The notes under the pieces were generated by a model. That model was not told where the DNA came from. It saw only the letters and a program-made list of their open reading frames with translations, and did not search any database. Position numbers and translations under genes: made by a program. 64,000 bases of DNA from assembly GCA_965204945.1 (NCBI GenBank), contig OZ242022.1, forward strand, positions 2,138,369 through 2,202,368. Reading direction: 5' to 3'. Of this stretch, positions 1-64,000 are shown in pieces. Origin of the DNA: Limisphaerales bacterium. Its GTDB lineage: Bacteria; Verrucomicrobiota; Verrucomicrobiia; Limisphaerales; AAA164-E04. How positions within the stretch are numbered: position 1 is the stretch's first letter; each line of letters starts with the position of its first letter.

Positions 1-1
1 A

Positions 2-796
2 ATGAACGAGAAATCGAGCAAGGCCGTTGCCGTGCCGGACTTTACGCTGGAGAACTGGGGCGTCTATGAAGCGAAGGCTTTGTCGAAGATGCCGCCGGAA
101 ACTTTTCGGGCTTTTGTTTTGAAGTGTTTTGGCGCCAAGGGCAAGAGCGAGGAAGCGGGCGTTCACGGCTGGAAGGGGCCGGTTCCCGTTTGGGTTGGCT
201 CGCCGAAGCCGAGAGAGCGGGTCAGCGCGGCGGATGTGAAGGACTTTGCGAATGCGGTTCGCCAGACGGCGCGCTACAAGCAGACGAATTTGCGGGAGGG
301 GATAATGCTGGCTTGGGCGTTTCGGGCGGACGCCAAGCAGGCGGCGGAGCAATTGCGCAAGTTGGAGGAGGTGGATTTTCACTTTATTCGATTGGATTTG
401 ACGCGCATTGACTCGCAAAATTTCCGGGAAGATGTGGCCAAGTTGGCCGGCAAGTATGCCGATTACGCGAGCTTTCTTACCTTTGTATCGCCGCCGCAAG
501 TGGAGGTGGGCGTTCGGCGTTTGCAGCGGATGATTTACAAGTTTGACGCCAGCGACACGATTGTGATGAACGCCGATCCAAAGACAAAGATTGCCAATGT
601 GCAGTGGGATTTTAAATACAACGGCCGGCGGTTTCGCAGCACCGAAGGGTATTCGTTTGCGCGAGAGAAGGACGGCAGTCCAAGGCTTTGGGCGCAGTAT
701 GAGTTTGCGCGGGCGGGAAAGCATTGGGTGGCCTGCCGCGTGCAGGACGACAAGGGCGGCGAAGGATTTTGGAAGGAGGAGATTGAGGTTTCTTGA
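2..796 (+). CDS. hypothetical protein, possibly 5'-partial; R-M-associated, with a degenerate Mrr-like segment and a PKD/Ig-like tail
   Basis: ORF is open from the window edge. FRAFVLKCFG..GVHGWKG..VPVWVG..DVKDFANAV resembles the Mrr-type layout (F..FV...G..GxDG..VQVK..V..F), but the D and K positions are substituted. The C-terminus has a WDF..G..F..Y..G-type beta-rich tail. It lies directly upstream of a Res-like helicase. Confidence 0.45.
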   Translation: MNEKSSKAVAVPDFTLENWGVYEAKALSKMPPETFRAFVLKCFGAKGKSEEAGVHGWKGPVPVWVGSPKPRERVSAADVKDFANAVRQTARYKQTNLREGIMLAWAFRADAKQAAEQLRKLEEVDFHFIRLDLTRIDSQNFREDVAKLAGKYADYASFLTFVSPPQVEVGVRRLQRMIYKFDASDTIVMNADPKTKIANVQWDFKYNGRRFRSTEGYSFAREKDGSPRLWAQYEFARAGKHWVACRVQDDKGGEGFWKEEIEVS

Positions 797-891
797 ATCG
801 GCTAGCGGCGAGAAAACGCGTTTGCAAAAGGGGAATTTCTCTTTTCTCGCTAAATGCCTGTGGAATAAATGTTAGTAGGAGGTGATTGGAT

Positions 892-966
892 ATGAGTTTA
901 TTGATGATAGCTGCGATAGTTGGAATTCTTTTATTTATTGTATTCGTTGTAATTGTTAGGAGGTAA
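892..966 (+). CDS. 24-aa hydrophobic mini-ORF (MSLLMIAAIVGILLFIVFVVIVRR)
   Basis: ATG at 892 with AGGAGG at 877-882 (9-nt spacing). Single TM helix ending in RR. Lies in a 30% GC patch. Below the ORF-track length cutoff; hand translated. Confidence 0.35.
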   Translation: MSLLMIAAIVGILLFIVFVVIVRR

Positions 967-972
967 TTAGAT

Positions 973-1143
973 ATGATTGATGAAGGAAATTTAGTAGGCA
1001 TTATGTGTGGCATTAGTTATATTATTGGTCATGTTCTTGGTGCTAGATCTGAGAGAAGGTGTAGAGAAAGGATGGATAGAGAAAAACTAATTGAAGACAT
1101 CACAAAGGAAATTAAAAAGAAAAATGGAGACGACAACGACTAA
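973..1143 (+). CDS. 56-aa mini-ORF with an N-terminal TM segment and a charged tail
   Basis: ATG at 973 with AGGAGG at 958-963 (9-nt spacing, inside the last codons of the previous mini-ORF). Product: MIDEGNLVGIMCGISYIIGHVLGARSERRCRERMDREKLIEDITKEIKKKNGDDND. Same low-GC patch. Confidence 0.35.
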   Translation: MIDEGNLVGIMCGISYIIGHVLGARSERRCRERMDREKLIEDITKEIKKKNGDDND

Positions 1144-1212
1144 GATTCCCCCCGCGCGACGAACAATGTTTCTCCGCTGATGAAGCGTCAGACGGAGGTT
1201 TGGTGAACTGGT

Positions 1213-3243
1213 ATGTTCAATCAATTTGTAAAGTATGAGAGCGATTTTCAGGGCTGGTGGCGGGACGGCTGGCCGGGTTTGAATCCTGATTCTTCTAATT
1301 ATATTGAGTTTCTCAGTTCCAAGGAAAATCCGAAAAAGGCGCGGAGTCTTTGGGATCATCAATGGGATGCGTTTTTGCGGGTGGTGTATGCGCACGAGGT
1401 TTTGGGGAAGACGGAATTGGGCGCGGACGGATTGCTTTTGAACATCGTGACCGGCGGCGGCAAAACGGCGATTATCGCCGCTGTGATTGCGTGGTTGCGC
1501 ATTGCGTGCGGGGTTCAAAAGTTTGTTTTGCTTTGTCCGAATTTGATTGTGCGGGATCGTTTGGAGGATGATTTTCAAAAGGGGAAGGTGTTTCGGGATC
1601 GGGATTTGTTGCCGGATTGGGCGTCTTGTCGGGCGGATGATTTTGCGCTGACGACTTTGGGAGGCGGCAAAGAGGGCGGTTGGTCCAGCTTGCTGAGCGC
1701 CCACGTGATTTTGGGGAACATTCATCAGTTTTACCAAAGCAATCAAGGCGGGCGGAGCAATCTGGCGGGATTGATGAACGGGCCGAACTTCGCCGTGTTC
1801 AACGACGAGGCGCATAATTCGAAGGCGGAGAAGTATGAGGAAACCCTCTTGCTGATGCGGGAAAAGATTGCGCTGCGCTTGGATACGACGGCAACGCCGG
1901 ATCGCGAGGACGGAAAAACGCCGGACAGCGCTATGATTTACGAATACGGCGTGACCGACGCGCTGGCCAACGAGATAATCAAGACGCCGGTAGTTTATCA
2001 GCCGGACATCAAAACCGTGCAGTTGACTTACACGGACGCGCACACAGGCGAACAGCGCAAGGTGGAGGAAATTGACTGGGACAAAGTGGATCGGCTTGGA
2101 GTGAACGCCACACAGTGGGTCACGGATCCCAAGCCGATGCAGCAGCAGATGGCCATTGCGTTGGCGCGGTTGCGAGAGCAAGAACGAAGGGCAAAGGATC
2201 GGTATCAGCCGATTTTGTTTGTGGTGGCAGTGTGCAAGCTGGACGCGATGAAAGCCGAGCAGACGCTGAACAACTATTTCAAGGCAAAGACACTGCTGGT
2301 TACAGAGGACAGCGGCGACGACGAGCGGCGGATGGCGACTGACCTGGGGCGGGCGAAAGAACTGGAGAAGGCGCGGCGCAGCCGCCAGCCTTACAAAGCG
2401 GTGGTGAGCGTGCTGATGCTGCGCGAGGGATGGGACGTGCCGGAAGTGGGCGTTATTTTACTGTTGCGCAAGTTCAGCAGCAAAGTCTACGGGCAACAAG
2501 TCATTGGGCGAGGTCTGCGCCGAGTGCGGACAAGGGGCGTTCAAGCGGATGAGCGGCAGATTTGTGCCGTCGTGGATCATCCCAAGCTGGAGCATCAATG
2601 GTTGTGGGACATATTTGGCGCCAAAAAGCGGGAAGGAGTTTCGATTGACGATGAGTTTGACGAGACCGAAGACTTGCCGGAACCGCCGCCGAAGCAAGAG
2701 CTAACCAAACCGCATTTGGTGATTGACGTGCCGGAGCCGGATTCGGCGGCGGATGATGGCGAGTTTGACGTTGGCGGAATCCAGTCACCGCCAGAGCCTT
2801 GTGAAGATTGGAGGGAATCGCTGGACAAGATTGAGTACGATCCCACGGCGGTGGAGATTACGGAAGTGGACATCGCCGTCGTGGTAGGGCGGGAGTTGGG
2901 CGGCGAGGGTTGGAAAACCGTTCACTCGGCGCCGGGCAAAGAGGATTCTAAGTCTGCAGTGGTGAAAATATCGGATCAAGAGTTGCGCGAGGCGGTGAAG
3001 GTCGGTTTGCTCCAGATGGCCGAGGAGTTGACCGTCGAGGCCGGCTACGCGGTTTTGGACAACAAGGCAAAAGTTTATAGCGCCCTATTGCGACACGTTC
3101 GCGCCAAGTTTCTCAATGGCTTATCGCTTGGGCTGGCCGAGCGTTCGGAAGTGGAGTTCGTTTGGAAGATGCTGGCGCAGGTGAGGAAAAAAGTCTCGGC
3201 AATGCCCGGACTGGTGGCCGGAATGATTGAATATGGCAATTAG
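1213..3243 (+). CDS. SF2 helicase, Type III restriction Res-like (ResIII/DEAH)
   Basis: Motif I NIVTGGGKTAI, motif II FNDEAHNS, motif III LDTTATP, LMLREGWDVPEV and motif VI QVIGRGLRR. No fused nuclease domain at the C-terminus. Confidence 0.85.
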   Translation: MFNQFVKYESDFQGWWRDGWPGLNPDSSNYIEFLSSKENPKKARSLWDHQWDAFLRVVYAHEVLGKTELGADGLLLNIVTGGGKTAIIAAVIAWLRIACGVQKFVLLCPNLIVRDRLEDDFQKGKVFRDRDLLPDWASCRADDFALTTLGGGKEGGWSSLLSAHVILGNIHQFYQSNQGGRSNLAGLMNGPNFAVFNDEAHNSKAEKYEETLLLMREKIALRLDTTATPDREDGKTPDSAMIYEYGVTDALANEIIKTPVVYQPDIKTVQLTYTDAHTGEQRKVEEIDWDKVDRLGVNATQWVTDPKPMQQQMAIALARLREQERRAKDRYQPILFVVAVCKLDAMKAEQTLNNYFKAKTLLVTEDSGDDERRMATDLGRAKELEKARRSRQPYKAVVSVLMLREGWDVPEVGVILLLRKFSSKVYGQQVIGRGLRRVRTRGVQADERQICAVVDHPKLEHQWLWDIFGAKKREGVSIDDEFDETEDLPEPPPKQELTKPHLVIDVPEPDSAADDGEFDVGGIQSPPEPCEDWRESLDKIEYDPTAVEITEVDIAVVVGRELGGEGWKTVHSAPGKEDSKSAVVKISDQELREAVKVGLLQMAEELTVEAGYAVLDNKAKVYSALLRHVRAKFLNGLSLGLAERSEVEFVWKMLAQVRKKVSAMPGLVAGMIEYGN

Positions 3244-3580
3244 CAGACGCGGGAAATACGAAAACCCGGCGAAGAGTCCGTGGAACTTTGAGAACCACGA
3301 CAGCGACTTGGAGAGGCGGATGATGGATCGTTTGGAGAGCGATGCGCACGTTGCCAAGTGGGTAAAGCGGCACGGTGTCACCATTCCGTGGATCGACGGC
3401 CAAAAGCGCCAACGAAGGTATATGCCGGACTTTCTTGTGGAGTACGAAGATGGCAAGAAGGCGATCATTGAGGTAAAAGATCCCGGTCGGATCGATTCGG
3501 ACGACGTCCGACGCAAGCGCAAAGCGGCGGATATGTGGTGCAAACAGCGAGGGATGGAATATGTTTTGGCCACGGTTTAG
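3227..3580 (+). CDS. small PD-(D/E)xK nuclease-fold protein (TnsA-N/restriction-endonuclease-like)
   Basis: RYMPDFLVEYEDGKKAIIEVKD gives a D...E-x-K signature. Overlaps the helicase stop by 17 nt, suggesting translational coupling. Confidence 0.6.
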   Translation: MNMAISRRGKYENPAKSPWNFENHDSDLERRMMDRLESDAHVAKWVKRHGVTIPWIDGQKRQRRYMPDFLVEYEDGKKAIIEVKDPGRIDSDDVRRKRKAADMWCKQRGMEYVLATV

Positions 3581-3689
3581 CGCGGCCTAGAAATGGATAG
3601 AAGCGAGTATGGATATGAGTTTTGAATGCGCATTTTTTGATGGTCGTTGAGTCGCTTGCTTTATATCCACTTTGTGTTCGCCAAATGTT

Positions 3690-4169
3690 ATGGTTCATGT
3701 AGGCATAGGTTACGACGTGCATGCTTTGAAGGCGGGAGAAACGCTGGTTCTTGGGGGAGTGACCATTCCGCATCCCAAAGGGTTGGCCGGCCATTCGGAC
3801 GCCGACGTCTTGATGCATGCGGTTTGCGACGCCGTTCTGGGCGCCGTCGGAGCGGGAGACATCGGCCAGTTTTTCTCCAATGACGATCCGATGTGGAAAG
3901 GCGCCGCCAGCCGAACTTTTTTGGAGGAAGCGCGTCGCCAAGTGGAATTTCGCCGGGGAGTTCTTGTGAACGTGGACGCTACGGTGATTGCCGAGCGTCC
4001 TCGGTTGAGTCCCTATGTTTTGGAAATGAAGCGCAACATTGCCGAGGCGCTAAAATTGAGTCCAGACCGCGTGGGAGTGAAGGCCACGACCAACGAGGGA
4101 ATAGGATTTTTGGGAAGGGAAGAGGGAATTGCGGCCATGGCGGTCGCTAGCGTGGAGGTTCGCTCTTAA
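3690..4169 (+). CDS. ispF: 2-C-methyl-D-erythritol 2,4-cyclodiphosphate synthase
   Basis: MVHVGIGYDVHAL...GHSDADVLMHAVCDAVLGA...GDIG matches the IspF signature. ATG at 3690 is preferred over the TTG at 3672. Confidence 0.9.
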   Translation: MVHVGIGYDVHALKAGETLVLGGVTIPHPKGLAGHSDADVLMHAVCDAVLGAVGAGDIGQFFSNDDPMWKGAASRTFLEEARRQVEFRRGVLVNVDATVIAERPRLSPYVLEMKRNIAEALKLSPDRVGVKATTNEGIGFLGREEGIAAMAVASVEVRS

Positions 4170-5653
4170 GATTTGCGCTTGCAAATCTGGGCAAATCGGC
4201 CGGACGCCGCTGTCCATTCCGCCGCTTGTTCTGGTTGATAACGTTCCAATTTGTTGGATTCTCGAACCAGTTTTCGGATGGCCGTCAAGTCCGAGAGGTC
4301 TCCTGCCGCCAGTGCTTGAACGGCGATGTTTCCAGCGGCCGTCGCTTCTGCCGGCCCGGCGATGACGGGGCGTTGAATCGCATTGGCAGTCAACTGGTTC
4401 AGAAGGCGGTTTTTGGAGCCGCCTCCGACGATATGCAGGATTTTGACGGGGCGCTGGATGACGGATTCCAGTTCTTCGACGGTTTGGCGGTAAAGGAGCG
4501 CCAGGCTTTCGAGAACGCAACGCGCGACGCTTCCCGGTGTTTTTGGAAGCGGTTGGGCGGTTTCTCGGCAAAAGGCGACAATGGATTCCGTCATGTCCTT
4601 CGGCGCTACAAAACGCGGGTCGGCTGGATTGATGAGGGATTGAAACGGCGCCGCTTGCGAAGCCAAGCGGGCGAGCTCCGCATAGTCAAACTTTTGCCCG
4701 CCGGCCTCCCAGATTCTTCTGGATTCTTGCAACAGCCAGAGGCCGCTGATGTTCTTCAAAAGCCGGGTAGTGCCTCCGCATCCGATTTCGTTGGTGAAGT
4801 TGAGGTCGCGGCAGGCGTTCGTAAGAATGGGAGAGGAAAGTTCGATTCCCAGAAGAGACCAAGTGCCTGAACTGAGATAAGCCCAATTTGCCTCCTCGGC
4901 GGGAACGGCGGCCACGGCCGCCGCAGTGTCGTGGGAACAGCCGGCGACAACGCGCAAGCTGCCCAAACCGGAGGCTTGTTTCACGTTGTCGGAAAGCCTC
5001 CCAATGGTAGCGCCGGAGGGAACGACCTCGGGGAAAAGGCCGATTGGCAAACCCGCCGATTCACATAGTTTTTGGGACCAGCATTTGATTTGAGGATTGT
5101 AAAGTTGAAATGTGCTGGCCATAGAAACTTCAATGACGGGGCGGCCTCCCAGCAGATAGTTGAATCCATCGCCGATTCCCAGAATGGTTTTCGCCTTGGC
5201 CAAACGCGCGGGCGCTTCGGCGGCGAGTTGGAAGAGCGTGTTGATCGGCATCAATTGAACGCCGGTTTCCGCGAAGATGGATGGCCAGTCGGTTTTGGCC
5301 AGTACGCGCTTCATGCCAATGGAGACGCGAGGGTCTCGATAGTGAAAAGTCGGCGAAATGACGCCGCCGCCAGCGTCCAACAATAAATAATCCACACCCC
5401 AAGAATCGCAGCTGATGCTTTGGAATGGCAGGCCGAGAGCCGCCGCTTTTTTGAGGCCGGCCAAAAGTCCTTCGTAAAGCGAGTCCAGATTCCAATGAAT
5501 GGAGCCGTCCGCGCGGATCGGCGTATTGGGAAATCGGTGAATTTCTTCTAACGACAGCCGCCGACCGTCAATGTCCATGCCGCCGCCAATCAAGCGTCCG
5601 CTTTCCGCCCCAAGATCGCAGGCTAAATAGTGCTTTTCCATTTGGCTTTCCAT
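4166..5653 (-). CDS. rhaB: rhamnulokinase-like FGGY carbohydrate kinase
   Basis: Colinear with E. coli RhaB from memory: DLGAESGR, EIHRFPN, WGVDYLLLD, PINTLFQL, SHDTAAAV, YLSSGTWSL, LKNISGLWLLQ, HIVGGGSKN. Start taken at MESQMEKHY (ATG 5653). Confidence 0.8.
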   Translation of the reverse strand: MESQMEKHYLACDLGAESGRLIGGGMDIDGRRLSLEEIHRFPNTPIRADGSIHWNLDSLYEGLLAGLKKAAALGLPFQSISCDSWGVDYLLLDAGGGVISPTFHYRDPRVSIGMKRVLAKTDWPSIFAETGVQLMPINTLFQLAAEAPARLAKAKTILGIGDGFNYLLGGRPVIEVSMASTFQLYNPQIKCWSQKLCESAGLPIGLFPEVVPSGATIGRLSDNVKQASGLGSLRVVAGCSHDTAAAVAAVPAEEANWAYLSSGTWSLLGIELSSPILTNACRDLNFTNEIGCGGTTRLLKNISGLWLLQESRRIWEAGGQKFDYAELARLASQAAPFQSLINPADPRFVAPKDMTESIVAFCRETAQPLPKTPGSVARCVLESLALLYRQTVEELESVIQRPVKILHIVGGGSKNRLLNQLTANAIQRPVIAGPAEATAAGNIAVQALAAGDLSDLTAIRKLVRESNKLERYQPEQAAEWTAASGRFAQICKRKS

Positions 5654-6060
5654 AAAAAACCGCCGAGCCAAAACCCGGCGGCTTGCGAAATAAAGGCCAA
5701 GACCAACTTTACTTGCCAATCAATTTTTCTATCAATGAAAAACGATTATCAGCTGCGCTTGCTGCAATTAACAGAATTGCGCCTACCAACAATTTAAGCC
5801 ATTTTCTTTGACTTTTTCTAGCCGATCATTTGATTTTTCCAACTGACTCGTTGAATTCTCCAAGCGATCCAATTGAACGTTAATGTCAACCTTCCCATTC
5901 CCTCGAATGTCATCGTCTATTTTTTCAATTGGGATGTCAGGCTAGATTCCATTTCCTTCAATTGCTTTTCAATCTGCTCGAACCGATAGTCCCTCTGCTT
6001 TTCAGAGTGATCAAACCGTTCTTTAATCAGTTCCTTAAACCCGATAATGCGGTGTCGCTC

Positions 6061-6942
6061 TCACTCACCTTCGGCCTTCTTCATTTCTGCCACTCGGCGT
6101 TCGGCTTCCTCCACTATCGCCTCGAATTCCTTCTCCATTTCTTCCTTTTGAGCCGGAGACAACTCTACTTCTACTTCTCCTACTAATCCCCAGTCAAACG
6201 GAGGCAACCCGAATTCCTCATGAATCAGACGAACTTCCTCTTCTAATTCCTCGTAATACAGGCGATTTCTCTCTTCCGCTTCCTCTTCAAGTGCCGCCAT
6301 TTTCGCATCCCACCGATCCAAAAACTCCCTGGATTGCCACTTTGTCTTAACCATCGTCATGGCTACGGTTTCCGCGCTTCGCCGGGTCACTTGCTTTTGC
6401 AAGTCCGACAATTCGCCTTCCACGCCGGAATTCGCCAGCAAATGCGCGTAAGCCTTCTCCACTTCGGCCTCAAACTCCTGCCTTTGCGACGGGTTCAAAG
6501 ACGCCTTGAATTCGTTCTTTTGTTGGAAGTAGCTTTCCAGTATTTTCCGATCCTTAGCGTCCGCATTCTCCAAAAGCCAAGCCTGCCACTCTGGATCGTT
6601 CATGGATACCAACTCTTCCACTTGGAGCGGTTTATGCGCCTGCGTTTCTTCTTCGACTTGAACTTCTTCCACTTGAGATTGCTCGACTTCCGGCTTCTTT
6701 GCCGAAGATTCCAAAAGGCGCAATTGATCTTTGAGTTCGCTGATCTCCCGCGACTGAATTTGGTTTTGAAGGGTCAAGAGATTAACTTTCTCGCGGTGAG
6801 ACTTCTTCAATTCCTCGTAGCGATCATTGCCAAACCAACCAAAGTATTCGCCGCAGATAATTAAGCCAAAAATCGCCATGATAGTCATCACAGCGTAACG
6901 CGCAACCGACTCATCGAAACCAAAAAATTTCTTTGCTTTCAT
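6061..6942 (-). CDS. membrane-anchored E/K-rich coiled-coil protein
   Basis: AAGGAG Shine-Dalgarno before the ATG at 6942. TM segment YAVMTIMAIFGLIICG followed by long heptad-like acidic helices. Last gene of cassette 1. Confidence 0.6.
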   Translation of the reverse strand: MKAKKFFGFDESVARYAVMTIMAIFGLIICGEYFGWFGNDRYEELKKSHREKVNLLTLQNQIQSREISELKDQLRLLESSAKKPEVEQSQVEEVQVEEETQAHKPLQVEELVSMNDPEWQAWLLENADAKDRKILESYFQQKNEFKASLNPSQRQEFEAEVEKAYAHLLANSGVEGELSDLQKQVTRRSAETVAMTMVKTKWQSREFLDRWDAKMAALEEEAEERNRLYYEELEEEVRLIHEEFGLPPFDWGLVGEVEVELSPAQKEEMEKEFEAIVEEAERRVAEMKKAEGE

Positions 6943-7220
6943 TCTGTTTGTCTCCTTTCTTTTTGCTTTAGTCTTGATTCTCTGATTCTTCATCCTCTGA
7001 GCCTGAATTTGCGAATTCAAGCAAGCACTCTCGCCAATCTTCCCAAATTTGAGACACAACGTCATTATGCCTCGCAATGTTTTCAATGCGACGCCTTTGA
7101 GCGTTTCCTTTAATCATTGAGATCTCTGTATTTTGGCTATCCCGGCTTCTTCGATATCTTCCATTGCTTCTTCATTTGCTTCTTCATTTGCTTTTGCTTT
7201 GGCGTCATTGCGACCAATTG

Positions 7221-8330
7221 TCAAAGTTCCGCCAAAAGACTTTGCCCAGGAACCATGTCTTCATCCTTCGGATCCATCAGGCCAAAAAGAAAAGTTTGAC
7301 CGGTGAATCCGTCAGGTGAAATCTCCGCAATCAAACGATCACGAATCCTTTCAGCAAGTTCCACACTTGGCCTTTCTTCCCCCGGCTCCGCTACCCACTC
7401 ACTCCGAACGCAATTGCGAACAACACGGAAATCCCTTTCTAGTTGCTCTTTCCAAGTGAGCCGACGGTTTTGGTTCGTTTTGGGATCCCATCGGGTTTGG
7501 ACAGGATGCAGTTCTTCTGGATCATGCTGGCTGGCCTGCTGGCTGGTTACAAAGTAGTTTTCCAAGCCGACCATGGTATGCGCAATCCGAATGGGATTGT
7601 CTCCGACGCCTTCTTCTTCAAAGATGCGGTAGGCTTGCTCGAACTCTGGAGAGTAGCGGTAGGCCTGTTTATAGAATCCGTCTAGCCGTTTGTGCCGCAT
7701 GATAATCCGCCGTTGCTCTTCGATTTCAGGGTCGCCGTTATGGTATCTCTGGTCCGCTAGTTCTATGGCGCGCCAGAGTCTTTCGTCTTCCGCTTGTTTT
7801 TCTTCCGTGGTGAGATCGTCTCTTGCCCAGACTTTTTCGGATTCCGCTTCGTAGGTTTCAAAGGCTTCATCGGTGTTTCTTTCCAACTCCTTTTTGTAGG
7901 CGCGGTACTTTTCATCACTGTGCGCGATGTTGTTTCCCGGGTCAAAGACGATGTCAGGGTGATACCCTCTCTGGAAAGGGAAGTTGTCGATCCATTCTTT
8001 TCGTTCTTCGTAAAGTTTGGCGTAGGCGGCCTTTGCTTCGGCTTCGTCTTGCTCTCTCCACCATTGTTCCGACCGTTCTTCATCGGTAAGAAGGCGACCG
8101 TATTTGCGCATCTCGGCTTTGTCCCGGGCGAGGTCTTCGGCGACGCTTTGGCGGGCCCATTCTTTCTCTTCGGGAGTCAAGTCATCCCCGTATTTCTTGA
8201 GGATGATGGCGTCCATTTCGTCAAGCGGCGCTGATGCCTTCTCTTCCGTTTTGGTTTGCTTTTGGGGAGCGAGGAGGACAACGGCAATCACAGCCAGAAT
8301 GCCTCCCGTGATAATGTAAACACTTCTCAT
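7221..8330 (-). CDS. N-terminally anchored protein of a window-specific paralogous family (WxDxFPF...EFEQ...IRDRLIxEI)
   Basis: AAGGAG Shine-Dalgarno. TM segment GGILAVIAVVLLA. Shares WIDNFPF, SPEFEQAYRIFEEEG, LTWKEQLER and AERIRDRLIAEISPDGF with 35894-36934 and with decayed copies at 24956-25649 and 37093-37911. Confidence 0.7.
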   Translation of the reverse strand: MRSVYIITGGILAVIAVVLLAPQKQTKTEEKASAPLDEMDAIILKKYGDDLTPEEKEWARQSVAEDLARDKAEMRKYGRLLTDEERSEQWWREQDEAEAKAAYAKLYEERKEWIDNFPFQRGYHPDIVFDPGNNIAHSDEKYRAYKKELERNTDEAFETYEAESEKVWARDDLTTEEKQAEDERLWRAIELADQRYHNGDPEIEEQRRIIMRHKRLDGFYKQAYRYSPEFEQAYRIFEEEGVGDNPIRIAHTMVGLENYFVTSQQASQHDPEELHPVQTRWDPKTNQNRRLTWKEQLERDFRVVRNCVRSEWVAEPGEERPSVELAERIRDRLIAEISPDGFTGQTFLFGLMDPKDEDMVPGQSLLAEL

Positions 8331-8350
8331 CGGTAATTTCTCCTTTCTTT

Positions 8351-8830
8351 TTATGCGGACGGCTTGATGACGTTCTCGTTCTGGTAGACGGGGTACTCGT
8401 GTTTAGTTGTGTATCTGCACCCGGTTCTACGATTCCGGCCCGGCCGGTGTTTTTTGTTACACGTTAAGCACCATCGATAGATTTTCTTGTGTTTAAAGTG
8501 ACGCTCAGCGCGCCCTACCCATGTGGGGGTGCCGATGATTTTGAAGCTGCTCCACGGGATTTGGGTCAGTCCAAACCGCTTGAAGTTGTCGTCGCACCAT
8601 GACATTGGTTCAGGATAGTCAATGAAAGGCTCCTCATCATCGGGAGTTCTGGTTCGGATGTTGTAGATGAATCCAGCTTCGCGGGCGTAATAGCTAAATC
8701 TGGTAACGTAGGTGGAGCGACTGCCGGGTTCTTCCAGTTCGGTAGGAGAAAGCCCGCCGCCGCCGGGAATGGGGACGTGTTTAAAGTCCGACCAGAGTTT
8801 CACTTCCTTTTCGCAGGTGTAGGTACTCAT
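8351..8830 (-). CDS. hypothetical basic/Cys-containing protein
   Basis: ORF with plausible composition. Start taken at MSTYTC (ATG 8830). Overlaps the preceding gene by about 50 nt. Confidence 0.5.
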   Translation of the reverse strand: MSTYTCEKEVKLWSDFKHVPIPGGGGLSPTELEEPGSRSTYVTRFSYYAREAGFIYNIRTRTPDDEEPFIDYPEPMSWCDDNFKRFGLTQIPWSSFKIIGTPTWVGRAERHFKHKKIYRWCLTCNKKHRPGRNRRTGCRYTTKHEYPVYQNENVIKPSA

Positions 8831-9755
8831 AGCGCGGCCCACCACTATGACCCTTCTTTAAGGGGCCGACAGTAACCGGCCATCGCCATCTGGCTCGGGG
8901 ATTATACCAGTTTCTGCGTCTTTTATCCAAGTCTTCCTGAATTTCTGCGTCAGTGAGTGGCTTGACATAGCCACCGTAATAATCGGTGTAGGTTTCAAGG
9001 TATCTTGTTTCAGGCCTTCGTCGATCCCATGTGTACAAGGGCTCCCATGAGCCGTTTCGTAGCACGAGGACTGCGTAGGTTACTTCGATGCCTCTTCGGA
9101 GAGCGGCGTTGTGGTTCACGTAGTAGTCGAGGACGTCGTCTGCATCAAGGGTGGAGGGTGTGTTTCTGGAGTCGGTGCTGCTGGTGTCGTACGCTTTGAG
9201 TTGATTGGCCTCGGCTTGGGCGTCGACGCTGTGAACTAATGTTTTGTTGCTCCCGTCGTCGTCGAACTCATATCTTCGCACGCGCAACTTCCGCTTGCTG
9301 TACAGCCATGTATCAGTATCGGCGATGGCGGTTTCCTTGAGTATGGCTGTGTTAAACGCCGCATTGAGGCCTTGGGTGATGGCGTAGCCGGTAAAGAGTT
9401 TAACGAAAAAGTCTGTGCCATAGGCGGCGGCAATGACGGCTGGCCAAGCGGCATTGGCTTTGTATTGATAGACGAAGTTTCCGGCGGCAGTGATTGCCAG
9501 AGCGGTGACGAGCGCGGTTTTCTTGCGCCAGTTCCATTGATTGAGCCGTCGGCGAATGGGTTGGATGATTGCGCTTGCCAGCGAGACGGCTTTGGAAACA
9601 AGCCGTCCGATAGGCCTCAGGATGGCGCCCGGCGCAAAGCGCAGGTGCCACGGCGTCTTTGTCGATGAATTGTTCATCGGTTTCTCTCCTGTGGAGGCAT
9701 TCTCCACCGCGGCAACGGCGCGGTCAAGATTAATTTCGTTCTTTAATTTGTGCAT
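8781..9755 (-). CDS. hypothetical membrane protein, first gene of cassette 1
   Basis: TM segments LVTALAITAAGNFV and WPAVIAAAYG. An alternative start at ATG 9677 is preceded by AGGAGA and may be the real one. Confidence 0.6.
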   Translation of the reverse strand: MHKLKNEINLDRAVAAVENASTGEKPMNNSSTKTPWHLRFAPGAILRPIGRLVSKAVSLASAIIQPIRRRLNQWNWRKKTALVTALAITAAGNFVYQYKANAAWPAVIAAAYGTDFFVKLFTGYAITQGLNAAFNTAILKETAIADTDTWLYSKRKLRVRRYEFDDDGSNKTLVHSVDAQAEANQLKAYDTSSTDSRNTPSTLDADDVLDYYVNHNAALRRGIEVTYAVLVLRNGSWEPLYTWDRRRPETRYLETYTDYYGGYVKPLTDAEIQEDLDKRRRNWYNPRARWRWPVTVGPLKKGHSGGPRYEYLHLRKGSETLVGL

Positions 9756-9802
9756 AAAACGGTCTTTCTTTGCTGATTCGTATCTTTAAGTGTCTTTATT
9801 TT

Positions 9803-9958
9803 CGTAATTCAGGCCGATTACCCATCTTCAGCAAAGCAAAAGCGCGAAGTTTTCCGCCTGTTCGCCAGAGCAAAACAGGGAAAAGCGTACGATTCTCCCG
9901 CCAAAATTTCATATCTAAACTGTGATATTCAGCGAGAGACCCGACAAGCAAATCACCT
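9803..9958 (-). promoter_or_regulatory. conserved structured non-coding leader, copy 1
   Basis: The reverse complement aligns with 34223-34378. Identical blocks include GAATATCACAGTTT, TTTCCCTGTT and AATCGGCCTG, and three hairpins are preserved. Confidence 0.7.
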
Positions 9959-10213
9959 CACCGAAGATGGGCAAAACCGAAAAAATCAACACCTTCGTCA
10001 ACACTTTTCTTAACTTTTTTTCTTTCGAGATTGGAGGGAAATTCTGTTTTTTGGCGGGCAAGATGGGCTGGTTGGCGGTTTCAAAAATCTATCGGCAAGC
10101 CTTCTGAGACGGCTTAGTAACGGCTTAGTTTCCTATTTGTGTTGGTTTTGTGAAGGTGTAACGGTTTTGTGGAGTCCTTGATTTTTAGGCGAGGATTGCC
10201 TTAAATCCTTTGC

Positions 10214-11065
10214 GTGTCGGCGCATGTCATTGCGGTTGCCAATCAGAAGGGCGGGGTGGGGAAAACCACTACGAGCGTTAATTTGTCGGCTTGTTTGGCG
10301 GCTGTTGAGTGGCGGACGCTTTTGGTGGACGTTGATTCTCAAGCCAACGCGACCAGCGGGCTGGGCGTGGAGAAAAAGGCGGGCGGGAGCATTTATCGTC
10401 CTTTGCTAGGCGAGGGCGCGTTGGAAGAGAAGGTTGTCTCGACGAGTTTTGAGCGTTTGGATTTGATTCCGTCGGAGGTGGATCTTTGCGGCGCGGAGGT
10501 GGAGCTCGCCCAAATGCAGGATCATCTTCTTCGTTTGCGGCGCAGTCTTCACGGCATTGTTCATTCCGGCCGATACGACGTCGTCCTTCTGGATTGTCCG
10601 CCTTCTCTGGCGATTTTGACGCTCAATGCTTTTGCGGCGGCGGATTGGCTGGTGGTGCCATTGCAGTGCGAGTATTACGCTTTGGAAGGCATTGCCATGC
10701 TGATGAAGGTGGTGGAGCAATTGAAGGAGGCGGGCGCCAACAAGAAGCTCGAACTGCTGGGGATTTTGATGACGATGTTTGACATACGAACTCGTCTGTC
10801 GCATCAAGTGGTTGGCGAAGTGCGGAATTTTTTCCCGGAGAGGGTGTTTGACACCATTATTCCGCGGACGACTCGGCTGGCGGAAGCGCCCAGTCACGGC
10901 AAGCCGATTATCCACTATGATCCTTACAGCGCCGGCGCGGCGGCTTACGAAGTGCTGGCCCGGGAAGTAGTTTCTCGCTTGACGGAGGCCTTTTCGCCGA
11001 AGAAACCATTGAAGTCGGCGGAGTCTTCAGAAACCGAACGAGATGAAGCGGCTTCTTCCTTGTAG
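10214..11065 (+). CDS. parA: ParA/Soj-family partition ATPase
   Basis: Deviant Walker A VANQKGGVGKTTT, then DCPPSL and IPRTTRLAEAPSHGKPI. GTG start. No parB follows. Confidence 0.9.
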   Translation: MSAHVIAVANQKGGVGKTTTSVNLSACLAAVEWRTLLVDVDSQANATSGLGVEKKAGGSIYRPLLGEGALEEKVVSTSFERLDLIPSEVDLCGAEVELAQMQDHLLRLRRSLHGIVHSGRYDVVLLDCPPSLAILTLNAFAAADWLVVPLQCEYYALEGIAMLMKVVEQLKEAGANKKLELLGILMTMFDIRTRLSHQVVGEVRNFFPERVFDTIIPRTTRLAEAPSHGKPIIHYDPYSAGAAAYEVLAREVVSRLTEAFSPKKPLKSAESSETERDEAASSL

Positions 11066-12227
11066 CGCGCTGTTTGGGATCCGAAGGGGAATTGCGCGGG
11101 GTGGTTCTTGTTTCCATGTTTGCAAGGTTCTCTGGATCGTTTGCGTGGCCATTTGCGTGCCTCTGGGGGAAAGCGGGCGGGCGGTGATTTTTCTGGGAAC
11201 GGGGAATCCGGATCACAACACGAGCACTCCGGAAGGCGAGTTGGCGGGGAGCGGCTGGCAGTTTCAAGGGGATTGGGGAGAGTTTTTGGGAACGGTAATC
11301 GGGGAGCGGCACTTCATCACGGCCTCGCACGTTGGGGGGAGGCTTGGAGATCGCTTTCATTATCGCGGAGCGGCCTACACTGCGAAAGCCTGCTATCGAA
11401 TTGGCTCTGTTGACCTTCGAATCTGGGAAATTTGCGGACGGTTTCCAAAGCCGTATGCGACTCTTTATTCCTCTAGCGACGAAGTGGGAAAGGAGTTGGT
11501 GGTCTTTGGGCGGGGCACGGTTCGAGGGGATGCGGTGCGGCTGGAAACTTCCAACGGCGACGAGTTGCGCGGTTGGATGCCCGGAAGATCGGATAATCGG
11601 CGCCGTTGGGGGAAAAATCAAGTGACTGACATATTGGACTTGTCCCAACTGGATGAAGGCGTTCTGCCGGGCGAGCGGCAATATCTCGTTGCGGACTTTG
11701 ACCGCGAAGGCGGATTCAACGAAGCGCATTTGACCGCGGGCGATTCGGGCGGCGCCGTTTTCATTCGAGAGGCCGGGCAATGGGCGCTTGCCGGCATCAA
11801 TCACAGCGTGGACGGCGCTTTCAACACCGTTCCCGAAGGCGCTGGCTTTTCGGCCGCTTTGTTTGACGCCGGTGGTTTTTATCACAACACGGGCAAAGGG
11901 GAGTGGGTTTATCTTTCCGACCAAGAAGAAGATAAGCCCAGCGCTTTTTACGCCGTTCGAATTTCTCGTTATTTGGCTGAAATCCAAGCAGTTCTGGACG
12001 GAAATGCCGAGCCGGAACGCCGGGAACCTTGGCTGATTTCTTCGCCGACGATTGACGGACGCTATCAAATGGAAGCCAACCAGTATCTGGACGAATCCCT
12101 GCAAACCATCGCTGTCCCTTTGAATGGCGAAATGCGTTTTTATCGATTGCGAGGTTGCGCGGAATACGGCTTTCGCGGCCTGTCCATTCGCAAGCAAACG
12201 GCGGTTTTGCGCTATCGGATAAAGTAA
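11043..12227 (+). CDS. secreted trypsin-like (S1) serine protease
   Basis: Signal-like N-terminus; catalytic His context ITASHVG and catalytic Ser context GDSGGAVF. Confidence 0.75.
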   Translation: MKRLLPCSALFGIRRGIARGGSCFHVCKVLWIVCVAICVPLGESGRAVIFLGTGNPDHNTSTPEGELAGSGWQFQGDWGEFLGTVIGERHFITASHVGGRLGDRFHYRGAAYTAKACYRIGSVDLRIWEICGRFPKPYATLYSSSDEVGKELVVFGRGTVRGDAVRLETSNGDELRGWMPGRSDNRRRWGKNQVTDILDLSQLDEGVLPGERQYLVADFDREGGFNEAHLTAGDSGGAVFIREAGQWALAGINHSVDGAFNTVPEGAGFSAALFDAGGFYHNTGKGEWVYLSDQEEDKPSAFYAVRISRYLAEIQAVLDGNAEPERREPWLISSPTIDGRYQMEANQYLDESLQTIAVPLNGEMRFYRLRGCAEYGFRGLSIRKQTAVLRYRIK

Positions 12228-12290
12228 AGGGAACGCGGGGAAGTTTTTTTTTTCGTTCGCCTTGCCGGAATGGATGGATAGGAAAGCGAT

Positions 12291-13109
12291 TCATTGGCCG
12301 CCTTCGTTGGGTTTGAGCCAAGGGGTGTCGCCCCAATACCATTGCCGGGCTTGGAGCGATTCGATGTGGCCGTCGGCAAAGGCCACGTTGCTTCTGCCAT
12401 TGTGCCGCAAGAGCGGGCCTCCCCAGTTTGGGTCGTCAGGATTGACGGCGAGACGAGGAGAAGGTTTGTCGCTGGCGGGATCGTGCACAATCCAGCATTC
12501 GGGTTTTTCTTCGGAATCCACGGTGACGCATTTTTCGGGGTTTTTGGTTTTGAGCGCTCGGCTGCCGCTATCGGTTAAATGAACCGTGCCAGAAGGGTTG
12601 CGAACTTGGGAATCTCGCAGTTGGGGATAAGTTTCTTTCGGCCAAGCGCTTGGCCAGTCGCAGCCGCCGAGCCGAAAGTTGAGGCCGTAGTTGGAGATGA
12701 ATTCAAAGCCTTCGGCGTTGGAATAAACCTCTAAGGTTCCTTGGCGGAGTTTTTCTTTGAATCTGGGAGTGCGCGTTGGGCAAAGGATTAAGTTGGTGGT
12801 TTGTTGGTAGGGATGCAAAAAGGCGTACCAAGGTTTTTTCCAAGTGTTGGGGCCTCGCACGGCAAATGTGAAAACATAGCGGTCGTCGTTGTCGCCGGAG
12901 TAAAGCCGGGCGGCGAGGGATTGTTGGCGAAGGCTGTTGACGCAGCTAATTTGATGGGCTTTGGCTTTGGCCTTGCTGAGCGCGGGGAGAAGCATTCCGG
13001 CTAGAATGGCGATGATGGCGATCACGACCAGCAACTCGATCAAGGTGAAGGCGCGGCGGTTGACGCAATGGCTCAAGGCTTTGTCGGCGGCGTTTGCGGA
13101 GGATGTCAT
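12291..13109 (-). CDS. DUF1559 / H-X9-DG prepilin-type N-terminal cleavage-methylation protein
   Basis: [24 protein letters not shown] at the N-terminus and [13 protein letters not shown] (H-X9-DG) near the C-terminus. Start taken at ATG 13109. Confidence 0.85.
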
Positions 13110-13123
13110 GGAAAAGCTTTTGT

Positions 13124-16100
13124 TTATCGCGGTGAATGGCGCAGTTGGTAAAATCGGGCCGATTGGTCTGCGGACAAAACGGCTTGATTGCCGTCCGCGC
13201 CGGTGACCGGCGTCCAAGTTTCCGCCGGCAGTGCGTCAGTTTGAAACAGGGAAAGTCCGCTGTCTTCGGGCCAGGAAATGGTAATGTTGCCGTCTTCGGC
13301 GAGTTGGATTGTTAAAGAAACCGGCTTAATCGCAATTGGCGGCAAGCCGCCGAGGTCGAGCTCGATTCCAGTCAAATCTTCCGCAAGAGAGAAGGGATTG
13401 CCGACGTAGATGGCCGATGGTTCGTCGGGATCAGGCAGGAAGTTCCCGTTGACGTCAACAAAGGCGGCCAAGCGGTAGTTGTCGCCTTTGGGAAGGCGAG
13501 GCATGGAAAAGGCGCCGGCTTCGGCGAAGACGTCGGTAAAAACGGGGTTGCCCAATCCAGGAATGTTTGCTGGAACAATGGCCGCATCGCCCCAAAGTTC
13601 GCCGTGGTAGCCGTGTGGGGCAGAATCATCGGCAGTGCCGTCGTCAAACTTCCACAGGCCGATCAAACCTTCTTCCTTGCCGGTCAAAGGAACGTTCCAA
13701 CCGTTCGCAATTTCTGATTCGCTCAACGCTCTTTCCCAAATGGCGATTTCGTCCAGTTCGCCTTCGGCAAATTCGTCTTGACCGTTGAAAGAGCCAAAGT
13801 AAAGGGCGGTGTTTTGAAATGGAATTTCTTCGGCCGAGCTGTCTCGCTGCTCCACCAGTTTGCCGTCGAGATAACTCCGAAATCCGTTGGTCGTGTCGAT
13901 TTTCCAAGTCATCGCGAGGTGATGCCAGCGTCCGTCATCGAGGTTTTCGCCGGCGGAGATGCCGTCTGTTGTGTCGCCGTCGTGGGAAAGGATGTGTTGG
14001 TTGTTCCAGCCGGTCACGATGTAATTGCCTCCGCTTTGCTGGCGGACGGCGGATTGAATGGAACGGCCGCGAAACCAGTATTGGATGGTGATTTCTGCGC
14101 CGGAAAGGTCGTTCAAGTCGGTCACTTCCACAAAGTCGCCAGCGCCGTCGAGCTTCAAGGCTTGGTTGCCGGGCAAAAATTCGACGGCGGTGACGTGGAT
14201 TTTGCCGGCGGGTAAGCCCGTGTATTGGAGATGGCCGGCAATGGAAACGTGGTCCGCAGGAACGACGAAAATCTTTGCGTCGCGGCTGAGGACGCTTCCT
14301 TTTTCATTGGAAATGAGAACCGAGTATCCGCTGTCTCCTTGCGCGGCGGCGTTGAGGATTTGAAGCGTGGAAGAGTTCACTCCTTGAAAGTCGTTGTCGG
14401 CGGAAGAAAGATTTTCGCCGTCTTTGCGCCATTGATAGGAAAGCGGCGCGGTGCCGGCGGCTTGAACCGTGAATTCGGCAAGGCTGGGATTCGAGTCCGA
14501 CGCAACTCGCGCATCCGCGGGTTGATCCAAAATGCGCGGCGGTTCGGTCAAAAGAATGTCGACGTCGAAGGCGTTCTGCGTAAAGGCGAATGGATTGTTG
14601 GCGTATTCGCCGGCCGGCTCGCCTTCGTCGGGAGCGCCATTGCCGTTGACGTCGAGAAAGGCGGTCACCGCAAAGTTGTTGCCGGGCAGGATGTTGTCCA
14701 GCGTGTAATCGCCGGGCGATTGCAAAACGGCGGAGAAGACGTCGCTGCCGAGTCCGGGAACGATTTCTTCCAAAATGGCGGCGTTGCCGTGTAGTTCGGC
14801 GTGGTTTCCGAAGTCGCTCAAATCTTCCCCAAGGCCCTCGTCAAAATTCCAAAAGCCGATCAGTCCTTCTTCGCCGCCGGTCAAAGGAACGTTCCAACCG
14901 CTCGCAATCTCGCCTTCCGAAAGCGCTCTTTCCCAAATGGCGATTTCATCCAGTTTGCCGTTGGCGAATTCCCTTTGGCCGTCGAATGCCCCAAAGTAGA
15001 CCTGCGCGTTGAGATTGGGAATTTCCGCATCGGCGCTGTTTCTCCGCTCGATGAGTCGGCCGTCCAAATAACTCCGAAACCCGCCCCGCGCGTTTGGCTT
15101 CCAAGTCATGGCGAGGTGATGCCAATTGCCGTCGATGGCGGAGTCTCCCGCAGAAATGCCCGCAATGCCGCCGTCAAAGGAAAGGATGTGTTGGTTGTTC
15201 CAGCCGGCCACAATCCAATCGCCGCTGCTTTGCTGGCGAACCGCCGATTGAATGGAACGGCCGCGAAACCAGTATTGAACGGTGAGTTCGATTCCCGACA
15301 AGTCTGTAAGCGTTGTGATGGCGAAGTCCCCGTTGCCGTCCAGAAAAAGCACGCGGTTGCCTTCTTGAATTTGCGAGGCGGCGAGGCGAACGGGGCCGAT
15401 TTGATCGCCTTCGTATTGAATGACGCCGGAGATTTGCAAGCCGCCTTCGATCACTCGCACGTTGGCCGCATTGCTAAATGACTCGCCAGCGGCGTTGGCG
15501 ACGCGGCAGTTGTAAGATCCGGTTGTGTCGACCACTGCGTTGCGGATCACCAGTTCGGGCGAATCAGTGCCGGAGATGTTTCCGCCGTCCGCAAGGTCTT
15601 CTCCGTAGCGCCGCCATTGATACGAAAGCGGTTGCGAGCCGCTGGCGGCAACGCCAAGGCGCACTTCTGCGCCGGCGCCAATTCGAATGTCGGCCGGATG
15701 CGCCGTGATTTGAGGAGGATCTAAAAGCAAGATGTCAATCCCGGTCGCATCCCCCGAAACGGCAAAGGGATTGCCGGAATTGTAGACCGCGGAAGGTTCT
15801 AATTCGCCGCGCCGCTCATCTCCGTCGGCATCCAAAAAAGCCCAAACCCGATAGCCATCGCCATTGGGGACTCCGTCAATGGAATAAGCGCCCGGCTCGC
15901 TCAACTCCGTCATAAAAAATGCGTCCAAGCCGGGAATGTCGGCATCCACAATGTCGGCGTCTCCCATCAGTTCGCCGTGGTAGCCGTTGGACGAAAGATC
16001 GTCCGCCGTTCCGTCGTCAAAATTCCAATAACCAACCAGTCCTTGTTCGCTTCCCGTCCGCTTTCGAAACCAGTCATTGCGGACTTCTTCGGGAGTCAAA

Positions 16101-16687
16101 GCCCGCTTCCACACCGCGATTTCATCCAGTTCGCCGTCGGCAAATTCTCCGTTGCCGTTGAATGTCCCAAAATAAAGCGGCGCGTTGATATTGGGAATAG
16201 GCGCATCCACGCTGTCCCTTTGCTCCACAAGCCTCCCGTTCAGATAGCTTCGAAAGCCTCCCGCCGCGTTCTGTTTCCAAGTCATTGTCACTTGATGCCA
16301 GTTGCCGTCAATCACTTCGTCGCCGGCGGCAATGCCCGCCGTGCCTCCGTCGTGGGAAAGGATGTGTCGGTTGTTCCAGCCGGCCACAATCCAGCCGCTA
16401 CTTTGCTGGCGAACCGCCGATTGAATGGAACGGCCGCGAAACCAATACTGAACCGAAATTTCAGATCCGGAAAGGTCTGTGAGCGAATCCACGAAGACAT
16501 AATCCCCGTTGCCGTCCAGTTTTAGCGATTTATTTCCCGGAAGGGTTCGCGAAGCCAAAATTTGAATCGAGCCTGTTTGCTTGTCGTTGTAACGAACAAC
16601 GCCGGAAACGCTTCCGGAAAAGAGCGGCACCGGAAAAAGAAAACCCGACAAAAAGACAATGCAAGCGGACAAAGCAAGTTTTTTCAT
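13124..16687 (-). CDS. giant secreted protein with three LamG (concanavalin-like lectin) plus Ig-like modules
   Basis: Signal peptide. [29 protein letters not shown](V/I)W occurs three times. Ig-like PLSYQWR..SG.Y.C segments lie between the repeats. Confidence 0.8.
13400..16600 (-). repeat. three in-gene tandem repeats of about 1.17-1.19 kb
   Basis: CCGCGAAACC anchors at 14067, 15261 and 16434 give periods of 1194 and 1173 nt. The flanking ~50 nt are near-identical. Confidence 0.85.
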
Positions 16688-16792
16688 AATGAGTCAAAGA
16701 AAATCAATTCCCTCAATTCTGGCAAATCCGAACGGAAAAGTCAGCAATTTTCCAAACAAAAAAAGCAACGAAACACCACAAAAAACAATTGC

Positions 16793-16849
16793 AATTGAGA
16801 CGCAATCTCAATTAGGATGCTCTCGAACAAACGAGACCGAGTCTCAATA
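16793..16849 (+). promoter_or_regulatory. candidate operator upstream of the TonB-dependent receptor
   Basis: Perfect inverted repeat AATTGAGA-N5-TCTCAATT (16793-16813). A second GAGACnnnnTCTCAAT copy lies at 16833-16848. Confidence 0.4.
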
Positions 16850-16864
16850 TCGTTTTTTACATCT

Positions 16865-19240
16865 ATGAATCAGTCAATCAATCCGTCCCATCGCAAGTTG
16901 AATTCAACCACGGCTTCCGCCCGCGCAAAGCTTGGCCGCTTGGCCGCAATCCTCACCATCGGCGTGGCCGTTCAAGCTCCCATTCTCCAAGCCCAAGAAG
17001 AATCCAGCCCGCCAACCGCCGCCCCCGAAACAACCACCGAATCCAAACTTGTGCCGCTCCCGGAAACAGTGTTAATCGGATCCGAAGAAGCCGAACGAAC
17101 CTTGCCCGCCTCCGGCGCCTACCTTGGCAAAGAAATTCTTCGCCGCTATCTCAACGCCGACGTCAACCGCGTCCTCCGCCAAGTGCCCGGCGTCTATCTC
17201 CGCGGAGAAGACGGCATGGGGCTTTTCCCCAACATCAGCCTCCGAGGCGTTACTACCGAACGCAGCAAAGCCGTCACCATCATGGAAGACGGCATCCTCA
17301 GCGCCCCGGCCCCATACTCCGCTCCTTCCGCTTACTACAGCCCCAACGTCGCCCGAATGAACGGACTCGAAGTGCTCAAAGGAACCCGTCAAATCCAATA
17401 CGGCCCCCATATCACCGGCGGCGCTATCAACTACATCTCCACGCCCATCCCAACCGGCAATCTCTCCTATCTAAAACTCTCCTATGGATCCCACAACGAA
17501 ATGCTCGGCCACTTTTGGCACGGCAACTCCCAAGACATCAGCGGCGGCGGCAAAGCCGGCTACCTAGTCGAAGGCTTCTACCACCGAACCGATGGCTTCA
17601 AAACCATCGATACGGCCCCCGACTTTGCTGACGGCGAGGATACCGGCTTTACCCGCGTCGAGCCAATGATCAAACTATTCTGGGAACCGCCAACGGAAAC
17701 CTATCACCGCTTTGAAGTCAAATACGGCTACTCCGACCTGGACGCCGACGAAACCTATCTTGGCCTCTCCGAAGCCGACTTCGCCGCCAATCCCTTCCAA
17801 CGCTACGCCGCCTCCCGCTTGGACAACATTCAAACTGAAAACCACCGCGCCACATTTCGCCATATTATGGAACCAACAGCCAATCTCCGAATCGCCACCA
17901 CCGGCTACCTCCAACACTTCAAACGCAACTGGGCCAAACTCCATTCACTGCGCGGACTGGAGAATAATAGTCTTTCCTCCGCGCTCTTAGACACTTCTAT
18001 GGGCGGCGGTTTGGCAATTTTGCGCGGTGAAGCGGCTGGCAAATGGAGGCTTCGCAACAACTCGCGCGAATACAAAATTTACGGAATTCAAACCGCCGCC
18101 ACGGTGGATATTGACGCCGGCGATGTAACGCATCAATGGGAAACCGGCATCCGCTACCACTTTGACGAAGTGGATCGCTTCCAATGGAACGTCGACTACG
18201 ATCAAAACGAAGACGGCGCCATTATCGATGACGATCCCGGCGCTTTGGGCGCAGCCGGAGACCGAATCCAACAATCCCGCGCCTTAGCTATTTACACGCA
18301 AAACGAAATAAAGTGGCAACGCCTCACCATCACCCCCGGAATCCGCTATGAAACCGTAGACCAAGAATACGAACAAAATCGCCGACGAGAAGACAGAACA
18401 CCGCAAGAACGGCTTGCAGGCGCAACAGGTGATGGAAGAATTGACGCGCTTGCCGCCGGCCTTTCCATTGCCTACGAACTGAATCCAAACTGGAACGCCT
18501 TCTTCGGAGTGCATCGCGGTTTTTCCCTGCCCAGTCCGCGATCTTCCATTCGAAATAATCTAGAAGAGGAAACTTCACTTAGCTTCGAACTGGGAAGCCG
18601 CTACGCCAATCCGGACTCCGGACTTATGGCCGAGGCCGTCCTGTTTCATACCAGCTTCAACGACTTGATTGTCGGCGGCAACATTGGCGGCGGTGGAAGT
18701 CCAGTCACCGAAAACGTAGGAGACATTAACTCTATGGGTATGGAACTGACGCTGGGCTACGATCCCGGCCAAGCGCAAGACTGGGCGGTGCGAACCCCGG
18801 TTCGAGTTTCTCTTACCTTGACTGATGCCGAACTTGACGGAGATGCGCGGAACGAGGAATCAGAGTCCATATTTGAGGGCGGGTTTGACGGCGCGAAGGT
18901 GCCTTACATTCCTGACTACCAATTCAATACAGAAGTCGGCTTGGAATATGATAAGTTCGCCGCCTACCTCATGATGACTTACGTTCCTTCCACTTATACC
19001 AGCGCCAGCAATACTAAAGAAAACATACAAGCGGACGGAACTTGGGACGCTCGAGTAGGCGAGACGGACAGCTACTTTGTTGCCGATCTCTCGCTGCGCT
19101 ACCAGATCAAAGAACAAACAACCCTCTTCGGCGGCGTTCGAAACCTGTTTGACCGGGAGTATATTGCCTCCCGTCATCCCCACGGCCCGCGTCCCGGACT
19201 GCCTCGCTTTTTCAACGCCGGCATCGAAGTGCATTTTTAA
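16865..19240 (+). CDS. TonB-dependent outer-membrane receptor (siderophore-type)
   Basis: Plug motifs LRQVPGVYL and ISLRGV, a beta-barrel repeat pattern, and a C-terminal ...GIEVHF ending in Phe. ATG at 16865. Confidence 0.9.
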   Translation: MNQSINPSHRKLNSTTASARAKLGRLAAILTIGVAVQAPILQAQEESSPPTAAPETTTESKLVPLPETVLIGSEEAERTLPASGAYLGKEILRRYLNADVNRVLRQVPGVYLRGEDGMGLFPNISLRGVTTERSKAVTIMEDGILSAPAPYSAPSAYYSPNVARMNGLEVLKGTRQIQYGPHITGGAINYISTPIPTGNLSYLKLSYGSHNEMLGHFWHGNSQDISGGGKAGYLVEGFYHRTDGFKTIDTAPDFADGEDTGFTRVEPMIKLFWEPPTETYHRFEVKYGYSDLDADETYLGLSEADFAANPFQRYAASRLDNIQTENHRATFRHIMEPTANLRIATTGYLQHFKRNWAKLHSLRGLENNSLSSALLDTSMGGGLAILRGEAAGKWRLRNNSREYKIYGIQTAATVDIDAGDVTHQWETGIRYHFDEVDRFQWNVDYDQNEDGAIIDDDPGALGAAGDRIQQSRALAIYTQNEIKWQRLTITPGIRYETVDQEYEQNRRREDRTPQERLAGATGDGRIDALAAGLSIAYELNPNWNAFFGVHRGFSLPSPRSSIRNNLEEETSLSFELGSRYANPDSGLMAEAVLFHTSFNDLIVGGNIGGGGSPVTENVGDINSMGMELTLGYDPGQAQDWAVRTPVRVSLTLTDAELDGDARNEESESIFEGGFDGAKVPYIPDYQFNTEVGLEYDKFAAYLMMTYVPSTYTSASNTKENIQADGTWDARVGETDSYFVADLSLRYQIKEQTTLFGGVRNLFDREYIASRHPHGPRPGLPRFFNAGIEVHF

Positions 19241-19281
19241 ACATTTTCCGGGCGGCATCGAGAAGATCGCAAAGAGTGTTT

Positions 19282-20271
19282 ATGGCGGCAGTTTTCAAAG
19301 AGACTCTGATGGATTCTGTCGGTCGGCCGTCTTTTGGCGCCTTTGCAAAACGCCCGTTGACAGAAGCCGGCGGCCGGGAACGGCCGCGCTCTTCCGCGCC
19401 GGATCGGACTCTTCTTTTTGGCGACTTGTCCCGCGCCGGCTTTGCCTTGGAATGGTCGGATTTTCAAGGCGGCAAGATAGACAAAAACACCGCCAACCGC
19501 CCGCATCGTCTGGAAGTTTGCTTCAATTTGAAGGGGGAAGGAACCTTGGTCTGCGGAGGAAAGCGAGCCGAGTTTGACGTGGGCAAGGTCTGGTTTGTCT
19601 TTTGCGGACAAACCAACGTCGAAACGGCTCGCCAGCCTCAAATCCGTCATCAATTTCTAACCTTGTCTTTTTCCGTCCGATTTCTTGCGGACAACCTGCC
19701 TTTGAATAGCGGACATCTTCATCCGCTTGTGCAATCCGCCGTAAAACACCGCCGGAAACGCTCGGCCATCGGCGAAGTGCGCCGCCTAAACTCCGCTCTT
19801 CACTCTTGGGTTTCCCGCGTCCGAAAACCTCCCGTTCTAGCCGCGGCCCAGCCTCTTTGGTATCGCGCCAAAGCGCTGGAATTAGCCTGCGATCTGTTGT
19901 TCGTCACGCCGCAAGAAGAGCTGTTTTGCCGACGACATCAACGACTGGCCGAAGAGAGAACAACGCAAGTCAAACGCCTGCTCTCCGAAAATTTGGCCGA
20001 ACCGCCCAGCTTGAAGGAACTCGGCCGTATGGTAGGTTGCAGCCCGTATCATTTAAGCCGCACCTTCTCCCAAGAAGCCGGAATGACCATCCCGCAATAC
20101 TTGCGGTCAATCCGCGTGGAGCGAGCCGCGGAACTACTTCGAGACGGGAGATGGAACGTTACCGAAGCCGCGCTGGAAGTCGGCTACAACAGCATCAGCC
20201 ACTTCAGCCAAGCATTTTGCCAAACAATGGGTTGCTGCCCCGCCATGTATCCGCTAGAAAAAGGCGACTAA
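19282..20271 (+). CDS. AraC-family transcriptional regulator
   Basis: C-terminal double HTH: LKELGRMVGCSPYHLSRTFSQ...VTEAALEVGYNSISHFSQAF. Confidence 0.85.
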   Translation: MAAVFKETLMDSVGRPSFGAFAKRPLTEAGGRERPRSSAPDRTLLFGDLSRAGFALEWSDFQGGKIDKNTANRPHRLEVCFNLKGEGTLVCGGKRAEFDVGKVWFVFCGQTNVETARQPQIRHQFLTLSFSVRFLADNLPLNSGHLHPLVQSAVKHRRKRSAIGEVRRLNSALHSWVSRVRKPPVLAAAQPLWYRAKALELACDLLFVTPQEELFCRRHQRLAEERTTQVKRLLSENLAEPPSLKELGRMVGCSPYHLSRTFSQEAGMTIPQYLRSIRVERAAELLRDGRWNVTEAALEVGYNSISHFSQAFCQTMGCCPAMYPLEKGD

Positions 20272-20478
20272 GCTTCGGCAAAAAAAAAACGCGACGGACT
20301 CTCGCTTTTCGCCTCCGCCCACACCACTGCGATCTCGTGAGGCCTCCTCTTGATTGTATTTTATTATCATAGCAATCATTCACTAAAAAAATGCAATAAT
20401 ACAATAGAAGATAAAGCGGAATTCTTGTAATCAATAGGGGTTGTCTACAAGATATAAATTCATTTGCTAGCTAAATAC

Positions 20479-21591
20479 ATGTCCACATCAGAAAATTCCA
20501 AATCCAACCAAAGCGCCATTCCAAAGGCTCTAGCAAAGAATCGCAAAAGGCGACGTTTTACCGGCAAACACTATAGCCGGTTTATGAAGTTGGTGCGCCG
20601 AACCCATATGTATACAGGGCTGATCCTGTTGCCTTGGGTTTTGCTGTTTGGCGCCAGCGGCGTGTTGTTCAATCATCCCACTTGGCTTGCCTCCGCGAAA
20701 ATAGTTCACCGCAGCGACCCGGAGATTGTAAGAAAAACTGTCGGCTTTGCTCCGCCGGATCCGGCGAGTTTCGCTGCCCAAGTGGTCGCCGGCATCAATA
20801 ACGACGCTGACACTCCCGAATTCGAATTGGTTTCTCCGGGCAAAGCGTGGTTGACAAGGAAGCTTTCTTACACCGCCGCCACTGAATCAAGTCAACATAC
20901 CATTTGGCTTAATCTTCATAATGGAAGCGCGCGGATTGAAACGCGACCAAAGTCTAACAAAGAACCAATTGAACGCCCGGCCTTTGCCGGTTCCACGGTT
21001 GACGTGAAAATCCCAGGACTAGATGGAGCCGAGCGCAAGATTCTGAAGTTGTTAGAGCAAGCCAATATCAACCCGTCCGAAGAGGTTAAGTTGCGTTCTC
21101 GTTCCAGTCCGCAATTGTTGTTTCAAGTGCGTGGCCGCGATGGCCAATTGTGGAACGCGACTTGCAACTTATTGAACGGCCGTTTAGATGGTCGAGCGAC
21201 CGAAACTGGGACGAGGTTGGACTTGCGCTCCGCGATAACCCGTCTGCACCAACTTCACCATTACCCTGATAATCTCGGCGCCCGATGGTTGTGGACGTTG
21301 GCTGCGGACGCCACAGGTCTGATGTTGGTCTTTTGGGGCATCTCCGGCGTGATTATGTGGTGGCAGATCAAACCCACTCGTCTTGTCGGCGTCAGCGGAC
21401 TTAGCATTGCCGCCATGATCGCTTTTCTTGTCATATCAGGCACGTTAACGGAACTAGGATTTGGCCCGCCGCGCTCCTCACGAAGCGCTTCAGCAGAGCG
21501 GAACGACGGAAACAATCAAAGGGGCATGATATTGAACGAAAAATCCACTTCAACCAATGCCTTAGGTGAATTGCCAGCGGAAGGCCTCTGA
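20479..21591 (+). CDS. PepSY-associated TM-helix (PiuB-like) iron-regulated membrane protein
   Basis: HMYTGLILLPWVLLFGASGVLFNHP and ITRLHQLHH, with a C-terminal TM pair. Confidence 0.75.
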   Translation: MSTSENSKSNQSAIPKALAKNRKRRRFTGKHYSRFMKLVRRTHMYTGLILLPWVLLFGASGVLFNHPTWLASAKIVHRSDPEIVRKTVGFAPPDPASFAAQVVAGINNDADTPEFELVSPGKAWLTRKLSYTAATESSQHTIWLNLHNGSARIETRPKSNKEPIERPAFAGSTVDVKIPGLDGAERKILKLLEQANINPSEEVKLRSRSSPQLLFQVRGRDGQLWNATCNLLNGRLDGRATETGTRLDLRSAITRLHQLHHYPDNLGARWLWTLAADATGLMLVFWGISGVIMWWQIKPTRLVGVSGLSIAAMIAFLVISGTLTELGFGPPRSSRSASAERNDGNNQRGMILNEKSTSTNALGELPAEGL

Positions 21592-21757
21592 AACCGAATC
21601 GGACGAATCGGGTTCAGAGAACGGTGATTGGGGGGCTTGGATAGTTTGGGGCGCAGCCAAATCGTTCTCCGCCGAAATTTGTGGGGATTCTTTTGCCTTT
21701 TTGTTAGGGATTGCCTAAAATGTCCTGTTTGCTTATGATGAGGCCGTTCTGGTTGGG

Positions 21758-22639
21758 ATGAAGGTTTATATCGACGGGAATTTTTTGGATCGAGAGGACG
21801 CGAAAGTTTCGGTGTTCGATCACGGTTTGTTGTACGGCGACGGGGTTTTTGAGGGGATTCGCGCTTACAATGGGCGAATTTTCCGGTTGCGCGAGCATGT
21901 GGAGCGTTTGTTTCGGTCGGCAAAGGCGATTTTGTTGCCGATTCCGGCGTCGATGGAGGAGATGTGCGAGATTGTGCGGTTGACTTGTGCCGAGAACGGA
22001 ATCGAAGACGGATATGTTCGGCTGTTGGTAACGCGCGGCGAGGGGAGTCTGGGATTGGACGTCCGGAGCTGCAAACGTTCTTCGATCATCGCGATTGCCG
22101 GCGCGATTCGTCTGTATCCGCCGGAATATTACGAAAGAGGATTGCGCATCGCAACGGCCTCCACGACGCGCAACTTGCAGAACGCGGTAAACCCGGCGAT
22201 CAAGTCGCTCAACTACTTGAATAACGTTTTGGCTAAAATTGAGGCCAACATTGCGGGCTGCGAGGAGGCGATTTTGTTGAACGCCGAGGGGTTTGTGACG
22301 GAATGCACCGGCGACAATTTATTTATTGTGAACGAACGAAAACTTTATACGCCGCCGTTGGCGGCGGGCGCGCTTTACGGAATCACGCGAAAGGTGGCGA
22401 TTGAGCTGTCTCGAGAGGCGGGGCTGGAAGTGGCGGAGGAAAATCTATCGCGCTACGACGTCTTTGTGGCGGACGAATGTTTTTTGACGGGCACAGGGGC
22501 GGAAATTGTGCCGGTTGTGGAAGTGGATCGGCGGAGGATTGGAGAAGGTGTTCCCGGTCCGGTGACTCGGCGGTTAGTGGCTGTTTATCACGATTTGACG
22601 CGTTCGACGGGCGATCCAATTTCGGGGAAAAAACAATAA
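21758..22639 (+). CDS. ilvE: branched-chain amino-acid aminotransferase (class IV)
   Basis: VSVFDHGLLYGDGVFEGIRAY..REH..RL, with the class IV fold motifs present throughout. Confidence 0.9.
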   Translation: MKVYIDGNFLDREDAKVSVFDHGLLYGDGVFEGIRAYNGRIFRLREHVERLFRSAKAILLPIPASMEEMCEIVRLTCAENGIEDGYVRLLVTRGEGSLGLDVRSCKRSSIIAIAGAIRLYPPEYYERGLRIATASTTRNLQNAVNPAIKSLNYLNNVLAKIEANIAGCEEAILLNAEGFVTECTGDNLFIVNERKLYTPPLAAGALYGITRKVAIELSREAGLEVAEENLSRYDVFVADECFLTGTGAEIVPVVEVDRRRIGEGVPGPVTRRLVAVYHDLTRSTGDPISGKKQ

Positions 22640-22700
22640 ACTGATGGCCGACGTTTCTCTATTTCTATTGCGGACGGGCCGATAAACTGGGAGCGAAGAT

Positions 22701-23240
22701 ATGCTTTGCAATGTTTGCGGAAAGAACGAAGCCAGGGTGCATTTGTCCCAGATAGAGGAGGGCAAGACCACGAGGGTGGATCTTTGCGAGTTCTGCGCCA
22801 AGGAGAGGGGAATTGACGACGCTTCTCTGGTTTCTGACTTGATAAGCGGGATTCAGGGAAAGAAAACGACCACTTTATCCTCGACCGGCGGCGAGCCGGC
22901 GCTCCGTTGCAGTGTTTGTGGATACACTCAGGCCGACCTCAAAAAAACAGGAAGATTGGGTTGCTCCCATTGTTACAAAGCCTTTGAGGAAAAACTGAAG
23001 AAAATTCTCAAATCCATGCATCCTGCAGTGAGCCACGTCGGGAAAAACCCCGAAAAAATCAAAGCCAAAAAAATTCCCCGAGAATTGAAAGCCCGCTCCC
23101 TCCAACTGCAAGAACAACTAAAACGCGCGGTGAAGCGCGAGCAATTTGAAGAAGCCGCCGTCCTGCGAGATGAGTTGAAGGCGGTTCGCGAAGAAATTCG
23201 AAAACTCTCTTCGTCGCCAAGGAACGACGACAAGGAATAA
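22701..23240 (+). CDS. mcsA: McsA-like arginine kinase activator (zinc-ribbon plus UVR domain)
   Basis: CNVCG...CEFCA and CSVCG...CSHCY Cys pairs, plus a C-terminal UVR-like FEEAAVLRDEL. Confidence 0.8.
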   Translation: MLCNVCGKNEARVHLSQIEEGKTTRVDLCEFCAKERGIDDASLVSDLISGIQGKKTTTLSSTGGEPALRCSVCGYTQADLKKTGRLGCSHCYKAFEEKLKKILKSMHPAVSHVGKNPEKIKAKKIPRELKARSLQLQEQLKRAVKREQFEEAAVLRDELKAVREEIRKLSSSPRNDDKE

Positions 23241-23251
23241 GGAGAGATAAA

Positions 23252-24364
23252 ATGCCGTCAAAACTAACGCCGTCAAAACTGATTGAATTTTTGAAACCGC
23301 CGGAAGATTGCGTCCGTCGCGGCAATCCCGTGAACAATTGGGACAATATCATCCTGACGAGCAGAGTTCGTTTGGCGCGAAACCTGGATCGTCTGCCTTT
23401 TCCCGGCCGCTCCAAAATAGCGCAGCGAGTGGAGGCCTTGAAAATCTTGGCCCCCGCAGTCGCCGGCCTTCCGCCTATGAAGGGCGGCGTCTGTGAAACC
23501 ATGGACAATCTGATACCGATCTATAAGGAGATTCTTGTCGAACGCCACTTGATTAGCCGAGAACACAAAGCTCGAGGCGTTGGAAGCGCGGTGGCTCTGA
23601 GCGGCGACGAGGAAATCAGCGTGATGATCAACGAAGAAGATCATCTGCGCATGCAAGCCATCCTGCCCGGCCTTCAAGTAAAGGAAGCCTGGAAGCGAAT
23701 GGACTCCTTTGACTCCATGCTGGAAAAGCGAGTTCCCTACGCCTACTCCTCCCAATACGGTTACCTCACGGCGTGTCCCACCAATGTGGGCACCGGAATT
23801 CGAGTGAGCGCAATGTTGCACTTGCCCGGATTAGTTCTTGCCGATCACGTCAACCAGACGATTAACGCGGCCAACCGAGTAGGAATGACCGTCCGCGGGC
23901 TTTACGGCGAAGGTACCGAAGCGCTGGGAAACGTCTTTCAAGTGTCCAACCAAAGCACACTCGGCGTGTCCGAGTCCGAAATCGTCGAGAAACTCAAAAA
24001 AACCGTCCTACAAATCGTCGAGAAAGAAGAAGACGCCCGCCAAAAACTTTGCGAAACCCAAGAAAAAAAGCTTCGAGACTATATCGGGCGAGCTTATGGA
24101 AATCTTTCCTACGCCCACGTAATTTCGTCCAAAGAAACAAAAAACCACCTTTCCTTACTGAGGCTTGGAGTAGACTTGAACTTATTTCCCGCCGATTATC
24201 GCGCATTAGTGGACGAACTGCTCCTCGTGACCGAGCCGGCCCACATCCAAAAACAAGCAAAAAGCAAAAAAAACTCCGGAGAACGAGATAGCTTGCGGGC
24301 GACAATCCTCCGCAGACGGCTAGCGACGGTAAAGCCGCCGGACGACCGCAAACTCGGAACCTAA
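23252..24364 (+). CDS. mcsB: protein arginine kinase (ATP:guanido phosphotransferase)
   Basis: SRVRLARNL..PFP, NEEDHLR and CPTNVGTGIRVS. Confidence 0.9.
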   Translation: MPSKLTPSKLIEFLKPPEDCVRRGNPVNNWDNIILTSRVRLARNLDRLPFPGRSKIAQRVEALKILAPAVAGLPPMKGGVCETMDNLIPIYKEILVERHLISREHKARGVGSAVALSGDEEISVMINEEDHLRMQAILPGLQVKEAWKRMDSFDSMLEKRVPYAYSSQYGYLTACPTNVGTGIRVSAMLHLPGLVLADHVNQTINAANRVGMTVRGLYGEGTEALGNVFQVSNQSTLGVSESEIVEKLKKTVLQIVEKEEDARQKLCETQEKKLRDYIGRAYGNLSYAHVISSKETKNHLSLLRLGVDLNLFPADYRALVDELLLVTEPAHIQKQAKSKKNSGERDSLRATILRRRLATVKPPDDRKLGT

Positions 24365-24411
24365 CCGCTTCCTCAAATCACCTTGCCTCGCTTAAGTTTG
24401 ACTTTTCTAAA

Positions 24412-24435
24412 CCGCTGGAAAATCAGCGGCTTTTT
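24412..24435 (+). terminator. rho-independent terminator after mcsB
   Basis: CCGCTG-GAAAAT-CAGCGG followed by CTTTTT. Confidence 0.5.
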
Positions 24436-24955
24436 ACAATGTTGGCTAGCGTGACAGACCGGTCATAAGATGGTTTCAATTCCCTCCGATCCCTCTACCA
24501 AATCGACAAACGAGAGAGAAAAATCATTTCCCAAAAGCGCAGGAAAATAATCTGACCGCAAGAAAACTCACTTTTTCTCCAACAAGAACACAAGAAAACG
24601 GCAACTGACGCCCTATCGACTACTAATATGAACGCAAGCTCGCGCTCGTTAGCAAAACACCATTTTAAGAAACTTCCTTCAGCGGCAGACGGCGCATTGA
24701 GACACACAGCGCAACCGCCAATGTATTCCCAAGCCTTTGACCAAGACCGAGACTCAATCATAGTTGAAACAGACAAGGACTGATTGGATGGCGAATTCCG
24801 AGCCGCAAAGAAGCGCCATCATGGCCACCTAAGAGAAAAAATCAGGTTGGAAGTGGAAAGAAAACAAAAAGAAGAAAGCCAAAAATTTATGCCAGAACAC
24901 CGATGCGCTTTTCTCGAAAGACAACAAGAGTCAACCGAGAACGAATAGTCACATC

Positions 24956-25649
24956 ATGAAAAGTCTGTACACTATTATTACAGATTTTGGCCGCCGTCGA
25001 CATCATCTTCTTTACTCAGAACCCGACTGAACGCAAAGAGGTGACTTTGATCCAGAAAACAACATCGCGCATTCACCAGAAAAGATCCAAGCCTACCAAA
25101 AGAAATTGGAGAAAAAAGCGGAAGAAGTGGAACTTATAAATGAGGCTGAGATCGACGAGTTCTACTATAGAGGTGGGCAAGTTCACTGAAAAAAGGCTCG
25201 AAGAAGACAGACTCTTTGCCGAGATGGAAAAAGCCGTGGAAGAAGCCGGAAAACCCGATTCTGAGATCATGGAACAATGGCGGATTCTAATCAACCCCAA
25301 CTTGCCACAAGGTTTTTACAATATCCAATACCCCTATCTGCCGGAGTTTGGTCAGGCCTACCGCATCTTTGAAGAAGAAGGCGCCAGAGAGAACCCCATT
25401 CAAATTGCGAATACCATAGTCGCCTTAGAAAGCTACAAAGTAGCCAGCAAACACGATCCCAACCAACCGCATCGCCATTTCAAAGGATCAATTGAAGGGA
25501 AGCGAGGCAATCATCTCTATACCAACAAACAATTCTTAGAGAGAATTTTTCATTGGTTAGTTAACACAATTACTTTTGAAGGTAATTTAATGCCCGGCAA
25601 GACACTACTAAGTCCGGAGCAGGCGAATCGGAAGGGAAAGCGATTCTAA
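24956..25649 (+). pseudogene. decayed paralog of the 7221-8330 family
   Basis: The pieces lie in three frames: MKSLYTIIT / ILAAVDIIF (TM), FDPENNIAHSPEKIQAYQKKLE, and PEFGQAYRIFEEEGARENPIQIANTIVALE. There is an internal deletion, and the copy is truncated near 25630. Confidence 0.65.
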
Positions 25650-26519
25650 GGTGCTGTTGCCCCATAAAGCGAAGGAGTAATCCCAATCTTTCCGATCTGG
25701 GTGAACTTCATTGGCAAAGTTCACATTCGGCCAAGCGGTGCCGCCGATGCATTTGCGTTTGATGAAGGCAATGGCGAGAGGCTGGGATGCTAATCCGAAA
25801 TCAACGGTCAAATGACATCTGCCGGCGATGTTATGCCAGAGTGTGTTGGCGCGTTCTTCCTGCCCTTTCTTCGCTTTGAGTTTGCGGTCGGGTTGGCAGA
25901 TCATTTGCGTTTTTTTTGGCATCATGACTCCATAAAGCAGCATAGGTGACCGTGGAGGGGGCTGGGGGAGGCTCTCTTGAACGGGCCTCGTGGAGATTGT
26001 GAGGCTCGGCGCGGTTTTTCTGCACGGACGCGTGGAGCAGGGCCGTTTATGTATCAGCTCAGCAAGACCCATCTGCCCACTTTGGACAATGTCGTCATCT
26101 TCAGGTTTAACGGCTTTGCTTCACTGGGCAACCAAAGTTGGGACTGCGTCAAGGCGCAAGAGGTTTAAGGCAACAAGTAATCCCGAATGCGGATGCAACA
26201 TCAGCCTACTTTGTAGGATGCGGCAAGGGCTTCGCTTAAGGATTGATTGCCGACCGTCAAGAAAGTGCCATCGATAGGGACATTTTCCAGCTTATAGTGA
26301 CTTGTTTGGGCAAGGATCTGCTGGCTGAAAAGCGTCGATTTAGGGAATATTTGAGGGCGGTGCAAAGAAACCAGTTGGCTGTGTGTTGATGAGGTTTCTT
26401 CCAGCCGAGGTTTGCGGGCGACAATCAGACTTCGACGATGCCTGTGGAAGAAGAAAAGGCCATATCGGTGCTTTTGTCGGCAACGATGTTGACGATGGTA
26501 AGCTTGTTATAGCCGTCCG

Positions 26520-26939
26520 CTAGTAGACAGCGGAACTTTTCTCAAGCAGAAGCGGCGGCGGCGGGAAATAAGTGCCGCCGTAAAACGGCTTCAACTCTCC
26601 GGTCAAAAACACACTCAACGGCCAGCCTCCTTGCCCCGCCATCGCCTGCACCGCCGTCATATAAATCTTGTCCACATCGGGGCGCTCCTCGCGATCCACT
26701 TTGACGCTCACAAAATGCTCGTTCAAAAACGCGGCCACCTCAACGTTCTCAAAGGACTCGCGCTCCATTACATGACACCAATGGCAAGTGGAATACCCTA
26801 TGCTCAAAAAGATCGGCTTGCCTTCGGCTCTCGCCCTTTCAAAAGCCTCTTTTCCCCAAGGAAACCAATCCACCGGATTATGCCGATGCTGCAACAAATA
26901 CGGCGACTTCTCCCCCGCCAATCGATTCCTCTTTTCCAT
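26520..26939 (-). pseudogene. truncated thioredoxin-domain protein (DUF255/YyaL-type N-terminus only)
   Basis: [37 protein letters not shown] is the N-terminal ~125 aa of a family that is normally much longer. The ORF ends shortly after GGTYFPP. Confidence 0.7.
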
Positions 26940-26968
26940 AAGTATTTTTATGATCTGATTAAACGGAA

Positions 26969-28774
26969 TTAAAATTCAAGTATCTCTTCCAGTAAATCAA
27001 ATATTACTTGGAAATGCTTAAAGTCGTCTTTTGTTCCGTATTTGCAAAGCCAATCGTAGAGGTTGGTTTTTTCATCTTTATTAACAGTCCACTCTTCAAC
27101 GACGCTTTCCTTTTGCTCCCGTACAGTTCTTTTATGTCCTTCTTCGATGTCTATGAATGCAGGTTTGAATTCTTGCGCTTTTTCTAGAGTTTTTCTCAAA
27201 TAAGTTTTCAATGCCTTTTTTCAATGGGTGATTTTCATGTAGGTGGATATGCCGCTTAAACACGTTTCCTTTATCGTCCTTGTTTGGTTTATCACAATCA
27301 TAGAGAAGAATTATTTTCTGCTTAATTAGTTTGCAAAGTTGAGGAGTGATATTTTTCCAGATTTTATCCAAATTCCCAAAACCATTTCCGTCTCTTAATT
27401 CAACTCTTTGGAGTAATTCTTTCTGACCAAGCAATTCCGCAGCTTTCTCCAAATATTTTACATCAGTTTTGCCTTCCATGAAAACGAGAGGTTTTTGAGC
27501 ATTTTCAATTTCTTTTCGTATATCCTCTTTAAACTTTTTGGTTTCGGCGAAGGCTCGATAGGCATCGCCGAATTCGCTAAATTCTTCCGGGCTAATTTCT
27601 TGACCTTGTGGCAACCTGTAAAGCGCAAAACCATCTTCTCCAAAAGTTTTCTGCATTCCAAGAATAAAGAGCAGAGAGTGAGTTGTGACAATAAATTGGA
27701 CGCGTGGAGATATTTTCATCAATTCGGAAAGCACATCATACTGGTGGACAGTGTGCAAGTGTAAGTCAATTTCATCTACAACAACGATGCCTCGAATTTC
27801 CTCGGTTTTAGTGAAACCTTCCCCGGCCAAATCAAAATCTCTGGGGATAGAGAAAAATAGATTTAGCAAAGAAGTTTCTCCGCTAGATAATTGGAAAATA
27901 TTAGGAACAAGAATTTGACGATCTTGCATTAAAGCAACCCCTCTATCGTGTCTCGAATAAACTCCAAATCCTAGATTTTCATTTGCTTGGAAAATAATTC
28001 GGAGAATAGAAAGAATTTGACGATAAAGAGATGTTGTTGGTCCACTGGATCCTAGAAATATAGGGACATAATAAGGATCTATTGATATAGGCAGCTCTTT
28101 AATTTTGATTTCATAAACAGAACTGTCGTAATTTAAGCCAAATCCCCAGTTTCGATTATCGTGGAGAGGCGAGTGTTGAATAATTTTACGGTTAGAATGT
28201 CCATGTATATGACTTAAAGTTGTGTACTCAGCTTTGGTTTTTAAGTTTTCTTCATTTAACCATGCCGGCTCTTGAAATCTATTGGGAGGAAAATAGAGAA
28301 TACAGTTATTTCGAAAAATCTCTTTTAGGCTGTCCTTTTGCGCAAATTCTAGAAAAGTACATCCCAGCCAACTTTGTTCCGTATTGGGTATATCTTTCCA
28401 TAATTTATTTATACTATTGATTGAAAACGAGGGCTTTTGAGGAAATTTTTCTTTTGTACGATCTAAGACTAATTCTTGGAAATATATATCACGTTCAAAC
28501 TCTATTTTCGCGCAAGAGTGTTCACTTCCAGATTTAATATAGGTAGGAGATCGAAGTTTGTACACTTTTCCTTTTTTACTTCGCTATTTTCAGGATAGAC
28601 GATGCCCTGGGCATCCATCAAACCGTTGACGATATGGGATAGTAAAATGCTTTTGCCAGAACCATTTTGTCCGACTAGCAAAACGGGTTTGGGATTGTCT
28701 CCGTTGAAGGGAAAAACAATTTCTAGGTGGTCAATTGGTCCATAGTTTTCAATTTGGGTTTTCTTTGCGTACAT
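26969..28774 (-). pseudogene. OLD/ABC-type AAA ATPase with a C-terminal TOPRIM/DUF4435-like region, broken by two frameshifts
   Basis: Walker A GQNGSGKS (ORF 28502-28774). LSSGETSLL, VVVDEIDLHLH, IVTTHS and FMEGKTD (ORF 27132-28565). The tail continues in a third frame (26969-27211). Low GC. Confidence 0.7.
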
Positions 28775-28793
28775 ATCTTTTTAGTCTCTACTA

Positions 28794-29327
28794 TTAATGG
28801 CCTTCACCCCACCAGAGGGTAGGTTTGAGGATGGAGAGGAAGTGGAGTTTTTCTTTCTCGGTCATAGTTTTGGGGTTAATCTTTTCAATCGTGCCGTCGG
28901 CGAAGGTGACTTGGTTTGCGTCCAAACGGTGGATGGCTTTGCCGAGTAAGTTGGATAAGGTTTCGGCAACGTCCACATCGGGGTATAAGCCTTGCAGGTT
29001 GATTTCGATTTTGTCGTCTTGGGCAAATTGGCAGGCGTAGGCAAGTTTGTCGTCGCCGAAGAAGACATATTGCTCAAAGGGAGATTTTGCGCTGTCGATT
29101 TCCAGTTGCTCGCCGTCTTGGTAATGAACGTTTCGCAAGGTTTCTTCATATTGTTCTAGCGCGTAGTATTTTAATACTCCGCCGCCTTTATAGTCGGTTT
29201 GTTTGCTGACGCCAGATTGATGGCTGGCCAGAACTTTTTTCATCCTTGGCAAAATCACGGTGTAAAAATGCTCTCCCATTTCAATGCCAAGCCACTTTCT
29301 GCTCCCCTTCCTTTCGCTAATCCTCAC
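28794..29327 (-). pseudogene. C-terminal fragment of an N6-adenine/N4-cytosine DNA methyltransferase
   Basis: RKWLGIEMGEHFYTVILPRMKKVL..YKGGG..KYY.LEQYEETLRN resembles the tail of Type III/IIG methylases from memory. No catalytic N-terminal part is present. Confidence 0.55.
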
Positions 29328-29601
29328 CCCTCCTTCCTAAACCGCACCATTCTTCAAATCTGCCAACAAAGAAAAACTCCGCTTCTCACAAAGATACAAA
29401 CTAATCCCACATCCAATCAGCAGCATCTTCGAACCACAAACAACACTCCGCCCGCTGATTTACTTGCACGAAGACTGACGGCTATAAGTCACCGATCCGT
29501 GGATCACCCCAATCACGAATTGCTGATGGCGGTTACAAAGTGACGGAGGAAGACAAAGCCGAGGGCGAATATGCTAAAAGGCAACCGCGCATTCTTAAGA
29601 T

Positions 29602-30433
29602 TTAAAAACCAAAACCCTTAATCGTATCGAAACTGACCACCTGCAATCCGTTGAAACTCGACGTGACTACAGTGCTGCTTGCTATAAAAAAGGGATCACC
29701 ATAATAATACTCGCCGAGACTGTTGACGGTAAAATTGGTGACGGCGTAAGGTAAGGTGCCTTACCCTCTCCATGAGATTGCGTCTCCGGATGAATATCTC
29801 AAATTCGATATCTTCACGCGAATGTCTAAAATATAGGATCCTTGCCCTTTCAAAGAAGGAATATAGGACAGATTAATTCTATTGATGGTTCCAGTGCCAA
29901 ACGGAGTAATGATCCGCGGCAGCAAGTTGGGGTTGGCCTTCAAGGTGAAGAAGTTCGTTAATTGCCGGCCTGGATGGCCTCTGAATTCGAAACAGGCAGA
30001 AAATTCTCTTTTGATTTGCTTGTCGTTAAAATGGTCGGAGGCGGGCCTTTGTTTACGGGATGCCGCTCGTGGAGAGGGTAGTTTTCCCAAAGAAAGGAAA
30101 GAAAGGAATTTCGCCGCGTTTTCTTCGAAATTTGCGATTGGCGGGAACGATGCTCTAGTTGACGGACAAAAAGTCCTTCTTCTGCGCGGCGTTTTCCTCC
30201 CAACACTTGCGGATTTCCATTTTTGAGGTATCATGAGGCAACGAGTTTGTTGCGGACAAATTACCGGCGAAGGAGAGGCCGAAGGCGAGGATGCCTAGAA
30301 AGAAGTTTTGAAAAAATTGAAAATTGAGAAGCCGGTGGAATCGAGGTTCCTTTTGCGGAAATATTTTCAGGGAGGCGAGGTGGGAAGATTTGCAAGCGCC
30401 CGACGGCGCAAGGTTTAGGCGGAGGGGCCGCAA
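29602..30433 (-). pseudogene. outer-membrane beta-barrel-like gene with a frameshift and an in-frame TAA
   Basis: Signal-like FFLGILAFGLSFAGNLSA, alternating beta-strand pattern, and a terminal ...TIKGFGF. TAA at 29761-29763 is in frame; there is a frame change near 30155-30234. Confidence 0.4.
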
Positions 30434-30448
30434 ATTGTTGTAGTTTTT

Positions 30449-30856
30449 ATGGCGTCAAACAAAATTCCTTCCGGCGCGCGATTGGCAAGCTCTCTTCGTT
30501 TTGACGGCGTGACTAGGTTTTCCGAGACTTCTTGGACGCCGAACACGGATATTTTCCTCGACGAGGAAAGTTTGGTGATTCAGGTGGAAGTGGCGGGAAT
30601 GCGGCCGGAAGACCTTCATATCAAGGCGGAGGGCAATCGGCTTTGTGTGACGGGCAGTCGATCCCCGGAACGTCTTAACCGCCCTGCCCGATGCAAGTTC
30701 ATTGTCATGGAAATCCATTTCGGCGACTTTCGTTTTTACATCGACCTGCCCAAGGGCTATGATCTGAGCCGGGCGGATGCCAAATATCACAACGGCATTC
30801 TGCGCGTGGAAGCTCCTATCGCCGGACGGTCAAACTCTGAAGAGGGGAAAAAATAG
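30449..30856 (+). CDS. Hsp20/alpha-crystallin small heat-shock protein
   Basis: WTPNTDIF..EESLVIQVEVAGM..EDL.I...GN.L.V.G.R ... NGILRVEAP. Confidence 0.9.
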   Translation: MASNKIPSGARLASSLRFDGVTRFSETSWTPNTDIFLDEESLVIQVEVAGMRPEDLHIKAEGNRLCVTGSRSPERLNRPARCKFIVMEIHFGDFRFYIDLPKGYDLSRADAKYHNGILRVEAPIAGRSNSEEGKK

Positions 30857-30899
30857 CGTCCGACGGTTTTGCGCGCGCCGCCAGAGCGGAAGACTTCAA

Positions 30900-33275
30900 A
30901 TGATACCAGTCAATAAAGAGGCCTCCGGTGCTTTGGAAGTTTCCATAAACCCGGAACTGCCCGAAACAGCGGCCAAAGAAAGCGCTCCCCAAAAAATCCC
31001 CGTCTTAGGGCTTTCGGACATCGTCGTCTTCCCCGGCATGGTTACTCCGTTGCTCATCGAATCCCCCGAAGGAGGCCAACTCATTAACGACGTTTTAGCC
31101 GGAAACCGTTTTCTTGGGCTGGTGCTCCAAAAAAACGCGGAGGCCGAGAATCCCGCCCCACAAGACCTTTACGACTACGGATGCCTCGCCCGCATTCAGA
31201 AAATGGTGAAAGGCTCCGACGAATCCGTGAGAATTCTAATTGAAGGGCTGGACCGTTTCAAAATTAAACGATACGTCGCCATCGATCCCTATCTCGTAGC
31301 CACGCTGACGACTCTGCCCAGCCGTGCCGAAAACTCCCCGGAAATGACCGCCTTGATCCGCACCGCCAAAAGCCAATTTGAAAAAATCGCCGAACTATCC
31401 AACTCCCTCAACGAAGACGCCATACTGGCGATCCTCAAACGCGAAAATCCAGCCGTCATGGTCGACCTTATGGCGGGCAACCTTAACCTCTCCTTGCCAG
31501 ACCAACAAACGTTGTTGCAAACTCCCGACGTCAAAGACCGTTTTAAGAGGCTGCTTCCCCAACTTGGCAGAGAACTGGAAGTGCTAATCCTCCGCTCGAA
31601 AATTCAGGAAGAAGTCTCCGCTTCCATGTCGAAAAGCCAACGCGACTGCTTTCTCCGCGAACAAATCCGCGCCATCCAAAAAGAACTGGGCGAATCCGAT
31701 CCCGCCGCCGCTGAAATCCTCCGGCTCCGCAAACAAGCCGACGACCAAGGATTAGAACCCGAAGCCAAAGACGTTTGCCTGCGGGAACTCGACCGCCTTC
31801 AACATACCCCCCCATCCTCCACCGAATACACCGTCGCCCGAAGTTACATTGAATGGCTTGTTGAACTGCCCTGGAAAAAATCCACCCAAGACAAACTGGA
31901 CCTAAACGAAGCCGCAAAAATCCTCGACTCCCAACACCACGGTCTCAACCAAGTCAAAGAACGTCTCCTCGAATTTCTGGCCGTCCTCAAACTCAAACAA
32001 CACCTCAAAGGCCCCATCCTCTGCCTAGTTGGCCCGCCCGGCGTGGGCAAAACCTCCCTCGGAAAAAGCGTGGCCGACGCCCTCGGACGCCGCTTCGCCC
32101 GCATTGTGTTAGGCGGAATGCGAGATGAGGCAGAAATCCGCGGCCACCGCCGAACCTACGTCGGCGCCTTGCCGGGACGAATCATGCAAGCCCTCCGACA
32201 ACTGCAAAGCAACAACCCCGTCATCCTGCTGGACGAATGCGACAAAATGAGCGCCGACGGCCGCGGCGACCCGGCGGCCGCGCTACTGGAAGTGCTCGAC
32301 CCACAACAAAACAAAAGCTTCACCGACCACTACCTCGACGTGCCCTTCGACCTTTCTCGGGTGCTCTTCATCGCCACCGCAAACTGGCTGGACCCCGTTC
32401 CCCACGCCTTGCAAGATCGATTGGAAGTCATCGAACTGCCCAGCTACACCCCAACCGAAAAACAACTCATCGCCAAGCGCCACCTCATCCCACAACAAAT
32501 AGACGAACACGGCCTCCTGAAATCCCAACTGCAACTCAACGGATCCGTTCTGGATCGCCTAATCCACGGCTACACGCGGGAAGCAGGCGTCCGGCAACTA
32601 TGCCGGCAAATCGCCCACGTCGCCCGCAAAGCCGCCCGCCGCATCGCCTGCGGACAATCCACTCCCATCCAAATCGACGCCGACTGGTTGGCCAAACACC
32701 TCGGCCCCGAATGCTATCCTGCCGCCGATGCCAAAACCCCAAACGAATGCGGCGTCGCCTGCGGCCTGGCTTGGACGCCCACCGGCGGCGAAGTCCTCCA
32801 CATTGAAGTTGCACAACTGCCGGGGCGCGAACGCCTCACCCTCACCGGCTCGCTAGGCGACGTCATGAAAGAAAGCGCCCAAACCGCCCTCACTTGCCTG
32901 CGCAGCCAATCCGACATCCTCGGACTTCACATCACGCCCGCAGACATTCACGTTCACGTCCCCGCCGGCGCCGCGCCCAAAGACGGCCCCAGCGCCGGCA
33001 TCGCCATCGCCGTCGCCATCGCATCCCTATTCACTCAACGGCAAATTCGCCCCGCCCTCGCCATGACCGGCGAAGTCAGCCTGCGCGGCCGCATCCTTCC
33101 TGTCGGAGGCATCCGCGAAAAAGCCCTGGCCGCCTTCCGATCCGGCATCACAACCATACTCATCCCCGACCAAAATCGGCACGACTGGCTTGCCGTGCCA
33201 AACGAAGTGCGCAACCGCGTCGCCGTGCGCTTCGTAGAACAAATTGGCGACGCCGTTCGACTCAGCCTCATATGA
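30900..33275 (+). CDS. lon: ATP-dependent Lon protease
   Basis: LON N-domain, Walker A GPPGVGKTS, LLDECDK, and the protease motif KDGPSAGIA. ATG at 30900. Confidence 0.95.
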   Translation: MIPVNKEASGALEVSINPELPETAAKESAPQKIPVLGLSDIVVFPGMVTPLLIESPEGGQLINDVLAGNRFLGLVLQKNAEAENPAPQDLYDYGCLARIQKMVKGSDESVRILIEGLDRFKIKRYVAIDPYLVATLTTLPSRAENSPEMTALIRTAKSQFEKIAELSNSLNEDAILAILKRENPAVMVDLMAGNLNLSLPDQQTLLQTPDVKDRFKRLLPQLGRELEVLILRSKIQEEVSASMSKSQRDCFLREQIRAIQKELGESDPAAAEILRLRKQADDQGLEPEAKDVCLRELDRLQHTPPSSTEYTVARSYIEWLVELPWKKSTQDKLDLNEAAKILDSQHHGLNQVKERLLEFLAVLKLKQHLKGPILCLVGPPGVGKTSLGKSVADALGRRFARIVLGGMRDEAEIRGHRRTYVGALPGRIMQALRQLQSNNPVILLDECDKMSADGRGDPAAALLEVLDPQQNKSFTDHYLDVPFDLSRVLFIATANWLDPVPHALQDRLEVIELPSYTPTEKQLIAKRHLIPQQIDEHGLLKSQLQLNGSVLDRLIHGYTREAGVRQLCRQIAHVARKAARRIACGQSTPIQIDADWLAKHLGPECYPAADAKTPNECGVACGLAWTPTGGEVLHIEVAQLPGRERLTLTGSLGDVMKESAQTALTCLRSQSDILGLHITPADIHVHVPAGAAPKDGPSAGIAIAVAIASLFTQRQIRPALAMTGEVSLRGRILPVGGIREKALAAFRSGITTILIPDQNRHDWLAVPNEVRNRVAVRFVEQIGDAVRLSLI

Positions 33276-33973
33276 AAATCCTGTTCCTTTCCTTTTTGAC
33301 GGGGTTGCTTTCCTTAGATCCCGGCCAACAACTAGCGCAACACATGCGTCAAACCCAACTTCTCAGCGCCGAACCCCTCCAAGGTACTCTTCAAACCAAA
33401 CAACGCCGCGGCCAACGCATTACCCAAGCCATCTGGATACGCCACGCCAACGACAGCCCAACTCACAGCACGTTCACCGTCTCCAGCCCAAACAAAAACA
33501 TCGCCCGCCTCACCATCCTCCACAACCCTCAACAAACCCCTCGCTATTACTTATCCGACAACCCCGGCCAACTTGGACGGCCGCTCTCCCCTCAAGAAGC
33601 CATGTCGTCATTTGCCCACAGCGACTTTTGGCCTGCTGACTTAGGATTAGAATTCTTCTACTGGCCCCAACAAAAAATCCTTCCCAACGTCCGAATCAAA
33701 ATGCGCAAAGGCGTTGCCTGCCAAGTCCTAGAAAGCCGCCTCCAACCCGCCTCCAACTTCGGCTACAACCGCGTCCGCTCTTGGATTTCTCGGGAACATT
33801 TCGGGTTAGTCTACGCCGAAGCCTACAACGCCGAAGGCAAACGCGTCAAAACCTTCGAAGTTTCCGGCCTTCAAAAAATCAACGGCCAATGGAAAGTCAA
33901 AGAGCTTCGCATCCGCAACGAAATCACCAAATCCACCACCAAACTCATCCTACATAACCCCAAACTCAATTGA
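33272..33973 (+). CDS. LolA-like outer-membrane lipoprotein-sorting family protein (tentative)
   Basis: Signal peptide MKILFLSFLTGLL; ATGA overlap with the lon stop. The C-terminal pattern ..AEAYNAEGKRVKTFEVSGLQKINGQW.. recalls the LolA_like family. Confidence 0.5.
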   Translation: MKILFLSFLTGLLSLDPGQQLAQHMRQTQLLSAEPLQGTLQTKQRRGQRITQAIWIRHANDSPTHSTFTVSSPNKNIARLTILHNPQQTPRYYLSDNPGQLGRPLSPQEAMSSFAHSDFWPADLGLEFFYWPQQKILPNVRIKMRKGVACQVLESRLQPASNFGYNRVRSWISREHFGLVYAEAYNAEGKRVKTFEVSGLQKINGQWKVKELRIRNEITKSTTKLILHNPKLN

Positions 33974-34222
33974 CTTTAATTGAACTTCTGATTCCGCCAA
34001 CCAATCCCGCAACCCATCAAAACCATCCCTAAGCCGTCACTAAACCGTTGCAAAACGCTCCCCAAAACCAAAAAACAAACCGCCGCCGCTAACAAAAAAC
34101 GAAGAAAAATCGCTCAATTCAGCAGATTTCATCAAAAAAATCGAAGAAAGACAAAAAAGTTGAGAAAAAAGCTTGCGCTCAAAATGAATTTTTGCTTTTC
34201 TCGCTCTTGTCAGTTCCAAGTG

Positions 34223-34378
34223 GGGCGATTCGCTATCGGGTCTCCCCGCTGGAATATCACAGTTTGGATATGCAATGCGTCGGGAGAGTCGTAATTACCT
34301 TTCCCTGTTGGCTTCGGCAAACAGGTGGAAACTCGCGTGATTTGCTCCGCTTGGAACTGACAATCGGCCTGGACGCGG
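34223..34378 (+). promoter_or_regulatory. conserved structured non-coding leader, copy 2
   Basis: See copy 1. Contains the CCTGTT-G-GC-TTCG-GC-A-AACAGG hairpin at 34304-34325. Confidence 0.7.
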
Positions 34379-34444
34379 GAAGAGGTTTCCCAAAGGCGCC
34401 GGCCAAATCAGAGAATACAAAACAGTTTAGCTACATAGATTCGC

Positions 34445-35857
34445 ATGAAAAAAACAATATTCTTTTCAAAACGGCTTGACGATTCCCCCGAATCGGTCAA
34501 GGATAGCAAGAACAATGACACGCAAACTGCATCGCAAACGACGGCAAACGGCCAAGCGGAGAAGGAATCCCGCTGGACGCGCAAACGCATCGGCCTGCTC
34601 GTCGTCCTTGCGCTCACCTGCATCGCCACTATGCTGACGACAAGCCTCATCGAGCAAGCAGGAGCGGCGTCCGCATCCACAAATCAAATCACGCGACAAA
34701 CTCCGCCCTCCTACCGAAGTAAATCACCTACCACATCCACAAATCGAGTAATTCCACGTAGAAGCAGAAACATCGCGGCTCCATCAAGAGCGATGCCAAC
34801 CAGAACAGCGCGAACCAACCAAGTGCAAACGCCAAGTCGTAGAACAATCCCCGTACCGAATCGAAGTAGAACACGACCAGCCGCAGTTCCTGTGCCAGTC
34901 GTGGTGGTCGCCAAACCCGTTCTCAAAAAAGGCGCTATCGTAGCAGGAAAATGGCTCATCGCCGTTCTTGCCGAATATGGAGTTCACAGCGCACTAGACA
35001 GGGTCTTTCAAAATAACAAAGACCAAGAAGCCTACGTAACCGTCCACGGCGCGCACTGGCTCTCCAATGAGTATTTTTGGAGATCGTCCAGTCCACACAC
35101 ACCTTCGCCTAGAAATGTTTTAACAACAATAGCAACAATGAAAAAAGAAGACGATCCAGAAAGCGCAGAAGGATGGGACGCCTTTAATAATCGCTCCATG
35201 ACGCAGTCGGAAGCAAAAGGCCACATGAAACGCAGGATAGCCAGCACCACAGAAAGCATATGGTCTGCAATAGTGCCTGCAACGACCACCCAGCATGCGC
35301 AAACAATGTTCTTCCCTATCAAAGCAAGAACAGATCATTATGCGGCAGAAGAAGCAAGAATACTCGCATTGTATCGTGCCATGCATCCAACCATAATATT
35401 AACTAAAGGCGGGGAAGACCTTAAAAAATGGAAAGTGGGAAGTTTTGTAATGTTCAGCGATTTCGTCGATCCTCCCCCGATTTTGAAAAAACTCGGAACG
35501 GAAAACGCCATCGACAGCGACGCCAACTATTACAAAGCCAAAGCCAGATGGAAATACCGAGAACTCAATCCAAACGGAACATGGGGGGAATGGCAAGATG
35601 CTGAAAAAACCTTCAGCCAAGAAACCGGGGACGGAATCAAGAGCTGGGATGACCATACCTTCGACTTTGACTTCTGCAAAGATAACCAAGAAATCACCGA
35701 ACCCGAAATCTACAGAGGCATCAAACGATTCATTTCAAAACGGCCCGTTTATGAACAGCGAAGAGCGAGAGGACAAATGAGTCGTGGCGGAAAGTATCGC
35801 TGGGTAAGAGTCGGATGGGAACCGGTGGTGGCTCAGAAGTACCATGACGCCAATTAG
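34445..35857 (+). CDS. hypothetical membrane-anchored basic protein, first gene of cassette 2
   Basis: TM segment IGLLVVLALTCIATML, then a P/R/T-rich linker. NYYKAKARWKY weakly resembles NWYNPRARWRW in 8781-9755. Confidence 0.6.
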   Translation: MKKTIFFSKRLDDSPESVKDSKNNDTQTASQTTANGQAEKESRWTRKRIGLLVVLALTCIATMLTTSLIEQAGAASASTNQITRQTPPSYRSKSPTTSTNRVIPRRSRNIAAPSRAMPTRTARTNQVQTPSRRTIPVPNRSRTRPAAVPVPVVVVAKPVLKKGAIVAGKWLIAVLAEYGVHSALDRVFQNNKDQEAYVTVHGAHWLSNEYFWRSSSPHTPSPRNVLTTIATMKKEDDPESAEGWDAFNNRSMTQSEAKGHMKRRIASTTESIWSAIVPATTTQHAQTMFFPIKARTDHYAAEEARILALYRAMHPTIILTKGGEDLKKWKVGSFVMFSDFVDPPPILKKLGTENAIDSDANYYKAKARWKYRELNPNGTWGEWQDAEKTFSQETGDGIKSWDDHTFDFDFCKDNQEITEPEIYRGIKRFISKRPVYEQRRARGQMSRGGKYRWVRVGWEPVVAQKYHDAN

Positions 35858-35893
35858 GAAAACCGAAACAAAGCAGAAAAGGAGAACATTGAG

Positions 35894-36934
35894 ATGACCA
35901 AAATAGATAAACTCCTTTACGGCGGATTCGCCGTCGTGGCCATCGGCGGCCTAATAACCATGCTGGTGTCCGTTTTCTCGCCATCAAAGCCAGTAGTGGA
36001 AGAATCCGTCGAGCCTCCGCAAACCGAGCAAGCAACGATGAAAACAACTTCGATTGTCAACGAGCCAGCGCAACCAGAAAATGGCACTGGAGAGTACTGG
36101 TTTGACGAGAATGGAAACAAAGTCTGGACCACCCAAGAGCAAATCGCCGAAAGCGATGCTTACGAAGCAGAACTCAAACGGCAAGAAGAAGAGCAAAGAG
36201 CCCTCGATGAAGCGGAGAAAGAATGGTGGGAAAGCAGGCAAGATTGGGTAGACCGATTCCCGTTCGAGCCAACCCCGCATCCAGAGATTACCTACGATCC
36301 TGATGCCTTTCGAGCCAGCCGAGAAATGCGCGATTTGGCTAGAAACCACAGCTTGTTGAAAATGTTCTACGAAAGCTGGGTGCCTTACACCGAAGAGTTC
36401 GAACAACTGCACGACATCATCGAAGAAGAGCTCGGCGAAGTGGGAAGCACGGTGGCTCTCGCTGTAACATTCAGAACGCTCGCAAAATACCACAAAGCGG
36501 CGCAACAATCCCCCGATTCGGTTTACCGAGAAAACGTCCGAGTGGAACTGCCAAAACCAGAACCGGTCAACACAATGGTCGCTCTGGGGCCGGAGTTTTA
36601 CAGCCTCCCCCTAGAAAAACAAATCCAGATAAGTAATGAGCTCATCGACGCCCAAATAGAAGCCATGAGAGCTAATAACACGCAAAAATACGAAGTGCGT
36701 GACGTCACTTGGGCGGAACGAACGGAAAGACTGGCAACGCTCATTATCGGCCCGTTAGTGAACCAGAGAACCGGATGGGAAGGAATTCCCAAAGAACAGG
36801 CAATCGCCATTAGGGATCGCTTAATCAACGAAATCCCGGCGGCGGGTTTCTTGGAACTGCCCGAATTGATTTGGGCTTACAATGGCAAATACATGGGCGA
36901 ATTGAAAGCCGGTGATCCGTTGCTCGTCAAGTAG
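35894..36934 (+). CDS. paralog of 7221-8330 (WxDxFPF...EFEQ...IRDRLIxEI family)
   Basis: TM segment GGFAVVAIGGLITMLV; WVDRFPF, TEEFEQLHDIIEEE, VTWAERTER and AIAIRDRLINEIPAAGF. Confidence 0.7.
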   Translation: MTKIDKLLYGGFAVVAIGGLITMLVSVFSPSKPVVEESVEPPQTEQATMKTTSIVNEPAQPENGTGEYWFDENGNKVWTTQEQIAESDAYEAELKRQEEEQRALDEAEKEWWESRQDWVDRFPFEPTPHPEITYDPDAFRASREMRDLARNHSLLKMFYESWVPYTEEFEQLHDIIEEELGEVGSTVALAVTFRTLAKYHKAAQQSPDSVYRENVRVELPKPEPVNTMVALGPEFYSLPLEKQIQISNELIDAQIEAMRANNTQKYEVRDVTWAERTERLATLIIGPLVNQRTGWEGIPKEQAIAIRDRLINEIPAAGFLELPELIWAYNGKYMGELKAGDPLLVK

Positions 36935-36962
36935 TCCGGCCATCGAAAGTTCACCGTTTCAA

Positions 36963-36993
36963 CCTCGGCAAGACACATCTTGCCGAGGTTTTT
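36963..36993 (+). terminator. rho-independent terminator
   Basis: Perfect 11-bp stem CCTCGGCAAGA/TCTTGCCGAGG, loop CACA, then TTTTT. Confidence 0.85.
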
Positions 36994-37092
36994 CTATGCC
37001 CCCGCCCATCCAACAAAGCCGTCAAGCGCCAACAGCAACGTGTCTACCCACTCCAAGCTGGAAAACTTTTTCAAAAACGAAAACAGGGTTTC

Positions 37093-37911
37093 TTGCAGTT
37101 CGAGCAGTTCTATCGCCTCTTGGAAAAGCGCGGCAGAACCGAAAAGCCGGCCGCCATAGCCAATGCGTTCTCATGTCTTCAGGACTACTACCAAACCTTA
37201 TACTATAATCCCGAAGAAATAGTGCTACAATCCAACGGGGAACCGTCTATGAGGCGGGTGCCCTCTAAATCGGGTGGAAGAGATACTTGGAGGACTGTTA
37301 CATGGAGAGAGCGAGCGGAAAGCTTCAAAGAAGGGATTGTGTCAGCAATAGGCAATCCTAGAGATTGGCCGCCTCAGCATCGCGAGGAATAGCCCGTGGA
37401 ATTCGCTCGCGCCGTAGCCGAAGAGCTAATCCGAGATGTTCCCAACATGGCCGACATCGCTTACGCCGGTTATTTTGCTGGTTCTCACGATAGGAATTAC
37501 AGGCAGTCATTAGAAGGGGAAGATTCTTTGATAACGCCGTATGTGGGGTATCAGGCCGCTTATGAAGAAGTGGAGGCCGAGCTGTACAGACGGCTCGATG
37601 AGGCATGGGTAAAACAAAGAGAAAGGATGCGTCTAAGAGGGATATTAGCGGACGGCACTTTAGTAAATGCGTATGGCGAACTTATCATGGCCAATGCGGG
37701 TTCTTTTGGCAGTTTTATGTCGGATGGCCAAAGGTTTGATTTAGAAGAAATGGAAGGCGGCAGTATTCGCCCGTTTGCCGAAGCCATGAAAGCCTTAGAG
37801 GAGCAGTTTGAAAACACGCCGCTGCAACAGGATTCTAATTCTCCTCAAATCAGCGAGGAAGAACGGCGACTACTAGAAGCCATGCGAATGCTGAAAGAAG
37901 CTGTTGAATAA
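37093..37911 (+). pseudogene. N-terminally truncated paralog of the same family, interrupted by an in-frame TAG
   Basis: FEQFYRLLEK.. and VTWRERAES..HREE-TAG(37390-37392)-PVEFARAVAEELIRDVP. Both ORFs are in the same frame. There is no signal anchor. Confidence 0.55.
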
Positions 37912-38267
37912 CAACAATAACCCAGCCGCCCATCAATAGCTCGCATCCTAGGCAAGGGATCTTCCAGACTAGCGGCCGCCAATTCTTGTTGCCAAGGGTT
38001 TCTATCATGCTGATTTTTCTTCCCGCTTTCTTTTCTTTGTTTTTGCTGTTTTGCGCTTGTTAATTTCCCCAGGATTTTTCTTGGCGTTGGTTTGTGTGGT
38101 TTTTGAATTTTGTTTTGCGCTTGCCGTTGGTTGGATGTCTACAAGGATAGGATTTTATTGAGGTTTGCTTTGCTGTTGCCACGTTCGGCGCAAATGATAT
38201 TTATGGGGAAATCGCGTCATTTATCTTGTGGAAAAAGTCGGACAAGTGGCGGCGATACAAGGCTGAT

Positions 38268-38780
38268 TTAGTCGTCGAGTTCGCCGACGTCCCATTGAAT
38301 TGCGGAGAGGAGGCATTGTTTGGCGAGTTTGCGGATGGTTTCGGTTTTGTCGGCGCGGTTGTCTCTTGCTTCCGAATAAGTTTGTTTTTTGAAGAATTCT
38401 TCTAGGGAAAGCATTAGGATTTTTCGATTGTTTTGGCGGAATCGGCGCAAATCCTGGGCGAGCATGCACCGTTCGGTTAGCTTTATAGGAAGCCAGTGTT
38501 CTTTTCGTAGCCATTGAACAATTCTCCCGGAGCCAAAAATTTTCTTGGCGTAGCAGAAAGTTAGAAGATGCCAAAGGAACTCTGGCGGATCGGGAGCGGA
38601 AGCGTCTTGGATGCAGAAAAATCCTTGTGACTTTAACTTGGCAATCGCAACGCGGGCGGCTTCCCAATGAACGAGGCGATTGTCTGTCTTGCATTCGACG
38701 GCGTTCCAGCTGTCCGCCAAGCATAAATCAGAGGCGGAGAGGCCATTGGTCTGGATGATCTCGCGATTTTCGGAAGCCAT
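38268..38780 (-). CDS. hypothetical protein
   Basis: 170-aa ORF with ordinary composition. No motif recognised. Confidence 0.45.
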   Translation of the reverse strand: MASENREIIQTNGLSASDLCLADSWNAVECKTDNRLVHWEAARVAIAKLKSQGFFCIQDASAPDPPEFLWHLLTFCYAKKIFGSGRIVQWLRKEHWLPIKLTERCMLAQDLRRFRQNNRKILMLSLEEFFKKQTYSEARDNRADKTETIRKLAKQCLLSAIQWDVGELDD

Positions 38781-38944
38781 GTTGCGGATCTTCTCGCTTT
38801 AATGTTACAGAATGGCGACGCTTAAGTAACTTTTGCTTGTACTTCTAACAAGCCGCGCAAAAGTTCCAGAGAAAACTCGGCGAAGGAACGAGAGGCTAGC
38901 GCGCGTTCTCAAAATCTCTGCCGGCCGCTGTCTGTCAGCAGCGT

Positions 38945-39706
38945 CTACAAAGTGGCGGCTTGCCGTTGTTTCTTTTTCGTTATACGGCGATGAAAGAAAA
39001 CAAAACCCAAAGCAAACAAGCCAAACACAAGCGCATATTCCTCCGGCTCAGGCACCAAAGCCCTTGGCTCGCCGGACACTACCAAACGCAATCCGCCCGA
39101 ACTCGGAGCCCCCAAAATGCCGGCGGCCACAAAATTCGGGCCGACGTTATAAGTGTAAAAATACTCGCCCGCAGCGGTGAGCGTGAAGTTGCCAATGGAA
39201 TAGGACATAGTGCCTTGCCCGCTCCAAGAAACAGCGTCGCTGGCAGAATAACTCAGCGCCGAAGAGCCGGCCACGCGAATGCCCACATAATCAATGGAAA
39301 GATTGTTGAACAAATAGATGTCGCTGATGGATCGGGTGTTAGTTGCGGTGGCGGATTGGAAGGTGATTTGCGGATTCCAGTCTGAATTGGGATTGGCCGT
39401 CAAGGAATGATAGCCTGCTGTCGCGTAGCGGGAGGGAGCGCTGGCGGTGAGGAATTGCGTGCCGGAGGGAAGGCCTAAGCTATTGGTGTTTCCGGCGAAG
39501 GGACTAAGAAATCCTGTGTTATCGGTTCCTGTGGATCCAGCGGTGGCCGTGGGGATGCTGCCGGTGCTGAAGGGAGTGGAGGAGCCGGAGAAAGTCCAGA
39601 TGGTTGTGTTAGTGTCGCTTTGGAGAGGATTGATGGTGAGGACAAGTTGCGCCTGCCCCTGCTCCCCAGAAGCCAAAGAAAGCGCCGACACTACCAACGC
39701 CACCAA
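38945..39706 (-). CDS. PEP-CTERM sorting-domain surface protein; the annotated part starts at a TTG, and the probable native ATG at 39807 is out of frame
   Basis: C-terminus VPEPEEYALVFGLFALGFVFFHRR (PEP motif, TM helix, basic tail). S/T/G-rich beta-type body. Confidence 0.8.
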   Translation of the reverse strand: MVALVVSALSLASGEQGQAQLVLTINPLQSDTNTTIWTFSGSSTPFSTGSIPTATAGSTGTDNTGFLSPFAGNTNSLGLPSGTQFLTASAPSRYATAGYHSLTANPNSDWNPQITFQSATATNTRSISDIYLFNNLSIDYVGIRVAGSSALSYSASDAVSWSGQGTMSYSIGNFTLTAAGEYFYTYNVGPNFVAAGILGAPSSGGLRLVVSGEPRALVPEPEEYALVFGLFALGFVFFHRRITKKKQRQAATL

Positions 39707-39719
39707 AAGAGACCCATGC

Positions 39720-39782
39720 CCGCTTGCCGCTTGCCGCTTGCCGCTTGCCGCTTGCCGCTTGCCGCTTGCCGCTTGCCGCTTG
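39720..39782 (-). repeat. 9 perfect tandem heptanucleotide units: CAAGCGG on the coding strand, CCGCTTG on the + strand
   Basis: Counted base by base: nine perfect units spanning 39720-39782. Confidence 0.95.
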
Positions 39783-40096
39783 CATATTGTAAGGATAGCT
39801 TTTTCATCACTTCAAACATAAAAATAACTGCTCAATAACCGTTCTCTTGACTTTCCTTAATGAAAGTTTCTTTATTTATAGTCTCTTTTCCGCCTTGAGT
39901 CAACCCTCAAATCCAAAAAAGTGAAAAAGTGAAGAAAATGGAAAAAATTGGTGGGAGGCGAAAGAAATTCGCCCAAAAAGCACGCAATCTCCACTGCTCC
40001 ACTGCGGGAAGGAAGAGAGTTTTCATGGGCAGCGGCTTGCGGTTGGTCGAGTGGAGAGAGGGGAATCATTTTTGGCGGGGCGGGCGCAAACGATGT

Positions 40097-40975
40097 CTAT
40101 CCTACGGACAATGCGGCGGAGGTGATTTCCAACAGCTCGTTGGTAATGCTGGCTTGTCGAAGTTTGTTGTATTCCAAGGTGAGGTCTTTGATTAACTGGT
40201 TGGCGTTGTCCGTGGCGTTCTTCATGGCCACCATGCGGGCGGTGTGTTCACTGGCTTTGCACTCCAGCAGGAGTTGGTAGATTTGGTAGTTCAAGTAGTG
40301 GGGCAATAAGTTGCCAAGCACTTCGCCGGCGGCGGGTTCAAATTGAAACTCTAGGGGGTTTGTTCTGCATTCGATCTCGCTTTTTTCGTCTGTCAGATTT
40401 GTTTCGAGGGCGGCAATCTCGCTTATCGGCAAGAATGGACGCCGTTCGGGACGCTGGTTAAGGGTGGAGATGAAGTTGGTGAACAGCACGTCGACTTGAT
40501 TGACGTCGTCTTTCAGAAACAACTCCGAAGCATATTTGGCGATGGCTCGCGCATCGGCAAATTCAGGCACGTCCTTGCAAGTGAATTCGGCGGAAAGCTC
40601 GCGCCGTGTGCGAGCGACGAATTGCGAGGCTTTTCTTCCTACGGCCACAAATACGGCGGATTCCGCCTCTGCTTTGGCCGCTTCTCGCAGCAGATTGGTG
40701 TTGAGCGCGCCGCACAAGCCTTTGTCCGTGCTAATAACGATCAAGGCGCGCTTTCCCTTTTCTTTTTTCTCGATTAAAGGATGGGTGAAGTCTCCGGCGT
40801 TGGCGGTGACTTCGCTCAGCATTTTATTCATGAGCACAACATAATGGCGCCCGTTTAGGGCGGTTTGCTGGGCGCGCCGCATTTTGGAGGCGGCTACCAT
40901 TTGCATGGCTTTGGTGATTTGCGCCGTGTTTTTGACGGACTTGATGCGCCGCCGAATGTCTCGCGTGCTGGGCAT
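40097..40975 (-). CDS. atpG: F1 ATP synthase gamma subunit
   Basis: MPSTRDIRRRIKSVKNTAQITKAMQMVAASKMRRAQ ... ITNELLEI. Confidence 0.95.
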   Translation of the reverse strand: MPSTRDIRRRIKSVKNTAQITKAMQMVAASKMRRAQQTALNGRHYVVLMNKMLSEVTANAGDFTHPLIEKKEKGKRALIVISTDKGLCGALNTNLLREAAKAEAESAVFVAVGRKASQFVARTRRELSAEFTCKDVPEFADARAIAKYASELFLKDDVNQVDVLFTNFISTLNQRPERRPFLPISEIAALETNLTDEKSEIECRTNPLEFQFEPAAGEVLGNLLPHYLNYQIYQLLLECKASEHTARMVAMKNATDNANQLIKDLTLEYNKLRQASITNELLEITSAALSVG

Positions 40976-40981
40976 GAGAGT

Positions 40982-42517
40982 TTATTGGAAAGTCCGTCCG
41001 AATTCTTCGAGCGCGTCTTTCAAGGCCGCGGCAACTTCGTCGGTCAATTGTTCGCGCTCGGCAATCAAACCCAGCACGTTCCGCTTCCGCGTTTGCAGGT
41101 ATTCGACGAGATTTGCCTGAAAATCCTTGATTTTGTCCACCGCTGCTGAATCCATAAAACCGTGTTGCACAGCGTAAAGAACCGCCACCTGCACTTCCAC
41201 CGGCACGGGGTTGTATTGCGGCTGTTTGAATACTTCGACGATTCGCTTGCCTCGTTCCAGTTGCGCTTGGGTTTTGGCGTCCAGATCGGAGCCAAATTGG
41301 GCAAAGGCCGCTAGCTCGCGAAACTGGGCAAGATCAAGTTTGACGCGGCCGGCCACTTGCTTCATGGCCTTAATCTGCGCGGCGCTGCCTACGCGCGAGA
41401 CGGATAGCCCCACTGAAATCGCCGGCCGAATGCCTTGATAAAACAAGTCGGTTTCCAAGTAAATTTGGCCGTCGGTAATCGAAATCACGTTTGTGGGAAT
41501 ATAGGCCGAGACGTCGCCGGCTTGGGTCTCAATAATCGGCAAAGCCGTCAACGAGCCTCCTCCGTATTTTTCCCCCACTCGGGCAGAGCGTTCCAGCAGG
41601 CGGCTGTGCAGGTAGAACACGTCGCCGGGATAAGCTTCCCGGCCGGAAGGACGCTTGAGAACCAAAGACACTTGGCGGTAGGCGACCGCGTGTTTGGATA
41701 AATCGTCGTAAATAATTAACGCGTCCATGCCGTTGTCCATGAACCACTCGCCCATAGCGCAGCCGGCAAAGGGAGCGAGGTATTGATTGGTGGCCGAGTC
41801 CGACGCCGAAGCGCAAACCACCGTGGTGTAAGGCATGGCGCCGGCGTCCTCCAAAGTGCTGATGACTTGCGCCACGTTGGACTGCTTTTGCCCCACGGCC
41901 ACGTAAATGCAGTGAAGCGGGCGAAAGTCCCGGTCTTCGTTTTCTTCCGCCGCCCGATTCAAACGAGCCTGACTGATAATGGCGTCGATGCAGATGGTTG
42001 TTTTGCCGGTGGAACGGTCGCCAATGATCAACTCGCGCTGTCCGCGCCCAATCGGAATCATCGCGTCCACAGCCATAATGCCGGTTTGCACCGGTTGGGA
42101 GACGGATTGGCGTTTGACAATGCCGGGGGCGATCTTTTCCACTGGATAACTGGCTTCGGCGTCAATCTTCCCCTTGCCGTCTAACGGACGCCCCAAAGCG
42201 TTAACCACTCTGCCCAGCATGGCCTTGCCCACCGGCACTTGCAGGAGCTTCCGGGTGGTTTTGACTTCTTGCCCCTCTCTGATGCCGGTGTAATCGCCCA
42301 GCACAATGGCGCCAACTTCGGTTTCTTCAAGGTTGAGCGCAAGCCCCACCGCGCCTTCGCCAAAGTCAATCATCTCGTTGAGCATCGCGTCCGTCAGGCC
42401 TTCAATTCTGGCGACTCCGTCGCTAATTTCCCGAACCACGCCAACGTTCTCGCGGGCGACTGTTCTTTTGGCGCCGCGAATCTGCGATTCGATTTCCTGC
42501 AATAAACTGCTGCTCAT
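40982..42517 (-). CDS. atpA: F1 ATP synthase alpha subunit
   Basis: GDRSTGKT Walker A, with alpha-subunit colinearity throughout. Confidence 0.95.
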
Positions 42518-42556
42518 AGTTGGGTATCAGTAAAACAAATAAGTAAAATAAATCTC

Positions 42557-42958
42557 TCAATCCGCTGCGAACGCGGCGGCCATCTGACTCAAACGGGAAC
42601 GAAGCGAACCATCGTAAACGTCGCTGCCCACTTGAACGCGAAGGCCTCCTATCAACGCCGCATTTTCCAAAAATCCAACGGCCAAACCCGCCCCGTAAAT
42701 CCTCTCAAGTTTCTCAGAAATTTGAATTCGCAACTCTGAAGACAACACGGTTGTGGACTCCACAACGGCCGTTCGTCGCTGCGTTTCCGCTTTCACCAAG
42801 CGCAAAAAGTAACTCAAAACGGCAAAGCAACCCCGCGGTTTCTGCTCCAGAACCTTGCGGACAACCTCACGAACTTTGGCCTCATCCAATCGATCTTCCA
42901 CCAAACAACTCCGAAAGAGCGCCTTCCCGTTTCGCCGCGCCTGTTTGCTGTTCTTCAT
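42557..42958 (-). CDS. atpH: F1 ATP synthase delta (OSCP) subunit, short form
   Basis: C-terminal ..AALIGGLRVQVGSDVYDGSLRSRL is OSCP-like. At 133 aa it is shorter than typical. Confidence 0.75.
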   Translation of the reverse strand: MKNSKQARRNGKALFRSCLVEDRLDEAKVREVVRKVLEQKPRGCFAVLSYFLRLVKAETQRRTAVVESTTVLSSELRIQISEKLERIYGAGLAVGFLENAALIGGLRVQVGSDVYDGSLRSRLSQMAAAFAAD

Positions 42959-43158
42959 CGGCGAAAATTCAGGCAGGGCGCATGCTCAATGCGTTTCCTC
43001 TTCCATTCCTCATCGGCGTCGACATCCACTTCGGGCAGTGTCGTCATCAATGCTTTGAGTGCTTTGATTTCGCTGAGTTTGGGTTCGCACTCAGGCCATT
43101 TCCTAGTGTGTTGGTTGCGCTCTTTTCTCTGGTCGTTATTCATTGGTCGAGTCCCCAT
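42955..43158 (-). CDS. 67-aa charged small protein inside the atp operon
   Basis: Its stop overlaps the atpH start as ATGA (42955-42958). Confidence 0.4.
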   Translation of the reverse strand: MGTRPMNNDQRKERNQHTRKWPECEPKLSEIKALKALMTTLPEVDVDADEEWKRKRIEHAPCLNFRR

Positions 43159-43418
43159 TCTTTTATCTCTAGTTCTCGCATGCGTTGCTTCTCTTTGGTG
43201 GGTAGATTTTCATACCATTCTTTAAGTTCTTTCCGAATTTCTGGGTCGTGTGAGTCCATTGCTTCGTCGTGGATTGCTTTCCATTTCGAGTAGATTTGTT
43301 GTTTGGCTTTCCGTTTCTCTTCCCAATCGATGTAGGTATGGGCGAGTATGGCTCCGATGGGGACGGCGATTGTGGTCGACAAGAAGTGGACAAGTTGTTG
43401 GGTGATTTTGGGGTTCAT
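43140..43418 (-). CDS. 92-aa small membrane protein inside the atp operon
   Basis: TM segment LSTTIAVPIGAILAH followed by a K/E-rich tail. Its start overlaps the upstream stop as ATGA. Confidence 0.5.
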   Translation of the reverse strand: MNPKITQQLVHFLSTTIAVPIGAILAHTYIDWEEKRKAKQQIYSKWKAIHDEAMDSHDPEIRKELKEWYENLPTKEKQRMRELEIKEWGLDQ

Positions 43419-43633
43419 TGGGGTTTCTTAAGTTCTGCGATTTCCTTTCTCAACTCGAAGACTTCTTTGTTTTGGTGGTCGAGTATCCATATTGTGAAAT
43501 TTAACAATTCGGTTCTTTTGTTGATTTCCTCCACTAGTATTTCGTTTTTGCGTTCCTCTATGGATTGCGTGGTGGTGCAGGCAGAGAGGCATGCGATGGC
43601 TAGGATGACGGTTATTTGGATTGCGGTTCTCAT
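43415..43633 (-). CDS. 72-aa putative lipoprotein inside the atp operon
   Basis: Signal plus lipobox ILAIACLSAC, followed by a coiled-coil tail. Confidence 0.55.
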   Translation of the reverse strand: MRTAIQITVILAIACLSACTTTQSIEERKNEILVEEINKRTELLNFTIWILDHQNKEVFELRKEIAELKKPQ

Positions 43634-43762
43634 CGGCGTTCTCCCTTGCTTTTGTGGAGTTTTCTGTCGAGGAAGAGCGATGCGAGTCCATTGAACAGCT
43701 CTTCCGCGCTTTTCCAGTTCTTCCAGTGGATTATCACTCTAGGTTTGTTTGGTAGTTGCGTT

Positions 43763-44335
43763 TCAAGAGAGTTTGGAAGAAACGATCTCGCGATTGGCCT
43801 CTTCGGCCAGACGTTTTTGATCCTCCGCAGTGAGGGCTTTGCCGATGACTTGAGCCGTTGTCTGAACGACTAAGCTGCCGATTTCTTGCTTCAAATCGGC
43901 CAGCATCCGGGCGTGATCCGCGGCGGCGGCCTCGCGGGCTTGGGAAAGAATTTGCTCCGCCTGCGCCATCGCTTTTTGGCTCTCTCTTTCCTGAACTTGC
44001 GCCGCCGCCGTCCGGGCTTCTTCGATCATCTTGTTTGCCTGAACATTGGCGTTTTCCAAAACCCGCTTTCGGGCGGCTTCTGCGCTGACCAGCTCTTGTT
44101 TGATTTTATCGGCGTTGGCCATGCCTTCGGCGATTCGCCGACGCCGTTCCTCCAGCAGGGTCAAAATAGGTTGGTAAGCGTATTTTTTTAGCAACAACGC
44201 TACCACGACAAAGGCAATCAGTTGGGAAAAAAACAACCCCCAAGTGACGCCGAATCGATCCAAAATCTCGACAAGGCCACCCTCACCGCCCGATTCCACC
44301 GCTGCCGCCGCAAAGAAAATGAACGAAGAACTCAT
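43763..44335 (-). CDS. atpF: F0 ATP synthase b subunit
   Basis: Single N-terminal TM helix followed by a long A/E/R/K-rich helix typical of subunit b. Confidence 0.85.
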   Translation of the reverse strand: MSSSFIFFAAAAVESGGEGGLVEILDRFGVTWGLFFSQLIAFVVVALLLKKYAYQPILTLLEERRRRIAEGMANADKIKQELVSAEAARKRVLENANVQANKMIEEARTAAAQVQERESQKAMAQAEQILSQAREAAAADHARMLADLKQEIGSLVVQTTAQVIGKALTAEDQKRLAEEANREIVSSKLS

Positions 44336-44415
44336 ACTTCACAATTCAAAAAAGGCCGAACAAAAAAAGCCTTTGCCCGCCCCAACTTCCACTCATGATT
44401 CAGGCAAGACCTCAA

Positions 44416-44640
44416 TTACCCTCCCAAATTTCCCAAAAAGATTGCAATAAACACAACTCCTTCCGCCAAAGCGGCGAAAATAATGGAGGACACTAAAATC
44501 TTCCCGGACGCATCTGGATTCCGTCCGGTCGCCTCCGCCGCCTTCATCCCTACAAAACCCACGCCAATGGCCGCCCCCAAAGCCGCCAATCCAACGTGAA
44601 TGCTTCCCGATAACTCCGCCAATAAGGACAATTCCGTCAT
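44416..44640 (-). CDS. atpE: F0 ATP synthase c subunit
   Basis: 74-aa hairpin: GLAALGAAIGVG ... RNPD ... ALAEGV (carboxylate Glu). Confidence 0.9.
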   Translation of the reverse strand: MTELSLLAELSGSIHVGLAALGAAIGVGFVGMKAAEATGRNPDASGKILVSSIIFAALAEGVVFIAIFLGNLGG

Positions 44641-44723
44641 TTCCTATACCTTTCTTTCTTTAACTTTACCGAGCGGTTTCCGCTGACATGCACGGTCCAA
44701 CCGCCAAAATTCTTTTCCAATCC

Positions 44724-45629
44724 TCAATCGCCGGAACCATGCGCGTGTTCTTCGCCATCGTGTCGGCAAATCAGCATCGTAAACACAGAAGTTAGCAACG
44801 CAAACACCAACGCCTGAACCAGCCCCACCAACAACTCCAAAAAATAAAACGGCAACGCAAAAAGCCAGCCAAACCAAAAACCGCCCATGTGCAACATCGT
44901 CTCCAAAATGTTCTCCCCGGCAAAAATATTTCCATACAAACGGAACATCAAAGCCAACGGACGCACCAAAATCGACACAATCTCAACCACCCCCACAAAC
45001 AAAAAAATCGCCACTAAAAAAATGCCCAAAAAACTGGCGCCGTGCCCCTTCACCTGAAAAATATGCGCCGCCACGCCGCCCACGCCATTTGCTTGAAACG
45101 CCCACACAATCCAAAACGCAAAAAAGGCCAACGCCATCGCCGCCGTCATGTTCAAATCCGCATTCACCCCGCGCAACAACGGTTCCGTCAAGTGAAACTC
45201 CCCGCCAGAATCCTCGTTTCCCCAGCCAATCGTCCCCACGCCGGGCAACAGCCCAAACCAGTTGGAAAAGAGAATAAAAATGAAAACCGTCGCAAAAAAC
45301 CAAAAAGTCTTCTTCACCAGCTTTGCGCCCAAAATATCCTCAAAAAATCCGTAAAGCGACTCCACCAACCACTCCCAAAAATTCTGCCAACCCGACGGAA
45401 TCAGCTTGGCCTTGCGAACCGCCAACTGCGAAAACAAAATCAACAAGCCGGCCACAACCCAAGTAACCAACATCGAATTCGTCACAACCAGCGGACCCAG
45501 TTCAAACAAACGCACCGCATCCGGCGTCAAACCGTGCCTTGCCCCATCGCCATCCGCTTCCGCTCCCAGCCCCAAAACCGGAAATCCCAGCAGAACGAAA
45601 ACGACAATCCACAATCTCAACGCAAGCAT
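44724..45629 (-). CDS. atpB: F0 ATP synthase a subunit
   Basis: LFSNWFGLLPG and RLYGNIFAGE (essential Arg context). ATG at 45629 is preferred; the ORF is open to 45716. Confidence 0.9.
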   Translation of the reverse strand: MLALRLWIVVFVLLGFPVLGLGAEADGDGARHGLTPDAVRLFELGPLVVTNSMLVTWVVAGLLILFSQLAVRKAKLIPSGWQNFWEWLVESLYGFFEDILGAKLVKKTFWFFATVFIFILFSNWFGLLPGVGTIGWGNEDSGGEFHLTEPLLRGVNADLNMTAAMALAFFAFWIVWAFQANGVGGVAAHIFQVKGHGASFLGIFLVAIFLFVGVVEIVSILVRPLALMFRLYGNIFAGENILETMLHMGGFWFGWLFALPFYFLELLVGLVQALVFALLTSVFTMLICRHDGEEHAHGSGD

Positions 45630-46167
45630 CGCGCGATGTCGACAAACCTTTCGCAAAACAAAAGCCAAGCCGAGAAAAATCGCCTTCCCGGCCAAAGACG
45701 GAAAACACTGCCGCATCGGGAAAACCTTCGCAAGCCTTTTTTAAGATTTTTCCCAAAAATCCATCCCGCCAACATCTTCTCCCGCCTTGCCATTCGCCGC
45801 CGCTATTCTCCGTTGATCTCTTGCCTGCCTCTACCCTTGCCGCGCTTTTAGTCGATTGCGGCAACAATACCCCTCGTCAACGCATCCAATCTCTCCTCAA
45901 AACCCTATCGACCCAAAACCCCCGCAAGCCGCCCGCAAAATACGATTTCATTTCCGAAGTATGGAAAAAGAAAGAAAGGATATTCTCAATTCCTAATTCG
46001 TAATTGAAAATCCATCACTCCCTCGCTCCCGCCTCCCGCAAAATTTTGATAACTTCGTCATAATGTTCCCTTCTATGCTTTGCCGCCACCAATTCGCTAC
46101 CTTCTCCTCTCTTTACAATTCGGCGGCAAAATTTCTATTCTCAAAATTGAGATTTTGGCGAAGTTTC

Positions 46168-46578
46168 TCAAGAAACTGAATTCTTTCGGTTGGCGTAGCG
46201 TTTAGGCTTTACAACGGCAATCCCCGCTTTGCGCAACTTGGCGGAGGCTTCTTCCATTGTGCCGTTTCCCTTGACGCGGTTGCAGTGCGAGCAAAGCAGT
46301 TGTTTGTTGCCAATGCTTTCATCCAAGCCTTTTGACTTTGGCCAGATATGATCCACTTCAAATAAAGCGTAGGGAAGATGCAATCCGCACAAGTTGCAGT
46401 TCCCCTCTTGAACTCCGTAAAGGATTTGCTTGGCGTCTTTGTTGTCAATCGGTTTGCCGCGATCTGATCGGCTGGGATATCCGTGTTTGTCTACTTCCCT
46501 AATGATTGGCTTGCTTCCCACAGGCATTCCCGGTTTGCCCGCGCCGGTCATTCTTTGATTAATCTTTTTGATGGCCAT
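46168..46578 (-). CDS. HNH endonuclease domain protein, currently separated from the upstream methylase by a frameshift
   Basis: CNLCG...EVDHIWPKS...NKQLLCSHCNRVKG. The first ATG is at 46578. Confidence 0.8.
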   Translation of the reverse strand: MAIKKINQRMTGAGKPGMPVGSKPIIREVDKHGYPSRSDRGKPIDNKDAKQILYGVQEGNCNLCGLHLPYALFEVDHIWPKSKGLDESIGNKQLLCSHCNRVKGNGTMEEASAKLRKAGIAVVKPKRYANRKNSVS

Positions 46579-46588
46579 CCTGTCGATG

Positions 46589-47491
46589 TCAATCCCCACC
46601 CATCCCCACCCAATGACGGCTCATAATATCGGACTGAACCAAAGTCGTGGCGCATCCGCAAAACGGATCCAACACAATGTCGCCCGAATTGCTGCTCGCC
46701 TTGATAATCCGCTCCAACAACGCCTGCGGCTTCTGCGTTTTTTGTCCCACTCGTTCTTTTGAGTTAGGGCTAATAATCGGAATGTCCCAAGTACTCCCTA
46801 CAACAAGATGACTGCTTGGCGTCCGCTTGATTGGCTTTCCCGATGCGTCTTTCTTTACCACTGTTTTTCCGTCTTCATCCTTTGCGCTGACATATTGGGA
46901 TGGGTTTGGCGTTAGATTGGGGACAAGAATGGGGTTGATTTTGGTCTTTTTGCTTTTTGCGTAGAACAGGATAGTGTCGTGCAATTTTGGGAAAGATTTC
47001 TTTGATTTGACTGTCCACCGGTTGTAATGCCACACGATTTCATTTCTAAAATTGTCTTTGCCGAAGATGGCGTCCATTAGGAGGCGCAGGTAGGCGTTGG
47101 CGCTAGGGTCGCAGTGCAGGTAAATGCTGCCGGTTTCTTTGAGCAGGCGGCGGCATTCAATCAAACGAGTGGCCATCATGGTCAAGTAGGCCTGCATTCC
47201 TTTGCCGTGAACTTGCCCTGCGGCGCGAGCCACGTCGTAGGCTTTTTGGTTTTGGTGCGCCAGCAAGCCAAACTCCACTTCCCGCAGGTCGTCAAACGTC
47301 CAGAAGTCTTTGAAAGAAGTTCCGCTCAAAGACTGGTATAGCCTTTTGCTGTTGAACGGCGGGTCGAGGTATATCAGGTCAATCGTCCTCGAATTCATCG
47401 CCCGCATTACGTCGAGATTGTCTCCGATGAAGAGCGTTCTATTCTTCCAATTTACCGCTGTAGCAATGACTGCCTTTTCTAAATTACTCAT
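46589..47491 (-). CDS. beta-class N6A/N4C DNA methyltransferase
   Basis: Motif IV LDPPFNS near the N-terminus and motif I VLDPFCGCATT near the C-terminus. Ends abruptly inside the conserved W.GI(D/E) tail. Confidence 0.85.
   Translation of the reverse strand: MSNLEKAVIATAVNWKNRTLFIGDNLDVMRAMNSRTIDLIYLDPPFNSKRLYQSLSGTSFKDFWTFDDLREVEFGLLAHQNQKAYDVARAAGQVHGKGMQAYLTMMATRLIECRRLLKETGSIYLHCDPSANAYLRLLMDAIFGKDNFRNEIVWHYNRWTVKSKKSFPKLHDTILFYAKSKKTKINPILVPNLTPNPSQYVSAKDEDGKTVVKKDASGKPIKRTPSSHLVVGSTWDIPIISPNSKERVGQKTQKPQALLERIIKASSNSGDIVLDPFCGCATTLVQSDIMSRHWVGMGGD
46593..46612 (-). repeat. perfect 10-bp tandem duplication (TCCCCACCCA x2 on the + strand)
   Basis: Read base by base. Removing one copy joins the methylase frame to the HNH frame. 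Confidence 0.95.
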
Positions 47492-47572
47492 CTGTCATAT
47501 TTTCCCAATCGGCGGAGATTTTGAAATGGATCGAATTCCGACTTCGATGGAAGCGACCCTTGCGCTTTTGCC

Positions 47573-48751
47573 CTAAACCGTCGTCCACTGTTTTGTGTTT
47601 GCCGATTGTTCCACCGCTTCTAAAACTCGCTGATTCTTCAGGCCGTCTTCAAAAGTGGGTTGAACGGATTGGCCGGCGAGGACCGCGTTGACAAAGTCCG
47701 CCAAAGTGTGGACGAAGGTATGTTCGTAGCCCAAGATATGCCCCGGCGGCCACCACTGGCCGACGTAGGGATGCGTTCCTCCGGGCTGTGTGACGAGAAT
47801 GTCGCTGAATCCTTGGCGGTCTTCCGGCTGGCGGTTGTCAAAGAATTGGAGACGGTTCATGTCTTCAAAGTCGAAGAAAAGGGAGCCTTGGCTGCCGTTG
47901 ATCTCGATGGCGATGTTGTTTTTGCGGCCGAGCGCAAATCGCGTGGCCTCCAGATTCGCAAGGGCGCCGTTTGCAAACCGCCCGATGAACATAGCGGCGT
48001 CATCCACGGTCACTTCGCCCATTTTTGCCGCGCCCGCAGTGCCTCCCAGTCCGTCTCTTTTTTCTGCGGCGTCTTCAAGGGGCCTCTGTTTGATGAAAGT
48101 GTTCATCAAGCCGCAGACTTCGGCAAATTCGCCCACAAGGTATCGTCCCAAGTCGATAATGTGAGCGTTGATGTCTCCGTGCGCGCCGCTTCCGCTTACG
48201 CCTTTTTGAAGACGCCAAACGAGAGGAAAGTTTGGATCGACAATCCAATCTTGGGCGTAGCGGGCGCGGTAGTGGAAGAGTTTGCCTAAGGCGCCTTCTT
48301 CAATCATTTTCTTTGCGTGAGCGATGGCCGGGATGCGCCGATAGTTGTGGCAGACCATGTGAACGACGCCGTTCTCTTCGGCCGCGTCGAGCATTTCCCG
48401 GCATTGGCAGACGGTGAGCGCCAGCGGTTTCTCGCACAGCACGTGCTTGCCGGCGTTGGCGGCGGCAATGGCGATCTCGGCGTGCGAATCATTCGGCGTG
48501 TTGATGTCGATGATGTCGATTTCCGGATTCTCGATCACCTCTTTCCAATCTGTGGAAGCGTTTTTCCAGCCCAGTTCCCGGGATGCGGCCGCAACCCCTT
48601 CAGGATTGCGCCCGCAGATAGTGTGCATTTCGAGATCGGCCTCCAAAGGAAAGAAGCGCGGGGCTTGCCGCCAACCGTTGGAGTGGGCCTTCCCCATAAA
48701 CCGGTATCCGATCATCCCTACGCGAAGAGTTTTTTTCGTCATCGTCGTCAA
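47573..48751 (-). CDS. Gfo/Idh/MocA-family oxidoreductase
   Basis: N-terminal Rossmann LRVGMIGYRFMGKAHS and EKPLA. Confidence 0.85.
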   Translation of the reverse strand: MTTMTKKTLRVGMIGYRFMGKAHSNGWRQAPRFFPLEADLEMHTICGRNPEGVAAASRELGWKNASTDWKEVIENPEIDIIDINTPNDSHAEIAIAAANAGKHVLCEKPLALTVCQCREMLDAAEENGVVHMVCHNYRRIPAIAHAKKMIEEGALGKLFHYRARYAQDWIVDPNFPLVWRLQKGVSGSGAHGDINAHIIDLGRYLVGEFAEVCGLMNTFIKQRPLEDAAEKRDGLGGTAGAAKMGEVTVDDAAMFIGRFANGALANLEATRFALGRKNNIAIEINGSQGSLFFDFEDMNRLQFFDNRQPEDRQGFSDILVTQPGGTHPYVGQWWPPGHILGYEHTFVHTLADFVNAVLAGQSVQPTFEDGLKNQRVLEAVEQSANTKQWTTV

Positions 48752-48879
48752 AAAAATGTAAAAGTGTTGATTTGCTAGACCGCTCTCTTATAGTGGATTC
48801 GCCGGGGCAAGTCAACGACGTCTCGTCCCGCCCCAAGTGGCAAATCGCTTGGAAAGGCAACCAAAAGTATTGTCGAGTT

Positions 48880-49332
48880 ATGGCCGGTAATTATTTTGTG
48901 GAAGTGCTGAAGTCAAAACTGCATCGAGCGCGAGTGACCGAAGCGAACTTGAACTACGAAGGCAGCTTGTCGATTTCCGAAGACTTGATGCGAGCCGTCG
49001 GCATTGTGCCGTTTGAGAAAGTCTTATGCGGCAACCAAACCAACGGCGCCCGATTCGAAACCTACGCCATCCCCGCTCCCGCCGGCGCCGGGCAAATTGT
49101 CTTGAACGGCGCCGCCGCTAGATTGGGCGCGGTAGGCGACCGGCTCACCATTTTAGCCTTTGCCCGAATCGCTTTAGAAGACGCCGCTTCTTGGAAACCT
49201 TCCATCGCCACCCTGTCGGAAACCAACCAAATCGCCACGCTACGGCATCCAAAAAACACTGCCGAAACCGCCGCGGAGGCAAAGTCCGATCCGACGCCCT
49301 CGCCGAGCTGGAAATCCGTCGTTGTTGATTGA
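48880..49332 (+). CDS. panD: aspartate 1-decarboxylase
   Basis: LKSKLHRARVTEANLNYEGSLSI (self-cleavage G-S) ... NGAAAR. Carries a C-terminal extension. Confidence 0.9.
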   Translation: MAGNYFVEVLKSKLHRARVTEANLNYEGSLSISEDLMRAVGIVPFEKVLCGNQTNGARFETYAIPAPAGAGQIVLNGAAARLGAVGDRLTILAFARIALEDAASWKPSIATLSETNQIATLRHPKNTAETAAEAKSDPTPSPSWKSVVVD

Positions 49333-49344
49333 CGAAGCCTTTCC

Positions 49345-50361
49345 ATGCAACTGACGACCGGCGACATTGCCTCCCGCCTCCAAGGCACCTTGCGGGGCGA
49401 TCCCAAAGTGCCGATTGTCGGCGTCGCCTCGGCCAAAGAAGCCATGCCGGGACAAATCGCCTTTGCCGAAGACCGTCGGCTTTTTCAGGACGCTTTGGAA
49501 GGCGGCGCTTCAGCCGTCGTCGTTGCGGAATTTTACAAAACCGCGAACAAAACGCTAATTCAAGTCGCCAACGTCCGCGTCGGCCTTGCGCAACTTCTGG
49601 AATTGTTTCATCCTGAGGAAACCTTTCCCGCCGGAATGCACGCTTCCGCCACCGCTTCCCAAAGCGCCCAAATCGATCCCAGCGCTTCCATTGGCCCCGG
49701 TTGCTCCATCGGACCCGGTTGCTCCATCGGACCCAAAGCCGTGCTTTACGGAGGCAATCATCTTGGCGCTAACTGCCGAGTCGGCGCCGAAAGCCGGCTG
49801 TTTCCCAACGTCGTTCTTTACGCTGACACCGTGCTGGGAGAACGCGTCCGCATCCAAGCCGGCTCGGTCATCGGCTCGGATGGCTACGGCTATGTCTTTG
49901 ATGGAGAAAAACACCGAAAAATCCCGCAGATCGGCGGCGTTCTCATCGAAGACGACGTCGAACTGGGCGCCAACGTGACCGTAGATCGCGGCGCCTTCGG
50001 CAAAACCATCATCAGAAAGGGCGCCAAAATTGACAACCTCGTGCAAATCGCCCACAATGTAATAATTGGAAAACACTGCGTCATCGTCGCTCAAACCGGC
50101 ATTGCCGGCAGCGTCACTATTGGAGACCACGCCGTCATTGCCGGACAAGTCGGCATCGCCGGCCACCTCAAAATCGGCAACAACGCCATTATCGCCGCCC
50201 AATCCGGCGTCATGCGCGACGTCCCAGACGGCCAAAAAGTCTTCGGCTCACCCGCCCAAGGCGACCGCGAAGTCAAACGGCAACTGCTTGCCCTCCGCCA
50301 ACTGCCCGACTTGCTCAAACGATTCCATCAACTCGAAAAACAGCTCGGCAACCAAAAATAG
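49345..50361 (+). CDS. lpxD: UDP-3-O-acylglucosamine N-acyltransferase
   Basis: LpxD-type N-terminus followed by long hexapeptide repeats. Confidence 0.9.
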
Positions 50362-50436
50362 CCCCAAAATCTCCCGGCCGTTTCCGTCTTGCTTTTCAAA
50401 ATTGCTTCGCTTATAATTCTTTTTTTCAACTTATTT

Positions 50437-50928
50437 ATGAATAATCCAATCAATCCCATCCCTGAGGAATACGGAACCATCACTCCGTACTTGATCGTCG
50501 ACGGCGCCAACGACGCCATCGCCTTCTACCAAAAAGTGTTCGGCGCAATCGAACAAATGCGACTCTCCGGCCCCGAAGGCTCCGTCGGCCACGCCGAACT
50601 CAAAATCGGCAACTCTGTCATCATGCTGGCCGATCCGTGTCCGGCGATGGAATTCGAAAGCCCGAAAAAATACGGCGGCACGCCGGTTTCCTCCTGCATC
50701 TACGTCGAAAAATCGGACGAAGTCTTTGCCAAAGCCATCGAAGCCGGCGCCACGGAAATCAAGCCCGTCTCAGATCAATTCTACGGCGACCGCTCCGGCA
50801 CCATCCGCGATCCATTCGGCCACGTTTGGACCATCAGCTCCCGCATCGAAAAACTAACGCCCGAAGAAGTTCAAAAACGAGCCGCCGACTTTATGGCCAA
50901 AATGGCCGCCGAAGGAGGCCACTGCTAA
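50437..50928 (+). CDS. VOC/glyoxalase-family (PhnB-like) protein
   Basis: ITPYLIV..A..AI.FY...FGA ... HAEL.IG.S.IML.D ... FYGDRSG.IRDPFGH.W. Confidence 0.8.
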   Translation: MNNPINPIPEEYGTITPYLIVDGANDAIAFYQKVFGAIEQMRLSGPEGSVGHAELKIGNSVIMLADPCPAMEFESPKKYGGTPVSSCIYVEKSDEVFAKAIEAGATEIKPVSDQFYGDRSGTIRDPFGHVWTISSRIEKLTPEEVQKRAADFMAKMAAEGGHC

Positions 50929-51122
50929 AGCGACGACTAAATCACGCTGACAATCCACGTGGAAAGACAAAGCGAAACATTGCCGAATCTTCCCGCGTCG
51001 CAGGCGAAGTCTTACAGAGAAACCGCCCGCAGAACGCCCCGAAAAAGCGTTCGTCGAATTGTTGTGTTGTATAATCTCCAAGCACTCGGCCAAAAATCAG
51101 AAAAAACGAAAGACGAAACTTT

Positions 51123-52001
51123 ATGACGAAACTCATGCCAATAATTGCCGCCGGAGTGGTTGCCCTTTCCGCTGCATTCAATTGGGAAAGGATTCCCTTT
51201 GTCTGGATGGTCGGCTTTATTGTCTACGGACTCCTTCTCTATTTTCCCAAGAAACAAACGGAAACCGATGCCGAAAGACTGAATCAACTGGCCGAGCATT
51301 ATTATTTTGTCGGCTACATCGCCACCATCACCGGATTAGGCGGCGTTCTTTACAAGTTGGGCATGCGCGTCCAATCCAACCAAAATTTAGAAGAATTATT
51401 GACCCCAGATTTACTCAAACTAGGCGGTACCAGCGTTGGTTGCACTATCATCGGCTTGATCGGAATGAACGTTTTCCGCGCCAAAGCATTCAAACAAGAA
51501 CAAGAAGCCCGAAAACTCGACGCCGAACTCGACGAGATACGAACCCAAAACGTCGTTCACCAAATCGCCAAAAATTTTGAAAATTTTGAAAACCGAATGA
51601 AAGAACTCGAAAGCACCCGCATGGAAGAGTTTTCCCGCCTGATGGATGCTTCGGAACTTTCCAAAGTGCTGACCCAACTGGTCGGCGAAATTCAGGGCGG
51701 CGCCAAAGGTTTGGAAGACCTGCGCAAAGTTTCCAAATCAGCCTTCGGCGCAATCAGCCATTTAGAGAAAAAGTTGACCGGGATGGACGGCGCATTGCAA
51801 GGCATCGCCGAAGACTCTGACAAAGTGCAACAAAACTTCGCAACCATCGCCGATCAATCCGACCGCATAGAAACACTGGCAAGCCATTTAGAATCCGCCT
51901 CCAACTCGCTAAAAACACTGGGCGAAGACGGCAAATCCAGCGTCCAAGAACTGCGCGATCAATTCGATCTTCTCAGCGAAAATCATCAAACAAACAAATG
52001 A
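51123..52001 (+). CDS. 4-TM membrane protein with a ~170-aa coiled-coil tail
   Basis: Four hydrophobic segments (IIAAGVVALSAAF, VWMVGFIVYGLLLYF, FVGYIATITGLGGVLY, VGCTIIGLIGMNVF) followed by a heptad-rich tail. Confidence 0.6.
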   Translation: MTKLMPIIAAGVVALSAAFNWERIPFVWMVGFIVYGLLLYFPKKQTETDAERLNQLAEHYYFVGYIATITGLGGVLYKLGMRVQSNQNLEELLTPDLLKLGGTSVGCTIIGLIGMNVFRAKAFKQEQEARKLDAELDEIRTQNVVHQIAKNFENFENRMKELESTRMEEFSRLMDASELSKVLTQLVGEIQGGAKGLEDLRKVSKSAFGAISHLEKKLTGMDGALQGIAEDSDKVQQNFATIADQSDRIETLASHLESASNSLKTLGEDGKSSVQELRDQFDLLSENHQTNK

Positions 52002-52047
52002 GGAAACCCAAGGTTGGAAAGACAAAACCAACGCCGCCCACAAACGA

Positions 52048-52803
52048 ATGGACGACTTTATCGAAAATTTCAGCAACTTGTGCCACAAACTAAAAACATC
52101 CGCAAACAAAGAAATCGGCGACTTCTGCGCCGCCTTTGAAACCGCCTGCCACAAACTGAACAATTCCCTGCAAACCGCTGAAAACTTCGTTCAAAAACTA
52201 AGCGACGGCACCAACAAAACCGCCAACTTTTCCCAATCTTTGGAAAGTCTCACCGCCCAAACCGCCGAACACAACAAAGCCTTTGAATCCTTCAAAACCG
52301 ACCTGCAACAAACCGCAACCGCCTTGACCCAAAACATTCAAGAACTGCTCGCCCAATTCAAAACCCTCGGCGAACAAATCACCGACGCCTCCCAAAAAAC
52401 GCAGATTTGGAAAAACCAAACCAACGAAACCAGCCAAGAAATCCAGCACTTCGGCGAAAGCTTCCAAACCGCCTGCCAACAATTACAAGCATCTTCAGAG
52501 ACGGTAATTCGCTATGCGGACAGCCTGCAACAACATTTGAACGATCCAAACTGGAATTCGAAAATGGCCGGAAACTTTGTTGATGATCTTGCCCGGAGGA
52601 TAAATGACTTTGCCAAAAGAATAAGCGAAAGTTTGTCACCAATGTCCAACCTTTCCCAATCCTTGAAAGAAATGCGCGAAGGAACTGCTCGCATCAACGC
52701 AGAGTTGGAAAAACTGCGAAAAATGATCGAAGAAATCCCAGAACAAATTAAAGAACAAAAGGGCTTCTGGCAGGGATTGCGTCAAATGTTTAGCAGGAAA
52801 TGA
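52048..52803 (+). CDS. soluble all-helical coiled-coil protein
   Basis: Q/E/K/T-rich helical repeats and no TM segment. Lies 46 nt after the previous gene. Confidence 0.55.
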   Translation: MDDFIENFSNLCHKLKTSANKEIGDFCAAFETACHKLNNSLQTAENFVQKLSDGTNKTANFSQSLESLTAQTAEHNKAFESFKTDLQQTATALTQNIQELLAQFKTLGEQITDASQKTQIWKNQTNETSQEIQHFGESFQTACQQLQASSETVIRYADSLQQHLNDPNWNSKMAGNFVDDLARRINDFAKRISESLSPMSNLSQSLKEMREGTARINAELEKLRKMIEEIPEQIKEQKGFWQGLRQMFSRK

Positions 52804-52921
52804 TATTCCTCCTCATCAAATTAAAAAAGCTGAAGATGGAAGAGCGACCCATCATCCAAAAACGAAAAACACAATTGACTCAAAATCTATTAACCGTTAA
52901 CAATAACTTCTTTCCTTTCCG

Positions 52922-54106
52922 ATGAAACACAACCGCAACTCTCATAGCGGCTTTGGTCTGCCTCTTTTCATCTCATTCAACGAACTGGCTTGGTTGGCCG
53001 TCGTCGGCGTTGTCCTCATCGCCGCGCCGCAACTAGTCAAAGGGAAACAACAAAGCTCGAACTCGCAAGAAGAGAAGAAAGAACAACTACAACACCAAAA
53101 ACAAGAACCAGAACCCACTTTGACAGAGGAAGATAAGTTGCGCCGCCAACTCAAAGAAGCAGAGCAAGAATTAGCCGAAGCGGAAAATCAACATTCCAAA
53201 GCGGAGCAAAAGTTAGAAAGTAAAAATACCGAGTTGCTTAGAAAAATTGATACGCTCGAAAAGCGACTCAAAGAAACGAAGCAAGAATTGGCCAAAACAC
53301 AAGATCGACTCGAAGAGGCAGAGCAAAAGTTAGAAGTTGCGGAAAGCAAAAATGCCGAGCTGCTGGAAAAAATCAATACGCTTGAAGAGCAGTTGAAAAA
53401 CCGGGAACAGGAACTGAAATTGGCTTTGGCAGAGAAACACAAGTTGCACGACCAACTGAAAGAAATGGCGCCAAATCAGCCTGAAAGAATGGAGCAAGTA
53501 GTGCGCAAGGAACTATTAGGCTTGGAAGGAGAATTAGAATACGTCGGACTTTTGCTAGACCGCTCCTCCAGCATGAAAAACGACAACCGATGGGAAAAAT
53601 CCATTAAGGTTGTGGAAACATGGCTTCAGCACTTGCCCATAGAAAACTGCTTCCTGATCCACTATAATCACGAATTCAATACCTTTCCCGCCAATCGATA
53701 CCTTCCTGTTTCCGGCCCGAATGGGATAAGAAATCGAAAATGGCTAATTCAACACATTCAAGACGTCCAACCGGCCGGAGGCACTCATACTATTGAGGCG
53801 CTGGCAAAAGCCTATAAGGATCCGAATCTGCAAACCATCATTCTCTTCACTGATGGTGAACCAAGACTTTGGGACGAAAATTCACAAGGCCGACTCTCGC
53901 AAAACAAAACCGATGAAGGCAATTATCAAACGGGAAGAAGTGTCAGTAGAAACATGAAAGAAATTCTCCAGTTATGCCGCAATGAGAAACAAAGACAGGG
54001 AGTGACAGTGAACGTAGTTGCCATTGGAGATTATTTTGACGAAGAGTTTGGCGAGTTCCTCAGAAATGTGGCGAAGGAAACGGACGGCGCCTTCATCGGC
54101 CGCTAA
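52922..54106 (+). CDS. TM-anchored coiled-coil protein with a C-terminal vWA (MIDAS) domain
   Basis: TM segment LAWLAVVGVVLIAA; duplicated AEQKLE..ELL.KI.TLE..LK coiled coil. MIDAS residues DRSSSM, GGTHT and FTDGEP. Confidence 0.75.
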   Translation: MKHNRNSHSGFGLPLFISFNELAWLAVVGVVLIAAPQLVKGKQQSSNSQEEKKEQLQHQKQEPEPTLTEEDKLRRQLKEAEQELAEAENQHSKAEQKLESKNTELLRKIDTLEKRLKETKQELAKTQDRLEEAEQKLEVAESKNAELLEKINTLEEQLKNREQELKLALAEKHKLHDQLKEMAPNQPERMEQVVRKELLGLEGELEYVGLLLDRSSSMKNDNRWEKSIKVVETWLQHLPIENCFLIHYNHEFNTFPANRYLPVSGPNGIRNRKWLIQHIQDVQPAGGTHTIEALAKAYKDPNLQTIILFTDGEPRLWDENSQGRLSQNKTDEGNYQTGRSVSRNMKEILQLCRNEKQRQGVTVNVVAIGDYFDEEFGEFLRNVAKETDGAFIGR

Positions 54107-54231
54107 TTTTCTCTAATCCCACAATGGAAAAAAGACTGGAAAAGAAACCTCCTTCAATTCACAAACAACAACCGAAAAGAAAACCAAGAAACAAAAACCT
54201 TCTTCGCTTTGGTGGTGCCAAGCCTTCCCTT

Positions 54232-57225
54232 TTATTCCCTCTCCTTATCCGGCGAATCCTCCTTGCTTTCTTCATCCTTCTTAAAAGTTTCGTTGAGGAT
54301 TTGGTCGTGACTTTTCTCCATCTTTTTTTGTTTGTCGATGTCAGAAAGTTTGTCCACTCTTTCATTCATGCGCTGTTTTACTTCTGCTTCACCAAGGGCG
54401 CGGAGTTTCTCTTGAAACTGCTTAATCAAAGTCTGCTCGTCGTTTTGTTCAAGGTATTCGCGCAATTCCTTTTCGTCTAACGATCCCTTGCGCTTAATCA
54501 AGAGATGCTTATTCAGACCGTCGATAACCTGAACGAATACAATGTCTTCGTTTCTTTTCTCAAACGACTCAGGCGAAAGATCTAGTAAAGATTCTATCCA
54601 CTGGTGAAGATTCTCTAAAGATTCCTTACGTTGAAGGTTGAAGTAGTTTTCCCCGTGTTTATGGGTAAAATTAGTGCAGACCGGGGGATTTTCTTCGGAT
54701 TTTTCCAATTGTTCGCTTGCGTATTTACAAATGACGAAGTCGGAGATGGCCAGCCCTATCTCTTCCCGATAGATAAAAATGAAGTGATCTAATGGAGAGA
54801 ACTCTGATGTGAACTCTCTTCCTCCCGGCGCCTCTTTATTGGCAAGTAGGGACAATTCTTTGCCAGCCTGGGAATCTTTGCAGAAAATGAAGTTTGGCGA
54901 CTGCGTGGCCGCCAAACTCAGAAGATCACACCCGTTAATGATTTCTACGTGGGGAAAAGAGCTGCGGACAAGCAATGCAATATTAAGTTGTTTGAGGTCG
55001 GAGATGGCTTTTTTGCCGACTTGAAATTTGTCAGTCACCCCTTGGCTGATCTGGTCAAAGGTTTTGTCCACGCGGAAAACGAGGCGATCCGTATTTTGGT
55101 TTTTAAGAATCGACATCAGGGGCTCTCCTTTCAGAAACTCATCGCGCAATGACTTGATGTCGTAGGTCTTTATAATTTCAGCGACACCAAGTTCCACGTC
55201 ATCAACAATACTGGATGGTTCTCCCCGCGTAATAATCGACAAGTTGTTGGCGCTTGGAAGTTCTAACAGCTTTTCTTTTTGCATTTTGCAAGTGGTCCGG
55301 AAAAGTGGCAACCTACCACTTTGGGAGGCGATGTCTCTGGACAGTTTTTCCAAAAACAATTGGCAATCGGCAAGAATGCCGTGGAGATAGTGATCTCGAA
55401 TTTCGTTCAGCCGATCATTCGCCTCCCGTTGCCATTGATTCCAGACGACATTGCGAACGGTTTGCTGATATTCGCTCTCCACTTTGGTCCTTTTCTCTTT
55501 GGAAAAGATTCGTAGGAAAAGATCCCAATTTCGTTGTTTCCGGCGAATCCATCGTTTCCGGAAATCACCGGAGCCGTATTTGTTTAGCACCAAGTCTGAA
55601 GAAAAGGAAAATGGAGGAAGGTTTGCCGGAAGTTGCGCAATCGCAGTCTTTATTTTTTGAAGAATTCCCTGGATGTAGGTTTTCGTCTCCGCATTAGTGT
55701 GATCGTTCATGTAGCGGATCACGATTTTTCGGATGTCTTCTTTCAAGTCTTTGGCTACCAAAATCTTGGCATTGTCAATCCTGCGGTAATAATCTCCATT
55801 GGGGTTTAGACGGTCTCCCAGTGTATTGCTTCGGACTGGAAATCCTGCCATGAAGTTGTCGATCATTTCCCATCCAATAAGGCTGAATTCGGCAAATTTA
55901 CTTCCAAAAAGACCGTTGATTTCGGCCGGCAGATCAAGATTGACTTGGGCGTTTGCCACAGTGCCAATCAAGCTCCCTTGGGCTCGCTCGTAAGAAGCGC
56001 CCCAGTCATTCTGAACTCCGTCATCCGCTTTGTTGGGATCAATATCTGAATTATCAAGCAAACCATTAATCATGCGGATAGCAAGTTGCCGATTGATTGC
56101 CCGGGAGATGCGGTTTCGAGGATACCAGATAGCGGAAAGCCCGAAGGAACTGAAAGCGCGCATGTGGCCTTTATTATTGGGTTGGAGATAGCCTTCAACT
56201 TGTTTAAGGTTTACGCGGATCGCAGCTTTTTTATCGGCAAGCCCAGCTACAACTTCGGTAAAGAGGTTCATAGCGCACATTCGTCTGAGATCCTTTGGAT
56301 TATCCCCCTTAAATCCGCCATTTTCTTGGTTTTTCATAGATTGCAAATAGACCGTGTCAAACGGGGCGTCCAAAGTGTCAATTTCCTGACCGTCGGGGAA
56401 TTTTACATAATAGCGGCTTTTTTCTAGGTAATAAAAGTCGAGTTCACGTAGCGCCGTCCAGCAGTTAACGCTGGGGACTTTGTACTTTGGATCTTTGCTA
56501 TGAACATCGTCCATGACGGTGAAAAGACCGATGACTTCCGGACGACCTCCCTCCATCATAGCGCTCTCTCTTCGGATGCCGAGCAGTTCGCTGACGAAGT
56601 AGGCCACGTCGATAAAGGCGCCGCTGCAAGTGCCGCCGCAAAGGGTGCCGCAGATGTAGACCTTCGGTTGGATTTTAACGAGAGATTTCGCGGGAAGGTC
56701 AGTGCCGGGGTGCTTGTCTGGAAAATATTCCTCGCGCAAGAATTTGTTTGCGGCAAGAATATTACCCGCATCGTGAATTGCCTCAATGGACTCGATTAAT
56801 TCACGGCGAACCTTATTTTTCCAGTTTTTCCAGAGGCAGAGACGGCCGGCTTGCCGAAGGTTTCCAGCGCCGGCCTCGTAGCTTTTCTGCCCCCGTTCAA
56901 TGAGTCGATTGTCCAGCCAATCTTTCAGGCTGGAGTCTTGTCCATCGCTTCCCTTCATCTGTTGTTGGACGTTGTCCACGTCGGCAACGGTGATATGAAG
57001 AGGCTTAATTTCCTCATAAGGTTCTGGATTGTGGGGAATAAATCCGTCATCGGGCTCTTTATTCTTGTCCGTTTCGATAGCCAGATAACGAAAACAGGGA
57101 AGTCCAGCTCGTCCAAATTCTTCGAGCACGAATTTTCTCAGGTCTTGAAGAATTTCCCAGCCATTAGTGCCAAGCCCGATAAACAAGCAAGGCCTGATAG
57201 TGAATTTGTCGTTGTCTTCTGCCAT
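54232..57225 (-). CDS. 997-aa tubulin/FtsZ-superfamily-like GTPase (Tubulin_2-type) with a long helical C-terminal region
   Basis: T1-like FIGLGTNGWEIL and T4-like ICGTLCGGTCSGAFIDVAYFV (compare GGGTGSG of tubulin and GGGTGTG of FtsZ). Confidence 0.65.
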   Translation of the reverse strand: MAEDNDKFTIRPCLFIGLGTNGWEILQDLRKFVLEEFGRAGLPCFRYLAIETDKNKEPDDGFIPHNPEPYEEIKPLHITVADVDNVQQQMKGSDGQDSSLKDWLDNRLIERGQKSYEAGAGNLRQAGRLCLWKNWKNKVRRELIESIEAIHDAGNILAANKFLREEYFPDKHPGTDLPAKSLVKIQPKVYICGTLCGGTCSGAFIDVAYFVSELLGIRRESAMMEGGRPEVIGLFTVMDDVHSKDPKYKVPSVNCWTALRELDFYYLEKSRYYVKFPDGQEIDTLDAPFDTVYLQSMKNQENGGFKGDNPKDLRRMCAMNLFTEVVAGLADKKAAIRVNLKQVEGYLQPNNKGHMRAFSSFGLSAIWYPRNRISRAINRQLAIRMINGLLDNSDIDPNKADDGVQNDWGASYERAQGSLIGTVANAQVNLDLPAEINGLFGSKFAEFSLIGWEMIDNFMAGFPVRSNTLGDRLNPNGDYYRRIDNAKILVAKDLKEDIRKIVIRYMNDHTNAETKTYIQGILQKIKTAIAQLPANLPPFSFSSDLVLNKYGSGDFRKRWIRRKQRNWDLFLRIFSKEKRTKVESEYQQTVRNVVWNQWQREANDRLNEIRDHYLHGILADCQLFLEKLSRDIASQSGRLPLFRTTCKMQKEKLLELPSANNLSIITRGEPSSIVDDVELGVAEIIKTYDIKSLRDEFLKGEPLMSILKNQNTDRLVFRVDKTFDQISQGVTDKFQVGKKAISDLKQLNIALLVRSSFPHVEIINGCDLLSLAATQSPNFIFCKDSQAGKELSLLANKEAPGGREFTSEFSPLDHFIFIYREEIGLAISDFVICKYASEQLEKSEENPPVCTNFTHKHGENYFNLQRKESLENLHQWIESLLDLSPESFEKRNEDIVFVQVIDGLNKHLLIKRKGSLDEKELREYLEQNDEQTLIKQFQEKLRALGEAEVKQRMNERVDKLSDIDKQKKMEKSHDQILNETFKKDEESKEDSPDKERE

Positions 57226-57263
57226 AATGCTTTAAATAAAATGAAAAAATTCGTCTGTTCGGC

Positions 57264-59432
57264 TTAAAAAGTCTCCGGTATTATCTCCTCGGAAATGTCA
57301 ATAGTCAAGGTTCTTTTGGCGCCAAAATCATCCGTGATTTCGACCGAATCTGAAAACTTGAGCCAATGAGGTTTGCCGTCGTTTCCCGGCGAGAAAAAAC
57401 CAAGATGCGAATGCCGTTGGAAATAGCAACCCTTTGCGGGAATATCGCACACAAATTCATCGCCGGCGCCATCATTTGTCGCATCCGTTTGGCTCAGGTA
57501 GATTTTGTCCTGCATTTCCAAAACGAAAGTTTTCAACGGCTTGAGGTTTTGGCCGGCGTTGGGCTTGTTGTCTTTTTTCGACTTCGAAACTTCGGAGATT
57601 TCCACGCGCATTTTCTTGTTGGGCGGCACAGGCGGCGCGTTGCGGGCTTTTCTGATCTTTCCCCAAAATTTTGCCGAAACGAACAAGAGGAAAATTGCAG
57701 GAATCAGAATCCACCAGAAACGCTGCAACCAACCTTTTGGAGGCTCTGGACTAATGGCAATCAAAAGACTGGCCGAGGATTGCTCTTCGCCGTCGCCTTG
57801 CACGATTAGCGTAATGGTTTTGTCACCCGGCGTTTGGAAAGTGAATTCAGGATGTCTTTCCATGCTAGAACTTTCATCGTTGAAGTTCCACCGCCAAGAT
57901 TGAATCAAGCCGATGGACTCGTCCAGAAAGCGGACTGTTTGCCCCACTCCTATTTTAGAAGGGCTATCCAAACCAATCGCCGCTTGGGGAGGAGGAATGG
58001 GCGGAGGAGGAATAAATAAAGTTGGCGGCGACGGCAGAATAGTCAGGCTATGGATTTTGCTACGAATTTCTTGGCCGTTGGAAAGTTTGCCGACCAGTTG
58101 AACTCTAAAAGTCTTTGGATCATCCCCATCGTTTTCATATTGATGTTGCGGCGATCTTTCCGCGCTGGTTTGGCCGTCGCCAAAATCCCAGCGGAAGGAC
58201 ACAAAGTTGCCTTGGGACTCGTTGGCAAATTGCACAACTTGATTGTGATGGTATGTTTTTGGATTCGCTCGGAAATTCACAATGGCGGACGGTTCGCGGA
58301 CAATGAGAGTTTGTGGATCGGAAGGAAACCACTTGCCGTTTTCATTCTGCGCGGAAAAGACAACGGAAAACTCGCCTTCGGAAGCAAACTTCCATTCAAA
58401 ATCCAACTCCCTGCCTTTGATTTCGTCATCGATCTCCCACTTGTAAGCAACGGGATGTCCCAAACTGCGCCCGTAAAACCGGACGGATTGCATAGATGAA
58501 GGATTGAGGGGTTTCCAGTGGAGAACTTCGGAGCGGATCGAAGGCGGCTGATACGGATCAGAAACCTGAATAGTTACTTGCGAATGTTCTTGACCACCTT
58601 GCGCCCCTTCTACTTCAAGACGGATGGCATGCTCTCCGCTGGTTGTAAAAATGTGCTTTAAAACTTTGTTGGTAGAAACCGGTTGGCCGTTCACGCTCCA
58701 ACTATAAGTTTTGTAAATCGAGGAAGAGTTTTCATAAGCGATCATTTCCTTGCCAACACGAAGGCCCTTCGGCCGCCATTCAACGACCGGAGACAACAAA
58801 ATCTCAAAGTTGGGATCGTGTCTGAGGCGAAAACCGGAATGGTCTCCTATATCTCTCTGGGTTTTTACATCCATCTTGAAGTCGCCGAGTATGACGAGGT
58901 GACCTTGTATGCTCTTGCCGTCCACCGGAAAACCTTTCACAGCTTCATTGAAAGTGGGGACATCTTCATTCTCTTCGGTGTTTTGCCCGTCGGTGAACAC
59001 TCTTACCTGCACTGTTTGTCCGGGATTTTCGTTTGCATAGCGCGTGGCCACCTCCAATGCCTTGCGCAAAGTCGTCCACAAATGTGTCTTTCCAGTTTTA
59101 TGCGCTTCTGCTTCTTCATCGATTCCGTCGCACCAGACAAGCGCCGGCTGATGATCCAATTTGTTTCGGAAAATGAATTCGCGTTGCGATTGGATTCCAG
59201 AGTTAAACGAAACCAACGTGAGCCGCGATCCCAAAGGCAAGGCTTGAAGCCAGCTTTGTAGCGCATTCTGCACCGTTGTAATCCGATTCTGCGAATCGCT
59301 CGGAGAAACGCTTCTTGTCATCGACCCGGACGTATCCACCACAATGACATAATCCGCCGCTTGCAAAGACCCGCCGGCCCAAAACGCGAACGCCAGCGAC
59401 AACAACACTCTCAAAACAATTCGATACATCAT
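57264..59432 (-). CDS. secreted vWA domain, three or four PKD/Ig domains, a TM helix and a cytoplasmic tail
   Basis: Signal peptide; MIDAS VVDTSGSM..T..FTDGQ. PKD-like WSVNG.., FRWDFGDGQTS and WRWNFNDESS. TM segment WWILIPAIFLLFVS followed by a ~130-aa tail. Confidence 0.8.
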   Translation of the reverse strand: MMYRIVLRVLLSLAFAFWAGGSLQAADYVIVVDTSGSMTRSVSPSDSQNRITTVQNALQSWLQALPLGSRLTLVSFNSGIQSQREFIFRNKLDHQPALVWCDGIDEEAEAHKTGKTHLWTTLRKALEVATRYANENPGQTVQVRVFTDGQNTEENEDVPTFNEAVKGFPVDGKSIQGHLVILGDFKMDVKTQRDIGDHSGFRLRHDPNFEILLSPVVEWRPKGLRVGKEMIAYENSSSIYKTYSWSVNGQPVSTNKVLKHIFTTSGEHAIRLEVEGAQGGQEHSQVTIQVSDPYQPPSIRSEVLHWKPLNPSSMQSVRFYGRSLGHPVAYKWEIDDEIKGRELDFEWKFASEGEFSVVFSAQNENGKWFPSDPQTLIVREPSAIVNFRANPKTYHHNQVVQFANESQGNFVSFRWDFGDGQTSAERSPQHQYENDGDDPKTFRVQLVGKLSNGQEIRSKIHSLTILPSPPTLFIPPPPIPPPQAAIGLDSPSKIGVGQTVRFLDESIGLIQSWRWNFNDESSSMERHPEFTFQTPGDKTITLIVQGDGEEQSSASLLIAISPEPPKGWLQRFWWILIPAIFLLFVSAKFWGKIRKARNAPPVPPNKKMRVEISEVSKSKKDNKPNAGQNLKPLKTFVLEMQDKIYLSQTDATNDGAGDEFVCDIPAKGCYFQRHSHLGFFSPGNDGKPHWLKFSDSVEITDDFGAKRTLTIDISEEIIPETF

Positions 59433-59497
59433 AACAATAAAAACAATCAATTTACACTTTCGGCAACAAAACCACAGCCGGCAATGGCTTTGTTCGG

Positions 59498-61246
59498 TTA
59501 AATGCCGTCGGCGTGGGGCCAGATTTGGACAATCGCTTGCACTAATCGCTCGCTACGTTTCACAATTGTTGTTTCGTCCCATACTTCCGGAGCATTATCC
59601 AACAACTCTTTGTTGAGATACAATCCGCTGTGTTGGTGCAATGCTTTCTTTTTGTTTTCCCATGATTTGTTGGGGATAGCAAAATTCAATCTTTTGCTTG
59701 CCAGAGTTAAATTTCCAATGAAATCGACGAATCCATCTAAATTACCATTGGGGTTTACTGCAAAGCCTCCCTGCGGCAAAATACGTTCAACGGTTAGCTC
59801 GCTGGTATCGCCAAGCGGCTTTGCAGACATGGGTTTGCTTGTTGCGATGGCTTCAAAAACCATCATTTTCTGCGCTTTACTTCCGGGCATTGAAAAATTA
59901 GTGAGATAAGAAATCACTTCGTCGTCGTCGGGCCAGCGATTGCCTCCAAATTTCTTGTTCAAAAATTGGATTATGACTTTATCCGTTGGTTGACTTTTTT
60001 GCGCTTCCAAGGGTTTTGCCATATCAGTAAAAAGATTCTTCAGTCCTGTCCCGTATATTTTACACAGCATTCGCCGCACTAGATAGCTTTCCAATGCGCG
60101 AGCAATTCTTTGCCATTCGTCTTCGGAAACGTCGTTCGTGTAAAGCCACAGCAAGGGCGGCATGATTACGCCGATTTTCATCGTCTTAATTCGCTCTAGA
60201 AACAATGCTATTCTTTCTCCCGGCGGCTCGTCCTCCTTAATTTTTCCCGGCAACTTGTTCTTCTCAATTTTCCAATAAGCTAATCCTGATTCCTTAATGT
60301 CTTCTGCAACCTCTTCAATGTTTGGTTGGAACTGAATGTAGTTGCGAAACTCTTCCGCCGTACGATCAAAGGTAACGTATTTGCTGATGCGCATCATGAT
60401 CCAATAGTTTAGGAATCTGTCGAGGCGGATCTGAGAATCTTTCCCTTGTCCATCTAAAAAATGCCACCAGATATCCTCAAACATTCCAAACAGCTGCTCC
60501 GCCTTCTGCTCGTCGTCGATAACGTTGGCTTTGTACATTATCGTGCCTTTGATAAGATCGGCTTGGGTCAACGGTTTTCCGCGTGCATTAAGGGTTTCAA
60601 AAATGACGTACGGTTCTTGTCTGGGTGCCAAGATAATGGACACCACTTTTAACTGCTTGACGAGGGCTTTGTGCAAAGCCGTCGCTCTGACATCGACGTT
60701 TGCATGGCGGCTGACCCACTCGAGCACATTTTCATGGAAGTAGTTGTAAGCTTTTGTGATGTCGTGGGACTGATGCTCTAATTTAATTTCATCTCTAATG
60801 ACTGCCCGAAAAACTCGTCGGTCTCTGTTGGACTGGACAATTTTAGTTTCGTTGAGAGGGTCGTTCCCAGTTCGCTTTCGGTCATTGAGTAAAAGCTTGT
60901 CCAAGTTGAATTTTTTGGTATCGCTCAGCGATTTTTGAAACGCCTTTTGCGTGGCTTTGATCAAGAGTTGCAACGTCGTGAGCCTTTGCTGGCCGTCCAC
61001 TACAAAAATTTGGCTAACTTTGGCATCCGCCGATTTCATCGGTTGCAGAAGGATGGACCCCATAAAGTGAGGAAGTAAATCTTTTTGACGATATTTGAGG
61101 ATGCGATCCGCCATTTTGTGGGCGTCTTCCCATAATGGTTGCCATTGTTTTTCGCTCCACGCATAAGGGCGCTGGAACTGCGGAATGCGATAAGAAACGG
61201 AATCGTCAAACAGGTCGTCAATCCCTTGAATTTTTGCGTCCATCAT
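59498..61246 (-). CDS. DUF262 plus DUF1524 (GmrSD-like) protein
   Basis: N-terminal YRIPQFQRPYAW and VVDGQQRLTT. The C-terminal ..VERILPQ...IGNLTLASKRLN matches the DUF1524 layout but has Arg where the HxxP His is expected. Confidence 0.8.
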   Translation of the reverse strand: MMDAKIQGIDDLFDDSVSYRIPQFQRPYAWSEKQWQPLWEDAHKMADRILKYRQKDLLPHFMGSILLQPMKSADAKVSQIFVVDGQQRLTTLQLLIKATQKAFQKSLSDTKKFNLDKLLLNDRKRTGNDPLNETKIVQSNRDRRVFRAVIRDEIKLEHQSHDITKAYNYFHENVLEWVSRHANVDVRATALHKALVKQLKVVSIILAPRQEPYVIFETLNARGKPLTQADLIKGTIMYKANVIDDEQKAEQLFGMFEDIWWHFLDGQGKDSQIRLDRFLNYWIMMRISKYVTFDRTAEEFRNYIQFQPNIEEVAEDIKESGLAYWKIEKNKLPGKIKEDEPPGERIALFLERIKTMKIGVIMPPLLWLYTNDVSEDEWQRIARALESYLVRRMLCKIYGTGLKNLFTDMAKPLEAQKSQPTDKVIIQFLNKKFGGNRWPDDDEVISYLTNFSMPGSKAQKMMVFEAIATSKPMSAKPLGDTSELTVERILPQGGFAVNPNGNLDGFVDFIGNLTLASKRLNFAIPNKSWENKKKALHQHSGLYLNKELLDNAPEVWDETTIVKRSERLVQAIVQIWPHADGI

Positions 61247-61273
61247 AAAAATGCGTCTCTTTTACGGTTTTTC

Positions 61274-61876
61274 TTAAAAAAGTGTGGATTTGTCTTTGGA
61301 AATGATTTCCACTTTTAAGCGAATTCCAAGATGCTGGGCAATTTCATCGAGCTGCTCTTTCTTTTTTCGAGTGCCTGAATAGAGGCAAATATACCATCCC
61401 TGGATTTTTTGTTGCGCGAATGTTTTACCGTCGCGGCGTGGGGCAGAATCGATCAAAGGAACTCCATTCCCGTGAAGCCCTAGTTTGCGGACTTTGTCGA
61501 TTCCGATCTTTTGGATGGTTTCGACAAAGGTATTCCTCGCGGAGTTTCTTTCAATTCTCTCTCCGTAGGGAAACGTCACTCTCAATTTGGTTTGAGGCGC
61601 GTTTGGGGGTCTGTAAATTTTAGGCGGCGGATCATCTTCTGGAGGATCCTCAAGAATGTCGATGCCGTCGATCCATTCTTGGCGCAGGGCGTTCACACGG
61701 GTTTGGAAGGCTTTGAGGTTCTTGCCGCGGTCGAGAAGAACTTGGCCTTTCTCATAATCCGCGTTCATGGAGGCTTGCGTGATTTGTTTCGTGATTTCCT
61801 GATTGGCTTTGTCCAACTCTTCCATGACCAGCTTGAAAGCTGCGGCGACACTGTCTTTGTTTAGGTGTTCGTTCAT
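61274..61876 (-). CDS. hypothetical protein (N-terminal helical region, P-rich linker, C-terminal alpha/beta domain)
   Basis: 200-aa ORF lying 27 nt upstream of the DUF262 gene. No motif recognised. Confidence 0.5.
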   Translation of the reverse strand: MNEHLNKDSVAAAFKLVMEELDKANQEITKQITQASMNADYEKGQVLLDRGKNLKAFQTRVNALRQEWIDGIDILEDPPEDDPPPKIYRPPNAPQTKLRVTFPYGERIERNSARNTFVETIQKIGIDKVRKLGLHGNGVPLIDSAPRRDGKTFAQQKIQGWYICLYSGTRKKKEQLDEIAQHLGIRLKVEIISKDKSTLF

Positions 61877-61912
61877 GTTTGTTTGATGCGGTGTTTTTGG
61901 CGGTTGGCAAAC

Positions 61913-63349
61913 TCACACGGCGGCGGGGACGACAAAGGGCTTGCGATAAAAGCGCGAGAGGAGGAGATTGGCGGGAGTGTTGCCAATGAATTGCTCGGCG
62001 TGTTTGTCGATGCGGAGTTTGGGTCCGAGTTGGTATGTAGAGCGCAAGGGATCAATGCCGATGGCTTTTGTGTTTTCCAGAACGGTTCGAAGAGAGTCGG
62101 TGATCACTTCGGATTCGCCGAGAGCGGTGGTTGGGTTGGCGAAGGGATATTGCCAGCCCAGCCGGTAGGAGATGTTGCCGAGGTGGCAGAGGGCGCTGGA
62201 GTAGTGGCCTTCCAAAATGTCGGCGTGTTGTTGGCGGCGATTGCGGCTGCGGACGGCGTCAATGAAGTTTTCGAAGATGTTGCCGTTGTGGAGTTGGAAG
62301 TCAACTTCGCCGAGGTCTTGGCCGTCGCCTTGTCCGTTTTCGAAGAACTTGCCTTGGCGGATGACGCCGGCTTCGAGGTAGAATTCGTTGTCCACGATGC
62401 GAGGGAAGTCGCTCATTTTACCAACGAGGCCGCGGGTTTCGAAGACGAGTTGAGTTTGGCCGTAGTCAAAGACGGCGAGTTGCATGTTGGGGGTTTGGCC
62501 TTGGTCGGCGTAGTTGGGGCCGTCGACGTAGCGTCCGCCGATGGCGACGACGGATTTGGGGAGGGTGGCGTCTTTGATGGCCCAGCGGGCGATGTCCATT
62601 TGATGGACGCCTTGATTGCCGATGTCACCGTTGCCGAAGTCCCAGAACCAGTGCCAGTTGTAGTGGACGAGGTTGCGGTGGAAGGGTTGTTCGGGAGCGG
62701 GGCCGAGCCAGAGATCGAAATTCACGTTGCCGGGGACTTCTTCGTAGGGTTTGTAGCCGATGCTCCAGCGGGGTTTGCAGCAGTAGCCTTTGGAGACGAG
62801 GAGTTTGCCGTATTTGCCGCTGTGGACGGCGGCGATTTGCTTGGCCCAGCCGCTGCTGGCGCGGCTTTGCGTGCCGTGTTGGACGATGCGGTTGTATTTG
62901 CGGGAGGCTTCAACGCATTGACGGCCTTCGAAGACGTTGTGGCTGCAGGGTTTCTCGACGTAGACGTCTTTGCCGGCTTGGCAAGCCCAGACGGTGATGA
63001 GGGAGTGCCAGTGGTTGGGCGTGGCAATGGCGACGGCGTCGACGCTTTTGTCTTCCAAGAGCTTGCGGACGTCGGCGTAGGTGGAGACTTTGGGGGCGTT
63101 GTCTTTTTCCAGTTGGTCGACTCGGCGGCGGATGACGTAGTCGTCAATGTCGCAGAGAGCGGTGACGCGGACGCCGGGAATGCTGCGGAAGCCTTTGATG
63201 TGGGAGCTTCCGCGTCCGTTGATGCCGACAACGGCGACTCGGATGTCTTCATTGGCGCCGAGGACTTTGGAGTGCGGATGGGCTAACGCCAGGCCGAAGC
63301 CGGCGCCGAAGGTGTTTTTGACGAAGTGTCGACGGTTTAATTTTCTCAT
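61913..63349 (-). CDS. Tat-exported Gfo/Idh/MocA-family oxidoreductase
   Basis: Twin-arginine signal NRRHFVKNTFGAGFGLALA; Rossmann IRVAVVGINGRG; EKP. Confidence 0.85.
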   Translation of the reverse strand: MRKLNRRHFVKNTFGAGFGLALAHPHSKVLGANEDIRVAVVGINGRGSSHIKGFRSIPGVRVTALCDIDDYVIRRRVDQLEKDNAPKVSTYADVRKLLEDKSVDAVAIATPNHWHSLITVWACQAGKDVYVEKPCSHNVFEGRQCVEASRKYNRIVQHGTQSRASSGWAKQIAAVHSGKYGKLLVSKGYCCKPRWSIGYKPYEEVPGNVNFDLWLGPAPEQPFHRNLVHYNWHWFWDFGNGDIGNQGVHQMDIARWAIKDATLPKSVVAIGGRYVDGPNYADQGQTPNMQLAVFDYGQTQLVFETRGLVGKMSDFPRIVDNEFYLEAGVIRQGKFFENGQGDGQDLGEVDFQLHNGNIFENFIDAVRSRNRRQQHADILEGHYSSALCHLGNISYRLGWQYPFANPTTALGESEVITDSLRTVLENTKAIGIDPLRSTYQLGPKLRIDKHAEQFIGNTPANLLLSRFYRKPFVVPAAV

Positions 63350-63529
63350 GAGAGCAAAAACGATATTTAATTGTTATTTGAAATAAGAGTAACTGGTTGG
63401 GTTTATAGCGCGGGCCGTTTTGAAAAGCAAAAGAAATCCAGCGAAGAGGGGAAGAATATCTATCGGGCAAGAAAAACAGGAGGATGTCAAATTAATCGTT
63501 CGATTCGCAGACTGTGGTCATGCGACAAC

Positions 63530-64000
63530 CTACAAGTCGCTGAGTGTTTGGAACGCTTGGGAGAGCTTGCCGCCATAGCTTTCGAGCTATATCGGTGAAT
63601 TGTTCGCCGGAAACAAAAGCCAGAACGTGTCTGTGCCTCCGGCCCCAGTGTGTTGAGGGGTATGCCCAATGACATAATCGTACAACGCCTTCTTGGGAAT
63701 CACCCAGCACCGAGCGTCAAACGGCGACAAGCCAAGGCAGATGAGAAAGTCGTAGTCTTGATCCCGTATTTGTTGGAAGTTGTAGACGCCGCTTTTCCAG
63801 AGAGTCGAAAACTTGATCTCGACCCTGCGTCCCTGAATCACCTTGTCGGCTTCAGTATCTCCGCTTGGCCCGACGCTGAGGCCTTTCGCCGCGCACCAAC
63901 CCGAAACGAGTTGCTCGCCGATTTTGCCAACTTGCCGCGAGGGACGCGTTTTGATCCAAGCGAAAGGACTTCCAATCCAGTCCTCGTTCTCCTCGTAATC
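63530..64000 (-). pseudogene. 5'-partial PD-(D/E)xK-like nuclease gene with an in-frame TAG
   Basis: The frame is open to the window edge: ..GDTEADKVIQGRRVEIKFST.. (D...E-x-K). TAG at 63587-63589 is followed in frame by LESYGGKLSQAFQTLSDL and then a stop at 63530-63532. Confidence 0.45.

Follow-up and report, generated by a model that had tools for sequence, protein, structure and literature searches.

The gene at 54232..57225 (minus strand) of the window, i.e. of the whole 64-kb stretch of DNA analysed, codes for a very divergent relative of tubulin and FtsZ, almost certainly a member of the FtsZl1/Tubulin_2 branch of the tubulin/FtsZ superfamily, a family already described in 2010. Translation of the window gives an ORF with an ATG start and a product of 997 aa, in agreement with an earlier note on this sequence, which left the strand unstated. 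Alignment against PF13809 (Tubulin_2), proposed in that note as a check, gave a Pfam match with E = 7.3e-46 and 157.5 bits (gathering cut-off 27 bits) over aa 14–385 and nearly the whole model (positions 1–354 of 356); with this score the protein is placed in FtsZl1. All of the 122 sequence homologues found were PF13809 proteins of ~950–1150 aa. The family is large: an exhaustive HMMER search returned 1520 cluster representatives (clustering at 50% identity) at E ≤ 1e-3, spread over many phyla.

Proteins of the FtsZl1 (FtsZ-like 1) family, as defined by Makarova and Koonin (2010, Biol Direct 5:33; PMC2875224), have ~1000 aa; an FtsZ-like GTP-binding domain is followed by a helical stalk and then by a C-terminal domain peculiar to the family, and their genes usually adjoin a gene for a vWA protein. 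We saw the same layout in the 997-aa protein (AF2 secondary structure, no other Pfam domain, homologues of equal length), and a vWA-PKD gene lies 38 nt upstream of its gene, while downstream there is another vWA gene, convergent to it; both are kept in relatives. Because the protein belongs to this family, its size of 997 residues and its Cys-bearing GTP loop are normal; a length more than twice that of tubulin or FtsZ, taken earlier as a sign of something unusual, is a defining property of FtsZl1, as are the helical extension and the lack of an FtsZ/tubulin C-terminal domain (PMC2875224). A sequence scan predicted no hydrophobic or transmembrane (TM) segment, which makes the product cytoplasmic, and no PADLOC model matched it.

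The N-terminal domain (aa 14–385; 56071..57186, minus strand) was delimited by the Pfam span and by Foldseek. With the AF2 model of the protein (pLDDT 87.5, pTM 0.79) as a query against PDB, the top match was CetZ2 (4b45, E = 1.6e-5), followed by CetZ1, tubulins and FtsZ; 21 matches had E ≤ 1e-3, the TM-score on FtsZ/CetZ targets was ~0.5, and the best 50 matches, at probability 1.00 and with ~350–400 aligned columns, were all CetZ, tubulin, FtsZ or BtubA. The best viral structural matches were phage FtsZ/tubulin proteins. In the model, then, aa ~1–385 adopt the tubulin/FtsZ nucleotide-binding fold. A tubulin/FtsZ-type N-terminal domain had been proposed from the letters alone, with Foldseek on an AlphaFold model suggested as a check; the Pfam, PDB and phage matches bear out the domain itself, its length being about 385 aa and not ~330 aa.

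Direct comparisons with FtsZ and tubulin sequences (a HMMER profile search of PDB sequences, and hhalign with E. coli FtsZ) gave no significant similarity, so that the link to the superfamily rests on the Pfam family, on published HHpred results and on structure prediction. These null results are what one would expect if the motif matches were fortuitous and the fold unrelated, the case that the earlier note had named as refuting its reading. The Pfam match, the uniform superfamily membership of the best 50 PDB matches of a high-confidence model, and the conservation of three nucleotide-binding loops in the right order make such a coincidence practically negligible. Pfam found no PF00091 (Tubulin), FtsZ_C or Tubulin_C domain, as anticipated for a protein in which no second tubulin or FtsZ C-terminal domain had been recognized by eye. 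A canonical tubulin or BtubA/BtubB identity was rejected, as it had been before, given the absence of PF00091 and Tubulin_C and the length of 997 aa versus ~430–450 aa; BtubA appeared in the Foldseek list at rank 46 only, a distant structural match.

The loops are seen in the alignment of homologues, in the order T1, T3, T4 typical for the superfamily, and are constrained down to ~20% identity. The T1-type loop FIGLGTNGWEIL (aa 15–26; 57148..57183, minus strand) reads G17-x-G19-[TS]-x-G22, with G19 and G22 invariant and G17 present in 57 of 58 aligned homologues. The T3-type loop AGAGNLRQAGRLCLW (aa 118–132; 56830..56874, minus strand), of the form GAGxxRxxGR, has invariant G119, R124, G127 and R128 and resembles, in a comparison by eye with translated E. 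coli FtsZ, the GAGANPEVGR of the latter. The T4 signature loop GTLCGGTCSGAFIDVAYF (aa 193–210; 56596..56649, minus strand), defined by alignment, motif tabulations and a genome scan, is a Cys variant of GGGTG[ST]G, namely CGGTCSG; G193, G197, G198, G202 and D206 are invariant in homologues, and the central GG[TS] and the last Gly are invariant or nearly so across the family. The first and the last of these loops had been quoted and assigned correctly in the earlier note; the conserved T3-like motif is to be added to them.

The same note saw an exceptional oversized tubulin, in which two Gly-to-Cys changes in the signature loop could lead to unusual nucleotide handling, for instance under redox or metal control. 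One may point out that C196 and C200 are indeed kept in close relatives and that a third conserved Cys, C130, is situated in the T3/H3 region. The ‘unusual’ loop, however, turned out to be the commonest form in this branch of the family (tabulated from an HMMER search made without a word index), and the pattern G[TS][LF]CGGT[CG][SG]G was found by the genome scan in 274 relatives from many phyla; large size and architecture are family-wide as well. Conservation of CGGTCSG in orthologues, which the note wished to see checked, holds for close relatives, and this form is the modal one over hundreds of family members, but the two Cys positions vary: position 1 of the loop also accepts V, S, L, H, I, T, Y, F, A or G, position 5 accepts G, A or S, some relatives have A in place of C130, and the two T4 positions show no strict covariation. 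Therefore, the T4 cysteines are neither special to the 997-aa protein nor obligatory, and no replaceable Cys of this kind can be an obligatory ligand or a disulphide partner. A Cys peculiarity of this one protein is thus largely refuted by the sequence comparison, and control through the cysteines is very improbable; they appear to be tolerated small-residue substitutions typical of the family rather than a special redox or metal site.

With FtsZ, CetZ and tubulin the protein shares the fold of the GTP-binding domain and the T1/T3/T4 order; it differs from them in the signature loop, in large insertions between T1 and T4 and in ~600 extra residues, and neither a T7 catalytic residue nor a C-terminal activation domain is recognizable in it. 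In the homologue alignment, the stretch from the H7-like helix to the following strand contained no conserved Asp or Glu of the T7 type, the conserved positions there being N/D339 and N350 only; in the AF2 secondary structure a single strand and a helix follow, versus a four-stranded domain in FtsZ. The same conclusion on the T7 acidic residue and the activation domain was reached in the 2010 paper (PMC2875224). FtsZ-type polymerization-coupled GTP hydrolysis is therefore doubtful. One could go further and consider the protein a pseudo-enzyme, still binding guanine nucleotide, with assembly-coupled hydrolysis lost, and acting as a static scaffold or adaptor held at the membrane; in related conflict systems NTPase domains of the cell-division type (MinD/ParA-like and FtsK) are often predicted to be inactive (Kaur et al. 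2020; PMC7159879). Nevertheless, the strong constraint on T1, T3 and T4, with many Gly and Arg residues invariant to ~20% identity, argues for a working site, and invariant R124 and R128 could supply catalysis otherwise; we consider such a loss quite unlikely. A literature search found no experimental paper on the FtsZl1/Tubulin_2 family; GTP binding, hydrolysis and assembly by its members are predictions.

The remaining ~650 aa, described earlier as helical, are so in part. Residues 397–654 (55264..56037, minus strand; DSSP on the AF2 model) form a helical stalk or bundle with one 61-residue helix (aa 576–636), and in the PDB sequence search this region attracted coiled-coil-type noise only. 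The next domain (aa 660–981; 54283..55248, minus strand), defined by AF2 models and conservation, has a mixed alpha/beta fold at ~aa 660–960; its motif LDHF..FY.E..GLA is conserved, with Y819 invariant, and a structure search against PDB gave no match (best E = 1.0). This alpha/beta domain is restricted to the FtsZl1 family.

The tubulin-like gene is located in a low-GC island of ~10.7 kb (GC 0.44–0.49 versus 0.55–0.57 in the flanks). It is the last in a co-directional string that begins with orf200 and continues with a GmrSD gene and the vWA-PKD gene. The vWA-PKD membrane protein (57264..59450, minus strand; Pfam VWA_2, PKD_4, PKD, PKD_3) has a signal peptide, a vWA domain with the MIDAS motif DTSGS, three PKD repeats, a TM helix at aa 575–593 and a cytoplasmic tail of ~135 aa (MIDAS motifs and TM topology, here and below, were read off the sequence); its gene adjoins the tubulin-like gene in relatives down to 31–40% identity. 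Two genes on the plus strand converge on the tubulin-like gene. The nearer one, at 52922..54106, encodes a protein whose N-terminal TM helix carries an invariant SFNELAW and whose C-terminal vWA domain has the MIDAS motif DRSSS, with a coiled coil in between (TM-CC-vWA protein; Pfam VWA_2, ortholog alignment); it is conserved in loci L001, L003, L012, L013, L014, L093 and L094. The other, at 51123..52803, was found by tblastn synteny and by TM and motif analysis and encodes a protein with 3–4 TM helices and a long coiled coil (TM-CC protein). In relatives the TM-CC gene is intact, a single ORF of 563–696 aa in four of them and of 486 aa in L012; in the window a 1-nt frameshift near 51972–51985 splits it into ORFs 51123–52001 and 52048–52803, which may mean that the module is decaying here or that the assembly contains an error. 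The arrangement, with the vWA-PKD gene leading into the Tubulin_2 gene and the TM-CC and TM-CC-vWA genes facing it, is kept down to 31–40% identity.

Two more genes belong to the string. The GmrSD-type type IV restriction enzyme gene (59498..61246, minus strand; Pfam GmrSD_N and GmrSD_C; PADLOC matches Orf5, HEC-06 and mREase_IV) is separated by 47 nt from the vWA-PKD gene, upstream of which it lies. It occupies this site in close relatives only and is absent at that place in L013, which leaves a single observation; we take it as probably an independent defence gene inserted in the island. The first gene of the string, orf200 (61274..61876, minus strand; 200 aa) has no match in Pfam or NCBIfam; tblastn hits show it upstream of the vWA-PKD gene in L001, L013 and L014, including one relative without GmrSD.

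Compared with the FtsZl1 systems of 2010, the locus has in common with them a full-length model match, a protein of ~1000 aa without FtsZ_C or Tubulin_C, an adjoining vWA gene, and a location beside housekeeping genes in a genome not expected to need the protein for division. On the other hand, the Limisphaerales clade has partners of its own, the upstream vWA-PKD protein and the convergent TM-CC/TM-CC-vWA pair, and is without the OmpA-family protein, P-loop GTPase or protein kinase listed in that paper. None of these differences excludes membership.

We propose that the protein would bind GTP and use it as a switch for self-assembly or oligomerization at the inner face of the membrane, where it would be tethered or triggered by the vWA-PKD protein, through its cytoplasmic tail, and by the coiled-coil partner; the module would thus couple events outside the cytoplasmic membrane, sensed by MIDAS vWA domains, to a cytoplasmic response. 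We give this mechanism about even chances. The likeliest setting of the module seems to be a system for conflict or phage defence, and not cell division, an assignment to which we would give a little under even odds; a membrane-linked role in conflict or defence is plausible. The explanation as a whole, with family identity, a GTP switch at the membrane and a conflict setting, we regard as fairly probable.

In the window itself, the adjoining GmrSD gene and the low GC of the island speak for a conflict setting. The defence-type fusions and neighbours that bear on the setting belong to relatives, not to the locus in the window. One relative, on two independent contigs, has the tubulin-like protein in fusion with TIR and ABC-ATPase domains, and the gene adjoins MC6/CTD10/DUF2326 and DUF4365 genes. 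An N-terminal HSDR_N_2 nuclease domain is present in 11 relatives (P0094–P0104) among the matches listed; at the one such locus examined the neighbours are XPB/DUF790, HEPN-NTase and Mtase-Mrr genes. NACHT-FGS, CHAT and caspase genes adjoin other relatives, the distribution of the family is patchy, and its genes occur in low-GC islands and on megaplasmids. Tubulin-vWA neighbourhoods were placed among conflict systems by Kaur et al. 2020 (PMC7159879). For the FtsZl1 family there is a published hypothesis of a different kind (Makarova and Koonin 2010; PMC2875224): filaments formed through the proteins' own C-terminal regions would, with vWA and membrane partners, bend or remodel the cytoplasmic membrane, e.g. 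into vesicles or compartments in a member of the PVC group (Planctomycetes-Verrucomicrobia-Chlamydiae). All partners in the module are, by their sequences and hydrophobic segments, membrane-anchored, which fits a membrane-remodelling cytoskeleton, and filaments are formed by every superfamily member that has been characterized (authors' response to the reviewers, PMC2875224). Yet the patchy spread, the islands and megaplasmids, and the TIR, ABC-ATPase and nuclease fusions are typical of conflict systems and not of housekeeping ones, and the filament-contact elements of FtsZ (T7 loop, C-terminal domain) are not identifiable; the cytoskeletal role is unlikely.

A more specific version of the conflict setting comes from the neighbours of other Tubulin_2 genes. 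A ZorA-like protein (PADLOC ZorA3, E = 2.5e-17), its MotA/ExbB TM region joined to a long coiled-coil tail, is encoded in 47 of 83 other non-redundant loci, mostly directly after the tubulin-like gene, and 43 of the loci have a ZorB-like/OmpA protein as well (E = 1e-21). The convergent pair of the window has the same layout and a weak in-register motif similarity. Its TM-CC protein matched the ZorA models through the coiled coil alone, as it did JetC and LmuB, which is noise; the TM hairpin aligned with MotA/ExbB weakly, in register (hhalign P = 0.0025, reversed control 0.15), and one ortholog gave a weak Pfam MotA_ExbB match (E = 0.5). The TM motif of the TM-CC-vWA protein is in register with the ZorB-like aFTDLms, again weakly (P = 0.009, control 0.077; sequences trimmed around the motif before comparison). 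Unlike Zorya, the window is without ZorC, ZorD, ZorE, ZorF and ZorG (no module gene had a PADLOC match to effectors ZorC/ZorD, ZorE or ZorF/ZorG), the B-like protein has a coiled coil and a vWA domain in place of an OmpA-like one, and the ZorA/ZorB likeness of the pair is not statistically established.

One could speculate, with a good deal of doubt, that FtsZl1 proteins serve Zorya-like machines for surveillance of the envelope as their cytoplasmic arm. A disturbance of the envelope would be sensed by a proton-driven ZorA/ZorB-type 5:2 motor whose long coiled-coil tail reaches into the cytoplasm; the motor would then trigger GTP-dependent assembly of the tubulin-like protein, which would act as an effector or recruit one; in some relatives the effector, TIR with an ABC ATPase or a PD-(D/E)xK nuclease, would be fused to it. 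In the Limisphaerales clade the motor would be pared down, with an A subunit of 3–4 predicted TM helices and a coiled-coil tail, and a B subunit with Glu in the transpore helix, in which a periplasmic coiled coil, with a vWA domain at its end, takes the place of the OmpA-like domain. No paper linking ZorAB-like motors to tubulin-like proteins was found in a literature search; the 2010 paper took the OmpA-family partners as outer-membrane proteins and mentions neither MotA, MotB, ExbB nor TolQ (PMC2875224).

Two other published systems are similar in part. The GAP1-N2/DO-GTPase systems (Kaur, Burroughs, Iyer and Aravind 2020, eLife 9:e52696) also combine a tubulin protein having a helical C-terminal extension with membrane vWA proteins carrying beta-sandwich repeats, and are predicted to act near the membrane; one relative only, L006, has GAP1-M two genes downstream. 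The repeats there are FNIII and here PKD, the tubulin-centred theme was described in firmicutes and actinobacteria only (PMC7159879), and a Pfam search, Pfam holding GAP1 models, found no DO-GTPase, GAP1 or HSP70 gene among the window ORFs at 44.7–63.3 kb. TM-tethered vWA proteins paired with TolQ-like motors, Verrucomicrobia included, were described recently (Mol Biol Evol 2025, msaf138; PMC12204202), with no link to a tubulin-like protein. As in the window, an inner-membrane vWA protein, whose one N-terminal TM helix bears an acidic residue, has a small multi-TM neighbour; in the window, however, the residue is Glu and not Asp, a long coiled coil separates TM and vWA, and the partner is not recognizably TolQ.

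As a finding, the gene itself matters little: the earlier note had come, by eye, upon a family known from a Pfam model and a paper since 2010, and the oddest-seeming feature, the Cys loop, is normal there. The family as such deserves attention. Tubulin_2 probably diverges further than any other branch of the tubulin/FtsZ superfamily, and it is without the elements by which other members polymerize and cleave GTP. If the genomic links hold, i.e. ZorAB-like motor genes at over half of the loci sampled, nuclease, TIR and ABC-ATPase fusions, and defence-island settings, the family would offer a case of a tubulin-fold GTPase that works in immunity coupled to the membrane, and not in the cytoskeleton.

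The gene at 54232..57225 (minus strand, ATG start) encodes a 997-aa protein. The earlier note had described this open reading frame, leaving out its strand, together with two tubulin-like motifs; both were found in the translation, FIGLGTNGWEIL at aa 15-26 and GTLCGGTCSGAFIDVAYF at aa 193-210. Pfam gave a single strong match, to PF13809 Tubulin_2 (E=7.3e-46; 157.5 bits at a cut-off of 27 bits), extending over aa 14-385 and over positions 1-354 of the 356-position model. There was no Pfam match to FtsZ_C, Tubulin_C or PF00091, and scans of the protein with PADLOC and NCBIfam gave no match. PF13809 is the FtsZ-like group named FtsZl1 by Makarova and Koonin in 2010 (PMC9871819; PMC2875224). As described there (PMC2875224), FtsZl1 proteins are about 1000 aa long; in the N-terminal FtsZ-like nucleotide-binding domain T1 and T4 are separated by large inserts peculiar to the family, nothing is alignable past helix H5, and an extended coiled coil is followed by a mostly helical C-terminal domain; the genes usually adjoin a gene of a vWA protein. 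This description fits the window protein closely. The earlier note was right to interpret the protein as tubulin-like and wrong to claim that it is unusual. It is a new member of a family known since 2010, in a Limisphaerales clade that has a set of partners of its own; the closest relative from a named genome, 88% identical, is encoded in a Limisphaerales (Verrucomicrobiota) MAG chromosome.

The link to FtsZ and tubulin could not be shown by sequence-only methods, since a profile of 58 family members compared with all PDB sequences returned coiled-coil noise only and no FtsZ or tubulin; the N-domain profile aligned to E. coli FtsZ by hhalign gave P=0.32, not significant, with a local alignment on the T4/S5 region. 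A full-length AlphaFold model was built on the same 58-sequence alignment (A1), with mean pLDDT 87.5 and pTM 0.79. Foldseek with this model, one of the checks proposed in the earlier note, put members of the superfamily on top of the PDB matches: CetZ2 (4b45, E=1.6e-5), CetZ1, many tubulins, FtsZ of several species and BtubA, with probability 1.00 throughout, about 350-400 aligned columns and a TM-score of ~0.5 on FtsZ/CetZ targets. Among predicted viral structures the top matches were phage FtsZ and tubulin. The tubulin assignment is based on membership of the Pfam family, on the HHpred result in the literature and on structure prediction.

The part of the protein past the nucleotide-binding domain had been read as helical throughout. 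This holds for ~aa 397-654, modelled as helices (one of them 61 residues long), and fails for ~aa 660-960, where the model has a mixed alpha/beta domain with P758, Y819 and E821 conserved in the alignment. For a separate model of aa 640-997 (pLDDT 84.5) Foldseek found nothing in PDB below E=1 (best E=1.0); weak matches of this model to RidA and MotB-C were not credible. Together with the Pfam scan, this supports the earlier view that an FtsZ or tubulin C-terminal domain is missing. No hydrophobic segment was predicted, which makes this a cytoplasmic protein.

Conservation of the nucleotide loops was read from the 58-sequence alignment, in which the residues listed here are invariant or nearly so. 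T1 has G17-x-G19-[TS]-x-G22; a T3-like GAGxxRxxGR (G119, R124, G127, R128) equals in pattern the GAGANPEVGR of E. coli FtsZ; T4 has G193-[TS]-L-x-G197-G198-[TS]-x-[SG]-G202, then D206. Further on, a segment G233-x-F-T...D239 and P288-F-D-x-V-Y-L-x-S...N299, the latter resembling the S6/T6 region, are conserved as well. Past the H7-like helix (L313..F322..K333..R337) the alignment has no conserved acidic residue, only N/D339 and N350 being conserved; no T7 equivalent was recognisable, and the authors of the 2010 paper came to the same conclusion from sequence (PMC2875224). Between this helix and the helical region, model and alignment leave one strand and one helix only (aa 358-390).

The T4 loop of the window protein, CGGTCSG, had been called unusual. 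Among the homologues found first, CGGTC[SG]G was nearly universal; that search, however, pre-selects sequences by shared 5-residue words, and because of this possible bias the count was set aside and redone by index-free HMMER with aa 1-400. The new search gave 1520 representatives at E<=1e-3 (479 at <=1e-10 and 107 at <=1e-30). In 92 of the 117 representatives new in this search the loop could be located by a regular expression; CGGTCSG was the commonest form among them (34), followed by CGGSCSG (10) and CGGTCGG (9), and more distant members had TGGTASG or YGGTCSG. A pattern scan with one genome per species gave 274 Cys-loop relatives, in Verrucomicrobiota, Poribacteria, Myxococcota, Cyanobacteria, Deinococcota and other phyla. 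Judged from these counts, the Cys loop is the usual form in the window protein's branch of the family; the variant recurs in relatives, with variation at both Cys positions. Besides Cys, position 1 takes V, S, L, H, I, T, Y, F, A or G, and position 5 takes G, A or S; among the new representatives Cys was seen at both positions, at either one alone and at neither. The restriction of position 5 to small residues suggests that it packs against the phosphates, and the bulky residues accepted at position 1 suggest that it points away. We infer that neither Cys can be an obligatory metal or disulphide ligand.

The tubulin-like gene is the last of four co-directional genes separated by gaps of 27, 47 and 38 nt. 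The string starts with orf200 (61274-61876, minus strand), a 200-aa protein with no known domain; Pfam and NCBIfam gave no match to it and PADLOC an insignificant one (CARF2, E=0.008), and relatives down to 44% identity also have it as the first gene of the string. Then come GmrSD (59498-61246, minus strand), a type IV restriction enzyme by Pfam and PADLOC, and vWA-PKD (57264-59450, minus strand), a membrane protein in which a signal peptide, three PKD domains and a TM helix were recognised, together with a vWA domain whose DTSGS MIDAS motif is intact; its cytoplasmic tail is ~135 aa long (aa 594-728). Two plus-strand genes converge on the tubulin-like gene: TM-coiled-coil (51123-52803), whose product has a long coiled coil besides 3-4 TM helices, and TM-coiled-coil-vWA (52922-54106), whose product has a single TM helix at the N-terminus and, besides a coiled coil, a vWA domain carrying the MIDAS motif DRSSS. 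Matches of the window's coiled-coil proteins to ZorA, JetC and LmuB cover the coiled coil only and were rejected as a composition effect; matches of the coiled-coil ORFs to EzrA, DUF948 and similar Pfam families were below cut-off and rejected on the same ground. A promoter and terminator scan gave counts at chance level and was uninformative.

These genes form an island of ~10.7 kb (51100-61900) with 44-49% GC against 55-57% in the flanks, where glyoxalase, LpxD and PanD genes lie on one side and a GFO/IDH/MocA oxidoreductase gene on the other. A low-GC island between housekeeping genes suggests that the module was acquired horizontally. An N6/N4 DNA methyltransferase gene (46589-47491, minus strand) lies ~3.6 kb off the island, and the syntenic relative at locus L001 has more methyltransferase and Mrr-like genes nearby; the region is thus rich in restriction-modification genes.

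In the window the TM-coiled-coil gene is split into 51123-52001 and 52048-52803 by one extra A near 51972-51985 (GAAAAT, as against GAAAT or CAAAT in relatives). Four relatives have the gene as one ORF of 563-696 aa, and locus L012 has it as one of 486 aa; the window gene is without one internal repeat of ~135 aa. The split may be a real disruption, making the gene a pseudogene, or it may be a homopolymer assembly error.

The arrangement vWA-PKD -> Tubulin_2 <- coiled-coil-vWA <- TM-coiled-coil was seen in relatives at 88, 78, 47, 41 and 40% identity, and again at 35-39% identity, there with a small membrane protein of 110-120 aa before and a 320-aa protein after the tubulin-like gene; at 31% identity the partners are reduced to vWA-PKD and the small membrane protein. 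Such small membrane proteins (108-121 aa, 3-4 TM helices) directly precede the tubulin-like gene in many relatives, including Poribacteria (e.g. L093:7611-7964, L094:7614-7970, L095:7626-7952, L006:3067-3432 and L007:8640-8975, numbered by locus). The window clade is without this protein, with only the 38-nt gap before the tubulin-like gene. That the cytoplasmic tail of vWA-PKD could be a fused copy of it was tested and proved not to be so. GmrSD occurs at this place only in the closest relatives, and a Pedosphaera MAG (L013) has orf200 immediately upstream of vWA-PKD with no GmrSD between; thus GmrSD seems to be a defence gene of its own that was inserted here.

To survey the wider family, we called and clustered ORFs in 83 non-redundant Tubulin_2 loci, a sample picked by the Cys-loop pattern, whose fractions are not a census. 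The commonest partner (47 of the 83 loci) is on the same strand as the tubulin-like gene, mostly starting within ~350 nt of its end, and encodes a ~600-aa product that joins a long coiled coil to a MotA/ExbB-type TM region; its PADLOC match to ZorA3 (E=2.5e-17) includes the TM region. A ZorB-like/OmpA protein is also present in 43 loci (E=1e-21) and HSP70-type proteins in 16. The ZorA-like proteins come from among loci L007, L016-L023 and L040-L089 (e.g. L007:1165-3938, L040:13231-15531), and RefSeq labels these neighbours 'hypothetical protein' or 'OmpA family protein'. The 2010 paper took the OmpA proteins as outer-membrane proteins, with no mention of MotA, MotB, ExbB or TolQ (PMC2875224); our literature search found no paper linking Zorya-type motors to tubulin-like proteins. 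In cyanobacterial loci, vWA membership of the upstream protein (cluster 2) had no hhalign support despite a DxTGS motif.

In layout the convergent pair of the window equals the ZorA-like/ZorB-like pair: the first protein has several TM helices and a long coiled-coil tail, the second a single TM helix and an extracytoplasmic domain. The conserved helices ..YFVGYIATITGLG.. and ..CTIIGLIGMN.. of TM-coiled-coil aligned in register with the ZorA-like TM hairpin (hhalign P=0.0025, as against 0.15 for a reversed control), and one ortholog matched Pfam MotA_ExbB across the same region (E=0.5); a homologue search with the N-terminal 136 aa, intended to deepen the profile, returned one match only. In the partner protein SFNELAW (aa 20-30 of the 52922-54106 product), invariant in orthologs at 32-69% identity, resembles the transpore motif of MotB/ExbD/ZorB (F-T-D-L-M), with Glu replacing Asp; in sequences pre-cut around the motif it aligned with aFTDLms of the ZorB-like protein (hhalign P=0.009, control 0.077). 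These alignments weakly suggest that the window pair may be homologous to the ZorA/ZorB-like motor. The motor idea has a precedent, as TM-tethered vWA proteins with a TolR-like transpore helix were reported in 2025 to pair with TolQ-like genes, with Verrucomicrobia among the hosts (PMC12204202).

Two readings of function have been published: membrane remodelling (Makarova and Koonin 2010, PMC2875224), and conflict systems centred on GTPases, tubulin-domain proteins, vWA and HSP70 (Kaur et al. 2020, PMC7159879). A Pfam scan of the window's ORFs between 44.7 and 63.3 kb found no DO-GTPase or GAP1 gene, which places the window outside the system defined by Kaur et al. The evidence leans to the conflict reading, all of it being guilt by association and mostly from relatives: the low GC of the island, and a restriction enzyme encoded within the string; the fusion of one relative to TIR and an ABC ATPase, beside ABC-3C-type genes; relatives with an N-terminal restriction-endonuclease-like domain; NACHT-FGS, CHAT, caspase, trypsin, RHS and T6SS lipase genes as neighbours in relatives' loci; and copies on megaplasmids.

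In the fused relative (P0014; 1548 aa, 40% identity) the whole tubulin-like protein is joined to TIR and an AAA_21/AAA_15 ABC ATPase; the fusion was seen on two independent metagenome contigs (L004:4442-9088 and L005:1010-5656), next to MC6/CTD10/DUF2326 (ABC-3C type), TIR_2 and DUF4365 genes. The domain fused before the tubulin-like domain in the subgroup P0094-P0104 and P0162 is HSDR_N_2; the gene of one of its members, P0101 (L008:9001-12348), adjoins XPB-helicase/DUF790, AAA_35, HEPN-nucleotidyltransferase and Mtase-Mrr genes.

The account favoured here is that the tubulin-like protein would act on the inner face of the membrane as an assembly switch regulated by GTP; its membrane partners would couple it to a signal that the vWA domains would sense outside the cytoplasmic membrane. 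The association with ZorAB-like proteins is the most interesting lead, and the FtsZl1 family, still uncharacterised, merits experiments.
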